In this document: in pieces, positions 1 through 64,000 of the stretch | Numbering within the stretch: position 1 is the stretch's first letter | How the letters are laid out: every line of letters starts with the position of its first letter | Assembly (NCBI RefSeq): GCF_003334765.1 | Contig: NZ_QOWT01000002.1 | From: Escherichia coli | GTDB taxonomy: Bacteria; Pseudomonadota; Gammaproteobacteria; Enterobacterales; Enterobacteriaceae | Strand: one strand, 5' to 3' | Length of the DNA: 64,000 nt | Made by a program: the position numbers and the translations under genes | Notes under the pieces: generated by a model | The model's input: the letters and a program-made list of their open reading frames with translations, nothing else | Database searches by the model: none | Told to the model about the DNA's origin: nothing

Positions 1-1388
<1,388 letters not shown>

Positions 1389-1534
1389 CTAACCGCTATC
1401 CCTCTACTGTATCCCGGATTCAAAGGTCGCAAATTATAACACAGCCGCGCAGTTTGAGGTAAACCTATACGCTTTATTCACATCCAATGCCTGATATACT
1501 CGTTTGTCTTGCCAATTACGGAGTAGAAGTGCCA

Positions 1535-2257
1535 ATGAATGCCGAAAAATCGCCGGTAAACCATAACGTAGACCACGAAGAGATCGCTAAATTTGAAGCC
1601 GTCGCCTCCCGCTGGTGGGATCTGGAAGGTGAGTTCAAACCGCTGCACCGCATTAACCCGCTGCGTCTGGGCTATATTGCCGAGCGTGCTGGCGGTTTAT
1701 TTGGCAAAAAGGTGCTCGATGTCGGTTGTGGCGGCGGCATTCTGGCCGAGAGTATGGCGCGCGAAGGCGCGACGGTGACCGGTCTGGATATGGGCTTTGA
1801 GCCATTGCAGGTGGCAAAACTGCACGCACTGGAAAGCGGCATTCAGGTGGATTACGTGCAGGAAACCGTGGAAGAGCACGCGGCAAAACATGCCGGGCAG
1901 TATGATGTGGTGACCTGCATGGAGATGCTGGAGCACGTCCCCGATCCGCAGTCAGTGGTCAGAGCCTGTGCGCAACTGGTGAAACCAGGCGGCGATGTCT
2001 TTTTCTCGACACTTAACCGCAACGGCAAGTCATGGCTGATGGCGGTGGTTGGTGCGGAATATATTTTGCGCATGGTGCCCAAAGGCACGCATGATGTGAA
2101 GAAGTTTATTAAACCGGCAGAATTGCTGGGCTGGGTGGATCAGACCAGTTTAAAAGAGCGGCATATCACTGGGCTGCATTACAACCCGATCACTAATACT
2201 TTTAAACTCGGCCCCGGCGTGGATGTGAACTATATGCTGCACACGCAGAATAAGTGA
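1535..2257 (+). CDS. ubiG: bifunctional 3-demethylubiquinone / 2-polyprenyl-6-hydroxyphenol O-methyltransferase (240 aa)
   Basis: Track ORF 1487..2257; product recognised ([20 protein letters not shown]..., SAM-binding [10 protein letters not shown]). Start set at internal ATG 1535 to give the known 240-aa protein. Confidence 0.93.
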
Positions 2258-2280
2258 GGTTGATGTTTGGCCGCGCCAAT

Positions 2281-2363
<83 letters not shown>

Positions 2364-2384
2364 ACCGTGCCGACTAGACAGTGA

Positions 2385-5300
2385 TTACCATTTCACCGTC
2401 ATCGACAAAAACCCTGCCGTCTGGGCAAAATCATCACTCCCTTTCTGCCACGCCACGCTGCCGCGCAGGGACACTCGCTGACTGATATTGCCCGTGACTC
2501 CCACTTTTATTTCACCCCGTTGCTTCACCGCATCGTCACTGATAGTGCTGCCATCCTCTTCAATTTCCGTCGAATGGGGATCGTGATAATAATTCAGATC
2601 TAATGTTGGTATGACATGAACAGCGGTACGCCATTCGCTGTGTAAACCCAGCCGCGTCTGAATATCATCACCCTGCGATTGTGACACGCGCGCACGGTTA
2701 GCGGCGGTAAAATCATCCTGCTGCACGCCCTGATAAATCACCTGCGCCTGCGGTTCAATCACCACACCACGCCCCGGTAACCACTGATACCCCGCCTCCA
2801 GCGAGGCGATAATCCCCGACGAGTGGTAATGATCTGTGCCATCTTCTTGTTCGGAAACATCATTGCTAAACCACGCGTATTGCAGCCAGCTATCCAGCCA
2901 GGCCCCTTGCTTCTGATTACCGTGCTGAAACCAGCTTGATGTCAGCCCAACGGCATAACCGTGGTTCTGGTTATCGGCGCGAGTTCCGGTCATATTCGAG
3001 CGGCTGTCGCCCTGGTTATCGCTGTAGCCACCAACAATCCCAAGCATCCACTCGCCATCCGTGCCCCAGCGCCCGCTAAACAGATCGCCGCTAAGTTGCA
3101 CCGTAGAAGTGTCTTCATGTTGAGCCAGTTGCCCCGCTGCTGTGTAATGATAATCTCCGCCGATAACACGTAAATTCAGCGTCTGACCATCGCCACCTGC
3201 GTGATCGCGTCGCTCCATCATAAACGCCTGATTTGCCGCCCGCAGGTTATTGAGATAACCGCCAACTTTGGCATTCAACACCGGCTGGTAAGCAGGCGTA
3301 GGTTCCGGGTCGGGTGTTGGATCAGGATCCGGCGTGGGATCGGGAGTCGGGTCTGGATCAGGTGGCGATGGCGGCGTTACTTCTTGCGATCGCAGATACC
3401 AGTCGTTGTTATCTTCCACCAGCGTGTAGTCATACGCTCCCATATTGACGTAGCCGCTGCCTGCCAGACTGAACTGCGCATTGTTTTGAAACTGCGTGGG
3501 ATCAGCTGCGAAATCAACCACTTTAATGCCTGTCGATGTCGGCTCACCAATCCCTGTAATGGAGTTAACCACCACAGTTGTGTTGCCAGCAGTATTACCG
3601 TTCATCACCAATTGATCGCTTACCGAGTCATCGCCGTTTAATTCGCTATCGAGCAGTAGCGTACCGCCGCCGGTATAATCACCGTTTACCGTCAGCGTAT
3701 CGCCAGCGACGCCATTTTGCAGGCTAACCGCACCGGACGTATTGGTCAGATTGCCATTAACCGTCACGTTGGAAAGATAAGTCAGGCTGTCAGTTTCAAG
3801 GTTGGTATTAAGCTCACCTGTCAACGTCACACCATCGGTGGCATTCACCAGCGTCCCATCGCCGTTAAATAGTGAGGCATTAAGGGCGACGGAAGTATCC
3901 TGCCCGGTCAGGCGCAAAACCGTACCATCGCTGATGTCGATAGTGCCGCTGGAAATAGCATCAATTGACTGAATATCCTGATCCGCGCCAGTAACGAACG
4001 TTGCCCCATCACCAACCCACAGTGACGAAGCATAAGGAAGGATATCAGCAACATCACCTTTCAGGGTGCCTTCTTCGACACGTACCGCCGACTGCGTTGT
4101 ACCGCTGGCGGTCAGCTCCAGTGTACCAGCCCCCGTTTTAGTCAATGTGCTACCCTCATCCTGATGCTGCCCGCTGCTGTCAGCCATCAGTGCGCCCCAC
4201 TGCGTGTCTACCCCCGCATCAACTGCCACTTCACCGTCGGCGCGCATTTCAATATCACGTCCGTGGCCTGCCGCATCTGAACGCGTGTCAACGTCGGAGG
4301 TAATCTCCATCACGCTTTCTTGTTGCTTATCGGTAAAGATAACCTGGCGGTTATAGTGGGTATCTCCAAGCTGCGAGTTGTCGCTCACCATCAGCGTACC
4401 GGAGGCGATTTGTGTTGTGCCCAAATAACTATTATTGTTTGCCAGACTTACCTGCCCGTCGCTCGCATCGACCACCACGTAGACGCCATCTTTCCCGTCG
4501 CCGCCGATATGCAAATTGTCGCCACCTGCAAGATCTACCACATCCTGACTGCCGATAACCGTTCCGCTGCTGCCACTGACTTCAAGGCCATCGTTGTATG
4601 ATGTGCCGCTCTGCCAGGTGGAGAAATCAGAGAGATCGAGCACACCGCCGTTTAACACGATCGACTGCGGATCGTCCTGGAGAGCGGTAAGATCTGCCGC
4701 GTCGCCTTCCAGCGAAAGCACCGCACCATCATCAACGACTATATCGCCGGTTAGCGCCATCGACTGCGCCCCTGCCAGCACGTAGCTGCCGTTTTGCGCA
4801 ATGGTGAGCTGACCAGCACCTTCGATGATGCCAGCAAAACTGCCCTGATTAACAGTAACGTTGCCACCAGCATCGATATTTAAAGTGCCATTCTGAAAGC
4901 CCGTCAATGCGTGCACAAAAGTTTGTTGGGTCGAGCCAACGTTTAGCTCAGCCTGATTCTGATACTGATCAATACTCCCTATCGTCAGACCGTAGCAGTC
5001 TTGCGGATCGTCCTGGCAATGCGTATCGCCGACATTCATCAGGGAGTTGCTGCGGCCCAGGGTAACTTCACCGTTTTCAATCTGCATCTCACCAGTAAAG
5101 TCATTGTTATCTGCATTAAGTACCAGATCGCCGGAACCTGTTTTGGTGATTAACCCGGTACCAGCAATAGAGTCAACAGCTCCGTCATTCTCTGTATTGC
5201 CAATAACCAGCGTTTTTCCGTCGGCAATATCAAAGGTAACTTCACTTAAGCCGAGATACATAAAGCCACCCGCCGCAGAGGAAGGACCATCTCCATAGCC

Positions 5301-6131
5301 TGCTGCGCTATTGTTCTCATCGACTAACACGCCTCCGTTCTGGCTGTAGCTGTCATCAACAGAAATATCAATAAGATAGGGAGCCGTCACGCTATTGGTA
5401 TATATCGCCCCGCCATAACCTTCGGCAGTGTTATTTGTAAAGGCAGTGTTATTTACTATCGTATAACCTGAAGGATGCTTGCTGTCGCTATTATTATCGG
5501 TAACATCGATTGCCCCGCCATCGCCATCACTGTAACTTGTTGATGTATATGCCTGGTTGTTATCAAAAATAACATCACTTAAATAAACGTCATTATTAAT
5601 GGTATAAATTGCGCCACCTTTGCCATCATTAGCGATGTTATTGCGAAACATGGCGTTAGTGACACGTAAATCGACGGCACCAGTATCGTTAGTACCAGAA
5701 GAATAGATTGCGCCACCATAGCCGCCTGCGACGTTACCGGAAAAAATAACATCAGTAAGATTCAGCGTTGAGTTTTCTTTAGCAAATATGGCCCCGCCGT
5801 TATTATATTCTCCTGTAACGGTGTTATTGGCAAACAGAGTCATTCCAGTTTCATTTTCTGGTAATAGTGAAAATTCCGCTCCTTGTTGCAAAAATACGGC
5901 CCCACCGCTGGCGTTATTGGTCATATCCGAAAAAACCAGCCATTGCCCATCAGCGATACTCCAGTCCTGCGTAATGCCTGAAAGGCTTTGCCTGCTGGCC
6001 TGACAACTCGCTTTGACATCATATCCCTGGCATGAATCAGTGACCGCCGCGACACCGTTAGCAGAGAAAAGAGATGCAATCATTGACGGGAGTAAAGATA
6101 AATACTCCTTGCGTAGAAAGATAATCCGCAT
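2385..6131 (-). CDS. yfaL: AIDA-I-type autotransporter adhesin (1248 aa in this window)
   Basis: Track ORF 2385..6131; signal peptide, long G/N/T-rich beta-helical passenger with repeated GGAIY motifs, Pro-rich PDPTPDP linker, C-terminal beta-barrel ending in W. Confidence 0.92.
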   Translation of the reverse strand: MRIIFLRKEYLSLLPSMIASLFSANGVAAVTDSCQGYDVKASCQASRQSLSGITQDWSIADGQWLVFSDMTNNASGGAVFLQQGAEFSLLPENETGMTLFANNTVTGEYNNGGAIFAKENSTLNLTDVIFSGNVAGGYGGAIYSSGTNDTGAVDLRVTNAMFRNNIANDGKGGAIYTINNDVYLSDVIFDNNQAYTSTSYSDGDGGAIDVTDNNSDSKHPSGYTIVNNTAFTNNTAEGYGGAIYTNSVTAPYLIDISVDDSYSQNGGVLVDENNSAAGYGDGPSSAAGGFMYLGLSEVTFDIADGKTLVIGNTENDGAVDSIAGTGLITKTGSGDLVLNADNNDFTGEMQIENGEVTLGRSNSLMNVGDTHCQDDPQDCYGLTIGSIDQYQNQAELNVGSTQQTFVHALTGFQNGTLNIDAGGNVTVNQGSFAGIIEGAGQLTIAQNGSYVLAGAQSMALTGDIVVDDGAVLSLEGDAADLTALQDDPQSIVLNGGVLDLSDFSTWQSGTSYNDGLEVSGSSGTVIGSQDVVDLAGGDNLHIGGDGKDGVYVVVDASDGQVSLANNNSYLGTTQIASGTLMVSDNSQLGDTHYNRQVIFTDKQQESVMEITSDVDTRSDAAGHGRDIEMRADGEVAVDAGVDTQWGALMADSSGQHQDEGSTLTKTGAGTLELTASGTTQSAVRVEEGTLKGDVADILPYASSLWVGDGATFVTGADQDIQSIDAISSGTIDISDGTVLRLTGQDTSVALNASLFNGDGTLVNATDGVTLTGELNTNLETDSLTYLSNVTVNGNLTNTSGAVSLQNGVAGDTLTVNGDYTGGGTLLLDSELNGDDSVSDQLVMNGNTAGNTTVVVNSITGIGEPTSTGIKVVDFAADPTQFQNNAQFSLAGSGYVNMGAYDYTLVEDNNDWYLRSQEVTPPSPPDPDPTPDPTPDPDPTPDPEPTPAYQPVLNAKVGGYLNNLRAANQAFMMERRDHAGGDGQTLNLRVIGGDYHYTAAGQLAQHEDTSTVQLSGDLFSGRWGTDGEWMLGIVGGYSDNQGDSRSNMTGTRADNQNHGYAVGLTSSWFQHGNQKQGAWLDSWLQYAWFSNDVSEQEDGTDHYHSSGIIASLEAGYQWLPGRGVVIEPQAQVIYQGVQQDDFTAANRARVSQSQGDDIQTRLGLHSEWRTAVHVIPTLDLNYYHDPHSTEIEEDGSTISDDAVKQRGEIKVGVTGNISQRVSLRGSVAWQKGSDDFAQTAGFLSMTVKW
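3296..3372 (-). repeat. in-frame Pro-Asp/Thr microsatellite-like repeat inside yfaL (encodes PPSPPDPDPTPDPTPDPDPTPDPEPTP)
   Basis: Plus strand shows iterated ggatc(a/g)gg / gggtc(g/t)gg units; translated linker between passenger and barrel. Confidence 0.75.
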
Positions 6132-6664
6132 ATTAATCTAACCATCATTTTCTATAAGACGGCGTATTTAATCGCATTATACGATATGGAATATCTTTCT
6201 TTTGTAAATTGTTCAACCCGGTGCAATGGCTATTTTGTTATTATTTGATGAATAATATCAGTGCGTCATAATTCAAGTTAATAACCTTCAGGGATATCAG
6301 TTATATTTAAACTAAATTAAAGTCATGAATAATTTTCTTATAATATAAGGTAAATTAACAAAATGGCTTAGCATTTAACAATAACCGAATAGAAAACAAC
6401 CATTTCGCCATCAACAATCTCTTACATTCGCTTATATATTGACCACAACTGATACATCAGATTATGTGATGACTCGTGCTTAGATCAATTTTTGCAATCA
6501 TTAGCAAAAAGATTAATAAACCATCTATATCAATTTATCTAACCTATTATGCCGTTCAAGAAATCGCCGAACAGTTATTTTTAACAAATTTTTCTCTTCC
6601 CATTGACTTTCCCGGACACCTTGTCTGACCTAAGGTGCGCGAAAGCCACTTTTTCCTTCCTGAG

Positions 6665-6673
6665 TTATCCACA
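6665..6673. promoter_or_regulatory. DnaA box (perfect TTATCCACA) upstream of nrdA
   Basis: Exact 9-mer ttatccaca at 6665..6673, about 160 bp upstream of the nrdA ATG; the nrdAB promoter is known to be DnaA-regulated. Confidence 0.7.
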
Positions 6674-6702
6674 AAGTTATGCACTTGCAAGAGGGTCATT
6701 TT

Positions 6703-6750
6703 CACACTATCTTGCAGTGAATCCCAAACATACCCCCTATATATAGTGTT
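6703..6750 (+). promoter_or_regulatory. two NrdR-box-like palindromes in the nrdA promoter
   Basis: cacactatcttgcagtg (6703..6719) and ccctatatatagtgtt (6735..6750) resemble the NrdR box (acaCwAtATaTwGtgt) and are about three helical turns apart. Confidence 0.6.
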
Positions 6751-6826
6751 CTAAGCAGCTTCCCGTACTACAGGTAGTCTGCATGAAACTATTGCGGAAA
6801 GAATTCCAAAAACAGGTACGACATAC

Positions 6827-9112
6827 ATGAATCAGAATCTGCTGGTGACAAAGCGCGACGGTAGCACAGAGCGCATCAATCTCGACAAAATCCATCGCGT
6901 TCTGGATTGGGCGGCAGAAGGACTGCATAACGTTTCGATTTCCCAGGTCGAGCTGCGCTCCCACATTCAGTTTTATGACGGTATCAAGACCTCTGACATC
7001 CACGAAACCATTATCAAGGCTGCCGCAGACCTGATCTCCCGTGATGCGCCGGATTATCAGTATCTCGCCGCGCGCCTGGCGATCTTCCACCTGCGTAAAA
7101 AAGCCTACGGCCAGTTTGAGCCGCCTGCGCTGTACGACCACGTGGTGAAAATGGTCGAGATGGGCAAATACGATAATCATCTGCTGGAAGACTACACGGA
7201 AGAAGAGTTCAAGCAGATGGACACCTTTATCGATCACGACCGTGATATGACCTTCTCTTATGCTGCCGTTAAGCAGCTGGAAGGCAAATATCTGGTACAG
7301 AACCGCGTGACCGGCGAAATCTATGAGAGCGCCCAGTTCCTTTATATTCTAGTTGCCGCGTGCTTGTTCTCGAACTACCCGCGTGAAACGCGCCTGCAAT
7401 ATGTGAAGCGTTTTTACGACGCGGTTTCCACATTTAAAATTTCGCTGCCGACGCCAATCATGTCCGGCGTGCGTACCCCGACTCGTCAGTTCAGCTCCTG
7501 CGTACTGATCGAGTGCGGTGACAGCCTGGATTCCATCAACGCCACCTCCAGCGCGATTGTTAAATACGTTTCCCAGCGTGCCGGGATCGGCATCAACGCC
7601 GGGCGTATTCGTGCGCTGGGTAGCCCGATTCGCGGTGGTGAAGCGTTCCATACCGGCTGCATTCCGTTCTACAAACATTTCCAGACAGCGGTGAAATCCT
7701 GCTCTCAGGGCGGTGTGCGCGGCGGTGCGGCAACGCTGTTCTACCCGATGTGGCATCTGGAAGTGGAAAGCCTGCTGGTGTTGAAAAACAACCGTGGTGT
7801 GGAAGGCAACCGCGTGCGTCATATGGACTACGGGGTACAAATCAACAAACTGATGTATACCCGTCTGCTGAAAGGTGAAGATATCACCCTGTTCAGCCCG
7901 TCCGACGTACCGGGGCTGTACGACGCGTTCTTCGCCGATCAGGAAGAGTTTGAACGTCTGTATACCAAATATGAGAAAGACGACAGCATCCGCAAGCAGC
8001 GTGTGAAAGCCGTTGAGCTGTTCTCGCTGATGATGCAGGAACGTGCGTCTACCGGTCGTATCTATATTCAGAACGTTGACCACTGCAATACCCATAGCCC
8101 GTTTGATCCGGCCATCGCGCCAGTGCGTCAGTCTAACCTGTGCCTGGAGATAGCCCTGCCGACCAAACCGCTGAACGACGTCAACGACGAGAACGGTGAA
8201 ATCGCGCTGTGTACGCTGTCTGCTTTCAACCTGGGCGCAATTAATAACCTGGATGAACTGGAAGAGCTGGCAATTCTGGCGGTTCGTGCACTTGACGCGC
8301 TGCTGGATTATCAGGATTACCCGATCCCGGCCGCCAAACGTGGAGCGATGGGTCGTCGTACGCTGGGTATTGGTGTGATCAACTTCGCTTACTACCTGGC
8401 GAAGCACGGTAAACGCTACTCCGACGGCAGCGCCAACAACCTGACGCATAAAACCTTCGAAGCCATTCAGTATTACCTGCTGAAAGCCTCTAATGAGCTG
8501 GCGAAAGAGCAAGGCGCGTGCCCGTGGTTTAACGAAACCACTTACGCGAAAGGGATCCTGCCGATCGATACCTATAAGAAAGATCTGGATACCATCGCTA
8601 ATGAGCCGCTGCATTACGACTGGGAAGCTCTGCGTGAGTCAATCAAAACGCACGGTCTGCGTAACTCCACGCTTTCTGCTCTGATGCCGTCCGAGACTTC
8701 TTCGCAGATCTCTAACGCCACTAACGGTATTGAACCGCCGCGCGGTTACGTCAGCATCAAAGCGTCGAAAGACGGTATTTTGCGCCAGGTGGTGCCGGAC
8801 TACGAGCACCTGCACGACGCCTATGAGCTGCTGTGGGAAATGCCGGGTAACGATGGTTATCTGCAACTGGTGGGTATCATGCAGAAATTTATCGATCAGT
8901 CGATCTCTGCCAACACCAACTACGATCCGTCACGCTTCCCGTCAGGAAAAGTGCCGATGCAGCAGTTGCTGAAAGACCTGCTCACCGCCTACAAATTCGG
9001 GGTCAAAACACTGTATTATCAGAACACCCGTGACGGCGCTGAAGACGCACAAGACGATCTGGTGCCGTCAATCCAGGACGATGGCTGCGAAAGCGGCGCA
9101 TGTAAGATCTGA
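6827..9112 (+). CDS. nrdA: class Ia ribonucleoside-diphosphate reductase alpha subunit (761 aa)
   Basis: Track ORF 6827..9112; [33 protein letters not shown]... with ATP-cone N-terminus and catalytic-site cysteines; full-length match to NrdA. Confidence 0.97.
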
Positions 9113-9120
9113 TATTGAGA

Positions 9121-9323
<203 letters not shown>

Positions 9324-9345
9324 AAACTCCCAACAGGACACACTC

Positions 9346-10476
9346 ATGGCATATACCACCTTTTCACAGACGAAAAATGATCAGCTCAAAGAACCGATGT
9401 TCTTTGGTCAGCCGGTCAACGTGGCTCGCTACGATCAGCAAAAATATGACATCTTCGAAAAGCTGATCGAAAAGCAGCTCTCTTTCTTCTGGCGTCCGGA
9501 AGAAGTTGACGTCTCCCGCGACCGTATAGATTACCAGGCGCTGCCGGAGCACGAAAAACACATCTTTATCAGCAACCTGAAATATCAGACGCTGCTGGAT
9601 TCCATTCAGGGTCGTAGCCCGAACGTGGCGCTATTGCCGCTTATTTCTATTCCGGAACTGGAAACCTGGGTCGAAACCTGGGCGTTCTCAGAAACGATTC
9701 ATTCCCGTTCCTATACTCATATCATTCGTAATATCGTTAACGATCCGTCTGTTGTGTTTGACGATATCGTCACCAACGAGCAGATCCAGAAACGTGCGGA
9801 AGGGATCTCCAGCTATTACGATGAGCTGATCGAAATGACCAGCTACTGGCATCTGCTGGGCGAAGGTACCCACACCGTTAACGGTAAAACTGTGACCGTT
9901 AGCCTGCGCGAGCTGAAGAAAAAACTGTATCTCTGCCTGATGAGCGTTAACGCGCTGGAAGCGATTCGTTTCTACGTCAGCTTTGCTTGTTCCTTCGCAT
10001 TTGCAGAACGCGAATTGATGGAAGGCAACGCCAAAATTATTCGCCTGATTGCCCGCGACGAAGCCCTGCACCTGACCGGCACCCAGCATATGCTGAATCT
10101 GCTGCGCAGCGGCGCGGACGATCCTGAGATGGCGGAAATTGCCGAAGAGTGTAAGCAGGAGTGCTATGACCTGTTTGTTCAGGCAGCTCAACAGGAGAAA
10201 GACTGGGCGGATTATCTGTTCCGCGACGGTTCGATGATTGGTCTGAATAAAGACATTCTCTGCCAGTACGTTGAATACATCACCAATATCCGTATGCAGG
10301 CAGTCGGTTTGGATCTGCCGTTCCAGACGCGCTCCAACCCGATCCCGTGGATCAACACTTGGCTGGTGTCTGATAACGTGCAGGTTGCTCCGCAGGAAGT
10401 GGAAGTCAGTTCTTATCTGGTCGGGCAGATTGACTCGGAAGTGGACACCGACGATTTGAGTAACTTCCAGCTCTGA
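9346..10476 (+). CDS. nrdB: class Ia ribonucleoside-diphosphate reductase beta subunit (376 aa)
   Basis: [56 protein letters not shown]...; ATG at 9346. The track ORF 9115..10476 is extended upstream across the REP repeats by read-through translation. Confidence 0.96.
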
Positions 10477-10730
10477 TGGCCCGCGTTACCCTGCGCATCA
10501 CTGGCACACAACTGCTGTGCCAGGATGAACACCCTTCCCTTCTGGCGGCGCTGGAATCCCACAATGTGGCGGTTGAGTACCAGTGTCGCGAAGGTTACTG
10601 CGGCTCCTGTCGCACACGCCTGGTTGCAGGTCAAGTTGACTGGATTGCCGAACCGTTAGCCTTTATTCAGCCGGGGGAAATTTTGCCCTGTTGTTGCCGG
10701 GCAAAAGGCGATATTGAAATCGAGATGTGA
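10476..10730 (+). CDS. yfaE: 2Fe-2S ferredoxin-like protein (84 aa), NrdB cofactor maintenance
   Basis: Track ORF 10476..10730; CxxxxCxxC...C cysteine pattern (CREGYCGSCRT ... CCC); start overlaps nrdB stop by 1 nt. Confidence 0.9.
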   Translation: MARVTLRITGTQLLCQDEHPSLLAALESHNVAVEYQCREGYCGSCRTRLVAGQVDWIAEPLAFIQPGEILPCCCRAKGDIEIEM

Positions 10731-10737
10731 ATTGGTT

Positions 10738-10780
10738 GTAGTGCCAGATACAACGCTTATGCGTCTTATCTGGCCTACAA
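10738..10780. repeat. REP palindromic unit
   Basis: gtagtgccagatacaacgcttatgcgtcttatctggcctacaa between convergent yfaE and inaA. Confidence 0.7.
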
Positions 10781-10783
10781 CGA

Positions 10784-11434
10784 TTACATGGCGTAGTAAT
10801 ACGCTTTCACCTGCTCCCAGTCCGCTTTGGGGATTGGCTCCAGATATTTTTCCAGCTGGCGGAAGTCATGATTAATCGCTTTATCGCGACGCAAGCGGCG
10901 ACGACTTTTCTCCAGGTCAAGAAAACCAGCTTCTGCATTACCTTCTGTTTTCACATAGATATGGCGAACATAACAACAGCCATGCTGACGATTAATGCTA
11001 TGCATTTTCTTAAACGCCAGCGCCACTGCTTTCAACATGGCTTGCCGTACTTCGTCAGAATAAGGCGATACTGCATGCTGGGCATACCAGTCAGCAATGC
11101 TGATGAACCCCGCCATATCTTCAGTCACCAGCAACGCTCGCCATTCACCCTCAATTTTCACCGCTTCACCAAAAACGATCTTCGGCACGATGACACCGGC
11201 CCGTTCCAGTTCTTTAATTACCGCAACCTCACGGACAATCGTTGGTCGGCCGAACGGATAACGTACGGAATGAAACAGATGATGCGTCATGCGCTTTACA
11301 TACAGCTTTTTGCCGTTGCGCTCGACGCATTGCACCCCGCTCATACCATTACGGCGATAGTTAGGCTCTTCAACCCAGTCGCCCTCTGTTGCCCACCAGT
11401 GATTAAATTCGTCGTACTTTGCTGAAACTGCCAT
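10784..11434 (-). CDS. inaA: acid-inducible Kdo/WaaP-family kinase-like protein (216 aa)
   Basis: Track ORF 10784..11434; MAVSAKYDEFNHWWATEGDWVEEPNYRRNGMSGVQ... matches InaA. Confidence 0.9.
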   Translation of the reverse strand: MAVSAKYDEFNHWWATEGDWVEEPNYRRNGMSGVQCVERNGKKLYVKRMTHHLFHSVRYPFGRPTIVREVAVIKELERAGVIVPKIVFGEAVKIEGEWRALLVTEDMAGFISIADWYAQHAVSPYSDEVRQAMLKAVALAFKKMHSINRQHGCCYVRHIYVKTEGNAEAGFLDLEKSRRRLRRDKAINHDFRQLEKYLEPIPKADWEQVKAYYYAM

Positions 11435-11648
11435 ACCCTATCGCCTGTCATTTTTATTAACGACAATGACTATAGGTGGTTACCTGAGGAAAATCTTAAT
11501 GAAACGTGTCGTATTAATGAATTTCTTTTGCCACTACTAGCTTGACACCGCTTTTACCCTTCATTTGCAGCGCATAGATTCCACCAGCCACTACCACTAA
11601 TAGTGCGCCCAGCAGATAAAATGTGAATTTAATCAGGCGGATACAGCG

Positions 11649-11855
11649 ATGAATTTTATTCGACAGGGATTAGGCATCGCCTTACAACCAGAGTTAACGC
11701 TGAAAAGCATTGCAGGTGAATTGTGTTCCGTTCCTCTCGAACCAACTTTCTATCGACAGATTTCGTTGCTGGCTAAAGAAAAGCCGGTAGAAGGCAGTCC
11801 ACTGTTTTTACTACAAATGTGCATGGAACAATTAGTGGCGATTGGAAAAATTTGA
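11649..11855 (+). pseudogene. yfaH: LysR-family regulator C-terminal remnant (68 codons)
   Basis: Track ORF 11649..11855 encodes only a LysR substrate-binding-domain C-terminal fragment (..IALQPELTLKSIAGELCSVPLEP..) with no HTH domain upstream; position between inaA and glpQ matches the K-12 yfaH remnant. Confidence 0.55.
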
Positions 11856-11863
11856 TATGAGAC

Positions 11864-11887
11864 AGGATGGCGCATGAACGCCATCCT
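11864..11887 (-). terminator. hairpin downstream of glpQ (putative glpTQ terminator)
   Basis: Perfect inverted repeat aggatggcg-catgaa-cgccatcct 10 bp past the glpQ stop; no strong T-run, so confidence is moderate. Confidence 0.45.
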
Positions 11888-11896
11888 GCAGTAACA

Positions 11897-12973
11897 TTAC
11901 TCTTTATTAAGAAATTTTACTGCCTTATCAGGGAAATCAGTAAACAGCCCATTTACACCCGCTTTGTTATACAGAGCATCATATAACTGATTCACATCAG
12001 GAGTGTATTCAGGCAGTTTATCTGACCGCACGGTATAAGGATGCACTACCAGTTTATTCTGCTGAGCATCTTGCACCATGCCAGTGAGTTTGATATTACC
12101 CGGCTGCGATGTCTCCTCAATCAACATATGGTAATCCGGACCAATACCATCTGCATATTCCGCCACCTGTTTCATGGCACCCGGCTTAAACATCCAGTCG
12201 TAGTTGTAATTAACCCAGCTTCCATCCGGCTGTTTCTGCTGCGTTTCATTCCAGTCGGTATAGGCAATCAGCTGTACCAGATTGAGCTCCATGCCCATTT
12301 TGGGTTCCAGCTCATTCTTAATACGCTTCAGCTCATCAGCATCAAAACATTGCAAATAAACTTTATCGTCTTTACCGGTGTAACCATATTTCTTCAGCAC
12401 TTCCAGCGTTTTTGCCGCAATATCCTTCCCTTCCTGATGATGGAACCACGGCGCTTTGATTTCTGGATAAATACCGATATTTTTCCCGGTAGAGTGATTT
12501 AACCCCTGAACAAATTCAATCTCTTCTTCAAAGGTGTGCACCCGGAAGTCGGACTTACCCATTGGGAAACGCCCCGGATAAGTCTGCACTTTTTTACCGT
12601 TTTCAATATCGAAACCTTCGGTAAATTTCAACGACTTAATTTCATCCAGCGTGAAATCTATCGCGTAGTAACGACCGTCTTTGCGCGCCCGATCCGGGAA
12701 ACGATCGGCAACATCAGTAACACGATCGAGGTAATGGTCATGCAGAACAACCAGATTGTCGTCTTTGGTCATCACCAAATCCTGTTCCAGATAATCCGCT
12801 CCCTGCGCATACGCCATCGCTTTTGCTGGCAGCGTATGCTCCGGCAAATATCCACTGGCACCGCGATGGGCGATGACTATTTTTTCGTTGCTGTCCGCCG
12901 CCATTGCACTGCTTCCCATGACTATAGTGCTCATCATGATCGCCATGCTAAGGTTTTTCAGCGTCAATTTCAT
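11897..12973 (-). CDS. glpQ: periplasmic glycerophosphodiester phosphodiesterase (358 aa)
   Basis: MKLTLKNLSMAIMMSTIVMGSSAMAADSNEKIVIAHRGASGYLPEHT...; the track ORF 11897..13030 is N-terminally extended and the true ATG is at 12973. Confidence 0.94.
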   Translation of the reverse strand: MKLTLKNLSMAIMMSTIVMGSSAMAADSNEKIVIAHRGASGYLPEHTLPAKAMAYAQGADYLEQDLVMTKDDNLVVLHDHYLDRVTDVADRFPDRARKDGRYYAIDFTLDEIKSLKFTEGFDIENGKKVQTYPGRFPMGKSDFRVHTFEEEIEFVQGLNHSTGKNIGIYPEIKAPWFHHQEGKDIAAKTLEVLKKYGYTGKDDKVYLQCFDADELKRIKNELEPKMGMELNLVQLIAYTDWNETQQKQPDGSWVNYNYDWMFKPGAMKQVAEYADGIGPDYHMLIEETSQPGNIKLTGMVQDAQQNKLVVHPYTVRSDKLPEYTPDVNQLYDALYNKAGVNGLFTDFPDKAVKFLNKE

Positions 12974-12977
12974 GCCA

Positions 12978-14336
12978 TTAGCCTCCGTTGCGTTCTTGCA
13001 GTAATTGTTCATGGCGACGTTTTTCGCCAATCATCACAACAATCAACAAGATAACCGCCAGAATGCTGCCGCCAATCATTACCATAAAGCCGCCATCCCA
13101 GCCGAAGAAGTCCACGGTGTAGCCAACAATCGCGCTCGCCGCCACCGAACCGCCCAGGTAACCAAACAGCCCGGTAAAGCCCGCTGCCGTACCTGCCGCT
13201 TTTTTCGGTGCCAGTTCCAGCGCATGCAGACCGATCAGCATCACAGGACCGTAGATCAGGAAGCCGATAACAATCATACAAATCATATCGACGGTTGGGT
13301 TACCTGCCGGGTTCATCCAGTAAACGATAGTCGCGATGGTCACCAGTGTCATAAAGAAAACGCCGGTTGCCCCACGGTTGCCACGGAAGACTTTATCCGA
13401 CATCCAGCCGCACAGCAGAGTGCCCGGAATACCTGCATATTCATAAAGGAAGTAGGCCCAGGAGGATTTATCTAGCGCGAAATGCTTAACCTCTTTCAGA
13501 TAAGTCGGTGACCAGTCGAGGATGCCGTAACGCAGCAGATAAACGAACACGTTGGCGATGGCGATATACCACAGCAGTTTGTTCGGCAGTACGTACTGCA
13601 TGAAGATTTGCTTCGCCGTCAGCTCCTGTTCCGCTTTTTCGTTATAGTCGTCCGGATAATCATTTTTGTACTCTTCGATCGGCGGCAAGCCACAGGATTG
13701 CGGGGTATCGCGCATCATCGCAAAGGCGAATAATGCCACCAGAATGGCGCAGAAAGCAGGCATATAGAGCGCCGCATGCCAGTCATTGAACCAGGCCATC
13801 CCCAGCAGGAACAGCAGCGGCGGAATACCACCACCGACGTTGTGCGCACAGTTCCACACTGACACAATGCCGCCACGTTCTTTCTGCGACCACCAGTGCA
13901 CCATAGTACGACCACACGGCGGCCACCCCATCCCCTGGAACCAACCGCAGAGGAACAACAGTACAAACATCACCGCAATGCTCGACGTCGCCCATGGCAC
14001 AAAGCCCATAAACAACATCACTGCCGCCGCCAGAATCAAACCTGCGGGCAGGAAAACGCGCGGATTCGAGCGATCCGATACCGAACCCATGATGAATTTC
14101 GAAAATCCATAAGCAATCGAGATCCCCGAAAGGGCAAAACCTAAATCACCGCGTGAGAATCCCTGCTCAACCAGATAAGGCATAGCAAGCGCAAAGTTCT
14201 TACGAACCAAATAGTAAGCCGCATAGCCAAAGAATATCCCCAGGAAAATTTGCCAGCGCAATCGACGATAAGTCGGATCGATCTCCGCGGCAGGTAAGCG
14301 CGCTTTGTGTGGCGCTGGTTTAAAAATACTCAACAT
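12978..14336 (-). CDS. glpT: glycerol-3-phosphate:phosphate antiporter, MFS (452 aa)
   Basis: Track ORF 12978..14336; full-length match to GlpT ([48 protein letters not shown]...). Confidence 0.96.
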
Positions 14337-14608
14337 TGATAGCCTCCGTGGCCCGTGGTCTTATTTATGATTAACAGCCTGATTCAGTGAGAGAACCTGC
14401 CGTTTCTTGAGTTGCCGCGATGTTAAGAAAACATTCATAAATTAAATGTGAATTGCCGCACACATTATTAAATAAGATTTACAAAATGTTCAAAATGACG
14501 CATGAAATCACGTTTCACTTTCGAATTATGAGCGAATATGCGCGAAATCAAACAATTCATGTTTTTACTATGGCTAAATGGTAAAAAACGAACTTCAGAG
14601 GGATAACA
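14337..14608. promoter_or_regulatory. divergent glpTQ / glpACB control region with CRP-like site and GlpR-operator-like repeats
   Basis: CRP-like TGTGAattgccgCACA at 14447..14464; repeated CGAA-containing half-sites (tttcgaattatgagcgaatatgcgcgaaat) resembling GlpR operators; AT-rich. Confidence 0.6.
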
Positions 14609-18673
<4,065 letters not shown>

Positions 18674-18686
18674 ACTCCTTTCTGAT

Positions 18687-18718
18687 GCCCGGTAAGCATG
18701 TGGTTACCGGGCATTTTT
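18687..18718 (+). terminator. rho-independent terminator of glpABC
   Basis: gcccggtaa-gcatgtgg-ttaccgggc followed by ATTTTT, 14 bp after the glpC stop. Confidence 0.85.
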
Positions 18719-18865
18719 GCGTACACGATTCCGTGCCCAATGTATGCGTTGCAACGCAGTGAAAATTCCTCTGAAAACGTCTCGCAAAGGCTGAAACTGG
18801 CAGATGTCAAAGGCCTGGGATAACCGTAATGTCGCGTCATCATAAATATCAGGTGACGGACAACC

Positions 18866-19765
18866 ATGACCGAATCAACAACCTCCTCCCCGCATGATGC
18901 GGTATTTAAAACCTTTATGTTCACACCCGAAACCGCACGGGATTTTCTCGAAATACATTTACCAGAACCACTGCGCAAGCTTTGCAACCTGCAAACCTTA
19001 CGCCTGGAACCCACTAGTTTTATTGAAAAAAGTTTACGCGCTTACTACTCGGATGTTTTGTGGTCCGTGGAAACCAGCGACGGTGACGGCTATATCTACT
19101 GCGTGATTGAACATCAAAGCTCTGCAGAAAAGAATATGGCTTTTCGGCTAATGCGCTATGCCACTGCCGCCATGCAGCGTCACCTGGACAAAGGCTATGA
19201 CAGAGTCCCGCTGGTGGTGCCGTTGCTGTTTTATCATGGCGAAACCTCGCCTTACCCGTACTCACTCAACTGGCTGGATGAGTTTGACGATCCGCAACTT
19301 GCCCGGCAGTTGTACACCGAAGCTTTTCCGTTGGTGGATATCACCATCGTACCTGACGATGAGATCATGCAACATCGGCGTATAGCTCTGCTGGAACTGA
19401 TTCAAAAGCATATTCGCGACCGCGATTTAATCGGCATGGTCGACAGGATCACCACGCTTTTGGTTAGAGGCTTCACTAATGACAGCCAGCTACAAACACT
19501 GTTTAATTATCTGCTGCAATGCGGCGATACCTCCCGTTTCACCCGTTTTATTGAGGAGATTGCCGAACGTTCACCACTACAAAAGGAGAGATTAATGACT
19601 ATTGCTGAACGGCTACGGCAGGAAGGGCATCAAATTGGCTGGCAGGAAGGTATGCATGAACAAGCCATTAAAATTGCTTTGCGCATGCTGGAGCAGGGCT
19701 TTGAACGTGAGATTGTGCTGGCGACAACCCAACTCACTGATGCTGATATTCCGAACTGTCATTAA
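18866..19765 (+). CDS. rpnE: Rpn-family (YhgA-like, PD-(D/E)xK) recombination-promoting nuclease (299 aa)
   Basis: Track ORF 18866..19765; N-terminal nuclease-like core (..[13 protein letters not shown]..) and a C-terminal tail that is duplicated as ypaA. Confidence 0.88.
19595..19765 (+). CDS. candidate internal in-frame small protein from the rpnE tail (56 aa, RpnS-like)
   Basis: In-frame ATG at 19595 preceded by AAAAGGAGAG (19581..19590); the same SD+ATG+ORF is duplicated as ypaA 183 bp downstream. Confidence 0.5.
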
Positions 19766-19777
19766 AAGGAGAGATTA

Positions 19778-19963
19778 ATGACTATTGCTGAACGGCTGCG
19801 GCAGGAAGGACATCAAATTGGCTGGCAGGAAGGTAAATTAGAAGGTTTGCATGAACAAGCCATTAAAATTGCTTTGCGCATGCTGGAACAGGGCTTTGAT
19901 CGTGACCAGGTGCTCGCGGCCACCCAGCTAAGCGAAGCCGATCTGGCAGCGAATAACCACTAA
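19778..19963 (+). CDS. ypaA: small protein, free-standing diverged copy of the RpnE C-terminal tail (61 aa)
   Basis: Track ORF 19778..19963, [61 protein letters not shown]; identical SD and first 19 codons to the internal rpnE segment. Confidence 0.8.
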   Translation: MTIAERLRQEGHQIGWQEGKLEGLHEQAIKIALRMLEQGFDRDQVLAATQLSEADLAANNH

Positions 19964-19970
19964 TTAACAC

Positions 19971-19997
19971 AGGCCCACAGCCGATCCCCATGGGCCT
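19971..19997. terminator. hairpin between convergent ypaA and rhmA (possible bidirectional terminator)
   Basis: aggccca-cagccgatcccca-tgggcct inverted repeat; weak T-run, so the terminator role is tentative. Confidence 0.4.
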
Positions 19998-20003
19998 TTG
20001 ATA

Positions 20004-20807
20004 TCAATAACTACCTTTTATGCGTGGCCCATTTTTGCCTGATTTAAACATCGCCAGTCGTTGATCCAGGGCATCGCTGTAGAGCATCGTGTCAACGCCA
20101 ACAGCGACAAAGTTCGCTCCCCACGCCAGGCATTGCTGCGCCATATCAGGAGCCACAGCCAGAAAACCAGCCGCTTTACCCGCAGCACGGATCCGCCGAA
20201 TACTGGTTTCAATAATTCGCTGCACTTCCGGGTGCCCGGCGTTATCCGGGTAGCCCAACGACGCAGAAAGATCCGCAGGTCCAATAAACACGCCATCAAT
20301 CCCTTCGACGTCGAGGATTTCGTCCAGGTTATCCAGTGCCGTTTTACTTTCCACCTGCACCAACAGACAAAGCGAATCGTTAACTTGCGCCATGTAATTC
20401 TCAATGCGTCCCCAGCGCGCAGCCCGTGCCACACTGGCCCCGACACCACGCTCACCGTAGGGAGGATAGCGCGTGGCAGACACCACCTGACGTGCCTGTT
20501 CGGCAGTATCGACCATCGGGATCAGTAGAGTTTGCGCGCCAATATCCAGGACTTGTTTAATCAGCGGTTTACTGCCTTCCACCGGACGGATCACGGGTTG
20601 GCTGGCATAGGGCGCTACCGCCTGTAGCTGATGATAAAGATCCTGAATGGTGTTTGGCGCGTGCTCCCCGTCAATCAGCAACCAGTCATAACCAGAAGTG
20701 GCGGCAATTTCTGCCATATAGGCAGTCGTTGAGCTTAACCACAGACCAATTTGCACTTCGCCCTTGCGTAAACGTTCTTTAAAGGGATTGCTTAATAATG
20801 CGTTCAT
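20004..20807 (-). CDS. rhmA: 2-keto-3-deoxy-L-rhamnonate aldolase (267 aa)
   Basis: [52 protein letters not shown]... (HpcH/HpaI aldolase family); ATG at 20807. The track ORF 20004..21110 is over-extended into rhmT. Confidence 0.92.
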
Positions 20808-20824
20808 CGTGTTCCTTAACCTAT

Positions 20825-22114
20825 TTAATGATGTGCCACGTCGGTCTGCGCAACAGTGCGATTTACACGCAGAGTGAAAATAATCAGCGAACCGATGACC
20901 GCCACCGCTGCCAGCGTCAGTAATCCCGCCGCATCGCTGGCAAATAACGTTTCTGCTTTCACGCGCAGGATCGGGGCAATAAACCCGCCCACTGCACCAA
21001 ACAGGTTTACAAAACCAATTCCCGCAGCCAGCGCCGTACCGGAAAGCAGTTGTGTCGGCATCGTCCAGAACACTGGCTGCACGGCAATAAACCCGATAGC
21101 TGCAACACACAGCGCTACGATCGCCATTACTGGAGAAAGCAGCCCGGACAGACCAATACCAATGCCCGCCGCCAGTAATGTCAGCGCTGCGACATTACGC
21201 CGTTCGCCGGTTTTATCGGAATAGCGCGGAATAAGCCAGGTCCCAAACAAGGCCGCAACCCACGGAATGGCGGTGACCACCGACGCTGTAAAGCCCACTT
21301 TTGTTCCCAGCAATGCCGCAACCTGGGTCGGCAGGAAGAAAATTAATCCGTAAACCGCCACCTGAATGGTCAGGTAGATAATCGCTAGTTGCCAGACTCG
21401 GCCATTACGCAGCGCATCGCTCAGCCGAGAAGTCACTTTCTGTTGTTCTTCACTTGCCAGTTGATTGATAAGCAACGTTTTTTCTTGTTTACTCAGAAAA
21501 CGTGCCTGCTCCGGTGTGTCATCAAGCCAAAAGAATGTGAATACCCCAGCACCGACTGCCAACAATCCTTCAATCACAAACATCCAGAACCAGCCGGGAT
21601 GCCCCATAAATCCATGCATCTCCAACAGCGCGCCGGAAAGCGGTGATCCCAGTGTTAACGCCAGCGGTGCGCCCATATAGAACAGCCCCATAATGCTGGC
21701 GCGATTACGCTGCGGAAACCATTGCGAGGTGAGATAAATCATACCAGGGAAAAATCCGGCCTCCGCAGCACCAAGCAGAGTGCGAACTATCAGAAATTTC
21801 GCTTCAGTATCGGCCCATGCCATGGCTGCCGAAAGAAATCCCCACAGCAGTGTTGTCGTACCAATCCAGGTTCTGGCCCCCAGTTTGCGCATCAAAAGAT
21901 TCGCCGGAACACCCAGAAACGCATATACCACAAAGAAAATGCCTGCTCCCAGCGCATAAGCTTCATTACTCAACCCGGTATCAATCTGGTAGGTCTGTTT
22001 GGCAAAACCGATATTCGAACGGTCGAGAAACGCCAGCACATACAGCGCCAACATAAACGGAATTAAACGCACACGGTTTTTCTTCACCACGGCGTCAAGC
22101 AAAGCGGTGCTCAT
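20825..22114 (-). CDS. rhmT: MFS transporter, putative L-rhamnonate importer (429 aa)
   Basis: [40 protein letters not shown]...; ATG at 22114 preceded by AAGGAG; 12-TM MFS pattern. Confidence 0.9.
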
Positions 22115-22170
22115 AAAAAGCTCCTTAGAATATGTGGGCGTTACCGTTGTCACAGCAACGCCCGGAGTGA

Positions 22171-23376
22171 TTAGTGGCTGTAGGGGCGTTTCAAATTGCA
22201 GTCACGATTGAGTTCGACGCCAAAACCGGGTTTATCAAGCACTGATTTATGAATACGACCATTCACCGGAACCGGCTCATTGAGCAGAATCGGGTCAAAC
22301 TGCGGACGCATCGTTGAACAATCCGGGCTGGTCATCAGGAATTCGCTGAATGGCGTATTGGTGAAGGTGATCACCGCATGGTGAGAGTAAACAGACGAAC
22401 CGTGCGGCACCACCAGTTGCCCCCTGGATTTGGCGATTGCGGCAATTTCCACCAGCGTGGTTAAACCACCGCACCAGCCAACATCCGGCTGCATAATGTC
22501 GATACCGGTTTCTGAAAGCGTACGAAAAGATTGCAGTGTGCCGTGGTGCTCACCGCTGGTGACCATCATTCCGACTGGCGCGTTGCGTTTCAGTTCGCGA
22601 TAACTTTCATACTGCTGTGGCGGCAGGCACTCTTCGATCCATTTCAGGTTATAGGGCGCGCAAGCGTGGGCCAGTTTGGTCGCATAGTTCACGTCCTGAC
22701 TCATCCAGCAGTCGAGCATTAACCAGAAATCCTCACCGCATTTTTCACGCATATCCGCGACCATAGCGGCATCTTTGCGGATCCCCGCATCGCCATCATG
22801 TGGCCCCCAGTGCGTCGGCATTTTGCCACCGATAAAGCCCATCTCTTTTGCCAGATCCGGACGCGCACCTGTGGCGTAGAACTGAATCTCATCACGAACA
22901 GCGCCGCCTAAAAGTTTATAAACCGGAAGCCCGACCACTTTGCCGAACAGATCCCACAGAGCCAGATCGACACAAGAAATCGTATTCATCACCAGGCCAC
23001 CAGAGCCGGAGTAATACAGGGTGGCACTGAGCATTTGATCGTGGATCAGTTTGATATCACTGACACATTTACCCTCAATGAAACGGTTAAGATGTTTTTC
23101 GACAATAAAACAGCCCATTTCACCGGCTGTCGAAACGGCGAATCCGGTCTGGCCGTTTTCTGCTTCGACTTCAACAACCAACGTGCCAAGAACGTTAATG
23201 CCAAATGACTGGCGTGACTGCTCGTAATCGCGGTATTTACTCATCGGGGTGGCAATATGATCGTCTATCCAGTGATTCGCCCCCTGGTCGTGATAATCAC
23301 CGCCGCCAGCGCCTTTTTCTGCTGTCGCACCGCCAGTAAACCAGGCGCGAACCTGTTTAATTTTTGGTAGGGTCAT
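22171..23376 (-). CDS. rhmD: L-rhamnonate dehydratase, enolase superfamily (401 aa)
   Basis: [36 protein letters not shown]...; start chosen at the ATG with a GGAG 8 nt upstream (23376); the track ORF offers an alternative start 12 nt further upstream (23388). Confidence 0.9.
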
Positions 23377-23390
23377 GATGTTCTCCATTG

Positions 23391-24173
23391 TTATGAGGCT
23401 TGTAAGTCAAAGGGACTTTTCCATCCCAACAGACGTGAAATATCCCTGGCGCAGGCAATGGCCTTGCCCGCCAGATAATCACGGTATTCTTCATTGATTT
23501 GTAAGCGGGTACCGACCACCGAGATCGCAGCGGTAAGCTCGTTATTGGCGTTAAACACCGGCGCAGCGACACAACGGACATCGGCGTAATCTTCGCCGTT
23601 GTCATAGCTCCAGCCCTGACGGCGAATACGCGCCAGTTCTTCGTGAAGTTGCTGTGGATGAGTAATCGTTGTGGGTGTCGCCTGCTCCCAGACCAGCCCT
23701 TCGATAATACTTTGCTGTACCGCTGCAGGTTGCCAGGCAAGCAGGCATTTACCTATTCCGGAGCGATAAAGCGAAAGGCTTTTTCCTTCATGGGAACGCA
23801 CGCTGATAGTGGCTGATGACTCCACTTTCAAAATGTAATAAGCGCTGCCGTTATCAATAATCCCCAGGTGACATAACAGCCCGGTGGTATCCATCAGTTG
23901 CGTCAAACGCGGTCGAGCCAGTTCCCGGAGATCCATCTTGCTTAACGCATGACCGGAAAGCTCCACCAGCCTGGTCCACAAACAAAAATTTTCCTGGTGA
24001 TCAAGGCTAAGAAAACGCTGACGCCTGAGTTCATTAAGCAGCAAATAGGCCGTGCTTTTAGGGATTCCCAATGTGTCAATGATCGTCGCAGCACTACAGG
24101 GGCCAATGCGGGCAATCAAATTGAGAATATCAATAGCCCGTGTCAGGGCGGGAACTTTGCTTGATTCCAACAT
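23391..24173 (-). CDS. rhmR: IclR-family transcriptional regulator of the rhm operon (260 aa)
   Basis: Track ORF 23391..24173; N-terminal HTH ([26 protein letters not shown]) plus IclR effector domain. Confidence 0.9.
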
Positions 24174-24392
24174 ACTGGACTCCAGTCTTAGATACTGGAA
24201 TCAGTCTCGTTGCTCAGGGGGAGTAAAATTGTGAAGCGCATCAAATCCCGCTCCTCGTCCAGCAGACTGGAGAAATTACGCACAAATTTGTGAATCAGCG
24301 CACGGATTTTTTCTTATTGAGTACAACAGGTTGGACAAATTTTGCCGGAGGGGGAATGTGCCGGTGCAGTAAACCGGCACAGAGTGGCGGAA

Positions 24393-25595
24393 TCAGACAG
24401 ATAAGGTCATGGACTCAACAACCTCAATCCAGCCATGCTCACTGGCGATATCCTGGCCGTTTAACCAACGGCGCAGCATATTCAGTGCCATCATTGCGCA
24501 CACTTCCTGACGGATAGCCAGGCTGTAGCGCGTAGTGCTGAAACGCACACGCAGAGCGAAAGTGCCGTCTGGCGTGGCTAGCGCAAAGTTGAGATGCTCG
24601 TTCTCGAAACCCGAAACAGCCAGTGCCAGCCCGGCAAAATGGTTGGCCCGCCGTTCTGTAATCCAGTGCGCAGTTTGCGCCAGGGTTTCCTCCTGTGAAG
24701 GAACCACTTCACACGCCAGCAATGGAGCACCTGCGCGAGAAAGTTGCAAAGCCAATAAACCACCGGTGAATTGCTCGCTCAACGTCAGGCTGAACTGGCG
24801 GTTTTGCAATTCGCGACTGATCTGCGCGGGCAGTCCTTCAGTGCCTTCGAAAATCACGCTCTGTCCGGCAACACGTTTAACATCCAGCCACAGTTTTTCC
24901 ATCGCCTGTTGCTCGCTTGCCGGTCCGGTGAGTTTCAGTTCGATGATAGGCATTGAGGAGCGATAGCCCATTGTTACGCCCGGCGGCAGTTGTAGAGTGT
25001 CCAGGCTTTGTGCCAGATCGCTTTCCGAACGACCAAAAGTAGTCAAACGCAGACAAACCGGCGGCTGCGGTAAAGAAAAACGCTCGCGCAGGCGCGGCAG
25101 GATTTCGTGCTCGACCATCACCTTAAATTCTGACGGTACGCCGGGAGTAAAGAACATCAGGCAACGATTAAGCTGCACGGCAAAACCACAGGCGGTGCCT
25201 ACCGGGTTATTGATAAATTCAGCACTGGCAGGCAGCTCCGCTTGTTTACGGTTGCTCGGTGCCATTACTCGTCCACGTTCGTGGAAATAGCGTTCCATCT
25301 CTTTGAGCCAGGCTTCATGCAGCACCAGGCCTTCACCTTTTGCTGTCGCAGCGGCGAGTGCGCTTAAATCATCGCTGGTCGGTCCCAGCCCGCCGTTAAC
25401 GATCAGCACATCGGCGTGCTGACTACGTTCGCGAAGAATGGTGACTAAGTCATCAAGGTTATCCCCCACCGTATTGCGGCGAGATAATGGCAACCCCTGA
25501 TGAAAGAAAAAATCGGCCAGCCAGGCAGCGTTAGTGTCAACGATTTGCCCGTGTAACACTTCATCCCCGGTGGATAACATTTCCACTTTTAACAT
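24393..25595 (-). CDS. yfaY: CinA-like protein with MoCF-binding-type N-terminal domain (400 aa)
   Basis: Track ORF 24393..25595; MLKVEMLSTGDEVLHGQIVDTNAAWLADFF... matches YfaY/CinA family. Confidence 0.88.
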   Translation of the reverse strand: MLKVEMLSTGDEVLHGQIVDTNAAWLADFFFHQGLPLSRRNTVGDNLDDLVTILRERSQHADVLIVNGGLGPTSDDLSALAAATAKGEGLVLHEAWLKEMERYFHERGRVMAPSNRKQAELPASAEFINNPVGTACGFAVQLNRCLMFFTPGVPSEFKVMVEHEILPRLRERFSLPQPPVCLRLTTFGRSESDLAQSLDTLQLPPGVTMGYRSSMPIIELKLTGPASEQQAMEKLWLDVKRVAGQSVIFEGTEGLPAQISRELQNRQFSLTLSEQFTGGLLALQLSRAGAPLLACEVVPSQEETLAQTAHWITERRANHFAGLALAVSGFENEHLNFALATPDGTFALRVRFSTTRYSLAIRQEVCAMMALNMLRRWLNGQDIASEHGWIEVVESMTLSV

Positions 25596-25665
25596 GGTTA
25601 TCTCCTGCTTTTGTTATCGAATCACTATAACGCAAAGGGAGATAAGGCGTAGTAAGAAACTGAAT

Positions 25666-25686
25666 GGCGCGACAGAATGCCGCGCC
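25666..25686 (-). terminator. hairpin just downstream of yfaZ
   Basis: ggcgcg-acagaatgc-cgcgcc GC-rich inverted repeat 9 bp past the yfaZ stop; T-rich-ish tail on the minus strand. Confidence 0.4.
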
Positions 25687-25694
25687 GGAAGGGA

Positions 25695-26237
25695 TCAGAA
25701 ACTGGCGTTAACCCCAACATACGGGCCGTCAGCCACGGCGTTGTCGCGGTTACCGTCTTTACCCGACAGATTCAGGTAGCGATAACCCGCCTCAATACTG
25801 ACTGGACGCATAATGGTGTAACGCGCGCCAGCATTCGCTTCTTCATAACTTTGAATACCGCTGGAGAGCGAATCCGGAGAGTAGTAATACTCGCCAAACA
25901 AACGGAAGCTGTTGCCAATTTTCCACTGCAAACCACCTCCTACCGCTGCGGCATAACCTTCATCGCCGTAATTCGGGTTGGTGTAAACGCCTTTTCCGCC
26001 AACGGTCGCCATTAACGGCCCGAGAGGCAGATTCAACCCCAGCCCCACGCCAGCGACATCACCGTCGTCGTCGTTATGTGTCCAGTTACCGCTTAACGCC
26101 AGGCCCGTCGTTTCAGTCCCAAAACCGACACCAATATTGGTGTATTCTTTACCCGCCTGACCGCTGATGCTCATTGCATTGACCGATGCAGAAACCAACA
26201 GCATTCCGGCCAGACCTGCTAGCGCAATTTTTTTCAT
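25695..26237 (-). CDS. yfaZ: small outer-membrane beta-barrel protein (180 aa)
   Basis: MKKIALAGLAGMLLVSASVNA signal peptide, C-terminal aromatic residue (..VGVNASF); start set at 26237 to give the 180-aa product. Confidence 0.85.
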   Translation of the reverse strand: MKKIALAGLAGMLLVSASVNAMSISGQAGKEYTNIGVGFGTETTGLALSGNWTHNDDDGDVAGVGLGLNLPLGPLMATVGGKGVYTNPNYGDEGYAAAVGGGLQWKIGNSFRLFGEYYYSPDSLSSGIQSYEEANAGARYTIMRPVSIEAGYRYLNLSGKDGNRDNAVADGPYVGVNASF

Positions 26238-26515
26238 TATCCCCTTTCCCACAAGCAATTAATCAAAATTCCCAAAGCTGCGGGATTGTACTGCCTGGCA
26301 CAGAGGATTCAATGAGCGAAAAAAAGGATCTAGTCACTTATTGTAACTAAATACTTCTTAAATAATTAAATGCCGAAAAAATAAACACACTTTATCGATA
26401 CACACAAAAATAATAATAAGTACAGTTATCATCGCAAAAGAGATTACTGTCACTTTCACATATTTGTGAGTTACCGTATTCTCATGGTTTCTTTTTATTT
26501 ATAAGGAATATCCCT

Positions 26516-26941
26516 GTGCGACAACGGACTATTGTATGCCCTTTGATTCAAAATGATGGTGCTTATTTGCTGTGTAAAATGGCCGACGATCGCGGCGTTT
26601 TCCCCGGTCAATGGGCGATTTCGGGTGGCGGCGTGGAGCCTGGCGAACGAATTGAAGAGGCACTACGCCGCGAAATTCGCGAAGAACTGGGAGAACAGCT
26701 GCTTTTGACAGAAATCACGCCGTGGACCTTCAGCGATGATATTCGCACCAAGACGTATGCAGATGGTCGCAAGGAAGAGATTTATATGATTTACCTGATT
26801 TTTGACTGCGTTTCTGCCAACCGAGAAGTGAAAATAAACGAAGAGTTTCAGGACTACGCGTGGGTAAAACCTGAAGATCTGGTGCATTATGATTTGAATG
26901 TCGCCACCCGAAAAACGTTACGTTTGAAAGGTCTTCTGTAA
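26516..26941 (+). CDS. nudI: Nudix nucleoside triphosphatase (141 aa)
   Basis: Track ORF 26516..26941; Nudix box [24 protein letters not shown]. Confidence 0.92.
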
Positions 26942-26979
26942 CAATGATGACAGCCATTACTGGCTGTCAGATTGAAAAT

Positions 26980-27582
26980 TTAGTGGTTAACGAATTCCCC
27001 ATCCAGATAAACTTTGCCTTTTTCCACATGCATGACTAAACCATCCAGATAATCAGGTTTAAATGTCGCGTCACGCTTATCTTTAGCAATATATGTCAGG
27101 CAATGATTATGGGTGAAAATAACGATATTTTTATCAGGCGCTTTGCTTTGTAAGTCCTTAATTGCACTATAAATCTCATTACCGCACTGAAGAAGTCGTT
27201 TATCTACCGTCAATTTTTTACCCGCTGAAAACCAGGTAGCCGACTGAATGGTCCGGACGGTATTACTGGAATAAAGATCGAAATCAGGGATATCAGCACT
27301 AAAAGCGTTGCCCAGTTCACGGGCATCCTGGGTACCTTTAACCGTAATACCTGTTTTATCTGACAAGCATTGATTGGTTGAACGGTCGCAACGTTCAGCA
27401 TGACGAAACAAAACGACAACCGGGTGCTGCTGTGCCAGTCTGGCCAGTGTTTTATTGTCGATACGTGGCAAACCATTGCTACTCCAGGCGGCATGAGTAC
27501 CCAGTCCGGCAATTGCAGCGAGCGCCAGTAAAATGATGATATATTTTTTTGACTTCAACGAAGAGCGGCAAAAAGCTAACAC
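26980..27582 (-). CDS. ais: LPS core heptose(II)-phosphate phosphatase, aluminium-inducible (200 aa)
   Basis: (M)[30 protein letters not shown]...; histidine-phosphatase RHAER motif; initiation read at GTG 27582..27580 (the track ORF 26980..27609 begins at an upstream TTG). Confidence 0.85.
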
Positions 27583-27774
27583 GTAAACTCCACCTATAGA
27601 CAAGCGCAACCAGACAATTACCGTGAAATTGAGCTACATTTCTGGCGATAATTCGCAGTTGGTGTAATATTAAAAATCCTACGATGTCGGCAAAATGCCT
27701 CAAAATTTTGCCAAATGCAAAGCCTAAATAAGAAAAAATATAAAAATTTCAATATTTACGTCTAATATTAGTTT

Positions 27775-27791
27775 CTTAAGGTTAAGTTAAT
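27775..27791 (+). promoter_or_regulatory. PmrA (BasR) box upstream of arnB
   Basis: CTTAAG-gttaa-GTTAAT direct repeat of hexamer half-sites with 5-bp spacer, about 80 bp upstream of arnB start, in the ais/arnB divergent intergenic region. Confidence 0.6.
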
Positions 27792-27871
27792 ATTCTATCC
27801 TTAAAATTTCGCTCCAAATGGCAAAATATACACAACACTCTTTATAGCAAATATAAGTGGACAGGTATTCA

Positions 27872-29029
27872 ATGGCGGAAGGAAAAGCAATGTCAGAATT
27901 TTTGCCTTTTTCGCGACCAGCAATGGGCGTGGAGGAACTCGCTGCAGTTAAAGAGGTTCTCGAATCCGGTTGGATCACAACCGGTCCGAAGAATCAGGCG
28001 CTTGAGCAAGCTTTTTGCCAGTTGACGGGAAATCAGCATGCCATCGCGGTCAGTTCAGCCACCGCCGGAATGCATATCACGCTAATGGCGTTGAAAATTG
28101 GCAAGGGCGATGAAGTGATTACGCCTTCCCTGACCTGGGTTTCAACCCTCAATATGATTTCCTTGTTGGGTGCAACGCCGGTAATGGTGGATGTCGACCG
28201 CGATACGCTGATGGTCACGCCTGAAGCTATCGAGTCAGCCATTACGCCACGCACTAAAGCCATCATTCCGGTGCATTATGCCGGTGCGCCAGCAGATATT
28301 GACGCCATTCGCGCCATTGGCGAACGTTACGGCATCGCAGTTATCGAAGATGCTGCCCATGCCGTCGGTACGTATTACAAAGGGCGACATATTGGCGCAA
28401 AAGGTACCGCTATTTTTTCATTTCATGCCATTAAAAATATTACCTGTGCTGAAGGTGGCCTGATTGTAACTGATAATGAAAACCTTGCCCGCCAGCTACG
28501 GATGCTGAAATTTCACGGTCTGGGTGTCGATGCCTATGACAGACAAACCTGGGGCCGTGCACCGCAGGCTGAAGTCTTAACACCGGGCTATAAGTACAAT
28601 CTGACCGATATTAACGCCGCGATTGCCCTGACACAGTTAGTCAAATTAGAGCACCTCAACACCCGTCGGCGCGAAATTGCCCAGCAATATCAGCAAGCAC
28701 TGGCAGCTCTCCCCTTTCAGCCATTAAGCCTTCCCGCCTGGCCGCACGTTCACGCCTGGCATCTGTTTATTATTCGTGTCGATGAACAACGTTGTGGTAT
28801 CAGTCGCGATGCGTTGATGGAAGCGTTAAAAGAAAGAGGCATTGGTACCGGGTTACATTTCCGCGCCGCTCACACACAAAAATATTATCGCGAGCGTTTT
28901 CCCACGCTGTCGTTACCGAATACCGAATGGAATAGCGAACGCATCTGTTCTTTGCCGCTGTTCCCGGATATGACTACCGCCGATGCCGACCATGTCATCA
29001 CAGCCCTTCAGCAACTCGCAGGACAATAA
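27872..29029 (+). CDS. arnB: UDP-4-amino-4-deoxy-L-arabinose--oxoglutarate aminotransferase (385 aa)
   Basis: [42 protein letters not shown]...; DegT/AHBA-synthase family. Start ambiguous between ATG 27872 and ATG 27890 (the latter has the stronger GGAAGGA SD). Confidence 0.93.
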
Positions 29030-30000
<971 letters not shown>

Positions 30001-30001
<1 letters not shown>

Positions 30002-31983
30002 TGAAAACCGTCGTTTTTGCCTACCACGATATGGGATGCCTCGGTATTGAAGCCCTGCTGGCTGCCGGTTACGAAATTAGCGCCATTTTTACCCATACTG
30101 ATAATCCCGGTGAAAAAGCCTTTTATGGTTCGGTGGCTCGTCTGGCGGCGGAAAGAGGCATTCCGGTTTATGCGCCGGATAACGTTAATCATCCGCTGTG
30201 GGTGGAACGCATTGCCCAACTGTCGCCAGATGTGATTTTCTCTTTTTATTATCGCCATCTTATTTACGACGAAATTTTGCAGCTCGCTCCCGCAGGTGCA
30301 TTTAATCTGCATGGTTCGCTGTTACCAAAATATCGTGGTCGCGCGCCGCTGAACTGGGTGCTGGTCAACGGTGAAACGGAAACTGGCGTTACATTGCACC
30401 GAATGGTGAAACGTGCCGATGCCGGGGCCATTGTGGCGCAACTGCGCATTGCCATTGCGCCAGACGATATCGCTATTACGCTGCATCATAAATTGTGCCA
30501 TGCCGCGCGCCAGCTACTGGAACAGACATTACCCGCCATTAAACACGGTAATATTCTGGAAATCGCCCAGCGCGAAAACGAAGCCACCTGTTTTGGTCGC
30601 AGAACGCCGGATGACAGTTTCCTTGAATGGCATAAACCGGCATCCGTACTGCACAACATGGTACGTGCCGTTGCCGATCCGTGGCCGGGTGCCTTCAGCT
30701 ATGTTGGCAATCAGAAATTCACCGTCTGGTCGTCGCGTGTTCATCCTCATGCCAGCAAAGCACAGCCGGGGAGCGTGATTTCTGTTGCGCCACTGCTGAT
30801 TGCCTGTGGCGATGGCGCGCTGGAAATCGTCACCGGACAGGCGGGCGACGGCATTACTATGCAGGGCTCGCAATTAGCGCAGACGCTGGGCCTGGTGCAA
30901 GGTTCACGCTTGAATAGCCAGCCTGCCTGCACCGCCCGACGCCGTACCCGGGTACTCATCCTCGGGGTGAATGGCTTTATTGGCAACCATCTGACAGAAC
31001 GCCTGCTGCGCGAAGATCATTATGAAGTTTACGGTCTGGATATTGGCAGCGATGCGATAAGCCGTTTTCTGAATCATCCGCATTTTCACTTTGTTGAAGG
31101 CGATATCAGTATTCATTCCGAATGGATTGAGTATCATGTCAAAAAATGTGATGTCGTCTTGCCGCTGGTGGCGATAGCCACGCCGATTGAATATACCCGC
31201 AACCCGCTGCGCGTATTTGAACTCGATTTTGAAGAGAATCTGCGCATTATCCGCTACTGCGTGAAGTACCGTAAGCGAATCATCTTCCCGTCAACTTCAG
31301 AAGTTTATGGGATGTGTAGCGATAAATACTTCGATGAGGACCATTCTAATTTAATCGTCGGCCCGGTGAATAAACCACGCTGGATTTATTCGGTATCAAA
31401 ACAATTACTTGATCGGGTGATCTGGGCCTATGGCGAAAAAGAGGGTTTACAGTTCACCCTCTTCCGCCCGTTTAACTGGATGGGACCACGACTGGATAAC
31501 CTTAATGCAGCGCGAATTGGCAGCTCCCGCGCTATTACGCAACTCATTCTCAATCTGGTAGAAGGTTCACCGATTAAGCTGATTGATGGCGGAAAACAAA
31601 AACGCTGCTTTACTGATATTCGCGATGGTATCGAGGCGTTATACCGCATTATCGAAAATGCGGGAAATCGCTGCGACGGTGAAATTATCAACATTGGCAA
31701 TCCTGAGAACGAAGCGAGCATTGAGGAACTGGGCGAGATGCTGCTGGCGAGCTTCGAAAAACATCCGCTGCGCCATCATTTCCCACCGTTTGCGGGCTTT
31801 CGCGTTGTCGAAAGTAGCAGCTACTACGGCAAAGGATATCAGGACGTAGAGCATCGTAAACCGAGCATCCGCAATGCCCACCGCTGCCTGGACTGGGAGC
31901 CGAAAATTGATATGCAGGAAACCATCGACGAAACGCTGGATTTCTTCCTGCGCACCGTTGATCTTACGGATAAACCATCATGA
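30001..31983 (+). CDS. arnA: bifunctional UDP-glucuronic acid decarboxylase / UDP-Ara4N formyltransferase (660 aa)
   Basis: Track ORF 30001..31983; N-terminal formyltransferase plus C-terminal SDR decarboxylase with [10 protein letters not shown] Rossmann motif; TAATG overlap with arnC. Confidence 0.96.
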
Positions 31984-32870
31984 CCAAAGTAGGCTTACGC
32001 ATTGATGTCGATACCTTTCGTGGCACCCGTGAAGGCGTGCCGCGTCTGCTGGAAATCTTGAGTAAGCATAATATTCAGGCCAGCATTTTTTTCAGCGTCG
32101 GCCCGGACAATATGGGCCGCCATCTCTGGCGACTGGTGAAGCCACAGTTTTTGTGGAAGATGCTGCGCTCAAACGCGGCATCGCTTTATGGCTGGGATAT
32201 TTTACTGGCAGGTACGGCCTGGCCAGGTAAAGAGATTGGTCATGCCAATGCCGATATCATTCGTGAAGCGGCTAAACATCACGAAGTCGGCCTGCACGCC
32301 TGGGATCACCATGCCTGGCAAGCCCGTAGCGGTAACTGGGATCGGCAAACAATGATCGACGATATTGCACGCGGTCTTCGCACTCTGGAAGAGATTATCG
32401 GTCAACCGGTAACCTGTTCTGCCGCTGCGGGCTGGCGTGCCGACCAGAAGGTGATCGAAGCAAAAGAAGCGTTCCATTTGCGCTACAACAGCGATTGTCG
32501 TGGGGCCATGCCGTTCCGTCCATTGCTCGAATCAGGAAACCCTGGCACTGCGCAAATTCCGGTGACCTTACCCACCTGGGATGAAGTGATTGGTCGGGAT
32601 GTGAAAGCAGAAGATTTTAACGGTTGGTTACTCAACCGCATCCTGCGAGATAAAGGCACGCCGGTTTATACCATTCATGCAGAAGTTGAAGGCTGCGCTT
32701 ATCAGCATAATTTTGTGGATCTCCTCAAACGCGCAGCTCAGGAAGGCGTGACATTTTGCCCTTTAAGCGAACTGTTATCAGAGACGTTGCCGCTCGGACA
32801 AGTTGTTCGCGGAAATATTGCCGGACGTGAAGGCTGGCTGGGTTGCCAACAAATTGCGGGTAGTCGCTGA
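31980..32870 (+). CDS. arnD: 4-deoxy-4-formamido-L-arabinose-phosphoundecaprenol deformylase (296 aa)
   Basis: Track ORF 31980..32870; polysaccharide-deacetylase-like; ATGA overlap with arnA. Confidence 0.94.
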
Positions 32871-34522
32871 TGAAATCGGTACGTTACCTTATCGGCCTCT
32901 TCGCGTTTATTGCCTGCTATTACCTGTTACCGATCAGCACGCGTCTGCTCTGGCAACCCGATGAAACGCGTTATGCGGAAATCAGTCGAGAAATGCTGGC
33001 ATCCGGCGACTGGATTGTGCCCCATCTGTTAGGGCTACGTTATTTCGAAAAACCCATTGCCGGATACTGGATTAACAGCATTGGGCAATGGCTATTTGGC
33101 GCGAATAACTTTGGTGTGCGGGCAGGCGTTATCTTTGCGACCCTGTTAACTGCCGCGCTGGTGACCTGGTTTACTCTGCGCTTATGGCGCGATAAACGTC
33201 TGGCTCTACTCGCCACAGTAATTTATCTCTCATTGTTTATTGTCTATGCCATCGGCACTTATGCCGTGCTCGATCCGTTTATTGCATTCTGGCTGGTGGC
33301 GGGAATGTGCAGCTTCTGGCTGGCAATGCAGGCACAGACGTGGAAAGGCAAAAGCGCAGGATTTTTACTGCTGGGAATCACCTGCGGCATGGGGGTGATG
33401 ACCAAAGGTTTTCTCGCCCTTGCCGTGCCGGTATTAAGCGTGCTGCCATGGGTAGCGACGCAAAAACGCTGGAAAGATCTCTTTATTTACGGCTGGCTGG
33501 CGGTTATCAGTTGCGTACTGACGGTTCTCCCTTGGGGACTGGCGATAGCGCAGCGGGAGCCTAACTTCTGGCACTATTTTTTCTGGGTTGAGCATATTCA
33601 ACGCTTTGCACTGGATGATGCCCAACATAGAGCTCCGTTCTGGTACTACGTGCCGGTCATCATTGCCGGTAGCCTGCCGTGGCTGGGATTACTCCCCGGT
33701 GCACTGTACACAGGCTGGAAAAACCGCAAGCATTCCGCAACCGTCTATTTGTTGAGCTGGACGATAATGCCGCTGCTGTTTTTCTCCGTCGCTAAAGGTA
33801 AATTGCCCACCTATATTCTTTCCTGCTTTGCATCTCTGGCAATGCTGATGGCGCATTACGCTTTGCTGGCAGCAAAAAATAATCCTCTGGCGCTGCGGAT
33901 TAATGGCTGGATTAACATCGCTTTTGGCGTCACTGGCATTATTGCCACATTTGTGGTCTCCCCGTGGGGACCAATGAACACGCCGGTGTGGCAAACCTTC
34001 GAGAGCTATAAAGTCTTTTGTGCCTGGTCGATTTTTTCGCTATGGGCATTTTTCGGCTGGTACACCTTAACAAACGTCGAAAAGACCTGGCCTTTTGCCG
34101 CGCTTTGCCCGCTGGGGCTGGCGTTGCTGGTAGGATTTTCAATTCCTGACAGAGTTATGGAAGGAAAACATCCGCAATTTTTTGTCGAGATGACACAAGA
34201 ATCACTTCAGCCAAGCCGCTATATTCTTACTGATAGCGTCGGTGTTGCCGCAGGTCTGGCATGGAGCCTGCAACGCGATGACATCATCATGTATCGCCAG
34301 ACAGGTGAGTTGAAATACGGCCTTAATTATCCGGATGCGAAAGGGAGATTTGTCAGCGGTGATGAGTTCGCAAACTGGCTTAATCAACATCGTCAGGAGG
34401 GGATTATTACTCTCGTGCTTTCGGTTGACCGCGATGAAGATATCAACAGTCTCGCCATTCCGCCCGCAGATGCCATCGATCGTCAGGAGCGTCTGGTGCT
34501 GATTCAGTATCGTCCCAAATGA
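32870..34522 (+). CDS. arnT: undecaprenyl-phosphate-alpha-L-Ara4N : lipid A arabinosyltransferase (550 aa)
   Basis: Track ORF 32870..34522; polytopic membrane glycosyltransferase; TGATG overlap with arnD. Confidence 0.95.
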
Positions 34523-34854
34523 TCTGGCTAACATTAGTCTTTGCCAGCTTGCTTAGCGTTGCCGGGCAGTTGTGTCAGAAACAGGCAACCTGCTTTGTGG
34601 CGATAAACAAACGGCGCAAACATATCGTGCTGTGGCTGGGACTGGCGCTGGCTTGTCTTGGTCTTGCCATGGTGCTCTGGCTGCTGGTCTTGCAGAACGT
34701 ACCGGTAGGCATTGCTTACCCGATGTTAAGTCTGAATTTTGTCTGGGTGACGCTGGCTGCAGTAAAACTGTGGCACGAACCGGTATCGCCGCGTCACTGG
34801 TGTGGGGTGGCGTTCATTATTGGCGGCATTGTGATCCTCGGGAGTACGGTGTAA
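34519..34854 (+). CDS. arnE: undecaprenyl-phosphate-Ara4N flippase subunit (111 aa)
   Basis: Track ORF 34519..34854; small 4-TM SMR-like protein; ATGA overlap with arnT. Confidence 0.9.
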
Positions 34855-35240
34855 TGGGCCTGATGTGGGGATTATTCAGCGTCATTATTGCCTCAGTTGC
34901 GCAATTAAGCCTGGGTTTTGCGGCGAGTCATCTGCCGCCGATGACGCACTTATGGGATTTTATCGCGGCTCTGTTAGCTTTTGGCCTGGATGCCCGGATA
35001 CTGTTACTCGGGCTGCTGGGTTATCTGCTTTCCGTTTTTTGTTGGTATAAAACGCTTCATAAACTTGCGCTAAGCAAAGCCTATGCCTTGCTCAGTATGA
35101 GTTATGTGCTGGTATGGATTGCTTCAATGGTACTTCCCGGCTGGGAAGGGACTTTTTCGCTGAAAGCACTACTGGGAGTAGCCTGTATTATGAGCGGGTT
35201 GATGCTGATTTTCCTGCCCACGACAAAACAACGTTACTGA
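34854..35240 (+). CDS. arnF: undecaprenyl-phosphate-Ara4N flippase subunit (128 aa)
   Basis: [36 protein letters not shown]...; ATG at 34854 overlaps arnE stop by 1 nt. Only the 3' part of track ORF 34572..35240 is real. Confidence 0.9.
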
Positions 35241-35500
35241 GTTTTCCCTGCCACTTTACACTGCCGTTCCCACTCATCGGGGCTATAACTGCTTGCCGAG
35301 AGGACTTTCACCGTATGCAGCTTTTCACGATTAATACAATAAAGCGCATTCTGCAAAGGCGAGAGTAAATCCCCCACTTTCACGGCGAAGTCACTCTTCA
35401 CTTCGGCGATCATTTTTATCGCGCCGCCAGCATCGCAGAGCATAAGTACATGTCTGTTATCTTGTTTATTGCAGCACGATTTTTTGACCAGCCATTCCAT
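35234..35500 (-). CDS. pmrD: signal-transduction connector protein PmrD (88 aa)
   Basis: [46 protein letters not shown]...; ATG at 35500; its 3' end overlaps the arnF 3' end by 7 nt (convergent). Confidence 0.9.
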
Positions 35501-35609
35501 TGCATTATCCTGTTTGCTAAGAGTTTTCACATCAATTTACAGATTAACAGATAAACTCTTTATCAACGGCAATGGAATGGCAGAAATGAGAAGTGAAACG
35601 GAGGGTTAA

Positions 35610-36965
35610 TTATTGCTGACGTTGCACCCACTCTTTTAGCGCCTGACGTGAAATTTTAATACCGCCGTTTTTCAGCTCCGGCGGCAGAGTTAGCCAGCGC
35701 ACCGGTTGTTGAAAACGGGCCAGCTTATCTTTCACCCATTCACTAAGATCAACGCTCTCGTGGTCATACTCCATCACCGCCACCGGTCGATGACCAAACT
35801 CCTTGTCGGCAACGGGGACGATAAACACCTGCAAAACCGCAGGATGTGCAGCAATTACGCGCTCGACTTCTTCCGGCTGAATACCCTCTCCGCCACTGAA
35901 GAATAGATTGTCTAAACGTCCGACAATGGTCAGCTTGCCATTATGCATCTCACCGCGATCGCGCGTAGCGTACCAGCCTTCGTCATTAACCAGTGAAACC
36001 AGTTGCCCGTTACGCCAGTAACCTTCTGCCATACTGGCAGCCCGCAGCCACACTTCATTATTAACGATTTTCACTTCCCGACCCGGCAGCGGCGAACCAA
36101 CGTCTGCCAGGCCGTCGGCTTCTTTCGCACACACCGTGGAGGCAAACTCGGTCAGACCATAGCCGCAAAAGCAACGAATCCCCTGCTCGCGCGCCTGTTC
36201 CGTCAACTCGACCGGGATAGCCGCGCCGCCAAGTAACACCGCTTTCAGGGAAACGGAACTACGGTTAACCAGCAAACGCCAGAGTTGTGTTGGCACCAGT
36301 GAAGCGTGAGTACAGCCTGCCAGCATTTGCTCCAATGGCTGTTTATCACGTACCGTCATCCGCGCACCAGCGTATAACCAGCGCCACATAATTCCCTGAC
36401 CGGAGACGTGAAACAGCGGTAAAGAGAGCAACCAATCATCGTGATCGCCAAACGGAATCAGCGATAACACACCTTGCGCACTGGCAAGATGGGCCTGATA
36501 AGTATGGACAGCGGCTTTCGGCAAACCGGTAGAACCCGAGGTCAACGTCATTGAGCACAGACGCGTCGGCTGCCACGTAGCGGCATGTGCGCCTTCAACC
36601 AGCTGAATGTGCAGCGACGTTAATGCCGGAAACGTGTTTTCCCCATCCGGCACCAGAGCAAATTGCAGCGTCAGATTGGGCAGCAATTCTTCAAGCAACG
36701 GTTGCGGCAGCTGAGGGTTCACGGGCAACACCCGCGCCCCGCATTGCAGTAACGCCAGCCAGGCGAGCAGCGTTTGCGGCGTATTCCACGCCCGCAACAT
36801 CACGCCGCTGCCCTCAACCACCCCCTGCACCGCAAATCCGGAGGCTAATTCATCGACGCGAGCACAAAGCTCGCGCCAGTTGAGTTGCTCGTCATTAAGA
36901 CGTAAGGCGATGGTTTCTCCCCGCACTTGCCGCCAGTGACGCCACGGCCAGTCAGAGAAGATCAT
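35610..36965 (-). CDS. menE: o-succinylbenzoate--CoA ligase (451 aa)
   Basis: Track ORF 35610..36965; AMP-binding motif [15 protein letters not shown]. Confidence 0.95.
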
Positions 36966-37924
36966 AACAACCGCTCCAGTGCATCAACTTCCACGACAGG
37001 CAGCGTGCTACCCGGCCAGCGACGTACCTGCTGCGCCTGCATCAGATCCAGCGTGTCCAGCCCTGGAATGGTGTCCGGCGTTAACCAGGCGGCAATCCGC
37101 GCCAGTTGCGTTAAGCCTAAGCTCGATTCAATGGAAGAACTGATCACCGCCGTCAGCCCCAGCGCGTGCGCCGCCTGTACCTGCTCGCGTACTTTTTCCA
37201 GACTGCCCGTGAGCGTGGGTTTGATAACTACCGCGCGCACGCCCTCTTCAGCCACAAAGGCAAAATCCGGCTCGCGCAGGCTTTCATCCCAGGCAATGGC
37301 AATGCCGGTTTCACGGGCAAACGCTCGCGAATCATCGCGGGTTTTGCACGGCTCTTCGAGAAACGCGATGCGGTCGCGATAATCCGGGTTAACGTATTTG
37401 GCAAACTGCTGACCTTTCAGCGGTGTCCAGGCGCGATTTGCGTCAAGACGCAAATGCAGATCCGGAATTGCCTCCAGCAACAGATTCACCACCATGCCGT
37501 CGCGCACCGCTTCGTACAATCCCACTTTGACCTTCGCCACTTTCTCGCCTGGCATATCTGCAAGTTTGAGGATCAGATCGTCCGGATCGCCATTACACAG
37601 CGGTGCCGCACGGTAGTTGGCTGCTTGCGGCAACGTATCTGTCAGTTCTGCCAATGCACAGCTTACGCCAAAGGCCACGGAAGGCATCTGCGGTAGCTCG
37701 CAATCGCCTGCCAGCCAGTTATTTACCCAGGCAAGCAGCACACTTTGCGCCTCTTCCCAGGTTTCCTGACTGAAGCCCGGCAGTGGGGAGATCTCCCCCC
37801 ACCCTTCGCGCTCGCCTTCACGCAGGCAAACATACAGCCCGTCGCGGGTTTTTAACCGCCTGTCGCGCAGAACCACCCCCGCGTCCATGGGGATCTGCCA
37901 GCGGTATACCTGCGCGCTACGCAT
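36962..37924 (-). CDS. menC: o-succinylbenzoate synthase, enolase superfamily (320 aa)
   Basis: Track ORF 36962..37924; 4-nt overlap with menE. Confidence 0.95.
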
Positions 37925-38781
37925 TACGGATTCCGTTTGAATTTGCTGAAGTCAGGCTGACGTTTCTGGTTGAAGGCGTTGCGACCTTCCTGACCTTCTT
38001 CCGTCATGTAGAACAGCATGGTGGCGTTGCCCGCCAGCTCCTGCAGCCCCGCCTGCCCGTCACAGTCGGCGTTCAGTGCAGCTTTCAGGCAGCGCAGCGC
38101 CATCGGGCTGTTTTGCAGCATTTCGCGGCACCAACGGACGGTTTCTTTTTCCAGATCCGCCAGCGGTACCACGGTGTTCACAAGGCCCATATCCAGCGCC
38201 TGTTTTGCGTCGTACTGACGGCACAGGAACCAGATTTCACGCGCTTTTTTCTGCCCGACGATGCGAGCCATGTAGGAAGCGCCCCAGCCGCCGTCGAAGG
38301 AACCGACTTTCGGGCCAGTCTGACCGAAGATGGCATTATCTGCCGCGATAGTCAGGTCGCACATCATGTGCAGAACGTGACCGCCGCCGATGGAGTAGCC
38401 AGCCACCATCGCGACAACCGGTTTCGGACAGGTACGGATCTGACGCTGGAAGTCCAGCACATTCAGGTGATGTACGCCGGAATCATCTTTATAGCCGCCG
38501 TAATCACCACGCACTTTCTGGTCACCACCGGAGCAGAACGCTTTATCGCCTGCACCAGTCAGAATGATCACGCCGATGTTGTCGTCATAACGCGCATCTG
38601 CCAGCGCCTGGATCATCTCTTTTACCGTCAGAGGACGGAAGGCATTGCGCACCTGCGGACGATTAATGGTGATTTTTGCGATACCGTCGGTGGATTTTTC
38701 ATAACGAATGTCCTCGAAACCTTCGGAGCAGTCGTGCCATTCAACCGGTGCGTAAAGCATTGCTTCATCAGGATAAATCAT
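37924..38781 (-). CDS. menB: 1,4-dihydroxy-2-naphthoyl-CoA synthase, crotonase fold (285 aa)
   Basis: Track ORF 37924..38781; 1-nt overlap with menC. Confidence 0.96.
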
Positions 38782-38795
38782 ATTGTGTCCTTTAG

Positions 38796-39554
38796 TCAGA
38801 AACGCAAGATCTGCGCCAGACTTGCGATTACGCCAGCGGGATTTTCCCGATGCGCGTTATGTCCGGCGCGAGGAATGACATGGCAGTCGGCAGCCAGTTC
38901 CGCCGCCAGGGCGCGGAATTTGCTGTCACGTTCACCACATAAATAATAAAACGCAAATGTGCGGGCGCTAAGGTTAGCACGTAAATCAGGCTGGACGGCG
39001 AGAGAAGTCGCCTCCAGCATGGCGGCAAGCGTTGCGCCATTATTGTTGCTGCGCAGCGCCACCAGCTCCCGGCGTTGATCGTCATTGAGTGAGGCAAAAA
39101 CAGGCTGTTGATACCAGTCGGCAAATACCGCCGTTAACGGTTCTGTGAGAAAACGCTGCACCCATTGGCGATCGGAACGCTGACGTTCCGCACGTTGTTC
39201 AGCATTTTGCAGCCCCGGATGCCCGCCTTCGACAATAACCCCACAAAGCCCCGCCAGCCCCTGGCAAGCCGCCATCATCGCCACCCGTCCACCAAGCGAG
39301 TACCCCACCAGCCAGAAGTCAAGGATGTTGTAACTAACCAAGGTTTTACGCAGTAAGTCGGTGACATCATCAAATCCATCGACGCTAATCGCCGCCGAAC
39401 CACCGTGACCTGGGAGATCAACATACAACCGTGAGTAGTCGGCAAACGCCTCGCCCACTTCTTGCCATTCGTGGCAATCGCCGGAAAAACCGTGCAAAAA
39501 CACCAGCCAGGGTAAACCTGGTTTTCCGTGTTTTGCCTGCGCGTGCAGGATCAT
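38796..39554 (-). CDS. menH: SHCHC synthase, alpha/beta hydrolase (252 aa)
   Basis: Track ORF 38796..39554; GYSLGG nucleophile elbow. Confidence 0.93.
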
Positions 39555-41221
39555 AAATGGCTTACCTGCGCCAGAAGTTGCTGGAGCGTTTGCGCACCAT
39601 CGGTGTCGTTAACCACCATTTCAATCACCGTGGTGGTTGGCGTGCGCCAGGCGTCGGCAAATGCCGTTTCAAGTTCCTGCCAGTTTTGCGGACGATGATA
39701 TTTCAGCTCGAACATCGCGGCGGCGTGCTCAAAATGGACGTTTTGCGGCATCAGATAGAAACGCTCACGCTCGCTTTGCGGCGTTGGCAACAGCGAGAAA
39801 ATTTGCCCGCCGTTGTTGTTCACCACAATTAATACCAGCGGCGCAGAAACCTGACGCAATAACGCCAGCGCGTTGAGATCGTAAAGTGCGGAGAGATCGC
39901 CCACAATCGCCAGCGTCGGTTTGCCGCTTGCCCGCTGAACGCCGGCGGCGGTCGAAAGCAGCCCGTCGATACCGCTGGCCCCACGGTTGCTGTACACCGG
40001 GTAACCTGCCGGAAGTTGCGAAAGCGCATCAATCAGACGTACCACCAGGCTGTTACCAACAAACAATTGCCCCTGTTCAGGCAGATAGTCGCAGATGCGA
40101 TGCGCCAGTTGCGCTTCGCCAAACGCATCACGGCGGGCAATAACCGCCTGCATTGCCTGTTCCGCCAGGCGCGGGATTTCAACGCACCAGGGCTGGCGTT
40201 TTTCTGCCGGATGCAGCTCCAGCCAGTCGGCAATATTGGCAATTAAGCGACGTCCGCGATGGTGTGCCGGATCAAGTCGCCCTTCAATGTCATCAACAAT
40301 CCAGTACTCTTCTGGTTCACAGCTTGCCTGCCATTGCAGGAGCCGTTTCCCCGTCAGGCTGCTTCCCAGTTGCACCACAATTTGCGCCTGCTGCAGCTCG
40401 CTGGTCGCTTTGGCATTGCCTAACCAAAGATCGGCACACGGCAGCGGCTGCCCGGTTTGTGACAGCACATCGCCAATCAGCGGCCAGCCAAGAGTTTGCG
40501 CCCACAGGGCAACTTTTTTGCCCTCTTCCGCACTCATGCGCCCGGCAACCACCACGCCGCGCTTTTGTCGCCAGAAGAACCAGTCGCGCTGTTTTTCACT
40601 TTCCAGACGAGGCGCTTCACGCAGCCACGGTTTGTCGTCCTGCCACCAGTCACCCAGACGCTGTTGCCAGCTAAGCCCGGTATCGTCCATTTCGCCATAC
40701 AGCGGTTCAGCAAACGGGCAGTTGATATGGACTCCCCCCGCATGAAGCGTACCGAGAGCGTGGTCGATGGTAGAAACCAGCCAACGTGCGGGGATATCCT
40801 GGGTCGGGCGCGGCAATGAAATACTGTGCGTGGGGTGAGAGGCGAACATTCCCGGCTGGCGAATTGCCTGATTCGCGCCGCAGTCAATTAGCTCCGGCGG
40901 GCGATCGGCGGTTAAGAGAATCAGTTTTTCTCCGGTTAACCCGGCTTCAATCAGTGCTGGATAGAGATTTGCCACCGCCGTGCCGGAGGTCACAATCACC
41001 GCCACCGGCTGCTTGCTGACTTTCGCCAGCCCCAGCGCCAGATGCCCCAACCCACGCTCATCGAAATGGGTGTGGTGAATGAATGCGGAATTCTCCGCCG
41101 CCGCTAACGTTAACGGTGTAGAACGCGAGCCTGGGGCGATACAGATGTGTCTGACGCCGTGACGCGTTAATGCTTCCAGAATGACCGCCGCCCAGCGTCG
41201 GTTAAATGCGCTTACTGACAT
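39551..41221 (-). CDS. menD: SEPHCHC synthase, ThDP-dependent (556 aa)
   Basis: [37 protein letters not shown]...; ATG at 41221. The track ORF 39551..41572 is over-extended upstream. Confidence 0.95.
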
Positions 41222-41309
41222 GAGTTTGTCCGGTATCAATATTGCGGCTAAGTATAAGGAGCTACAAAAATAGATTATTGATATGAATCGGTAATGATGC
41301 GACTCATTA

Positions 41310-51077: not shown

Positions 51078-51926
51078 ATGAAACTTATTCCTCGCAGTAG
51101 TGATATTTCACCTGGCATTGATGGAATTTGCCCGGGGCCTTTTCCTCCGAACGGATTTACCGTACTTACAGATGCAGCATATGGTAACGGAGACTGTTTC
51201 GGTTTGTACTGGCCTATTGGTCAGGAGCATAAACTACCTATAGTGTGCGAAACGTACCATGACGAATGGCGAATCGTACCTGCCTTTTCCAGCATTAAGA
51301 AGTTCGAAGAATGGCTGGAAGTGAATGATGATGATCCCCATGAAAATGGCATCAGCATCGAAGATCAAGACTTTGCAGCAAATCTCTTCCGTGTTGCTCG
51401 GAAATGTCTTTCAACGGGAAGGCTTGATGACGCACTGCCACTGTTACAGCGAGCAACAGAACAATTGCCTGAAGTCAGCGAATATTGGTTAGCACTGGCA
51501 ATCCAGTATCGCCGATGTAAAAAAACAGAAGCTGCAGCACAGGCTGCGCTTAATGCTTATCTTGGCAATTGGGCATTTGGTGTTCCTGACAATAAAGTCA
51601 TTCATTTGCTGTCACAGGCCGCAGATGTCCCGAATTTCCAGGATGATCCTGTGATTCAGTGCATTAAAGAACAAGGATTAGATCTTAGCTTTGGAGGAAC
51701 AAAGGAAAATAATAATTACCCCTTGATGCAGATGTGTGTTGATACTTATTTTGCGCAGAGAAAACCGCTTCAGGCATTAACCCTGTTACATAATTATGCC
51801 TGGATAATGTCCAGTGAAACGACTGCATTTCAGGAACGCTATGATTTTAATATCGATGAATGGCGGGCAAAATTCAGGCAGTTATGTTTAGAGTATTTTG
51901 GCGATAGTCGTACACAGTTCACTTAA
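51078..51926 (+). CDS. yfbP: uncharacterised helical-repeat (TPR-like) protein (282 aa)
   Basis: Track ORF 51075..51926 (tandem ATG ATG start, GAAGGA SD). Confidence 0.8.
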   Translation: MKLIPRSSDISPGIDGICPGPFPPNGFTVLTDAAYGNGDCFGLYWPIGQEHKLPIVCETYHDEWRIVPAFSSIKKFEEWLEVNDDDPHENGISIEDQDFAANLFRVARKCLSTGRLDDALPLLQRATEQLPEVSEYWLALAIQYRRCKKTEAAAQAALNAYLGNWAFGVPDNKVIHLLSQAADVPNFQDDPVIQCIKEQGLDLSFGGTKENNNYPLMQMCVDTYFAQRKPLQALTLLHNYAWIMSSETTAFQERYDFNIDEWRAKFRQLCLEYFGDSRTQFT

Positions 51927-51959
51927 CGCTCTGCGTCTATCTACTATCCCTTCTTTTTC

Positions 51960-51990
51960 AGAAAAACCGCCGAGCATGTCGGCGGCTTTC
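51960..51990 (-). terminator. rho-independent terminator of the nuo operon (after nuoN)
   Basis: Minus strand reads stem ccgccga-catgc-tcggcgg followed by TTTTTCTGAAAAAG; 20-25 bp downstream of the nuoN stop. Confidence 0.8.
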
Positions 51991-52009
51991 TGACTTACAA
52001 AGTAACAGA

Positions 52010-53467
52010 TTACATCAGCGGCATTGCCAAACGCACAATGCTAATCAGCGGTTGTGGCCATACACCCAGCACCAGTACCAACAGTGCAGAGATCAGCACA
52101 ACGATACCGCCCGCGCTGTACTGCCAGTTTGATGGTGCATCGCGACCCGGTTGTTCCGGGGCGTGAAGATACAGGCTCACCGCCACGCGCAGGTAGTAGT
52201 AGAGGCCGATTGCCGAACCGACAACCACGGCACCCACCAGCCACCACAAGTGTGCCTGGACACCGACCGCCAGCACGTAGAACTTACCGATAAAGCCCAG
52301 CGTCATCGGGATACCGGCCAGAGACAGCATCATCACCGTCATCACTGCCGCGAGGATCGGACGATGCCAGAACAGACCGCGGTAAGAGAACAGGGAATCA
52401 GCATCCGGGCCACGATACGGGCTGGACATCAGGCTGACCACGCCGAACGCGCCGAGGCTGCTGAACAGATAACCGGCCAGGTAAACCCCTACCGCTTCCA
52501 TCGACATCTCGCCGGTTTGCAGCGCAATCAGCGCTACCAGCAGATAGCCGAGGTGAGAGATAGATGAGTAACCGAGCAGACGTTTGATATTGGTCTGGCT
52601 CAGCGCCATCAGGTTACCGAAGATGATGGAGGCAAAGGCGATAATCGCCAGCACCACGCGAATCGCTTCGCTGTCACCCACCGGTGCGTAGAGGAACAGA
52701 CGCATCACCACACCGAAGATAGCGATTTTGCTCGCCGTCGCCAGGAAAGTGGAAACCGGCGCAGGCGCGCCCTGGTATACGTCTGGCGTCCACAGGTGGA
52801 ACGGCACCAGAGAGAGTTTGAAGCCGAGGCCAACAATCATCAGGCCGAAACCTGCCAGCAACAGCGGCTCGTTGAGCATACCGTCGCCAAGGTTTTTACC
52901 CAACGCGACAAACGACAGGTCGCCAGACTGCGCATACACCAGCGCCATACCAAACAGCAGGAAAGAAGACGCTGCGGCAGAAAGGATGGTGTATTTGATA
53001 CTGGCTTCCAGTGAACGTTTCTGGCGGAAAGCGTAACCGACCAGGCCAAACAGCGGCAAAGAGATCAGTTCGATACCGAGGAACAGAGACGCCAGATGGT
53101 TGGCATTCGCCAGCAGGATCCCGCCCAGCGCGGCAATTAACACCAACAGGTAGAACTCATCCTTGTTGTCGTTATAGCCTTCAAGCCACGGGTAGGCGAA
53201 AGTACAGGTGGCGAGGCTCGCCAACAATACCAGCCCGGTGTAAAGCATGGCGAAACCATCAACGCGCATCAGCGGCGTAACGTCCATAGCGCCCGCCTGG
53301 CCAACAAACCAGAGCGAAACCAGCGCCGCGTTAAGCCCAATAACCGAGAGCGTAGCGTTGAGGAAATGATTGCGTCGCCACGCAATGGAGAGCATCACAA
53401 CCACCACCGTCAAGCCGACGATCAGCAACGGTAGCAGTGCGATCAGGTTTTGTGGAGTTATTGTCAT
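52010..53467 (-). CDS. nuoN: NADH:quinone oxidoreductase subunit N
   Basis: Track ORF 52010..53467 (485 aa), polytopic antiporter-like subunit. Confidence 0.95.
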
Positions 53468-53473
53468 GGCGAT

Positions 53474-55003
53474 TTACGGCCTTGTAGTAGTAACGGAATT
53501 AACAAACCACTGCTGGATATTGCCAATCGCGGAGTGCGAGGTATCCAGAATCGGCTGCGGATAGAAGCCCAGCAGTACCAGCAGCACCACCAGCAACAGG
53601 ATCATAAACAGCTCACGCAGCGACATCCCTGGCAGTTCCTGGCTGGCAATCTGGCTTTTCGCTTTACCGAAGTAAGCGCGATGTAACATCGCCAGCGAAT
53701 AAACAGATGCAAAGACCAGCCCAAAGGTAGAGATAACGGTAATCACCGGTACAACCTGGAAGCTGCCGAACAGAATCATAAATTCGCCGACGAAGTTACC
53801 GGTGCCAGGCATCCCAAGCGTTGCCACCGCAAAGAACAGCGACAGTGCTGGCAGCCATTTCATCTTGCTCCACAGACCGCCCATCATGCGCATGTCGCGG
53901 GTATGGATACGTTCATAAAGCTGACCACAAAGAATAAACAGACCCGCCGCCGACAAACCGTGCGCAATCATCTGGATTACCGCGCCCTGGTAGGCCAACT
54001 GGCTGCCGGTGTAGATAGCAATCAGCACGAAGCCCATGTGGGAAACCGAGGTGTAGGCGATCAGACGTTTGATATCGGTCTGGGCGAAGGCCATCCACGC
54101 ACCGTAGAAGATGCCGATAACACCCAGCCACATAGCAATTGGCGCGAACTCTGCCGACGCGTTCGGGAACAGCGGCAGGGAGAAACGCAGCAAACCGTAA
54201 GCGGCAGTTTTCAGCAAGATCCCCGCGAGGTCAACGGAACCGGCGGTCGGAGCCTGGGAGTGCGCATCCGGCAGCCAGCCATGCAGCGGAACCACCGGCA
54301 TTTTGACTGCGAAGGCGATGAAGAAGCCCAGCATTAACAGGTATTCCACACCACTGGACATTGGCGTATTCAGCAGCTCTTCATAGTTGAAGGTCCAGAC
54401 GCCGGTCGCATTGTAGTGAACAAAAACCAGCGCCAGGATGGCAATCAACATCACCAGGCCACTCGCCTGGGTGTAAATGAAGAACTTGGTTGCCGCCGTG
54501 ATACGCGTTTTACCGTCAGAGGCTTTATGCCCCCACAGTGCGATCAGGAAGTACATCGGCACCAGCATCATTTCCCAGAAGAAGAAGAACAGGAACATGT
54601 CGATGGCAAGGAACACGCCGATAACGCCGCCCAGGATCCACATCAGGTTGAGGTGGAAGAAGCCCTGATATTTTTCGATCTCTTTCCACGAACATAGTAC
54701 CGCCAGCACACCGAGCAGACCGGTCAGCACGACCATCAGCAGCGACAGCCCGTCAATGGCGAGATGAATAGAGATACCAAAACGCGGGATCCACGGCATG
54801 TCGAATTCAGACTGCCACTGCGGAATTCCGGCGGATTGCGTCAGTGAATAACCGCCCTGCAACCACAGTTGCAGCGACAGCGCCAGCGTCAATCCCATGG
54901 TGATCAGCGCGATCCAGCGTGGCACCTTGACGCCAAAGCGTTCGGTCTGCCAGCACAGGAAGCCGCCAATAAAGGGAATTAATATTAGCCAGGGTAGTAA
55001 CAT
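53474..55003 (-). CDS. nuoM: NADH:quinone oxidoreductase subunit M
   Basis: Track ORF 53474..55003 (509 aa). Confidence 0.96.
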   Translation of the reverse strand: MLLPWLILIPFIGGFLCWQTERFGVKVPRWIALITMGLTLALSLQLWLQGGYSLTQSAGIPQWQSEFDMPWIPRFGISIHLAIDGLSLLMVVLTGLLGVLAVLCSWKEIEKYQGFFHLNLMWILGGVIGVFLAIDMFLFFFFWEMMLVPMYFLIALWGHKASDGKTRITAATKFFIYTQASGLVMLIAILALVFVHYNATGVWTFNYEELLNTPMSSGVEYLLMLGFFIAFAVKMPVVPLHGWLPDAHSQAPTAGSVDLAGILLKTAAYGLLRFSLPLFPNASAEFAPIAMWLGVIGIFYGAWMAFAQTDIKRLIAYTSVSHMGFVLIAIYTGSQLAYQGAVIQMIAHGLSAAGLFILCGQLYERIHTRDMRMMGGLWSKMKWLPALSLFFAVATLGMPGTGNFVGEFMILFGSFQVVPVITVISTFGLVFASVYSLAMLHRAYFGKAKSQIASQELPGMSLRELFMILLLVVLLVLLGFYPQPILDTSHSAIGNIQQWFVNSVTTTRP

Positions 55004-55092
55004 GGCGATCTTTATTCCTTGTAAAAGTCCCGTCAGGACCGGATTTTCAACGAATTCTCACGACAGAAAATTCTCTTCGGACTGGGGGTAGT

Positions 55093-55129
55093 GTCGGATG
55101 CACCGCGAAGGCGGCTTATCCGACCTACG
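55093..55129. repeat. REP-like palindromic unit inside the nuoL-nuoM intergenic spacer
   Basis: gtcggatgcaccgcgaaggcggcttatccgacctacg; inverted ends GTCGGAT / ATCCGAC; resembles REP consensus. Confidence 0.55.
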
Positions 55130-55166
55130 TTCTTATATGCCCAGGGGCAATCCCACAATCCTTAAC

Positions 55167-57008
55167 TCAACGCAGTACCATCAACAGTGCCAGCACCACG
55201 ACCGCACCGATGCTCATGGATGCCACATACCAGCGCAGATAGCCGTTCTCACTTAACAGCAGACCTTTACCTGCAAAGCGGGAAAGGACAGCCGGGATGT
55301 TCATCATTGAGTTCAGCGGATCGCGTTTCAGCAACCAGGCAATACCCAGGAACGGCTTGACGAACACTTTGTCATACAGCCAGTCAAATCCCCAGGCGTT
55401 GTACCACCAGGTGCCCAGCAGACGGCCCGGCGCACTGTTGGCGATGGAGGTCACCAGAGTACGTTTACCCAGCCACAGCCAGGCTGCCAGCAGAATGCCG
55501 ACCACCGCGACCACGCCAGAGGTAATTTCCAGGGTCAACATGCTGCCGTGCGCCAGTTCCGTCGTTTGCGGAAGCACGCCCTGCAGCGGCGGTACAATCA
55601 GTGCGCCAACGAAGGTGGAAAGGATCAGCAGCACAATCAGCGGCAGGCTGTGAGTTACCCCTTTCACGGCGTGAGCGTGAATTTGTTCTTTTCCGTGGAA
55701 GACGATGAAAATCATACGGAAGGTGTAGAGCGAGGTCATAAACGCACCGACCAGACCTGCCACCATCAGATTGATATGACCATTCGCCATCGCACCCGCG
55801 AGGATCTCATCCTTACTGAAGAAGCCCGCAGTGACCAGCGGTAGTGCCGACAGTGCTGCGCCGCCCACCAGGAAGCAGAGATAAACCAGCGGAATAGATT
55901 TACGCAGACCGCCCATCTTGAAGATGTTCTGTTCGTGATGGCAGGCCAGAATGACGGAACCGGATGCCAGGAACAGCAGCGCTTTAAAGAACGCGTGGGT
56001 CATCAAGTGGAAAATCGCCGCATCCCATGCCTGCACGCCAAGCGCGAGGAACATGTAGCCAATCTGGCTCATGGTAGAGTAAGCGAGAACACGTTTGATG
56101 TCGGTCTGTACCAGCGCGGCAAAACCGGCCAGCAGCAGCGTAACCGCCCCGACAATACCCACCAGATGCAGAACTTCCGGCGTCATCAGGAACAGGCCGT
56201 GGGTACGGGCGATCAGGTAGACACCCGCGGTTACCATGGTTGCGGCGTGGATCAGCGCGGAGACAGGCGTCGGGCCCGCCATCGCGTCGGCAAGCCATGT
56301 CTGCAACGGCAACTGCGCAGATTTACCGACCGCACCGCCCAGCAGCATCAGCGTCGCCCACATCAGCATGTTATTGCCGTCAGCAAAGTGCGCTGGTGCC
56401 AGTTCCACCATTTCGCGGAAGTTCAGGGTGCCCAGTTCGTTGTAAAGAATGAACAGTGCGAAAGCGAGGAACACGTCACCCACACGGGTCACGACGAACG
56501 CTTTCATTGCCGCTGCGCCATTCTTCGGATCGGTGTAATAGAACCCGATCAGCAGATAGGAGCACAGGCCCACGCCTTCCCAGCCGAGGTACATCAGCAG
56601 CAGGTTGTCGGCAAGCACCAGAACCACCATGCTGGCGATGAACAGGTTGGTGTAAGCGAAGAAGCGAGAGTAGCCCTCTTCACCGCGCATATACCAGGAG
56701 GCGTACATGTGAATAAGGAAACCCACACCAGTGACCACCGAGAGCATGGTCAGCGACAGGCCGTCCAGCACCAGGTTAAAACCGATGTTAAAGTCGCCTA
56801 CCGACATCCACGTCCACAGCGGCTGGCTGTATGTCTGCTCGCCGTTAGCGAAGAAATCAACGCCGATAAAGGCGGTTACCAGCGCCGCCAGGCCCACAGA
56901 GCCTACGCCGACGATCGCCGAGACGTTTTCAGACCAGCGCCCACGGGAGAATGCCAGCAGGACGAAGCCAATCAATGGCAAAATAATGGTTAAGGCAAGC
57001 ATGTTCAT
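55167..57008 (-). CDS. nuoL: NADH:quinone oxidoreductase subunit L
   Basis: Track ORF 55167..57008 (613 aa). Confidence 0.96.
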
Positions 57009-57307
57009 CCGCGCATCTCACTTACTGAATCGATGTTCAGGTTCTGGCGACGACGGTGAAGTTGCAGCAGCAGCGCAAGGCCGATACTCGCTTCTGCCGC
57101 CGCGAGGCTGATGGCGAGAATGTACATCACCTGACCGTCGGTCTGGCCCCAGTAGCTTCCGGCGACCACGAAGGCCAGCGCGGAGGCGTTAATCATGATT
57201 TCCAGACCAATCAACATAAACAGCAGATTGCGACGGATAACCAGACCGGTTAAGCCAAGAACGAATAAGATTGCCGCGAGGATCAGTCCATGTTGTAAGG
57301 GGATCAT
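57005..57307 (-). CDS. nuoK: NADH:quinone oxidoreductase subunit K
   Basis: Track ORF 57005..57307 (100 aa). Confidence 0.95.
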
Positions 57308-57858
57308 GCGTGCTCCTCCGTTTTTCTTTTCGCGCTGTCGTCTTTACGATTGCTCAGCACTTCACCCGCACGCTCTTCACGACCGACGTGGAAGGCCACA
57401 ACCAGACCTGCGAGCAGCAGCATAGAAGCCAGTTCCACCGCCAGTACGTAAGGCCCGAACAGCGTAATACCCACTGCTTTAGCACTGATTGGCGTACCGT
57501 CGATACCCTGATCGTTAACACCGAGGATGGCGTAAACAATCACCACCAGCATGATGGCCGACAAAATTGCCGGACCAATCCACACCTGCGGTTTCAGCCA
57601 CTGGCGTTCCTGTTCGATTTCTGAACCGCCCAGGTTGAGCATCATCACCACGAACACGAACAGCACCATAATGGCACCCGCGTAGACGATAATTTCCAGC
57701 GCACCGGCGAAGTAAGCGCCCAGTGAGAAGAACACCCCGGAAATCGCCAGCAGCGAAATAATCAGGTACAGCAGTGCGTGTACCGGATTGGTATGGGTGA
57801 TCACTCGCAAGGTCGCAAGTATGGCTATCAGGCCACAGATATAAAAAGCGAACTCCAT
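57304..57858 (-). CDS. nuoJ: NADH:quinone oxidoreductase subunit J
   Basis: Track ORF 57304..57858 (184 aa). Confidence 0.95.
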
Positions 57859-57869
57859 TGCCCCTCTCC

Positions 57870-58412
57870 TTACGGTAACAGGCTCTTGACGTCGATAGGC
57901 TTGGCTTCGTTCTCTGCTTCGCCCTTATCTTTGCCGTCGATTGCCATACCTGCCATCCGGTAGAAGTTATATTCCGGGTATTTGCCCGGACCGGAGATCA
58001 GCAGATCCTCTTTCTCGTAAACCAGATCCTGGCGCTTGTATTCCCCCATTTCGAAATCCGGGGTTAACTGAATCGCCGTGGTCGGACAGGCTTCTTCGCA
58101 CAGACCACAGAAAATGCAGCGTGAGAAGTTGATGCGGAAAAATTCCGGGTACCAGCGACCGTCTTTGGTTTCTGCTTTTTGCAGCGAGATACAGCCGACC
58201 GGGCAGGCTACCGCGCAGAGGTTACAGGCTACGCAACGCTCTTCGCCGTCCGGGTCGCGGGTCAGAACGATACGACCACGATAACGGGGCGGCAGATAGA
58301 CCGGCTCTTCCGGGTACATTCGCGTTTCGCGTTTGGCGAACGCGTGCAGGCCGATCATCCAGATACTACGAACCTGGGTGCCGAAACCTACTAACAATTC
58401 TTTTAAGGTCAT
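57870..58412 (-). CDS. nuoI: NADH:quinone oxidoreductase subunit I (2x[4Fe-4S] ferredoxin)
   Basis: Track ORF 57870..58412 (180 aa); CxxCxxCxxxCP motifs twice. Confidence 0.96.
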
Positions 58413-58426
58413 GGTCTTATTGCCCC

Positions 58427-59404
58427 TTATTGCGCCTGCCAGAGAATGACAGCCGCCGTTACCAGCAAGTTGATCAGCGTCAGCGGCAGGCAGATTTTCC
58501 AGCCGAAGGACATTACCTGGTCATAACGCGGACGCGGTAACGACGCACGAATCAAAATGAACATCATCATAAAGAACGCGGTTTTCAGCGCGAACCAGAT
58601 GAATGGCGGTAACAACGGGCCTTGCCAGCCACCGAAGAACAGCGTCACCATCAATGCAGAGATGGTCACAATCCCGATGTACTCACCCACGAAGAACAGA
58701 CCGAACTTCATACCGGAATATTCAATGTGGTAACCATCCGCCAGTTCCTGCTCGGCTTCCGGCTGGTCAAACGGGTGACGGTGACATACCGCCACGCCCG
58801 CGATGGCAAAGGTAATAAAACCAAAGAATTGCGGGATAACGTTCCACACATGCGCCTGGCTGTTGACGATGTCGGTCATGTTGAATGAACCGGCCTGCGC
58901 CACCACGCCCATCAAGGAAAGCCCGAGGAACACTTCGTAGCTCAGGGTCTGCGCAGAAGCACGCATCGCACCCAGCAACGAGTATTTGTTGTTACTTGAC
59001 CAGCCCGCAAACAGCACCGCGTAAACCGCCAGACCTGCCATCATCAGGAAGAACAAAATCCCGATGTTCAGGTCGGCAACCACCCAACCCGGACTGACTG
59101 GCACAATCGCAAAGGCCAGCAGCAGCGAGGTAAAGGCAATCATCGGTGCCAGGGTAAAGATGACGCGATCCGAGAATTTCGGGATCCAGTCTTCTTTAAA
59201 GAACATTTTGATCATGTCCGCAACCAGCTGGAGCGAACCGCCCCAGCCAACACGGTTAGGTCCGTAACGGTTCTGGAACAGACCCAGCAGGCGACGTTCG
59301 CCAAAGCTCATGAATGCCCCGCAGGTGACAACCACCAGCAGGATCACCACCGCTTTGAGGATGGTCAGCAGGATCTCAATCAGTTCCGGTGATATCCAAC
59401 TCAT
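58427..59404 (-). CDS. nuoH: NADH:quinone oxidoreductase subunit H
   Basis: Track ORF 58427..59404 (325 aa). Confidence 0.96.
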
Positions 59405-62127
59405 TGTTGTGCCTCCTTGAGATCCTCAAGATGCGCGCCAGCCAGCACCGGAGCAATGCCGGACATACCCATCGGCAAGCCCACCTGCCCTGCCGTCAGT
59501 CCTTCGGCGATTTCAACCGGCAGCGTGACCGTGTTGCCATCGTAACTAAAGGAGACGCGTGTACCTGCGTTCACACCCAACTTCGCGGCATCCGCTGGGT
59601 TGAGTTTGATGTACGGCTGCGGCATACGGCTCTGGAAGACCGGAGCACGCTGTGACAATTCATCGCTGCCAAACAGGTGGTAATACGGCGCGATACGCCA
59701 TTTCCCGTCCTGCGGCTGGAAGCGTGCCGGTACGCTGGTGAAGTAATCCAGACCATTTTCGCTGGTTTCAAACAGACGCACGCCCGGATCGCCAAAGCGC
59801 AGTTTGCCGCCCACTTCGTCCTGGAATTTGTTCCACGCCTGCGGGGAGTTCCAGCCCGGCGCCCAGGCAAACGGCACTTGCGAACGGTGCGCAGTCGGCT
59901 GGTTGTTACCTTCCATCGAGAAGGTGAACATGGTGTCAATATCCTGCGGCTGACGCGGCTCATGAACGCTGATATTGGCGCGCATGGCGGTACGACCGCT
60001 GTAACGGTGCGGTTCACGGGCCAGTTTCTGCCCACGAATACGGAATGTCGCATCCGGCGCAGCATCTTTGATACCTGCCAGTTCCGGGATTTTCGCCACA
60101 ACAGCGTCAATCACATGGTCGAGCTGCGTCCAGTCCACTTCACGGCTCAGCAGGGTGCTGTGCAGCGAGTGTAACCAGCGCCAGCTTTCCAGCATGACAG
60201 TTTTGCTGTCGTAATAAGCAGGATCGTAAACCTGGAAGAAACGTTGGGCGCGGCCTTCGTTGTTGATCACCGTACCGTCGCTTTCAGCAAAGCTGGCAGC
60301 AGAAAGTACCAGATGGGCGTTTTCCATAATCGCTGTGCGTTGATGATCAACCACCATCACCAGCGGTGCTTTAGCCAGCGCAGCATTCACGCGGATAGCA
60401 GAAGCGTGACGATGCAGATCGTTTTCCAACACCACCACCGCGTCGGCGCGTCCGGTTTCCAGTTCGGTTAACGCTTCTTCAAGCGAACCGCCACCCATAA
60501 TGCCCAGCCCCATGCTGTTGACGGAACGGGCAATCATGGTGATACCGACGTCAGCGCCGCGACCTTTCAGGGCTTTCGCGACGTTAGCCGCCGCCTGAAT
60601 CACCTCTAAGCTACCGGCGTTCGTCCCGGAGATAATCAACGGTTTCTTCGCACCTGCCAGTGCCTGCACGATGACGTCGATTTTGCTTTGCAGCTCAGGT
60701 TCGATACCGTCAACCGCTGGTGCAGAGTTATCCAGCGCATGGGCGATGGCAAAACCTAAACGCGCCTGATCTTCAACCGGTGCGCGGTAAGTCCACGCCG
60801 CGATATCATCCAGACGGGTGTCATCAACGTTGGTAACAAACAGCGGATGCTTCGCACGTTGACCGATGTTGAGGATTGCCGCAATCTGCCAGTCAGCCAC
60901 TTTCTGTGCTGCCGCCATTTCGCGCGCTTTACCTTTCACAGCCTGACGCACTGCCAGCGCGACGCGCGCGCCGGTCTGGGTAACGTCTTCGCCCAGCACC
61001 AGTACCGCATCGTAAGATTCGATTTCGCGCAGAGCCGGAGTATAAATGCCGCCTTCACGCAGCACTTTCAGCGCCAGTTGCAGACGTTCCTGCTCACCGT
61101 GAGCGATACCGGTGTAGAAGTTTTCTTCGCCCACCAGTTCACGCAGCGCAAAGTTGCTTTCCACGCTGGCACGCGGAGAACCAATACCGATCACTTTCTT
61201 CGACTGACGCAGAATATCTGCCGCGCCCTGCATTGCCTGTTCGGCGTTGAGGGTAATGAAATCATCGCCACGACGCTGTACTGGCTGACGCGGACGATCC
61301 TTCAGGTTGACGTAACCGTAACCGAAACGACCACGGTCGCAGAGGAAGTAGTGGTTTACCGTACCGTTGTAACGGTTTTCGATACGACGCAGTTCGCCGT
61401 AACGTTCACCGGGGCTGATGTTACAGCCGATGGAACATTGCTGGCAGATGCTCGGCGCAAACTGCATATCCCATTTACGGTTGTAACGCTCGGAGTGCGT
61501 TTTGTCGGTAAATACGCCGGTCGGGCAAATTTCGACCAGGTTACCGGAAAATTCGCTTTCCAGCGTGCCGTCTTCCGGGCGACCGAAGTAGACGTTGTCG
61601 TGCGCACCGTAAACGCCCAGATCTGTACCGTCAGCGTAATCTTTGTAGTAACGCACACAGCGGTAGCAGGCGATGCAGCGGTTCATTTCGTGAGAGATGA
61701 ATGGCCCCAAATCCTGATTACGGTGGGTACGTTTGGTGAAACGGTAGCGACGGAAGCTGTGTCCGGTCATCACAGTCATATCCTGAAGATGGCAGTTACC
61801 GCCCTCTTCACATACCGGACAGTCGTGCGGGTGGTTGGTCATCAACCACTCGACCACGCTTTCACGGAACTGTTTCGCTTCTTCGTCGTCAATGGAAATA
61901 AAGGTGCCATCGGAAGCCGGTGTCATACAGGACATCACCAGGCGACCACGCGTGTCTTCCGCGTTTTGGTATTGCTTCACCGCACACTGGCGGCAAGCAC
62001 CGACACTTCCCAGCGCCGGATGCCAGCAAAAGTAAGGAATATCAAGGCCCAGAGACAGACAAGCTTCCAGCAGGTTGTCCGCTCCGTTGACCTCGTATTC
62101 TTTGCCGTCTACATGAATTGTAGCCAT
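59401..62127 (-). CDS. nuoG: NADH:quinone oxidoreductase subunit G (908 aa)
   Basis: [37 protein letters not shown]...; track ORF begins 2 codons upstream (MLMATIHV..). Confidence 0.96.
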
Positions 62128-62179
62128 TAGCATGCTTCCAGTTTTCTCAGTCAGAGACTGAGCGTTAATCGAAATTCGG

Positions 62180-63517
62180 TTACCAGCGCTCTTTCAGCAG
62201 GTTCGGCTGAATCCCATTAATCAAATGGGTATTGCTGAACGGCTGTTTGATTCCCGCCTCAAATTCTTCGCGGAAATATTTGATGGCGCTCTGTAACGGC
62301 TCCACTGCACCAGGTGCGTGGGCACAGAAAGTTTTACCCGGGCCTAAGAATCGACACAGTTGCTCAAGTGTTTCGATATCGCCCGGCTGACCTTCACCAC
62401 GCTCCAGCGCACGCAGAATTTTCACGCTCCACGGCAGACCGTCGCGGCACGGCGTACACCAGCCGCAGGACTCACGGGCGAAAAACTCTTCCAGGTTACG
62501 CACCAGCGACACCATGTTGATCTCATGGTCAACCGCCATCGCCAGCGCCGTACCCAGACGGCTGCCCGCTTTACCGATACTTTCGAATTCCATCGGCAGA
62601 TCAAGGTGCGCTTCGGTCAGGAAGTCAGTCCCCGCGCCGCCTGGCTGCCAGGCTTTAAATTTCAGACCATCACGCATACCACCGGCGTAATCTTCGAGGA
62701 TCTCGCGTGCGGTGGTGCCGAACGGCAGTTCCCACAGTCCCGGATTTTTCACCCGACCGGAGAAGCCCATCAGCTTGGTGCCAGCATCTTTACTTTTCGA
62801 GATGTTCTGATACCACTCCACGCCGTTAGCGAGGATCGCCGGAACGTTACACAGGGTTTCGACGTTGTTGACACAGGTCGGTTTACCCCATGCGCCGGAG
62901 GTTGCCGGGAAGGGTGGCTTCGAGCGTGGGTTAGCACGACGTCCTTCCAGGGAGTTGATTAACGCTGTTTCTTCCCCGCAGATGTAGCGCCCTGCCCCGG
63001 TATGGACGAACAGTTCGAAATCGAAACCTGTTCCCATAATGTTTTTGCCAAGCAGACCCGCTTCGGTGGCTTCGGCAATGGCACGGCGCAGATTAACTGC
63101 CGCTTCGATATATTCGCCACGCAGGAAGATGTAGCCACGGTAAGCTTTCAGCGCAAACGCGGAGATGAGCATACCTTCCACCAGCAGGTGCGGCAGTTGC
63201 TCCATCAACAGGCGGTCTTTATAGGTGCCCGGCTCCATTTCATCGGCATTACACAGCAGGTAACGGATGTTCATGGATTCGTCTTTCGGCATCAGGCTCC
63301 ATTTCAGGCCAGTCGAGAAGCCCGCGCCGCCGCGCCCTTTCAGACCAGCGTCTTTTACCTGATTAACGATTTCGTCCGGAGACAGCCCGGTCAGCGCCTT
63401 ACGCGCGCCTTCGTAACCGTTTTTGCTGCGGTATTCGTCCAGCCACACTGGCTGTTTGTCATCGCGCAGACGCCAGGTCAGCGGATGCGTTTCGGGAGTA
63501 CGGATAATGTTTTTCAT
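62180..63517 (-). CDS. nuoF: NADH:quinone oxidoreductase subunit F (FMN, NADH-binding; 445 aa)
   Basis: Track ORF 62180..63517. Confidence 0.96.

Positions 63518-64000: not shown

Follow-up and report, generated by a model that had tools for sequence, protein, structure and literature searches.

The yfaL autotransporter gene of Escherichia coli encodes an acidic spacer of alternating proline residues just ahead of its membrane barrel, and the length of this spacer differs among strains by clean blocks of DNA whose ends lie at short direct repeats. Replication slippage is the mechanism suggested by the sequences of these alleles. We consider it very likely that a proline spacer, occasional slippage leading to a ladder of lengths, and the loss of one GATCCT unit in the allele examined here together give the best overall explanation. 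The spacer is a real but ordinary repeat polymorphism that changes slowly.

Identification of yfaL

The window, i.e., the whole stretch of 64,000 nucleotides of E. coli DNA that was analysed, contains the following gene.

2385..6131, minus strand: yfaL/ehaC coding sequence, 1248 aa plus stop, an AIDA-I-type autotransporter adhesin (open reading frame list and translation)

Translation gave an uninterrupted reading frame of 1248 aa, and by sequence homology the gene is yfaL/ehaC: the NCBIfam equivalog NF007285 was matched with 2800.5 bits (cut-off 1459), residues 1–1248 being aligned to profile positions 1–1250. It is 100% identical to the annotated yfaL of the porcine ETEC strain UMNF18 (RefSeq), whose neighbours are nrdA/ypaB on one side and ubiG/gyrA on the other. 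The protein has the features of a type Va autotransporter, namely a C-terminal 12-stranded β-barrel with a preceding pore helix (PF03797, TIGR01414, AlphaFold, and homology to 4MEE) and a β-helical passenger that ends in an autochaperone (PATR and PMP repeats, AC_1 with E=2.4e-18). Judged by eye, the N-terminal sequence MRIIFLRKEYLSLLPSMIASLFSANGVAA resembles an extended signal peptide. An earlier reading of this DNA (hereafter the sequence-only reading) had asked whether the 1248 aa differ from other strains by one repeat unit. They do: K-12 YfaL has 1250 aa, and the difference is exactly one 6-nt unit.

The gene is broken by an IS1A element in NCTC9040 (NZ_LR134247.1, hit H67). In fragments from Shigella sonnei (P0094), foreign sequence precedes the passenger at about residue 305, suggesting that the gene has taken up an insertion here as well. 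An antisense open reading frame of 146 aa with a GTG start (3201–3641, plus strand), in which the complementary strand of the spacer is translated into a Gly-Ser/Val repeat, had no NCBIfam match and is unannotated in the identical RefSeq record; it is therefore probably spurious.

Position and Composition of the Spacer

Domain searches and structure prediction placed the following features in the C-terminal part of YfaL. The Pfam query began at residue 49, and an offset of +48 was applied to the positions.

3420..3752, minus strand: autochaperone domain (Pfam AC_1), residues 794–904, C-terminal end of the passenger (Pfam E=2.4e-18)
3294..3374, minus strand: acidic alternating-proline spacer, residues 920–946, the length-polymorphic tract (AlphaFold coil, pLDDT<50)
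3228..3272, minus strand: predicted α-helix AKVGGYLNNLRAANQ, residues 954–968 (AlphaFold pLDDT >80; aligns to 4MEE)
2454..3173, minus strand: autotransporter β-barrel (Pfam PF03797), residues 987–1226 (Pfam E=2.8e-34; TIGR01414; AlphaFold strands)

The peptide encoded on the minus strand of 3294–3374 is exactly PPSPPDPDPTPDPTPDPDPTPDPEPTP, 27 residues. It starts with PPSPP, followed by eleven X-Pro dipeptides in which X is D, T, or E. Half of the prolines of the whole protein (15 of 30) are found within these 27 residues in strict alternation, indicating that the tract is a peptide repeat rather than a product of chance. The linker peptide named in the sequence-only reading is thus real and lies in a yfaL autotransporter (NF007285, 2800 bits). 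The tract had been located correctly at 3296–3372, although both ends were 2 nt short and its strand, which is minus, had not been named.

The AlphaFold model of residues 838–1248 has a mean pLDDT of 80. It shows β-strands up to residue 914, the spacer as coil, a helix (model residues 117–131) that starts 8 residues past the end of the spacer, and then the strands of the barrel. By analogy with solved autotransporters, this helix would plug the barrel. Homology to the AIDA-I structure 4MEE (E=3e-31) extends to either side of the YfaL spacer, but 4MEE lacks the tract. Considering the positions of AC_1 and the barrel, the predicted coil, and the gap in 4MEE, the tract is a spacer that links the folded passenger end to the putative barrel-plugging helix. 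Residues 920–946 thereby occupy the same kind of inter-domain position as the proline-rich domain of TibA, between AC_1 (794–904) and the helix and barrel (954 onward).

Distant homologues, among them E. coli paralogues and proteins of Sodalis, Salmonella, Achromobacter, and Bordetella, have X-Pro tracts of 11–47 aa at the same position, implying that such tracts are a recurring feature of this group of autotransporters. AIDA-type proteins with X-Pro spacers there include P0019, P0027, P0028, P0039, P0043, and P0099; the longest spacer, of 47 residues, belongs to one metagenomic protein. One E. coli paralogue has its own spacer variants of 11 and 15 residues (PDPEPTPTPDP and PDPEPTPTPTPTPDP). 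Judging from these sequences, polymorphism of spacer length may be general in the AIDA-type group.

Repetition in the Spacer DNA

In the peptide, the repeat of the spacer is strong; in the DNA, it is degenerate. The sequence-only reading had described near-identical 6-nt units, which does not hold for this allele: the eleven units have a mean identity of 57%, only 2 of the 55 pairs match exactly, no direct repeat is longer than 9 nt, and Tandem Repeats Finder reported nothing on yfaL at a score of 30 or more. Because its DNA repeat is so weak, the window allele should be a poor substrate for slippage, and poorer than its parent, since the deletion took part of an 11-nt repeat. Compared with random back-translations that used the gene's own codon usage, the spacer DNA was no less repetitive (P=0.12 and 0.43), and thus gives no hint that repetition of the DNA has been selected in either direction. 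Head-to-tail near-identical DNA units, as expected of a VNTR, are thus missing from the window allele; they are present in other alleles, as 3 x 12 nt in strain 1105 and as 2 x 18 nt in the 23-aa family and in CFS3246.

Four GATC (Dam/MutH) sites are located within the 81 nt of the spacer (3320, 3326, 3338, and 3356), a density of about 49 per kb compared with 5.6 per kb over the gene, and the K-12 allele has five. This cluster is a by-product of the Asp-Pro codon pairs (GAT-CCN). The spacer also holds one BamHI site.

Length Classes among E. coli Genomes

Segments of 359–377 nt across the spacer were compared with 5,426 complete E. coli genomes, 5,420 of which contain the locus. Identity bands of the BLAST output were unusable for counting alleles, because matches joined from two pieces hide the gap. 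Instead, we drew three systematic samples of 60 genomes and calculated the length difference between the query and record spans; the first and last row of each sample were dropped, which left 174 rows. The resulting frequencies are those of samples from a biased collection of complete genomes. Additional classes were found by targeted searches.

29 aa: 115 of 174 rows (66%)
23 aa: 41 of 174 rows (24%)
31 aa: 12 of 174 rows (7%)
21 aa: 6 of 174 rows (3%)
17 aa: at least 22 genomes (targeted search)
25 aa: at least 9 genomes, EAEC 042 among them (targeted search)
33 aa: at least 8 genomes (targeted search)
35 aa: CFS3246 and strain 35, the latter by its identical record length (targeted search)
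37 aa: strain 1105 (targeted search)
27 aa (class of the window): 7 complete genomes, six porcine ETEC and one deer isolate

The six porcine ETEC genomes are UMNF18, ETEC4073, ETEC4090, ETEC1706, ETEC1716, and P13-6. Altogether, ten classes were detected in the complete E. coli genomes (17, 21, 23, 25, 27, 29, 31, 33, 35, and 37 aa), 19 aa being absent. All ten lengths are odd, indicating that each change is a multiple of 6 nt and that the X-Pro register is never broken. The spacer therefore shows the whole-unit copy-number polymorphism among strains that is characteristic of a VNTR, and the invariance over a broad strain panel that would have argued against the sequence-only reading was not found.

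Reading the DNA of 27 fetched loci placed the length difference inside the spacer in all 27. Among strains, annotated yfaL coding sequences range from 3717 to 3783 nt (1239–1260 aa). In the fetched alleles, at least seven distinct indel events fall in the 81-nt spacer, compared with two small indels elsewhere in the 3.7-kb gene, one of +6 nt in B2-type alleles and one of +3 nt in SMN197SH3, leaving aside a deletion in VTB97022v.

Block Changes and Their Origin

The window allele differs from its closest relatives by a single unit.

3336..3344, minus strand: junction CCC GAT CCC, with one GATCCT fewer than the 29-aa allele, CCC GAT CCT GAT CCC (codon comparison)

Both K-12 and S43 have CCC GAT CCT GAT CCC at this place, so that one of two tandem GATCCN units is missing from the window. 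The 3747-nt gene is otherwise identical to many phylogroup-A-like 29-aa alleles (99.8%, with the 6-nt gap only), and no difference from S43 was observed over 360 nt of flank. A reciprocal gain is found on the same background in WP2-S18-ESBL-08, in which two GATCCT units (GAT CCT GAT CCT GAT CCC) give a spacer of 31 aa. Together with −18 nt in UTME-3 and +18 nt in CFS3246, these −6 and +6 nt changes make four independent length changes on the K-12-like background.

Larger blocks follow the same pattern. ECO2947 (23 aa) and SMN197SH3 (17 aa) are one 18-nt unit apart with no differences in their flanks, and the ECO2947 allele has a perfect 20-nt repeat at 18-nt spacing. The 12-nt unit GACCCAACCCCC occurs once in CFT073 (29 aa), twice in MS1170 (33 aa), and three times in strain 1105 (37 aa). 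The longest repeat of the common allele is GATCCTGATCC (11 nt), whose two copies are 18 nt apart, and the products expected from its slippage were written down before the genomes were searched. The predicted duplication was matched by CFS3246 (35 aa) with 99.6% identity and one mismatch in 245 nt, and the predicted deletion junction was found in the 25-aa allele of the 042 type. UTME-3 (23 aa) has another 18-nt deletion, between GATCC repeats. A larger deletion lies between two copies of a direct repeat, one of which falls in the autochaperone domain.

3494..3503, minus strand: upstream copy of the 10-nt direct repeat GATCCCACGC, with the second copy in the spacer at 3332–3341

In VTB97022v (L013), the 162 nt between the two GATCCCACGC copies are deleted in frame. 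This removes the last part of the autochaperone and the first 12 residues of the spacer; the annotation still lists the gene as intact.

Replication slippage would be expected to leave this pattern, clean blocks bounded by repeats within DNA that is otherwise identical, although unequal recombination between the same direct repeats may have produced the blocks instead. In-frame expansion and contraction, as proposed in the sequence-only reading, is borne out by these 6-, 12-, and 18-nt blocks in intact reading frames. The strict X-Pro peptide imposes a degenerate 6-nt period on the DNA (GAY/ACN-CCN), in which short direct repeats abound (e.g., GATCC, GATCCTGATCC, and CCCGACCC). According to the model favoured here, replication occasionally misaligns such repeats and would thereby add or remove 6-, 12-, or 18-nt blocks while both the frame and the X-Pro register are kept. 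In the course of its history, E. coli would in this way have built up a series of spacer lengths between 17 and 37 residues, and the rare 27-residue allele of the window, found in a porcine ETEC lineage, would derive from the common 29-residue one, a single GATCCT unit having been lost.

Pace of Change and Alternative Explanations

Variation in length mostly follows deep allele families, defined by their flank haplotypes, implying that much of the spacer variation may be old and spread by recombination. This raises the alternative that old, maintained alleles are simply shuffled by homologous recombination and that slippage is not ongoing at the spacer. Length largely matches the flank families (B2-type PTPPP, 23-aa DPIP, and K-12-like), and 29 aa is common to the phylogenetically distant strains K-12, O157:H7, and CFT073. 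Moreover, an identical 27-aa spacer occurs on two flank backgrounds: deer strain 48 shares the spacer DNA, and its flanks differ at 18 of 571 positions. A 29-aa parent for the strain 48 allele was not found in the complete-genome collection, and the sequences would fit either a second loss of the unit or the transfer of a short recombination patch. However, the −6, +6, −18, and +18 nt changes lie on flanks identical to K-12 or one base off, the perfect 12-nt unit forms a series of one, two, and three copies, and perfect periodic tracts of 20, 29, and 32 nt (in the 23-aa family, CFS3246, and strain 1105, respectively) must be recent. The comparison of the window allele with its otherwise identical 29-aa relatives likewise argues for de novo change. 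We therefore regard shuffling of old alleles without ongoing slippage as decidedly unlikely.

If slippage occurs, its pace needs to be considered. The spacer might be a contingency locus, i.e., a rapid and reversible switch of length by which the adhesin is tuned or varied within populations in the manner of phase or antigenic variation. YfaL is surface-exposed, the changes are strictly in frame with the X-Pro register kept, and the frequent breaks of draft assemblies at the spacer could reflect mixed populations. Such a locus should change frequently within clonal lineages, which was not the case in the sampled genomes: every one from K-12 and its derivatives, from the B/BL21/REL606 family, and from O157:H7 has 29 aa. 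This uniformity within the sample indicates, indirectly, that the spacer is not a hypermutable switch. In addition, only a handful of the approximately 1,690 genomes with a yfaL at least 99% identical to that of the window have a derived length, and both the window allele and the common allele lack a long perfect repeat tract. A contingency locus is thus very unlikely. The term slippage-prone, used in the sequence-only reading, is appropriate at the scale of lineages but not within clonal groups.

Errors of sequencing or assembly in a GC-rich repetitive stretch are extremely unlikely to account for the classes, for even though short-read contig ends cluster at the spacer and a fold-back chimeric contig starts there, the same alleles turn up repeatedly in complete genomes that were sequenced independently (7 genomes with 27 aa, at least 22 with 17 aa, at least 8 with 33 aa, and at least 9 with 25 aa), and all differences are 6-nt multiples at repeat boundaries in intact reading frames.

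Inverted Repeat and Assembly Breaks

A perfect 13-nt inverted repeat, CCATCGCCACCTG / CAGGTGGCGATGG (3187–3199 and 3359–3371, 159 nt apart), encloses most of the spacer together with the pore helix. The repeat results from the complementarity of the PSPPD codons to the downstream GGDG codons. The draft contig L015 (GCA_045750765.1) opens with a fold-back exactly at this repeat and gives rise to a chimeric "protein" (P0009, 53 member sequences) that starts with MGSGSGVGSGSG, the reverse-complement reading of the spacer. Inversion of the spacer was considered and rejected. None was found in the 5,420 complete genomes, all of which are collinear except for the one with the VTB97022v deletion; the fold-back at the contig end is therefore read as an artefact of assembly or library preparation.

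Many short-read contigs, mostly from S. sonnei and some from E. coli (L016–L020), end variably in or just before the spacer (about 3290–3450), and others begin just after it (P0005, 303 members; P0006, 519 members). These breaks might be due to the inverted repeat, to a mixture of spacer lengths, or to a dip in coverage over a stretch of 67% GC. The S. sonnei spacer allele, known in part, starts with PPSPPNPNPTPDP; none of the complete E. coli genomes carries it, the best match being 98.1%.

Comparison with Known Systems

By behaviour, the nearest known system is pertactin of Bordetella, an autotransporter that, like YfaL, has short proline-containing repeats whose copy number varies among strains. 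Its region 1, (GGXXP)n, and region 2, (PQP)n, consist of 15- and 9-nt units within the passenger, and region 1 adjoins an RGD motif (PMC3279416). These repeats serve for strain typing (PMC12243275). In contrast, the YfaL tract is an X-Pro dipeptide spacer that follows the autochaperone domain and immediately precedes the barrel helix. We know of no immune or vaccine selection on YfaL, in which it also differs from pertactin.

By position, the nearest is TibA, the self-associating autotransporter of ETEC, in which a proline-rich domain lies between the junction region and the membrane-embedded domain (PMC3835316). The order in YfaL is similar: autochaperone or junction, proline tract, and then helix and barrel. 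The likeness is one of position. The proline-rich domain of TibA has about 50 residues compared with 27 in the window allele; no report of length polymorphism in this domain was found in the literature. AIDA-I (4MEE) is the closest homologue with a solved structure. Its junction and barrel are homologous to those of YfaL on either side of the spacer (E=3e-31), and a short non-proline link, LPTSDTRQYRPE, takes the place of the 27-residue X-Pro tract of YfaL.

Charged alternating-proline segments also serve as extended spacers off a membrane anchor in TonB, (Glu-Pro)n(Lys-Pro)n, and in trypanosome procyclin, (Asp/Glu-Pro)n. Both proteins and their compartments are unrelated to YfaL, for which an extended form is suggested by composition and by the low-confidence coil. 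Literature searches yielded no publication about the spacer of yfaL or about its polymorphism. This polymorphism is a further example of a known phenomenon, next to the PQP repeats of pertactin and the proline-rich domain of TibA.

Possible Function and Implications

Considering its composition and the low-confidence coil of the model, the acidic alternating-proline spacer should be extended and stiff; a coil with pLDDT<50 is compatible with either an extended or a disordered segment. With about 3 Å for each residue of an extended chain, the spacers would measure roughly 50–110 Å from the shortest to the longest allele, each step adding about 6 Å. It is reasonable to suppose that spacer length sets the stand-off of the passenger from the barrel mouth and LPS. 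That length is an adaptive setting rather than the outcome of neutral drift, allowing the passenger to clear O-antigen or capsule or to escape antibodies or phages, appears quite improbable to us. If it were so, spacer length should co-vary with the type of surface polysaccharide independently of phylogeny.

The polymorphism reveals no new mechanism, and its practical and scientific value is modest. It explains the differences in yfaL gene length among strains (1239–1260 aa) and marks a site at which allele-calling schemes and short-read assemblies can stumble. YfaL has been used as an anchor for surface display, an application in which the stand-off distance of the passenger matters. The spacer lengths of this core-genome adhesin form a natural series of alleles, which could serve as a ready-made experiment on the stand-off that a passenger needs from its barrel and from LPS.

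Follow-up and report, generated by a model that had tools for sequence, protein, structure and literature searches.

NrdAB is the essential aerobic ribonucleotide reductase of Escherichia coli, and the Escherichia nrdAB promoter is a textbook case of the control of dNTP synthesis by DnaA. Through this promoter, E. coli couples dNTP supply both to replication initiation (via DnaA) and to the dNTP pool (via NrdR). The nrdAB literature, including the papers of Augustin in 1994, Jacobson and Fuchs in 1998 and Olliver in 2010, reportedly also describes Fis and IciA sites, a third, DnaA-ATP-specific box, and a 45-bp inverted repeat. At nrdAB, DnaA-ADP or a low level of DnaA-ATP helps RNA polymerase and a high level of DnaA-ATP represses, and Fis and IciA are cited as further regulators (PMC8203912). 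DnaA ChIP-seq revealed a 14-fold peak at nrdA that was assigned to gTTATCCACAaagTTATGCACTt, and mutation of either DnaA box disrupts DnaA binding (PMC11317965). Repression of nrdAB by NrdR through boxes in the promoter is established (PMC12176259), and binding of HusR (YnfL) to the nrdA upstream region is supported by a gSELEX peak and a gel shift (PMC12844172). The yfaL/ypaB region is listed as promoter island 2342143_534, with H-NS binding "according to all studies" (PMC3661553).

The stretch of DNA analysed here (64,000 nucleotides; hereafter the window) contains this same locus, as defined by the following features.

6132–6826, no strand assigned: yfaL–nrdA divergent intergenic region (the spacer), 695 bp, 33.7% GC, bounded by ORF limits
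2385–6131, minus strand: yfaL (ehaC), AIDA-I family autotransporter adhesin gene, ORF start at 6131
6827–9112, plus strand: nrdA, class Ia ribonucleotide reductase alpha subunit, ORF start at 6827
6132–6550, no strand assigned: distal AT-rich module, a promoter island, 27.9% GC, Escherichia-specific and H-NS-bound
6551–6826, plus strand: proximal module, the ancestral nrdA regulatory region as judged from alignment, 42.4% GC, alignable across Enterobacterales

A sequence-only reading of the window had described a 695-bp AT-rich spacer between divergent yfaL and nrdA; its coordinates are exact, both genes were correctly named, and the GC content is indeed low compared with 51.3% for the whole window, the bin 6001–6500 having the lowest GC among the 128 500-bp bins. 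The spacer was found in all 5426 complete E. coli genomes and matches E. coli chromosomes carrying the yfaL/ypaB/nrdA annotation at 100%; the RefSeq annotation of the identical sequence was taken from E. coli B. Relative to the E. coli K-12 nrdAB promoter region, with its nrdAp, double DnaA box, NrdR boxes and Fis/IciA/H-NS/HusR inputs, no difference was seen, and the allele in the window is the common one, in which a 13-bp leader segment is present and the ypaB ATG is intact. Comparison with mapped nrdAB elements, which that reading had proposed, places the published NrdR oligonucleotides and the DnaA ChIP motif in the spacer base for base. The nrdAB control region and the H-NS-silenced yfaL stretch are thus published E. 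coli biology that is already known, and their recognition adds nothing by itself to the picture of nrdAB regulation.

The locus is very probably the E. coli yfaL–nrdA divergent control region, composed of two modules with different histories. Across 80 Enterobacterales loci, nrdA retains 91–100% amino-acid identity, and in most genera it is immediately preceded by ubiG. Of about 70 informative loci, only those of Escherichia and three others have yfaL between these two genes. The spacer has no homology upstream of about 6551 to the ubiG–nrdA spacer of other genera. Identity to E. albertii is 34–60% per 50-bp bin in the distal module and 90–98% in 6582–6730. In most genera, yfaL and the distal tract are both absent between ubiG and nrdA, which is the pattern of a horizontally acquired gene. 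Comparison with 76 Enterobacterales loci thus resolves two modules: 6132–6550 is Escherichia-specific sequence that arrived with yfaL, and 6551–6826 is the ancestral nrdA control region.

The distal module, acquired together with the yfaL adhesin gene, is coated by H-NS and dense in promoter-like hexamers. Nine sigma70-like hexamer pairs were found in it (3.8 ± 2.2 expected), all within 6181–6488, and the U00096.2 coordinates of the promoter island convert to about 6083–6617 of the window, assuming that the nrdA ATG is at 2342887. One or more normally silent yfaL promoters are presumed to lie in this module, and a single candidate can be named.

6181–6208, minus strand: candidate yfaL promoter TTTACA-16-TATCGT, the consensus match closest to the yfaL ATG, predicted from the scan

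Because the same consensus scan of the spacer missed the nrdA promoter, its −35 TTGCAA included, it is no reliable guide to the position of the yfaL promoter; the literature was also searched for mapping of this promoter and for direct H-NS work on yfaL, with no useful result.

Work from the Fuchs laboratory is cited as reporting that upstream AT-rich sequence is needed for nrd cell-cycle regulation, so that the distal module may not be purely yfaL-related and may play a role in nrdA control. A fuller version, in which the distal block works as an upstream element for nrdA and holds the cell-cycle control element of that laboratory and the 45-bp inverted repeat, is possible but on the whole doubtful. 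A candidate imperfect palindrome does lie at about 6480–6519 (core 6489–6510), and bins 6432–6531 are 92–96% identical between E. coli alleles compared with 74–88% for 6182–6431. However, the block can hardly be aligned even to E. albertii and has no counterpart in the many genera with ubiG directly before nrdA, and the candidate hairpin is weak (z = −1.2 for the DNA fold of 6470–6530).

The proximal module contains the nrdAB promoter, its leader, and several conserved or protein-binding elements.

6555–6566, plus strand: conserved upstream block TTCAAGAAATCG, with AAGAAATC at least 80–95% conserved in 77 aligned sequences
6599–6610, plus strand: conserved block around ATTGAC, preceded by a T-run and followed after 13–14 bp by CCTT (6620–6623)
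6612–6627, plus strand: HusR (YnfL) binding sequence CCGGACACCTTGTCTG (PMC12844172, Table 1)
6647–6662, plus strand: second HusR-type sequence CACTTTTTCCTTCCTG (PMC12844172, Table 1)
6685–6690, plus strand: probable −35 hexamer TTGCAA of the nrdAB promoter, placed from the sequence and from the NrdR box (box 0, below) that covers the −10 and transcription start
6717–6826, plus strand: nrdA 5′ untranslated leader, about 110 nt, start approximate
6795–6807, plus strand: 13-bp leader segment CGGAAAGAATTCC, missing from a divergent E. coli allele
6811–6822, plus strand: ribosome-binding region (ACAGGTA), conserved across genera

At least 95% of the 77 sequences retain TTGAC and CCTT, and at least 95% of aligned sequences retain CTTGC (6684–6688). 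The nrdA transcription start is taken here to lie 110 bp upstream of the ATG, as reportedly mapped by Tuggle and Fuchs in 1986, which agrees with a start site covered by box 0. The probable arrangement is thus a sigma70 promoter that would have its −35 near 6685–6690 and its −10 and start site inside 6702–6717. A scan of 5900–7100 against Rfam gave no match at E ≤ 1, the RNA fold of the 110-nt leader is no more stable than those of shuffled sequences (z = +0.25), and a terminator scan of the spacer found none. The HusR sites lie upstream of the double DnaA box; Fis and IciA are further regulators of nrdAB. The earlier expectation that the AT-rich remainder leaves room for more regulators is borne out by the HusR sites (PMC12844172), H-NS and the promoter island (PMC3661553), and Fis and IciA (PMC8203912).

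Immediately upstream of the promoter are two DnaA boxes.

6665–6673, plus strand: DnaA box 1, perfect consensus TTATCCACA, a 9/9 match to TTATNCACA and part of the ChIP-seq double box
6677–6685, plus strand: DnaA box 2, TTATGCACT, 3 bp past box 1, abutting or overlapping the −35

DnaA box 1 had been reported from the sequence at exactly this position, and it is bound by DnaA in ChIP-seq as half of the double box, the published motif corresponding to 6664–6686 (PMC11317965). The two boxes form a direct repeat, TTATCCACA-aag-TTATGCACT, with 12-bp spacing. Although TTATCCACA at 6665–6673 is the sole perfect copy in 64 kb, one perfect box in a window of this size is not beyond chance; the non-random feature is the tandem pair, for which box densities give an estimated expectation of about 0.002 per window. 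The idea that the DnaA box and the NrdR-like palindromes are functionless chance matches in AT-rich DNA can appeal to the 29 of 100 window shuffles that hold at least one perfect DnaA box and to the absence of enrichment of relaxed DnaA-box patterns in the window. Its probability is nevertheless negligible: it has already been refuted by published ChIP-seq and binding data (PMC11317965; PMC12176259), the DnaA boxes are in tandem with the preferred 3-bp gap, the sites are invariant across E. coli alleles, E. albertii and locus L016, and an NrdR box (box 1, below) is kept in about 75 species. The double box abuts the −35, and it is here that bound DnaA-ADP or low DnaA-ATP is reported to aid RNA polymerase and high DnaA-ATP to repress.

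The same segment is annotated on the opposite strand as a small gene.

6556–6699, minus strand: ypaB, a 47-aa ORF in the RefSeq annotation, overlapping the DnaA boxes and the −35

The sequence-only reading had found no convincing small ORF in the spacer, and this scepticism was reasonable given that the ypaB ATG is CTG in the divergent E. coli allele (1100 records in its identity band) and that Trp20 is replaced by an in-frame stop at codon 20 in E. albertii. The divergent allele carries no ypaB annotation. By these comparisons, ypaB is not maintained as an ORF even within Escherichia. A real small-protein gene, whose coding constraint would account for the conservation of 6580–6700, is nonetheless suggested by the naming of ypaB in most E. 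coli genomes by RefSeq, by a "ypaB" RT-qPCR signal that rises in stationary phase in a HusR-dependent manner (PMC12844172), and by the fitness defect caused by CRISPRi guides against ypaB (PMC6242692). The authors of the CRISPRi study attributed that defect to a block of the nrdA promoter, explaining that "ypaB contains the promoter of nrdA" (PMC6242692). The best-conserved stretch, LQVHNFVDNS, is the reverse translation of the double DnaA box and recurs in phage P1 inside otherwise different ORFs, and an NCBIfam search with YpaB and two other spacer ORFs gave no meaningful match (none for YpaB at E ≤ 1). Together with the loss of the start codon and the internal stop, these observations make a coding explanation very improbable. 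ypaB is probably not a functional protein gene, and its annotation is best treated as a promoter-overlapping ORF of doubtful reality.

Three NrdR boxes lie downstream of the DnaA boxes.

6702–6717, plus strand: NrdR "box 0", TCACACTATCTTGCAG, the classical upstream box, covering the −10 and transcription start; 10/16 consensus, not high-affinity
6734–6749, plus strand: NrdR box 1, CCCCTATATATAGTGT; 14/16 consensus, member of the high-affinity pair
6765–6780, plus strand: NrdR box 2, GTACTACAGGTAGTCT, 15 bp past box 1; 10/16 consensus

The high-affinity NrdR operator consists of box 1 and box 2. The oligonucleotides used in the binding study map exactly to 6697–6754 (box 0+1) and 6729–6785 (box 1+2), for which the KD of NrdR is above 6000 nM and 113 nM, respectively (PMC12176259). 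Both box 1 and box 2 have C4 and G13 of the 16-bp, partially palindromic box. Box 1 is the most conserved element of the region (about 75 species) and one of two matches in the window to the NrdR consensus at three or fewer mismatches (0.39 expected). Box 2 is Escherichia-specific, with a mean of 9.75/16 in Escherichia compared with 7.1/16 at the same position in other genera.

In the classical model, NrdR acts via 6702–6717 and 6734–6749, so that the repressor occupies the −10 and start site and keeps polymerase from binding; between 2005 and 2025 the published assignment was this one (Rodionov and Gelfand; Torrents 2007, as quoted in PMC12176259 and bioRxiv 2026.05.11.724285). The linker between boxes 0 and 1 has the canonical 16 bp, and that between boxes 1 and 2 has 15 bp (6750–6764), so that spacing of 15–16 bp is found in both pairs. 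Mutation of the homologous upstream box in Salmonella raises nrdAB expression (PMC2892513). Boxes 0 and 1 are invariant between two E. coli alleles, and the conservation of box 0 is explained by its overlap with the −10 and transcription start, which it covers (bioRxiv 2026.05.11.724285). The affinities given above weigh heavily against this model, as does an earlier gel shift in which mutation of box 0 was without effect (PMC12176259). Moreover, box 0 has C rather than A at position 6, and restoring the A increases NrdR affinity 10-fold (bioRxiv 2026.05.11.724285). Action through boxes 0 and 1 is therefore unlikely. The sequence-only reading had proposed two NrdR palindromes within 6703–6750: 16-mers do exist there and 6734–6749 is a high-affinity site, but 6702–6717 binds very weakly and box 2 was missed. 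For annotation, the functional operator is 6734–6780, not 6702–6749. NrdR shuts nrdAB off when deoxynucleotides are plentiful.

Homology of the nrdAB regions of Salmonella and most other Enterobacterales to that of Escherichia begins about 275 bp before the ATG. The upstream blocks, the −35 CTTG, NrdR box 1 and the ribosome-binding region are common to Escherichia and the other genera, in which the likely promoter is TTGTAC-16-TAGAAT and the upstream NrdR box is better (12/16). The placement of the DnaA boxes differs. Of 72 other Enterobacterales species, 70 have a perfect DnaA box directly against the 3′ end of NrdR box 1, in the transcribed leader; an inverted DnaA box follows about 30 bp further on in 65 of the 72, and none has a well-matching DnaA box ahead of the −35. 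The perfect box is often followed, after 3 bp, by TTAGYCACA. Escherichia has the reverse layout, with the DnaA boxes upstream of the promoter and with NrdR box 2 in addition; its relatives show only 6–7 of 9 matches where Escherichia has the double DnaA box.

These comparisons leave an even chance that the Escherichia DnaA layout does not represent the enterobacterial norm but arose by rewiring in that lineage. It is equally open to belief and to doubt that the Escherichia leader DnaA boxes decayed, the spacer between them now supplying NrdR box 2, and the balance is no different for the origin of the strong double DnaA box upstream of the −35 within Escherichia. In the literature searched, no statement of such a rewiring was found; the Salmonella paper has a figure marking DnaA boxes (PMC2892513). 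DnaA placed in the leader would be limited to repression, to blocking elongation or to competition with NrdR, and if the rewiring is real, the activating side of the DnaA switch would be new in Escherichia. The difference in DnaA-box placement between Escherichia and nearly all of its relatives would matter for generalising the model of DnaA–ribonucleotide reductase coupling. Two related ideas were examined. Remodelling of the promoter together with yfaL insertion was rejected because the yfaL-bearing species at loci L052 and L059 retain the ancestral promoter layout. The leader DnaA inverted repeat of the other genera was also considered as an RNA hairpin; its arms beyond the DnaA 9-mers are without visible co-variation in the alignment, which favours DNA-level DnaA sites.

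Beyond nrdAB itself, the two modules resemble three described systems. The distal module is on the list of 78 E. coli promoter islands of Panyukov and Ozoline (2013) (PMC3661553), and shares with them dense promoter-like signals, occupancy by H-NS and association with a presumably foreign gene; unlike them, it lies directly beside the promoter of a housekeeping operon that is essential and highly regulated. The second likeness is to phage P1.

6574–6703, plus strand: segment common to phage P1 and P1-like plasmids, containing both DnaA boxes and the −35

This segment (about 130 bp) is 94.6% identical in many P1-like plasmids. In P1 itself, it corresponds to the hot–upfN intergenic segment, for which a RefSeq note records two predicted DnaA boxes and 56 bp that are 94% identical to the E. 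coli region. Unlike in E. coli, no nrd gene follows in P1, and the likeness stops at the −10 region. Finally, the double DnaA boxes at polA, purH, mioC, DARS1/2, datA and nrdD likewise consist of two direct 9-mers with a 2–3 bp gap, one of them a perfect TTATCCACA, and, like that at nrdA, are bound in vivo (the Wade-laboratory ChIP-seq class; PMC11317965). The nrdA pair differs from these in that the perfect box is the upstream member, in that the pair abuts the −35, and in that DnaA is reported to act there as both activator and repressor, depending on its nucleotide state (PMC8203912).

The spacer at 6132–6826, between the divergent yfaL and nrdA genes, is the published E. coli nrdAB promoter/operator together with a published H-NS-bound promoter island belonging to yfaL, and is already known. 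The flanking genes are as follows (window ORF list; products by RefSeq annotation of an identical copy):
2385–6131, minus strand: yfaL ORF, 1248 aa, AIDA-I family autotransporter adhesin
6827–9112, plus strand: nrdA ORF, 761 aa, class Ia ribonucleotide reductase alpha subunit

At exactly 695 bp and 33.7% GC (window, 51.3%), the spacer agrees with the coordinates and the AT-richness given in the sequence-only reading. GC content is 27.9% in the distal module (6132–6550) and 42.4% in the proximal module (6551–6826), and the lowest value among the 128 500-bp bins of the window is that of 6001–6500. A second extended low-GC stretch at ~44500–51000 (bins of 0.36–0.40 GC) points to a further region of horizontal origin or H-NS type. 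Megablast of 6132–6826 matched the spacer in 5426 of 5426 complete E. coli genomes, several at 100%. Overall, the observation made in the sequence-only reading was confirmed. Its interpretation is supported too, once the functional NrdR pair is corrected and the ypaB annotation is added.

The DnaA site of the proximal module consists of two boxes:
6665–6673, plus strand: DnaA box 1, TTATCCACA, perfect, the sole perfect copy in the window
6677–6685, plus strand: DnaA box 2, TTATGCACT, 3 bp downstream of box 1 in the same orientation (direct repeat)

The perfect box had been noticed from the sequence, and it lies within the double box published from ChIP-seq (PMC11317965). Alone it is not significant, because at least one perfect box occurs in 29 of 100 shuffles of the window and looser DnaA-box patterns are not enriched within the window. 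The chance expectation for a tandem pair, estimated from motif densities, is ~0.002 per window; the specific feature of the site is the second box beside the first, not the lone perfect match. DnaA ChIP-seq gave 16 bound regions, one of which is nrdA (14-fold enriched); its motif, gTTATCCACAaagTTATGCACTt, maps to 6664–6686. Genome-wide, 13 of 32 perfect boxes are bound and pairs are preferred, and mutation in either nrdA box disrupts DnaA binding (PMC11317965). According to a review (PMC8203912), DnaA-ADP or a low level of DnaA-ATP stabilises RNA polymerase at nrdAB and a high level of DnaA-ATP represses; Fis and IciA are mentioned there as further regulators, together with a third box that is specific for DnaA-ATP. 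Elsewhere in the window, a consensus-class DnaA box (TTATTCACA, 1474–1482) lies a few bases ahead of position 1487, where the listed 256-aa ubiG ORF starts.

Three NrdR boxes are located downstream of the DnaA site:
6702–6717, plus strand: NrdR box 0, TCACACTATCTTGCAG, upstream member of the classical predicted pair
6734–6749, plus strand: NrdR box 1, CCCCTATATATAGTGT, 16-bp linker from box 0, shared by the classical and high-affinity pairs
6765–6780, plus strand: NrdR box 2, GTACTACAGGTAGTCT, 15-bp linker from box 1, placed via published oligonucleotides

The nrdA transcription start, which we take to be ~110 nt upstream of the ATG, near 6717 (after Tuggle and Fuchs, 1986), agrees with the placement of box 0 over the −10 region and transcription start in a 2026 preprint (bioRxiv 2026.05.11.724285). 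The pair proposed from the sequence at 6703–6750, i.e., classical boxes 0 and 1, is present, but the functional pair is box 1 with the newly recognised downstream box 2: the KD of NrdR-ATP-dATP is above 6000 nM on boxes 0 and 1 and 113 nM on boxes 1 and 2, as tight as on the nrdHIEF and nrdDG operators (2025 study, PMC12176259). The oligonucleotides of that study match the window base for base at 6697–6754 (boxes 0 and 1) and 6729–6785 (boxes 1 and 2). The poor binding of box 0 is explained by a C at position 6, and the C6A substitution increases affinity 10-fold (bioRxiv 2026.05.11.724285). Because the −10 region and start fall in box 0 and the high-affinity pair lies downstream, the high-affinity operator is wholly inside the early transcribed region, at roughly +18 to +64 for a start close to 6717. 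Rfam gave no family match in the spacer region, and the predicted fold of the nrdA leader RNA is no more stable than that of shuffled sequence.

An annotated ORF overlaps the DnaA boxes and the probable −35:
6556–6699, minus strand: ypaB, 47 aa (RefSeq annotation)

In the second major E. coli spacer allele (L002; ~90% identical over the spacer, in an identity band of 1100 records), the ypaB ATG is CTG (window 6696–6699) and ypaB is unannotated; the E. albertii sequence has a stop at codon 20. YpaB has no NCBIfam family match, and its best-conserved stretch, LQVHNFVDNS, is the reverse translation of the double DnaA box and recurs on P1-like plasmids in otherwise unrelated ORFs. For these reasons the annotation is probably spurious and ypaB not a functional protein gene. 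The absence of a convincing small ORF, as read from the sequence, was thus a reasonable judgement, since the ORF is kept in neither L002 nor E. albertii; the annotation nevertheless exists. In addition, a 13-bp piece of the nrdA leader (CGGAAAGAATTCC, window 6795–6807) is missing from L002, whose NrdR box 2 begins with TC, not GT.

The E. coli genome search also matched 235 places on plasmids, which are P1-like elements. The copy corresponds to 6574–6703, including both DnaA boxes and the −35, and similarity stops at the −10 region (L004, a P1-like copy, 3001–3115); identity is 94.6% in many copies and ~78% in others. The copy is carried by phage P1 and by some 300 P1-like plasmids. In P1 (NC_005856), the copy lies at 86399–86454 (L085:1622–1677), between hot and upfN, and the similarity is already recorded in this reference genome, annotated as '94 pct identical to Escherichia coli DNA region containing two predicted DnaA boxes'.

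An NrdA search yielded 80 Enterobacterales loci, each with 3 kb of upstream sequence. In most genera, ubiG is directly upstream of nrdA in the same orientation, ~355 bp away, and yfaL separates the two genes only in E. coli, E. albertii and three further loci. Alignable homology of E. coli to other genera starts near 6551, and E. albertii identity per 50-bp bin is 34–60% over 6132–6480 versus 90–98% over 6582–6730. The sequence upstream of ~6551 is specific to Escherichia and fast-diverging, and the spacer therefore joins two modules. Of the 77 aligned Enterobacterales sequences, nearly all retain the ancestral-module elements listed below; the other best-conserved elements of this module are NrdR box 1, the ribosome-binding region and the CTTG of the −35.
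6558–6565 (within 6555–6566): conserved block AAGAAATC
6601–6607 (within 6599–6610): T-run then ATTGAC, overlapping a reported HusR site
6620–6623: CCTT, 13–14 bp after ATTGAC, overlapping a reported HusR site

HusR (YnfL), a LysR-type factor, has a binding peak between ypaB and nrdA (gSELEX, gel-shift, RT-qPCR; PMC12844172), and its candidate sites were located in the window:
6612–6627: HusR candidate site CCGGACACCTTGTCTG
6647–6662: HusR candidate site CACTTTTTCCTTCCTG

In the distal module, a simple sigma70 scan found nine promoter-like hexamer pairs (3.8 ± 2.2 expected), all within 6181–6488 and on both strands. 'Promoter island' entry 2342143_534, yfaL(−)/ypaB(−), one of 78 in E. coli, is flagged as foreign-gene-associated and H-NS-bound in all ChIP studies examined (PMC3661553); by our coordinate conversion it corresponds to approximately 6083–6617. 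The yfaL promoter must be located in this AT-rich stretch; the literature search found no mapped yfaL transcription start, and the consensus match nearest yfaL is a candidate only:
6208–6181, minus strand: candidate yfaL promoter

In E. coli strain 23CRST009, IS1A is inserted at the yfaL-proximal spacer end (L003:1054–1751, ~window 6185), and its yfaL is a pseudogene by annotation, carrying an internal stop. The yfaL passenger domain (yfaL, 2385–6131) is highly polymorphic (L002, L005 and L006 compared): over the first 500 aa, two E. coli alleles share only 79% identity, and identity is 72–73% with a further E. coli representative (L005) and with E. albertii. This block of polymorphism reaches into the spacer as far as ~6450.

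The layout of DnaA boxes differs between Escherichia and other genera. In the leader (L007–L083, approximately −100 to −40 from the nrdA ATG), 70 of the 72 species outside Escherichia have a perfect TTATNCACA directly abutting NrdR box 1 on its 3′ side. A box in inverted orientation, TGTGGATAA with at most one mismatch, follows ~30 bp further downstream in 65 of the 72. In the four Escherichia-type sequences, the double DnaA box is upstream of the −35 (E. coli 6664–6686), and the leader boxes have decayed to TTCTAAGCAG and TGCATGAAA, between which NrdR box 2 sits (window 6750–6790). Agreement with the NrdR consensus at the box 2 position is 9.75/16 in Escherichia and 7.1/16 in other genera. 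The upstream NrdR box scores 10/16 in E. coli and is better, at 12/16, in other genera, which also keep a probable TTGTAC-16-TAGAAT promoter that is absent from E. coli. Promoter remodelling as a by-product of yfaL insertion was rejected, because two yfaL-bearing loci (L052, L059) have the ancestral layout. The literature search found no description of this difference, as far as the sources were available; a figure in a Salmonella paper (PMC2892513) marks DnaA boxes. There is about an even chance that the Escherichia placement of DnaA boxes, and with it the activating side of nrdAB control by DnaA, represents a lineage-specific rewiring of an enterobacterial promoter that is otherwise very uniform.

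Follow-up and report, generated by a model that had tools for sequence, protein, structure and literature searches.

The yfaH fragment (b2238) of Escherichia coli K-12 is already known as an annotated pseudogene, and its history is one of ordinary gene decay. The RefSeq record of MG1655 (NC_000913.3) lists 'pseudogene yfaH b2238' at 2349687..2349893 (207 bp), and the copy in the 64-kb window analysed here, by which we mean the whole stretch of DNA, has the same sequence and coordinates, with no difference. Published mentions of 'yfaH' are incidental (as a linked marker site, among the entries of a qRT-PCR table on CpxR and in a listing of uncharacterised genes), and a literature search with 'b2238' returned nothing relevant.

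Other strains of E. coli carry an intact LysR-type regulator gene at this position. Among named NCBIfam relatives, the intact protein scores best with CynR, GltC and AlsR, which are LysR-type regulators (LTTRs) whose genes are oriented divergently to their target gene. The intact allele is likewise built from an HTH_1 and a LysR_substrate domain and lies divergent from an MFS transporter gene, with a T-N11-A palindrome between the two, whereas the window encodes only the last ~27% of the protein. For the transporter partner, the best NCBIfam matches are the MFS subfamily PRK05122 (NF003477, E = 1.4e-31) and the 'arabinose transporter' MFS subfamily PRK12382 (NF009048, E = 3.6e-24). Both matches are near full length, but the scores of 110 and 85 bits fall far under the curated cutoffs of 374 and 364, respectively, and the intact partner is therefore a distinct, uncharacterised MFS protein.

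The formation of bacterial pseudogenes by deletion between short direct repeats provides a further point of comparison. The likeness lies in the retention of one 8-bp repeat copy, in a deletion of exactly the inter-repeat distance and in the lack of a mobile element; for yfaH, the mechanism is read from the anatomy of the junction only. We consider it very likely, with a probability of roughly 95%, that yfaH is a dead gene fragment left by one 1,879-bp deletion across a divergent MFS/LysR pair.

Results

The LysR tail extends beyond the yfaH reading frame

The window is E. coli K-12 DNA, with 1 mismatch to MG1655 over the 8 kb compared. This sole difference is a G>A change in glpA at window position 14906 (K-12 coordinate 2352944), which by reading of the frame alters the first base of codon 100, from GAC (Asp) to AAC (Asn). 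The yfaH ORF sits inside the 462-bp gap between inaA and glpQ, in the following arrangement:

9346..10476, nrdB
10476..10730, yfaE
10784..11434, minus strand, inaA, the left neighbour of yfaH
11435..11513, ancestral spacer upstream of inaA, from the inaA start codon to the MFS stop codon, untouched by the deletion
11514..11620, minus strand, 3' remnant of the MFS transporter gene, a stop and about 35 codons (residues 362-396 of 396), covering the last transmembrane helix and tail
11613..11620, deletion junction, at which only one copy of the 8-bp direct repeat CAGATAAA survives
11613..11855, plus strand, 3' remnant of the LysR-family regulator gene, 80 codons and a stop (residues 213-292 of the intact protein), from alignment to L001, L005 and L002
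11649..11855, plus strand, yfaH (b2238) ORF, 68 codons, with its ATG at 11649 and its stop ending at 11855
11863..11888, hairpin CAGGATGGCG-N6-CGCCATCCTG, with a 10-bp stem, located between the stop codons of the convergent yfaH and glpQ
11897..12973, minus strand, glpQ, the right neighbour of yfaH, followed by glpT

To the left of this region, an ORF running upstream of nrdB (9115..9345) translates to repeated units and resembles the REP/BIME palindromic repeats of an nrdA-nrdB spacer; MG1655 annotates a tiny gene, yoaM (b4779), in the same region.

A preliminary description of this DNA had recognised a 68-codon, C-terminal LysR fragment between inaA and glpQ, and both the ORF and its family are borne out, the stump being 86% identical to the intact 299-aa LysR protein over 79 aa (residues 213-291; tblastn E = 3.6e-39). 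The estimate of ~68 surviving codons holds for the length of the ORF but not for the extent of the homology, which starts 12 codons upstream of the yfaH ATG, at 11613, so that 80 LysR codons survive. PGAP gives the same extent in a strain with identical sequence, where it is annotated as 'LysR family transcriptional regulator; incomplete; missing N-terminus'. The 68-aa peptide on its own matches the Pfam LysR_substrate profile (PF03466) weakly (E = 0.0075), and since this match is marginal, the identification rests on the intact alleles rather than on the Pfam profile. NCBIfam NF007272 also matches residues 1-68 of yfaH, and is a 68-residue model of the yfaH fragment itself.

The start codon of the ORF corresponds to codon 225 of the regulator. 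This codon reads ATC (Ile) in intact alleles from Escherichia (L001, L002, L005, L007, L008 and L019) and is Met in some intact Citrobacter and Kluyvera orthologues. The 68-codon frame exists only through the ATG found at this codon in deletion alleles as against ATC in intact Escherichia.

When the window was searched by tblastn with the intact LysR protein, residues 213-291 alone were matched, and neither HTH nor other N-terminal LysR sequence was found upstream or elsewhere in the 64 kb. The absence of an HTH-encoding region from 11435..11648, as described previously, therefore stands, and re-inspection recovered no intact upstream frame; the stretch is not empty, though, as it contains the MFS tail on the opposite strand. 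Relocation of the N-terminal part of the gene within the window was also considered and is rejected, as tblastn finds no such piece.

Measured against a functional LTTR, the window lacks the HTH_1 domain (PF00126) that the intact allele possesses, and its LysR_substrate domain is confined to model positions 144-189 of 209, compared with positions 2-188 in the intact allele. Nor does it retain a promoter or operator of its own: the ATTAA-N5-TTAAT box with T-N11-A spacing is absent from both strands of the window, and a consensus scan found no sigma-70 promoter in 11350..11950. Left without a DNA-binding domain, with about one quarter of the effector-binding domain and with its native promoter lost, the LysR tail cannot act as a regulator. 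Its descent from an LTTR is nevertheless clear from its similarity to the intact regulator at the orthologous locus together with conserved synteny, and, being shorter than the full-length orthologues found at this chromosomal site, it shows the truncation of a pseudogene.

The intact MFS/LysR locus

In intact E. coli alleles the order is inaA (minus), a 396-aa MFS transporter (minus), a 292-299-aa LysR regulator (plus) and glpQ (minus). Such alleles are found in strains EC17GD31 (L001), XJ6-3 (L002) and O157:H7 (L005), and also in 042; a blood isolate is among the carriers. The intact regulator has an HTH_1 domain at residues 3-63 (E = 1.2e-17) and a LysR_substrate domain at residues 88-267 (E = 1.5e-36), and reaches no NCBIfam equivalog cutoff except that of the model built on the fragment. 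This model, NF007272 (PRK09729), is a 68-residue 'equivalog' named 'hypothetical protein', against which the intact 299-aa LysR protein (L001 7369-8268) scores 140.8 bits with a cutoff of 139; intact LysR regulators could consequently be mislabelled as 'hypothetical protein' by a family modelled on yfaH.

The control region between the two intact genes contains the palindrome ATTAATCGTTTTAAT (ATTAA-N5-TTAAT; L001 7333-7347), which in L001 ends some 21 bp before the start codon of the LysR gene. The palindrome block is invariant, or nearly so, across five genera, and T-N11-A is a motif typical of LysR operators; this palindrome is a candidate LysR operator for a regulon as yet uncharacterised. 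A TTGTGA block, farther from the LysR start than the palindrome, is also nearly invariant across the five genera. Judging by other LTTRs, the ancestral module probably paired a ligand-responsive LTTR with a divergent, efflux-type MFS gene under its control.

Several further variations were observed around the intact locus. O157:H7-type alleles carry an extra 356-aa ORF without an NCBIfam family between the LysR gene and glpQ (L005 4711-5781), and a frameshifted copy of this ORF adjoins a K-12-type deletion allele in an APEC O78:H4 strain (L022 2422-3465). A contig labelled 'Collinsella sp. MAG' (L006 2080-3147) encodes E. coli-like MFS, LysR and GlpQ proteins (98.5-100% identity) as well as an ORF of the 356-aa type (93%), and is probably mis-binned. 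The XJ6-3 locus (L002 9471-10349) is a mosaic, in which the MFS protein is 98% identical to that of other E. coli and the LysR protein 84%, with the 3' end of the LysR gene at 75-77% DNA identity; this pattern suggests that the XJ6-3 LysR gene is a recombination import. In about 99 genomes, the whole MFS/LysR segment is present at 80-90% DNA identity (85.4% in the two listed, H58 and H59).

Selective constraint and expression signals of the fragment

Fragments from deletion alleles were compared with the nearest intact E. coli alleles over shared codons (Nei-Gojobori), giving dN/dS values of 0.57-1.22 from small counts (each comparison has about 12-18 differences); nearly all pairs of intact alleles give 0.05-0.14. 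Constraint is thus relaxed relative to the intact copies, as it is in a pseudogene, with the reservation that these counts are small. All deletion alleles share the changes Y216C, H220Q, P221A/S, S226N/K and L237Q, at five residues that are invariant in every intact orthologue compared, from Escherichia to Kluyvera, within the block IKYEFNHP.TA[IM]SFI[RH]QGLGIALLPELTLK. One deletion allele (L021) has an extra frameshift, 38 codons into the remnant and 26 codons into the ORF, which is also noted by PGAP. Taken together, these substitution patterns are those of a LysR stump that appears to be decaying about neutrally.

The yfaH ORF is still uninterrupted in K-12, as it is in 4 of the 5 other sampled deletion alleles, an observation that counts against a dead fragment. 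It is also preceded, 9 nt upstream of the ATG, by a weak SD-like motif, AGGCGG, which arose through H220Q and P221A (CACCCGG>CAGGCGG) and is broken in L020 (CAGTCGG) and L021 (CAGTCAG). In derivatives of BW25113, the yfaH qRT-PCR signal is up 7.7-fold in a delta-cpxR/pnlpE strain (PMC9600279), from which it follows that some transcription crosses the fragment. In MG1655, a marker cassette inserted in place of yfaH has served as a neutral marker linked to gyrA (PMC2714960).

These features raise the alternative of exaptation, in which ATC>ATG and CACCCGG>CAGGCGG changes after the deletion would have produced a translated 68-aa YfaH micro-protein with a new role, such as one that would interfere with the oligomerisation of other LysR regulators. 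If so, the micro-protein would keep the C-terminal surface of the LTTR effector domain and could modulate LysR-family regulators or serve in another role, and yfaH would be a case of gene birth from pseudogene debris. An open frame in most sampled deletion alleles, a start codon and an SD-like motif that are both substitutions relative to intact Escherichia alleles, the transcript signal and the dedicated 68-aa NCBIfam model are all in keeping with such a product. A dN/dS of about 1 is not, and neither are the broken SD-like motifs of L020 and L021, the frameshift within the ORF of L021, the substitutions at residues invariant in all functional orthologues or the use of yfaH as a neutral linked-marker site; moreover, the ATG need not be a selected novelty, as Met is also present in intact Citrobacter and Kluyvera. 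We therefore regard exaptation as very improbable, and prefer the reading of yfaH as a dead gene fragment.

Between the fragment and glpQ, the hairpin at 11863..11888 is predicted to fold at -19.5 kcal/mol (z = -5.7), with 0 of 200 shuffles folding as well. Intact Escherichia loci (L001, L008 and L019) share this stem but differ in the loop, indicating that the hairpin was inherited from the intact locus. It is probably a transcription terminator; for lack of an adjacent T run, it was not called in a terminator consensus scan of 11350..11950. An Rfam scan of 11300..12000 produced a match to the RmaA sRNA on the minus strand (11805..11904), overlapping this hairpin; its score of 24.1 bits (E = 0.085) is below the gathering threshold of 57, and the match was taken as chance.

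A single junction at an 8-bp direct repeat

Comparison of the window with intact alleles by blastn yields two colinear segments that overlap at window 11608..11620, and the junction was read base by base from the aligned sequences and the blast coordinates. In the intact L001 allele, CAGATAAA occurs twice, in the MFS gene (6126-6133) and in the LysR gene (8005-8012), with the copies 1,879 bp apart; when the comparison of the two copies is extended to 11608, 11 of 13 bases match. The 1,879 bp missing from K-12 took with them codons 1-361 of the MFS gene (its 5' 91%), the entire 151-bp control region between the two genes and codons 1-212 of the LysR gene (its 5' 72%), which include the HTH. The proposal in the preliminary description that the fragment is the remnant of a deleted ancestral regulator gene gains its support from these colinear intact alleles and the one 1,879-bp gap that separates them from K-12.

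On the left-hand side of the junction lies the MFS stump, which aligns with the intact 396-aa transporters of L001 and L005 with 31 of 35 columns invariant in all three. A functional MFS transporter has twelve transmembrane helices in two six-helix halves, of which the stump encodes residues 362-396 only. It is annotated by PGAP as a partial pseudogene in other strains and carries no annotation in the MG1655 RefSeq record, in which it is a second gene stump; it is the other half of the same deletion scar as yfaH. Beyond it, the spacer at 11435..11513 is colinear with the intact alleles (96.6-97.5% identity) and with the allele found in phylogroup B2 strains.

The same junction is present in six deletion alleles, including that of the window, with one C>T base change in L020. 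Within the fragment, the five other strains show up to about 5% divergence from the window, and their common junction points to a single old event behind the K-12-type deletion. No foreign or IS-derived sequence was found at the junction, and the retention of one copy of a short direct repeat without foreign sequence is a classic signature of slippage or illegitimate recombination. Judging from junction anatomy, the deletion fits replication slippage or another form of RecA-independent illegitimate recombination.

The K-12 state might alternatively be the product of several events, such as separate truncations or an IS-mediated deletion, rather than of one deletion mediated by microhomology. 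IS elements do reach this segment, as seen from an IS1 insertion in at least one intact-allele strain (H31), but no evidence for such a series was found. Since both flanks are colinear with the intact alleles up to a single shared 8-bp repeat, no IS or foreign sequence interrupts the junction and all sampled alleles have the same one, a history of several events is very improbable, and we retain the single deletion.

Distribution and polarity of the alleles

To place the K-12 state among other strains, 5,426 complete E. coli genomes were searched by megablast with window 11400..11920, which showed the locus to be polymorphic. The census of alleles is as follows:

3,105 of 5,426, K-12-type deletion allele, junction-spanning query contiguous
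1,233 of 5,426, deleted 1.87-kb segment present
1,057 of 5,426, remnant-free third allele (e.g., E2348/69 and NC101), with a 202-bp inaA-glpQ spacer
31 of 5,426, unclassified, by difference

The three main alleles (intact, 1.9-kb deletion and remnant-free) thus account for 5,395 of the 5,426 genomes. They appear to follow the phylogroups, with K-12 in A, O157:H7 in E, 042 in D, and E2348/69 and NC101 in B2.

An intact ancestor was sought at the locus, as the preliminary description had suggested, and was found both in other E. coli and in five other genera or clades. In a scan of one genome per species, orthologues of the regulator were recovered from cryptic lineages of Escherichia (E. whittamii, Escherichia sp. 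E1V33 and MOD1-EC7003), four species of Citrobacter, and Kluyvera, Superficieibacter and Phytobacter. With few exceptions, these loci keep the order nrdB-yfaE-MFS(-)-LysR(+), followed by glpQ-glpT where the downstream flank was matched. The conservation of this order across Escherichia clades and other genera shows that the MFS/LysR pair is ancestral and the K-12 state derived.

The position of inaA between yfaE and the MFS gene is found in Escherichia only. In the loci from Citrobacter, Superficieibacter, Kluyvera and Phytobacter (L009-L018), inaA is absent, with about 10 bp separating yfaE from the MFS stop codon; at the yfaE-MFS site, inaA looks like an Escherichia-specific insertion.

The B2-type allele, as seen in E2348/69 (L004 6036-6237), contains no MFS or LysR remnant in its 202-bp inaA-glpQ spacer, about 120 bp of which show no homology to the other alleles and outgroup loci retrieved. 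This allele may represent either an older, independent deletion or a replacement. That yfaH was instead acquired as a partial gene by recombination, from an ancestral state that was empty and B2-like, would accommodate the remnant-free allele of 1,057 genomes and its 120-bp spacer without homology to other alleles, but is scarcely conceivable given that six intact Escherichia loci and four other genera have an MFS-LysR pair at this position, and that on both sides the K-12 flanks run seamlessly into the two gene tails.

Discussion

We propose the following history for the locus. The ancestral arrangement consisted of two genes divergently oriented around a control region of 151 bp, with the MFS transporter encoded on the minus strand and the LysR-type regulator on the plus strand. 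In the K-12 lineage, one deletion of 1,879 bp then took place between the CAGATAAA repeats, of which each gene carried one, leaving the 80-codon LysR tail and the 35-codon MFS tail back to back. The LysR tail has subsequently drifted about neutrally.

The significance of this finding for K-12 itself is small, as it confirms an existing pseudogene annotation. What is added to the known pseudogene is the 80-codon extent of the homology, a base-exact junction, the MFS stump and a census of the alleles. The three alleles at the inaA-glpQ site could, in addition, serve as a simple marker of E. coli lineages. Outside the window, several enterobacterial genera conserve the uncharacterised intact MFS/LysR pair, and it is this pair that might repay study.

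Follow-up and report, generated by a model that had tools for sequence, protein, structure and literature searches.

A probable RpnE gene-within-a-gene toxin-antitoxin module of Escherichia coli with a tandem partial duplicate, ypaA

We analysed a stretch of 64,000 nucleotides from an Escherichia coli genome (NCBI RefSeq assembly GCF_003334765.1, contig NZ_QOWT01000002.1; the whole stretch is referred to as the window), in which rpnE and ypaA lie in the order glpC-rpnE-ypaA-yfaU and are annotated under these names in RefSeq. The 1098-nt segment that holds the two genes has 100% identity with several E. coli chromosomes and 99.8% identity with K-12. The RpnE-S and YpaA proteins of the window are identical to their K-12 counterparts, and the RpnE-L/RpnE-S/RpnE-Ss system of K-12 has the same locus, internal start and downstream copy. 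The features of the locus are listed in Table 1.

Table 1. Features of the rpnE-ypaA locus, in positions of the window.
Feature	Position	Strand	Basis or remark
rpnE (yfaD), full-length RpnE-L, 299 aa	18866..19765	+	ORF; PD-(D/E)XK / Transposase_31 nuclease domain and variable C-terminal tail
Weak internal-promoter candidate (ATGACA, 17 nt, TTTAAT)	19479..19507	+	Inference only; 10/12 against the sigma-70 consensus; -10 hexamer without A at position 2
Tandem repeat copy 1: Shine-Dalgarno (SD) sequence and RpnE-S coding region to the stop codon	19581..19765	+	Repeat search, alignments
Internal SD, AAGGAG	19583..19588	+	6 nt 5' of ATG 19595
RpnE-S, 56 aa, predicted intragenic antitoxin	19595..19765	+	Internal start M244, rpnE frame
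Tetrapeptide-unit region of the in-gene tail	19616..19651	+	0 extra units after WQEG in the window strain
Tandem repeat copy 2: SD AAGGAG (19766-19771) and ypaA	19764..19963	+	Repeat search, alignments
ypaA (= rpnE-Ss), 61 aa	19778..19963	+	ORF; RpnS-type three-helix protein encoded on its own, in the rpnE frame
12-nt insertion (AATTAGAAGGTT)	19836..19847	+	Adds one tetrapeptide unit (KLEG) to YpaA helix 1 relative to the in-gene tail
GC-rich hairpin between convergent ypaA and yfaU (rhmA), probable shared terminator	19971..19997	.	Terminator-like site on the minus strand; plus-strand fold -12.1 kcal/mol, z -2.3

The family assignment of the full-length protein is clear. Residues 8-209 of RpnE match Pfam PF04754 (E 7e-88), and the protein scores 173.5 bits against TIGR01784 (cutoff 52.1) and 699.5 bits against NF007418, above the NCBIfam equivalog cutoff of 583. 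The five residues needed for the activity of RpnA (D11, D63, E82, Q84 and R94) and D165, a residue of the PDDE motif (PMC5350276), are all kept in the RpnE of the window and are near-invariant in 78 relatives. The PADLOC v2 defence models, a library that predates or omits Rpn, gave no significant match for RpnE or YpaA.

A repeat search showed that the 3' part of rpnE recurs immediately downstream of the gene. Two direct repeat pairs, both far above chance level, were found: 19581-19652 with 19764-19835 (72 nt, 97% identity, offset 183 nt) and 19646-19747 with 19841-19942 (102 nt, 84% identity, offset 195 nt), and the difference between the two offsets therefore places a 12-nt insertion in the downstream copy. 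Both copies start with AAAAGGAGAGATTAATG, which sets AAGGAG 6 nt ahead of an ATG, in frame at codon 244 of rpnE in the first case and at the start of ypaA in the second; this confirms the twofold SD and ATG that a preliminary description of this DNA had reported. That description also gave the first 19 codons of RpnE-S and YpaA as identical, which holds for the residues and fails for the nucleotides, where there are two synonymous differences. It further described a five-codon insertion (KLEGL) in ypaA; the 12-nt block in fact splits an ATG codon into AAA...TTG, such that M is replaced by KLEGL at the protein level and the net gain is four codons. A second indel, of 3 nt, lies close to the C-terminus, and the small ORFs encode 56 and 61 residues, with a protein identity of 46/61 (75%). 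Residues 24-40 of YpaA match the in-gene tail, and the last 20 residues differ from it at nine positions and by one indel.

The two genes share a reading frame, with only TAA (19763-19765) and AAG GAG AGA TTA between them. The junction, CAT TAA AAG GAG AGA TTA ATG, corresponds to the Q-K-E-R-L-M codons leading to M244 with CAA changed to TAA, and the geometry is that of a head-to-tail, in-frame duplication of a 183-nt unit running from SD to stop codon.

The internal start is widely conserved. An SD-like motif and an ATG are present at the equivalent site in 68 of 73 intact relatives, taken from other species and from paralogs. For the lysine embedded in the SD (position -4), 35 relatives use the codon AAG and none uses AAA, a bias that fits selection on the nucleotide sequence. 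Tail lengths in most of these relatives fall on a series of 53, 57, ... 85 residues, in steps of four, consistent with four-residue indels.

Both the internal start of rpnE and the ypaA duplication are already known from two studies, of 2019 and 2023. With Ribo-RET and Onc112, Meydan et al. (2019; bioRxiv 10.1101/520783) mapped peaks of initiation to an in-frame start inside each of the five rpn genes, and they likened the RpnE internal product to YpaA, in keeping with the earlier suggestion that the layout fits an internal-start model; the identity given there is 98%, against the 75% measured here. Zhong et al. 2023 (PNAS; PMC10400941) found that all five RpnS proteins are made, renamed ypaA as rpnE-Ss, ‘a second copy of RpnE-S’, and saw SPA-tagged RpnE-S and YpaA in K-12 immunoblots. 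In their experiments RpnS stopped the growth inhibition, SOS induction and DNA cleavage caused by RpnL for RpnA, RpnB and RpnP2, and also neutralised RpnL toxicity for RpnC (PMC10400941), which bears out the preliminary statement that small proteins from internal starts counter the toxicity of Rpn nucleases. The same study showed that RpnA-L and RpnA-S form an L2S2 complex, that RpnA-S is a dimeric three-helix bundle, that Rpn tails differ by four-residue repeats within helix 1, and that plasmid-borne Rpn gives protection from T-even phages (PMC10400941). The available portion of the published text contains no report of RpnE-S or YpaA activity against RpnE-L, and the role of RpnE-S as antitoxin of RpnE-L is predicted from RpnA, RpnB, RpnC and RpnP2, for which antitoxin activity has been demonstrated. 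The general phenomenon is important, since a gene inside a gene serves as the antitoxin of an anti-phage nuclease, but it has been published, so the finding here mainly confirms a documented feature that was recognised from raw sequence. Added to the literature are the size of the insertion, the genome frequency of ypaA, the type of C-terminal end that YpaA carries and the K-12-specific substitutions in RpnE described below.

We then asked what YpaA resembles. The protein aligns to positions 244-308 of the RpnE model NF007418 (E 3e-31) and, in a phmmer search, matches PDB 7TH0 (RpnA-S; E 3.4e-4). An AF2 model of YpaA (41 tails; mean pLDDT 78) has helices at residues 3-37, 42-49 and 53-57, and a Foldseek search with this model returned 7TH0 as the top PDB match, with a probability of 1.00 and a TM score of 0.73 on the target. 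The RpnA-L/RpnA-S pair is alike in that its small protein also starts internally at codon 244 and folds into three helices, of which the first is long; it differs in that RpnA-S has no tetrapeptide units of the RpnE-S/YpaA kind, which leaves a 12-residue gap in the alignment, and in that RpnA has no free-standing copy, whereas RpnE has ypaA. YpaA is closest to the adjacent rpn tail (75% identity to RpnE-S compared with 42% to RpnA-S), with the same SD and the same spacing to the ATG. No significant Pfam domain was found on YpaA, and PF14261 (DUF4351) did not match at E ≤ 10.

A phage-borne YpaA mimic acting as an anti-defence protein was also considered and set aside: tblastn against 50,697 phage records gave seven records, none convincing, and the one inspected (H41) is a chromosomal contig of Salmonella that carries the rpnA locus. 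The remaining records include matches in Sodalis phage phiSG1, annotated as transposase/gp15.

Very probably, the locus is the RpnE module already described in E. coli, a toxin-antitoxin pair encoded as a gene within a gene, and ypaA is its tandem partial duplicate. AAGGAG and the ATG at codon 244 direct separate translation of the last 56 residues of RpnE as RpnE-S, a product seen in K-12, and the duplicated 183-nt unit gives ypaA its own SD and ATG; according to the K-12 literature ypaA is translated too. By homology with RpnA, RpnB, RpnC and RpnP2, RpnE-S would form a three-helix bundle whose long helix 1 pairs with the identical C-terminal domain of RpnE-L in an L2S2 complex. If RpnE behaves as other Rpn proteins do, this complex would keep the nuclease inactive until it is released by an infecting phage or some other signal, and the count of tetrapeptide units along helix 1 would decide which S protein pairs with which L protein.

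An internal transcription start site has been assigned to every rpn gene from dRNA-seq (PMC10400941). In positions 18600-20100 a stricter consensus scan found no near-consensus internal promoter, and the candidate in Table 1 lies outside the duplicated segment. The duplication includes just 14 nt 5' of the ypaA ATG, and for these two reasons ypaA is probably co-transcribed with rpnE and rpnE-S. Initiation at ypaA would use its own SD and may be coupled to termination at the rpnE stop codon 12 nt upstream. The transcript probably ends at the hairpin that is common to convergent yfaU. No RNA family was found by an Rfam scan of 18600-20100 at E ≤ 1.

To place the duplication in the species, we searched 5426 complete E. 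coli genomes with the junction (19700-19830, coverage at least 80%). Of these, 3134 (∼58%) have the tandem junction, and the other genomes match only the rpnE-internal half; ypaA is therefore polymorphic. In the window the two copies differ at 3 of 124 nt over their first two thirds, all synonymous, and at about 24 of 62 nt (∼39%) over the last third, where pS is 0.55 and pN is 0.26. A recent replication slip, or an assembly artefact of this one sequence, would account for the head-to-tail tandem geometry, which is all that we found in its favour, and is refuted by the occurrence of the same junction in 3134 independent complete genomes together with the divergence of the 3' thirds; its probability is practically nil. 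The abrupt change point fits two histories: gene conversion may still be acting on the 5' part, or the pair may have arisen when two old alleles recombined.

The two copies carry different C-terminal ends. In 15 of 15 sampled tandem strains and in the window, the in-gene tail ends in EREIVLA[TA]TQL[TS]DADIPN[CG][HY], whereas YpaA ends in [FI]DRD[QL]VLAATQLSEADLAAN[NS]H in the tandem strains sampled. All three single-gene strains sampled (BL21, O157:H7 and MS1685) have the YpaA-type end on rpnE itself. The same arrangement, one gene with a YpaA-type end and without ypaA, is found in E. albertii, with a few substitutions, and in two further Escherichia species; a divergent ‘E. coli’ lineage has one gene, without ypaA, with a mosaic end. 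Since outgroups and single-gene strains share the YpaA-type end, it is YpaA that has kept the ancestral C-terminus and the in-gene tail that is the divergent one, the reverse of the preliminary view that ypaA carries a diverged C-terminus.

In BL21, rpnE consists of a K-12-type 5' part and the 3' end of a K-12-type ypaA, and it shares the K-12-specific TTT and CAG codons. The single gene of BL21 is a secondary loss of the tandem state through a 195-nt deletion between the repeats. Losses of this kind have been described for the family: each downstream rpnS copy arose independently from its parent rpn gene, and a deletion or a fusion can remove it again (PMC10400941).

We next considered whether ypaA is a functional gene. 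The ORF, SD and ATG of ypaA are intact in 15 of 15 sampled tandem strains and in the window. Outside the repeat array, pN/pS across 10 tandem strains is 0.06 for the ypaA alleles and 0.12 for the in-gene tail, figures from a small sample of pairwise comparisons that are not independent. This pattern indicates purifying selection on ypaA and speaks against its RefSeq pseudogene label. The label belongs to a reading in which ypaA is a non-functional remnant, a pseudogene fragment left by partial duplication or tail replacement: RefSeq lists it as a pseudogene in MG1655, PGAP labels it an incomplete fragment without an N-terminus, it is missing from 42% of complete E. coli genomes, and it has the lack of a significant Pfam domain noted above. 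We consider this reading quite improbable, given the intact SD, ATG and ORF, a pN/pS lower than that of the in-gene tail, and the ribosome-profiling signal and tagged protein reported for K-12 (10.1101/520783, PMC10400941). The preliminary description had taken ypaA to be an old, maintained copy and not a recent slip, and its distribution, intact ORF, low pN/pS and the synonymous divergence of the 3' thirds agree with this. That ypaA behaves as a selected gene in spite of its pseudogene label is a further addition to the published account.

The number of extra tetrapeptide units in helix 1 was compared between the in-gene tail and YpaA in a sample of 18 E. coli strains (Table 2). The in-gene tail has 0-8 extra units and YpaA has 1-4, and the two numbers are unequal in eight of nine distinct allele pairs. 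An earlier, smaller sample had them unequal in nine of nine strains; the generalisation that they always differ was dropped when wider sampling brought in ECO20, where they are equal. The arrays are so variable that unequal numbers should arise by chance, and the strains share ancestry, so the mismatch in eight of nine pairs is not statistically compelling.

Table 2. Extra tetrapeptide units in helix 1 of the in-gene tail and of YpaA.
Strains	In-gene tail	YpaA
Window, K-12, NDM_12	0	1
MINF_9A, IAI39	3	1
CB7453, SCU-105	5	2
A3	1	2
ZH063, EC15	8	4
MSB2_1A	1	4
SWHEFF_69	5	1
10035004-3, ST95-32	5	1
ECO20	4	4

The consequence of such a mismatch is known for one case: adding one repeat to RpnC-S alone, or to RpnC-LS alone, abolished inhibition (PMC10400941). 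The YpaA of the window is longer than the resident tail by one unit, so its role may be other than that of one more antitoxin against the RpnE next to it. If the RpnC rule generalises, the YpaA of the window would pair poorly with the resident RpnE-L; this is suggestive only, since the rule comes from a single engineered pair and RpnE may not follow it. Helix 1 of this YpaA has the same sequence as the in-gene tail in strain A3, and on the same proviso YpaA would therefore be cognate to the A3 allele.

These observations bear on the simplest role for ypaA, that of a redundant cognate antitoxin that acts in trans and simply adds to the RpnE-S available to counter the resident RpnE-L. It is a role for which the identity of the first 19 residues, the match of residues 24-40 to the in-gene tail, the expression of the protein (PMC10400941) and the equal repeat numbers in ECO20 all speak. 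Set against these are the extra tetrapeptide in helix 1 of the window YpaA, given the loss of inhibition after one-sided repeat addition in RpnC, the mismatch in eight of nine allele pairs, and the nine differing positions and the indel within the last 20 residues. We regard the redundant role as possible but somewhat unlikely, and the preliminary proposal that ypaA supplies an extra antitoxin against the resident RpnE is accordingly doubtful.

YpaA has a helix 1 one unit longer than the resident tail and a last 20 residues of ancestral type, so we read it most likely as a second-specificity RpnS that is under selection and that also serves as a recombination substrate for swaps of the RpnE tail, rather than as extra cognate dosage. 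A more specific form of this second-specificity reading, which we put forward tentatively and think rather unlikely, is that ypaA is a selected, translated cassette of an alternative tail, usually mismatched in length. Unequal recombination or gene conversion would move its arrays and ends onto the nuclease gene, and free YpaA would inhibit those RpnE variants whose helix is as long as its own. If true, the specificity of the RpnE-L/RpnE-S pair could switch in one step, as the BL21-type fusion suggests, and rpnE-ypaA would be a small arrangement that generates diversity in a toxin-antitoxin pair used for defence. The usual helix mismatch between YpaA and the RpnE tail offers a concrete test of the repeat-number rule and of the purpose of free-standing RpnS proteins.

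Comparable arrangements exist elsewhere in the family. The rpnC-Ss gene and other free-standing RpnS genes, some with DUF4351 (PF14261), are, like ypaA, tail-like ORFs 3' of a parent rpn gene with a different repeat number. Among 80 other Rpn loci, we found a downstream copy of the tail at only two, an rpnC-like locus (L077) and a locus of Rahnella bruchi (L058), and in both the repeat number is again unequal to that of the parent tail. These two copies are out of frame and follow a spacer of 100-250 nt, whereas ypaA is in frame and begins 12 nt past the stop codon. A broader likeness is to type II toxin-antitoxin systems with orphan or extra antitoxins, in which a small helical protein neutralises the toxin by direct binding and an additional antitoxin-like gene, unlinked or adjacent, is present, as may be the case here. 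The present module differs from these in that the predicted antitoxin is part of the toxin itself, namely its C-terminal domain, which an internal start yields as a separate protein, and in that specificity is apparently set by helix length in four-residue steps.

The full-length RpnE-L of the window differs from that of K-12 at two positions. The window protein has the family-consensus residues L107 and P155; K-12 has Q107 and L155, private substitutions at two family-invariant positions. In the only published test of its toxicity, that of Kingston et al. 2017, K-12 RpnE had no effect, and it was equally without activity in their recombination and SOS assays (PMC5350276); the MG1655 RefSeq entry labels RpnE inactive. 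Because the K-12 protein carries two such substitutions, the negative results for RpnE may be specific to K-12, and tests of RpnE toxicity would be better served by an allele like that of the window.

Comparison of RpnE in the window with the K-12 protein (MG1655 and ER3413) revealed two differences: residues 107 and 155 are Leu and Pro in the window, as opposed to Gln and Leu in K-12. Since Leu107 is invariant and Pro155 is present in 76 of 78 sampled Rpn relatives, K-12 RpnE has two private substitutions at invariant positions. K-12 RpnE was inactive in the study of Kingston et al. 2017 (PMC5350276) and is labelled 'inactive' in the MG1655 RefSeq record; the Gln107 and Leu155 changes may explain both this inactivity and the label. 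The coordinates of these codons and of the other features are reported in the table.

Disrupted rpnE orthologs were also observed. In E. coli UTME-10, an IS2 insertion truncates rpnE after codon 211, with ypaA and the remainder of rpnE displaced. In the Escherichia whittamii ortholog, probably a pseudogene, codon 177 is an in-frame stop, beyond which the frame is open.

The internal product of RpnE and YpaA are identical at 46 of 61 positions (75%, BLASTP; window 19595-19963), and neither small protein differs in sequence between K-12 and the window. An identity of 98% between the two is given in the preprint of Meydan et al. (bioRxiv 10.1101/520783). RefSeq treats ypaA in several ways: the MG1655 gene (b4543) is a pseudogene, an alternative label describes an 'incomplete, missing N-terminus' fragment that begins directly after the rpnE stop, and one newer record names the product 'Rpn/YhgA-type helix-turn-helix domain-containing protein'. 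The pseudogene or fragment status conflicts with both the published detection of the protein and a pN/pS of 0.06 for ypaA.

Among 80 other Rpn loci, just two (L077 and L058 in the table) have a free-standing tail copy downstream of the parent gene. Each copy is out of frame with its parent gene, from which it is separated by a gap of 100-250 nt, and at both loci the repeat number of the copy differs from that of the parent.

Strain variants occur at the ypaA junction and in the in-gene tail. The base 3 nt upstream of the ypaA ATG is G (GATTGATG) in strains A3, ZH063 and MSB2_1A, not A (GATTAATG), and in the MSB2_1A in-gene tail MTITE replaces MTIAE. Downstream of ypaA, the intergenic hairpin was called terminator-like on the minus strand, and on the plus strand is followed by just three T residues.

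Coordinates of the features compared
Feature	Position	Remark
rpnE codons 107 and 155	window 19185 and 19329	compared with K-12 (loci L001, L100)
ypaA	window 19778-19963; L001 3901-4098; L101 417-602	RefSeq annotation compared
Hairpin	window 19971-19997	GC-rich; between convergent ypaA and yfaU
Tail copy	L077 2462-2698	E. coli SCPM-O-B-8794, rpnC-like locus
Tail copy	L058 2643-2891	Rahnella bruchi
Disrupted rpnE	L012 1501-3373	E. coli UTME-10
Disrupted rpnE	L017 1501-2421	Escherichia whittamii

Follow-up and report, generated by a model that had tools for sequence, protein, structure and literature searches.

In the classical excludons, the opposing effect of one partner on the expression of the other has been proven by experiment. 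These systems, described in Listeria, consist of neighbouring genes on opposite strands whose transcription overlaps, with possible mutual exclusion by way of interference or RNase III (PMC12288877). For E. coli MG1655, 165 convergent excludons present in at least 50% of 58 transcriptomes have been listed, among them arnF-pmrD, which is named there as a pair of same-pathway partners (Sanmartin 2025, PMC12288877). That listing denotes overlap of RNA-seq coverage only, and the p19 dsRNA validation in the same study is given in aggregate only. The list also holds pmrR-basS, a second pair from the PmrAB (BasSR) pathway with convergent overlapping transcription (PMC12288877, Table 1). The published entry concerns the identical locus and the identical idea of overlapping convergent transcripts that we consider here; to it we add the non-conserved tails of the two proteins, the drift of the junction over a range of -7 to +9 nt, the missing terminator hairpin and the Rho-dependent end on the pmrD strand. 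As in the classical cases, arnF and pmrD are opposite-strand neighbours with antisense overlap of their transcripts, an overlap that can be read from published tables and is moreover logically unavoidable. In contrast to the classical cases, this overlap arises simply from 3′ read-through, and reciprocal expression of the two genes is only putative.

In Salmonella, where PmrD is established as the connector between PhoPQ and PmrAB, a site at the level of the promoter is said to account for the repression of pmrD by PmrA-P. Transcription of pmrD promoted by PhoP is repressed by PmrA-P in that organism (Kato 2003, as relayed by Chen 2011, PMC3140997), and active PmrA thereby lowers its own activator PmrD, which is the same logic as that of a putative feedback by transcriptional interference. 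The passages of Chen 2011 that relay the loop describe it as repression by PmrA-P and not as convergent transcription (PMC3140997). The connector role that the earlier note on this DNA had given to PmrD therefore stands for Salmonella, but for E. coli K-12, where PmrD is produced at low Mg2+, a failure of the protein to activate PmrA/PmrB was reported, and the Salmonella-type loop was on that account considered absent from E. coli (Chen 2011, PMC3140997). A later study, in the form in which Blassick 2026 summarises it, found that E. coli PmrD can activate under some conditions. With the literature divided in this way, feedback through PmrD in E. coli itself is uncertain.

Here we report an analysis of the arnF-pmrD junction within a stretch of 64,000 nt of E. 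coli DNA (the window), which has a K-12-type chromosome around arnBCADTEF-pmrD-menE. In the arn-pmrD part, subtracting 2,338,038 from an NC_000913.3 coordinate gives the window coordinate; features are collected in Table 1. Translation of both strands confirmed the 7-nt overlap of the two 3′ ends that had been claimed, with ArnF ending in ...TTKQRY and PmrD in ...AGKTQ. On the opposite strand, the arnF stop falls across the pmrD codons Thr87 and Gln88, and the description of this stop as lying inside the last pmrD codons was thus also correct. Sharing 7 nt and encoding two known proteins, arnF and pmrD form a convergent overlapping pair of coding sequences. Both gene products were identified with NCBIfam equivalog models, ArnF scoring 140 bits against a cutoff of 99 and PmrD 175 bits against a cutoff of 96, and the PmrD of the window is identical in sequence to PDB 2JSO/4HN7. 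The family profile of ArnF covers residues 4-122 of 128, with the TKQRY tail outside, and that of PmrD covers residues 1-85 of 88, with the KTQ tail outside. Since the profiles end at these residues, the heptamer codes for nothing but tail residues beyond the conserved cores. The overlap is set directly by the two stop codons and as such carries no statistical signal.

Table 1. Features of the window around the arnF-pmrD junction and of the corresponding loci in relatives (junction values: negative, overlap; positive, gap).
Feature	Position	Strand	Remarks
PmrA/BasR-box-like direct repeat CTTAAGGTTAAGTTAAT	27775..27791	+	81-97 nt upstream of the arnB ATG
arnBCADTEF operon	27872..35240	+	annotation and ORFs; its transcripts necessarily enter pmrD antisense
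Rho-dependent termination region, best position	34777	-	NC_000913.3 2,372,815; antisense to arnE (PMC7815308)
Candidate Rho loading site	34794..34873	-	most C-rich, G-poor stretch downstream of pmrD; C/G 2.67
arnF CDS	34854..35240	+	128 aa; last gene of arnBCADTEF
Terminator-like match inside arnF	35133..35148	+	about 90 nt before the stop; perfect 6-bp G+C-rich palindrome CTTCCCGGCTGGGAAG, then GGACTTTTTC
Shared segment TTACTGA	35234..35240	both	7 nt; holds both stops
pmrD stop TAA	35234..35236	-	complement of these positions
arnF stop TGA	35238..35240	+	
pmrD CDS	35234..35500	-	88 aa
Terminator-like match inside pmrD	35390..35372	-	
pmrD transcription start	35527	-	NC_000913.3 2,373,565; heads a monocistronic unit (Yan et al. 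2018)
-10-like hexamer TAAATT	35534..35539		upstream of the pmrD start; read from sequence
Weak PhoP-box-like CGTTGATAAAGAGTTTA	35552..35568	-	over the -35 region of the pmrD promoter; 3 mismatches
Segment with two E. coli alleles	35580..35609		menE-pmrD intergenic, upstream of pmrD
menE	35610..36965	-	upstream of pmrD, same strand
Junction, E. coli-like contig L004			-7 nt
Junction, E. albertii			-7 nt; CTACTGA; pmrD stop TAG for TAA, silent in both frames
Junction, S. enterica subsp. diarizonae			-6 nt; TCATGA
Junction, three Citrobacter amalonaticus-group genomes			+3 nt
Junction, fourth Citrobacter genome			+9 nt
Junction, S. enterica subsp. arizonae			not comparable; arnF seemingly frameshifted
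arnF of the arizonae type strain	L012 3256..3626		ORF of only 114 aa
arn deleted, pmrD faces ais	L005 3267..3917		Escherichia sp. MOD1-EC7003
arn deleted, pmrD faces ais	L006 3254..3674		'E. coli' SCPM-O-B-8794
arn deleted, pmrD faces ais	L013 3258..3509		Intestinirhabdus alba
Distant PmrD homologue	L015 630..1936		metagenome contig
IS1A between pmrD and menE	L019 1362..2059		E. coli O80:H26 strain EC-107

A 1.2-kb query across the junction was 100% identical to MG1655, and the locus was found in 5405 of the 5426 complete E. coli genomes. RefSeq MG1655 carries the identical 7-nt overlap (b2258, 2372892..2373278; b2259, complement 2373272..2373538), as does the RefSeq annotation of two E. coli strains that are about 96% identical over the query, and the heptamer itself is unchanged in K-12 and in these two strains. 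The overlap is therefore already in public annotation, just as the idea of overlapping transcription is already in the excludon list (Sanmartin 2025). E. coli has been credited with 663 overlapping adjacent gene pairs, 75 of them convergent (Huvet & Stumpf 2014); within the surrounding 50 kb, arnF-pmrD is the sole overlapping pair among nine convergent ones, the others having spacers of 38-272 nt. Convergent overlap of coding sequences is, in other words, uncommon yet ordinary in E. coli.

Convergent pairs separated by a terminator or a REP-like hairpin share the orientation of arnF-pmrD, and there too two converging transcripts need to be ended. The difference lies in the spacer: of the eight other convergent junctions within these 50 kb, all but one carry hairpins of -16 to -29 kcal/mol, whereas arnF-pmrD has neither spacer nor hairpin. 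Its best 45-nt hairpins reach -10.7 and -9.0 kcal/mol, which makes it the weakest of the nine junctions. With no spacer in existence, there is no G+C-rich hairpin with T/A runs between the stop codons. A scan with the terminator consensus found no terminator at the junction, a search of Rfam gave zero matches there, and RNA folds across it were no more stable than those of shuffled sequences on either strand (z = -0.35 and -0.19). The region did give five terminator-like matches where 1.8 were expected; those lying inside arnF and inside pmrD are weak and were taken as chance, the former consisting of the palindrome entered in Table 1.

Published transcript data place the end of the pmrD-strand RNA well beyond the junction. 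The monocistronic pmrD unit is recorded in the SMRT-Cappable-seq tables (Supp. file 4), and the menBCE units of the same study leave out pmrD (Yan et al. 2018). A Rho-dependent region antisense to arnE has a Rho score of 6.5 (p = 2e-21), with coverage upstream and downstream of 163 and 26 without bicyclomycin (-BCM) and of 298 and 310 with it (+BCM) (Adams 2021 Supp. file 2, PMC7815308). Its best position falls about 457 nt past the pmrD stop, a coarse value given the 800-nt windows of the source dataset (PMC7815308). Because this region, at about 34,777, lies beyond arnF, polymerases on the pmrD strand cross arnF in antisense, and transcription of that strand is stopped by Rho rather than by a hairpin, whatever the exact position. 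Just ahead of the reported position, reading from 34873 to 34794, sits the most C-rich stretch downstream of pmrD, which from its base composition may be where Rho loads. In its C-rich untranslated stretch and its read-through with bicyclomycin, the pmrD-strand transcript resembles many of the Rho regions classed as antisense by Adams 2021 (PMC7815308); we see no difference from these, and it is one of hundreds. The interval 2,372,500-2,373,699 is free of curated Term-seq 3′ ends (Adams 2021 Supp. file 1). The arn operon unit is absent from the SMRT-Cappable-seq tables, which were obtained under standard conditions (Yan et al. 2018). The RNA downstream of arnF holds more C than G (ratio 1.1-1.9), a composition that would be compatible with Rho action.

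These ends bear directly on the proposal that the overlap makes read-through from either gene antisense to the other and so permits interference. Transcription does cross the overlap, but the 7 nt shared by the coding sequences are not what would permit interference: this possibility comes from convergent orientation without spacer or terminator. The arn and pmrD transcripts are antisense to each other over hundreds of nucleotides and not over seven. Since an mRNA of either gene reaches its stop codon only at the distal edge of the heptamer, the shared bases are always part of both messages, and the outcome that was to refute the proposal, both transcripts ending before the overlap, is impossible for translatable mRNAs, each of which must contain its own stop.

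The comparison with relatives rested on an alignment of seven PmrD sequences and on 11 loci, with one genome per species and with Klebsiella and Enterobacter outside the sample. In the junction alignment, indels fall between two conserved motifs, EWER of PmrD and IFLP of ArnF. Across these loci the conserved property is extreme proximity of the two genes, and neither the overlap nor the sequence of the heptamer. In the arizonae type strain, the similarity of arnF to E. coli ArnF is broken into three segments in different frames, through either a frameshift or a sequencing error. In three genomes the arn operon is wholly or almost wholly deleted and pmrD is retained facing ais, and these genomes represent natural separations of pmrD from arn; the PmrD of 'E. 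coli' SCPM-O-B-8794 has a changed C-terminus, being 90 aa long and ending in ...KSANNVVLQ. Distant PmrD homologues were represented by short metagenome contigs only. One of these, with 40% identity and the N-terminus MEWWVKKV, is encoded upstream of a co-directional AMP nucleosidase gene (amn), with no convergent arnF.

The promoters of the two units were also considered, as the earlier note had the arn operon activated through a PmrA box. That box, CTTAAGGTTAAGTTAAT, has one mismatch to YTTAAK-N5-YTTAAK and a position compatible with a promoter, but it is not significant from the sequence alone, as the window contains five matches at this threshold where 3.05 are expected; its function as a PmrA box comes from the literature. 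Similarly, CGTTGATAAAGAGTTTA at the pmrD promoter is not significant alone, the PhoP-box search at 3 mismatches being too permissive to inform, and the GTTTAT half-site is kept in relatives, with TTGTTTA or AGTTTA in all loci. Over the 200 nt that precede pmrD in the window, no PmrA box with up to 2 mismatches to YTTAAK-N5-YTTAAK was found. Some 102-114 nt ahead of pmrD, a PmrA-box-like repeat is present in Salmonella, Citrobacter, E. albertii and two divergent strains of E. coli (loci L002, L003, L004 and L007 at the equivalent position, L012 and L014 at about -102). The menE-pmrD intergenic region accordingly has two alleles in E. coli: the K-12 allele reads CAGCAATAATTAACCCTCC, and the PmrA-box-like direct repeat of E. 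albertii and the two strains of about 96% identity reads GGATTAAGAAATCATTAG. Judged by motif, the PmrA box that a Salmonella-type loop would use in the pmrD promoter thus appears to be missing from the K-12-type allele.

We regard the 7-nt overlap as a by-product of tight tail-to-tail packing rather than a dedicated regulatory device, with a probability of about 0.62, and the heptamer itself is probably incidental. With stop codons that sit in variable tails, substitutions and indels would shift the junction between an overlap of a few nucleotides and a gap, and such drift may well be the origin of the overlap. Without a spacer or an intrinsic terminator hairpin, neither transcript could end between arnF and pmrD; release of the ribosome at the stop codon would leave untranslated C-rich RNA open to Rho, which on the pmrD strand ends the transcript after it has crossed arnF antisense into arnE antisense, as the published region indicates, and on the arn strand the end would presumably lie inside pmrD antisense or further on. 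The arn and pmrD units in this way overlap in antisense over hundreds of nucleotides whenever both are transcribed, in the manner of an excludon, and we estimate that this would change expression at most slightly under most conditions. The drift of the junction, the position of the tails outside the profiles, the lack of a terminator, the Rho-dependent region on the pmrD strand, the monocistronic pmrD unit and the existence of 75 convergent overlaps all count for the by-product reading, as do the occurrences of pmrD without arnF opposite it, in the three arn-deleted genomes and beside amn. That the overlap is an artefact of annotation, with one gene in truth ending or starting elsewhere, has a negligible chance of being right and was rejected, both ends being the first in-frame stop: we found no point in its favour, the 88-aa PmrD is the very protein solved as 2JSO/4HN7, both products exceed their equivalog cutoffs, and the listed pmrD ORF, in reaching upstream as far as a GTG at 35530, bears on the start codon and leaves the overlap untouched. 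Selection on the heptamer itself, through coupling of translation termination or a need for TTACTGA in both mRNAs, is very improbable and was likewise rejected. It could draw on the identity of the heptamer in K-12 and the two strains of about 96% identity and on the 7-nt overlap kept in E. albertii, but comparative data largely refute it: the sequence is CTACTGA in E. albertii and a 6-nt TCATGA in Salmonella, in Citrobacter the genes stand 3 or 9 nt apart, the encoded residues lie outside both family profiles, and ribosomes on mRNAs of opposite strands cannot couple.

Some observations count against a mere by-product. Packing within -7 to +9 nt in Escherichia, Salmonella and Citrobacter could reflect selection for overlapping transcription, arnF and pmrD are functionally linked and on the published excludon list, and the K-12 pmrD promoter, having no PmrA-box-like motif, leaves room for other PmrA-dependent control. 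The alternative built on these points is a functional excludon, in which polymerases induced by PmrA on arn would read across pmrD and its promoter, 290 nt on, and lower pmrD by collision, by promoter occlusion or through dsRNA cut by RNase III, all three routes being putative. The outcome would be a PmrA-dependent negative feedback on the connector, and in the reverse direction PhoP-induced pmrD transcription might dampen arnEF. We consider this rather unlikely, although the convergent genes have no terminator between them, RNA-seq overlap has been published for what is a functionally related excludon pair (PMC12288877), pmrD-strand transcription demonstrably crosses arnF in antisense until Rho acts, the C-over-G composition past arnF offers no obvious strong early stop, tight packing is kept in three genera, and the logic would fit the PmrA repression of pmrD in Salmonella as Chen 2011 relays it (PMC3140997). 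Against it, the listing rests on coverage overlap that is unavoidable once both genes are expressed, and the arn unit is not detected under standard conditions, so that collisions should be rare outside induction. The Salmonella feedback is, as relayed, one of PmrA-P repressing pmrD transcription, K-12 PmrD was reported inactive on PmrA/PmrB, so that the loop may not exist (PMC3140997), and the distant PmrD homologue is encoded at another locus away from arnF. A narrower version, in which arn read-through across pmrD and its promoter in K-12-type alleles provides PmrA feedback in place of a lost repressor site, is improbable.

As it stands, the overlap restates an annotated arrangement together with a hypothesis already in print. 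Should convergent read-through prove to tune pmrD or arnEF, the PhoPQ-PmrD-PmrAB circuit, which controls lipid A modification and polymyxin/colistin tolerance, would gain a cis-acting layer, and the E. coli excludon list, so far largely untested, would acquire a case backed by experiment. The locus is chiefly useful as a well-defined test case: one gene is short, inducers are known for both sides, and there are natural variants with pmrD at another place or with the arn operon deleted.

On a more general level, the window departs from MG1655 (NC_000913.3) in a 6-nt offset that holds from its start to about 3.3 kb (gyrA-ubiG-yfaL region) and in seven single-base differences elsewhere, with zero in the arn-pmrD-menE part. 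The promoter side of pmrD is interrupted in one E. coli genome, that of the O80:H26 strain EC-107, where an IS1A has inserted into the menE-pmrD intergenic region some 60 nt ahead of the pmrD start and probably separates pmrD from its PhoP-dependent promoter.

Follow-up and report, generated by a model that had tools for sequence, protein, structure and literature searches.

A singleton REP element, polymorphic across strains, in the nuoL-nuoM spacer of Escherichia coli

Here we show that the palindrome between nuoL and nuoM in the nuo operon of Escherichia coli is a genuine singleton REP, an identity that is secure, and that the REP at this junction is subject to turnover, being polymorphic across strains and species. 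The element is probably a tolerated insertion at a permissive junction, where any influence it has on mRNA decay would be modest at most, and we infer that it is close to neutral; a regulatory role in the expression of complex I is plausible only by analogy with other systems. The nuo REP is of a known kind and its copy is unchanged in the K-12 reference genome, and as a finding it matters little.

The stretch of DNA analysed (the window, 64,000 nucleotides) comes from the E. coli chromosome. By BLAST, 371 bp around the spacer have a match in 5424 of the 5426 complete E. coli genomes, where the flanking genes carry the annotations nuoL and nuoM. According to the open reading frame (ORF) listing, the nuo operon lies on the minus strand of the window, and nuoL and nuoM are 163 bp apart, far more than any other neighbours in the operon, theirs being the one nuo junction that is not tightly packed. 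The earlier note's observation that most other nuo genes abut or overlap is borne out by the same listing, in which the remaining gaps run from -4 to 46 bp (E/F -4, F/G 46, G/H -4, H/I 14, I/J 11, J/K -4, K/L -4 and M/N 6 bp). An identical spacer occupies positions 2393042-2393204 of K-12 MG1655 (MG1655 coordinate = window coordinate + 2338038). The relevant features, in order of transcription, are:

55167-57008, minus strand: nuoL (ORF, 613 aa)
55167-55169, minus strand: nuoL stop codon TGA (from ORF 55167-57008)
55004-55166, minus strand: nuoL-nuoM intercistronic spacer, 163 nt, part of the nuo mRNA (from ORF ends, K-12 identity and fold)
55079-55161, minus strand: predicted compound distal stem-loop, with the REP in the loop of its outer helix (MFE structures)
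55088-55128, minus strand: single Y-type REP (motif enrichment, alignment with seven window REPs, RNA hairpin of -22.1 kcal/mol, dispersed family)
55042-55073, minus strand: conserved leader motif GAATTTT...GAGAATTCGTTGAAAATC (core found in 24 of 79 species' spacers)
55026-55040, minus strand: predicted small hairpin GGTCC-TGACG-GGACT, adjoining the nuoM ribosome-binding site on its upstream side (RNAalifold)
55015-55020, minus strand: Shine-Dalgarno-like AAGGAA for nuoM (sequence reading)
55001-55003, minus strand: nuoM start codon ATG (from ORF 53474-55003)
53474-55003, minus strand: nuoM (ORF, 509 aa)
52010-53467, minus strand: nuoN (ORF listing)

Neither promoter-like nor terminator-like sites were found in a scan of the spacer, and when the K-12 and minority-allele loci were compared with Rfam, the sole match was a chance one to a microRNA (E = 0.77). 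A 41-codon TTG ORF within the spacer (55033-55158, minus strand) was rejected as coding, as it spans the variable REP and contains a 2-nt insertion in strain AR13438. The RefSeq annotation of K-12 holds no repeat feature at the spacer; it holds none at a control stretch (5000-6500) either, which is presumably the site of an older annotated REP, so its silence at the spacer is probably uninformative. Literature searches turned up no report specific to a REP at nuoL-nuoM.

REPs are imperfect palindromes of about 35-40 nt with the consensus head GCC(G/T)GATG and tail CTTATC(C/A)GGCCTAC. When the tail motif CTTATCMGRCCTAC was counted in the 64-kb window with up to one mismatch and compared with dinucleotide shuffles, eight occurrences were found against 0.05 expected, and none of 100 shuffles reached eight or more. 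The nuo palindrome carries this tail with no mismatch, together with the head GTCGGATGC; the remaining seven matches are canonical REPs, with which it aligns over the head, the tail and the CTAC end, giving 22 invariant columns. Elsewhere in the window the canonical REPs are arranged, at approximate positions, as an inverted pair (2283-2363), a four-REP BIME (9121-9288) and a single REP (10744-10778). A 63-nt query centred on the nuo REP found related sequence at a median of at least 20 places per genome across all 5426 E. coli genomes. The 163-bp spacer was also searched for a second REP or a BIME pair, and it holds one REP only, with no inverted partner. What the earlier note had described as REP-like, with inverted ends GTCGGAT/ATCCGAC, is therefore a real REP.

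The element reads GTAGTGTCGGATGCACCGCGAAGGCGGCTTATCCGACCTAC on the plus strand (55088-55128) and GTAGGTCGGATAAGCCGCCTTCGCGGTGCATCCGACACTAC in the RNA sense, starting 38 nt past the nuoL stop codon and ending 84 nt short of the nuoM ATG. Its inverted-repeat arms (55093-55106 and 55111-55124) are 14 nt long, 79% complementary and separated by 4 nt, with perfect outer segments GTCGGAT (55093-55099) and ATCCGAC (55118-55124). The span given for it earlier, 55093-55129, extends at its far end over the CTAC tail (55125-55128, plus strand) and one further base; the full element is 55088-55128. A second tetranucleotide, GTAG, stands at 55088-55091. Y-type elements of the REP, or PU, family are said to go back to descriptions by Stern and by Gilson in 1984 and to the classification of Bachellier. 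The nuo copy resembles them in its head (G.CGGATGC), its tail (CTTATCCG.CCTAC), the asymmetry of its internal loop and the GTAG/CTAC end, and in being extragenic, transcribed and multi-copy. It is Y-like in its GGAT/ATCC; it differs from the type in that a compensated T:A pair replaces C:G in the lower stem and that the tip is CCGC-CUUC-GCGG in place of GGCG-UAAA-CGCC, and further in the extra GTAG on the other flank and in being a singleton outside any BIME.

In the mRNA sense, the REP is predicted to form a hairpin of -22.1 kcal/mol, at least as stable as those of the window's other REPs (-14 to -21 kcal/mol). The lower stem is predicted between 55118-55124 and 55093-55099, and the fold plan is that of the window's Y REPs, with a 7-bp lower stem, a 2x2 to 3x3 internal loop and an upper stem of 4-5 bp. 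Differences between E. coli strains within the REP stem (CCGC to CUGC or CCGU, GAC to GGC) are all compatible with G-U pairing, and one further C/U difference lies beside the upper stem. The stem changes are consistent with some constraint on the hairpin, and such a constraint could act at the DNA level, in recognition by a transposase; the nuo REP was presumably mobilised by a REP-associated transposase (RAYT).

The REP hairpin is itself predicted to be part of a larger structure. For the spacer as a whole the predicted fold has -57.9 kcal/mol (z = -3.5 relative to shuffles), and its first 94 nt form a predicted compound stem-loop of -42.4 kcal/mol, in which an outer helix pairs 55152-55161 with 55079-55088 around the REP. 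An equivalent outer helix is predicted around species-specific REPs in Klebsiella, Citrobacter and Superficieibacter (L014, L036, L021, L008), and because it recurs around different REPs in other genera, the models suggest that REPs were inserted into an older stem-loop. Downstream, the core of the leader motif, TTCGTTGAAA, recurs in the spacers of 24 of the 79 species regardless of their repeat content, with A for G at one locus, and an invariant motif, AATTCGTTGAAAATC (55042-55059), lies shortly upstream of the nuoM ribosome-binding site. For the small hairpin, RNAalifold on 12 sequences from several genera gave a 7-pair helix in which three of the seven pairs are kept through double changes; in many other genera an approximately 120-bp palindromic repeat lies inside this hairpin, either whole or in shortened form. 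The Shine-Dalgarno-like AAGGAA has a predicted pairing partner within the leader motif, the invariant AAUUC at 55051-55055, and in the 12-sequence comparison this outer AAUUC/GGAAU pairing showed no variation, which speaks neither for nor against it.

Across 79 Enterobacterales species (loci L006-L085), the nuoL-nuoM spacer varies in length from 24 to 289 bp. Eight of these species have minimal, unstructured spacers of 24-41 bp, and a 76-bp form consists of the conserved motif, the small hairpin and the ribosome-binding site and nothing else. Longer spacers gain species-specific REPs directly after nuoL, singly or as inverted pairs and in either orientation (pairs occur in Citrobacter, L008, L010 and L014, and in Pseudescherichia, L027); the approximately 120-bp palindromic repeat, private hairpins and ERIC are further contents of the spacer, the last in canonical form in Serratia (L055, L056, L072, L080) with the core GACTGGGGTGAG. 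Among spacers of at least 70 bp, 57 of 71 have a more stable predicted fold than their shuffled versions (z < -2; median -3.07). Judged from these sequences, the nuoL-nuoM junction behaves as a permissive landing site at which Enterobacterales accumulate and replace palindromic repeats, and it looks like a hotspot of repeat insertion.

A similar replacement is found within E. coli. The REP-bearing spacer is present in 4699 genomes, and approximately 724 of the 5426 complete genomes (~13%), O157:H7 and E2348/69 among them, carry instead a 230-bp spacer that has no REP and no clear homology to the REP spacer. The central ~118 bp of this minority allele belong to a low-copy family of dispersed palindromes found at a median of 4 places per genome (about 4-6 copies). 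Its best relative in the K-12 lineage occupies the pheM-pheS leader, with the pheM attenuator on one side and pheS on the other (L086, 301-418, E. coli DH1). The repeat may be the "RSA" element of old K-12 annotation, which is 150 bp long and present in six copies in K-12 (PMC5172473). Its identity as ERIC was rejected: the best match was 13-14 of 22 positions, against chance matches of up to 15 of 22 in the window. The ERIC core used in this test was what we take to be the ERIC1R/ERIC2 primer sequences.

REP hairpins are documented as resisting 3'-5' exonucleases (review PMC6061677), and the earlier note had read the nuo element as a barrier of this kind that sets different mRNA stability for upstream and downstream genes. 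That the element is a true REP, lies in the polycistronic nuo transcript and has a stable predicted hairpin all stands; a differing stability of the flanking genes set by this copy is not supported. Mapping of 3' ends at the palindrome had been proposed as a check, and the curated Term-seq 3' ends of MG1655 under three conditions (PMC7815308) have no entry in 2393000-2393299, the interval containing the spacer, a negative of moderate weight since peaks were called above a threshold, in wild-type cells, and minor REP-protected species could be missed. The same data place 3' ends inside nuoN (2391429; window 53391), nuoL (2394829; 56791) and nuoG (2399938; 61900), the first two lying 76 nt from the start of nuoN and 217 nt from that of nuoL (PMC7815308). 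Differential stability set by the REP is argued against also by the 724 genomes without it and by the 24-289 bp range of spacers elsewhere.

We therefore consider the REP to be, in all likelihood, a tolerated insertion at a permissive junction. It would sit in the loop of a larger stem-loop directly downstream of nuoL and, when transcribed, would form a hairpin of about -22 kcal/mol inside a compound structure of about -42 kcal/mol; after a downstream cut, by analogy with its family, this hairpin may slow PNPase or RNase II. Such an effect is probably small in nuo, and the REP would not be a conserved regulator of NuoL:NuoM output. This reading is supported by the unrelated 230-bp spacer of the 724 E. 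coli genomes, by the variety of spacers in 79 species, and by the presence of Term-seq ends elsewhere in nuo and their absence from the spacer. Against it stands the occurrence of a strong predicted hairpin right after nuoL in nearly every long spacer of other genera: gained again and again, a stem-loop of some kind may be selected for at this position and not just tolerated. The G-U-compatible stem changes among E. coli strains likewise count against it.

Several other explanations of the REP were weighed. It is unlikely, though worth some weight, that the REP is a working decay barrier within the operon, at which 3'-5' exonucleases would stall once an endonuclease had cut downstream, so that nuoA-L mRNA outlives nuoM-N and relative expression is tuned. 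The recurrence of a strong hairpin at nuoL-nuoM in most lineages, with structured spacers the rule, is the main support for such a role, alongside the stability of the nested nuo hairpin and the standing of REP hairpins as established exonuclease barriers (PMC6061677, citing Newbury 1987 and Khemici 2004); it is opposed by the Term-seq lists, which lack a spacer end despite calls in nuoN, nuoL and nuoG (PMC7815308), and by the absence of the REP from 13% of E. coli and the unstructured spacers of eight species. NuoL and NuoM are, moreover, single-copy subunits of one complex, complex I, whose subunits are equimolar, so no unequal output of the two is needed, and this too tells against a barrier. 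A broader version, in which the junction is a selectively maintained slot for structured RNA whose need for a stem-loop is met interchangeably by REPs, the ~120-bp repeat, ERIC or private hairpins, and in which spacer alleles move between genera by short-tract recombination, seems to us rather doubtful as a whole; the movement of whole alleles between genera is suggested by the 230-bp spacer, which is identical at 230 of 230 positions in E. coli and Salmonella enterica subsp. arizonae. If such a slot were real, the stem-loop might, for instance, make the distal genes for membrane subunits independent in their decay or translation.

The REP could also lower expression on its downstream or upstream side by partial attenuation of transcription or by stalling terminating ribosomes, which we hold to be very unlikely. 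It is the first structured element past the nuoL stop codon, and attenuation associated with BIMEs was reported by Espeli et al. 2001, as cited in PMC6061677; the nuo REP, however, is single, with no BIME pair, its hairpin is followed by CCCCAGUCCG and lacks the U-tract of an intrinsic terminator, and the table of Rho termination in PMC7815308 is without nuoA, nuoH, nuoJ, nuoK, nuoL, nuoM and nuoN. As for stalling, 38 nt separate the TGA from the first base of the REP. The distance at which REPs stall terminating ribosomes is reportedly within ~15 nt of the stop codon, in the 2015 work of Liang, Rudd and Deutscher, and the nuo REP lies outside that range. Action of the REP as DNA, whether by binding gyrase, IHF or DNA polymerase I or as a hotspot of recombination, is more improbable still: BIMEs bind all three proteins (review PMC3184786) and allele replacement by recombination is seen at the junction, but the REPs credited with such activities are clustered and have linker motifs, the nuo REP is partnerless, and the recombined tract swaps the whole spacer and does not begin at the REP. 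The probability that the palindrome arose by chance, with no family relationship, is negligible, as it has only its short length in its favour and is refuted by the motif enrichment, the alignment with REPs and the ~20 related places per genome.

A close parallel is with the REPs between malE and malF (Newbury et al. 1987, as cited in PMC6061677), which likewise lie between two cistrons of one operon and form a hairpin able to block 3'-5' exonucleases. The two cases differ in that mal needs unequal output, with the periplasmic binding protein in excess, and nuo does not, and in that the Term-seq data (PMC7815308) report no REP-anchored 3' end at nuoL-nuoM. Effects on the stability of flanking mRNA are also attributed, in review PMC3184786, to SMAG in Stenotrophomonas (Rocco 2010) and to ERIC in Yersinia (De Gregorio 2005). 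These too are palindromic repeats co-transcribed with genes, and ERIC occupies nuoL-nuoM in Serratia; they are nevertheless separate families, whose copy-number- and orientation-dependent effects are known from experiment, whereas the nuo REP is known from sequence. A single REP inside an operon calls for caution before function is read into it, because close relatives fill the same junction with unrelated repeats or leave it nearly empty, and because two non-homologous spacer alleles coexist in E. coli and in Salmonella. The natural swaps of spacer alleles do offer ready material on the effects of intercistronic palindromes in a stoichiometric complex.

The minority allele has a history of its own. 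The E. coli and S. enterica subsp. arizonae copies of the 230-bp spacer (L003, 305-534, and L004; L007, 971-1200) are part of an identical tract that reaches from within 9 nt of the nuoL stop codon to between nuoM positions 35 and 74. Beside it, the adjoining 300 nt of nuoL in minority-allele E. coli are 86% identical to Salmonella versus 99% to other E. coli. The sequences point to inter-genus recombination of a tract of ~300 bp, probably from a Salmonella-like donor into E. coli, since at nuoM positions 6, 15, 26 and 35 the tract in E. coli has the state common to both Salmonella alleles. Salmonella with the same NuoM protein carry two forms of the spacer (L093-L102): a 250-bp allele, made up of a Salmonella-type REP and the ~120-bp palindromic repeat, and the 230-bp allele that is common to E. 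coli.
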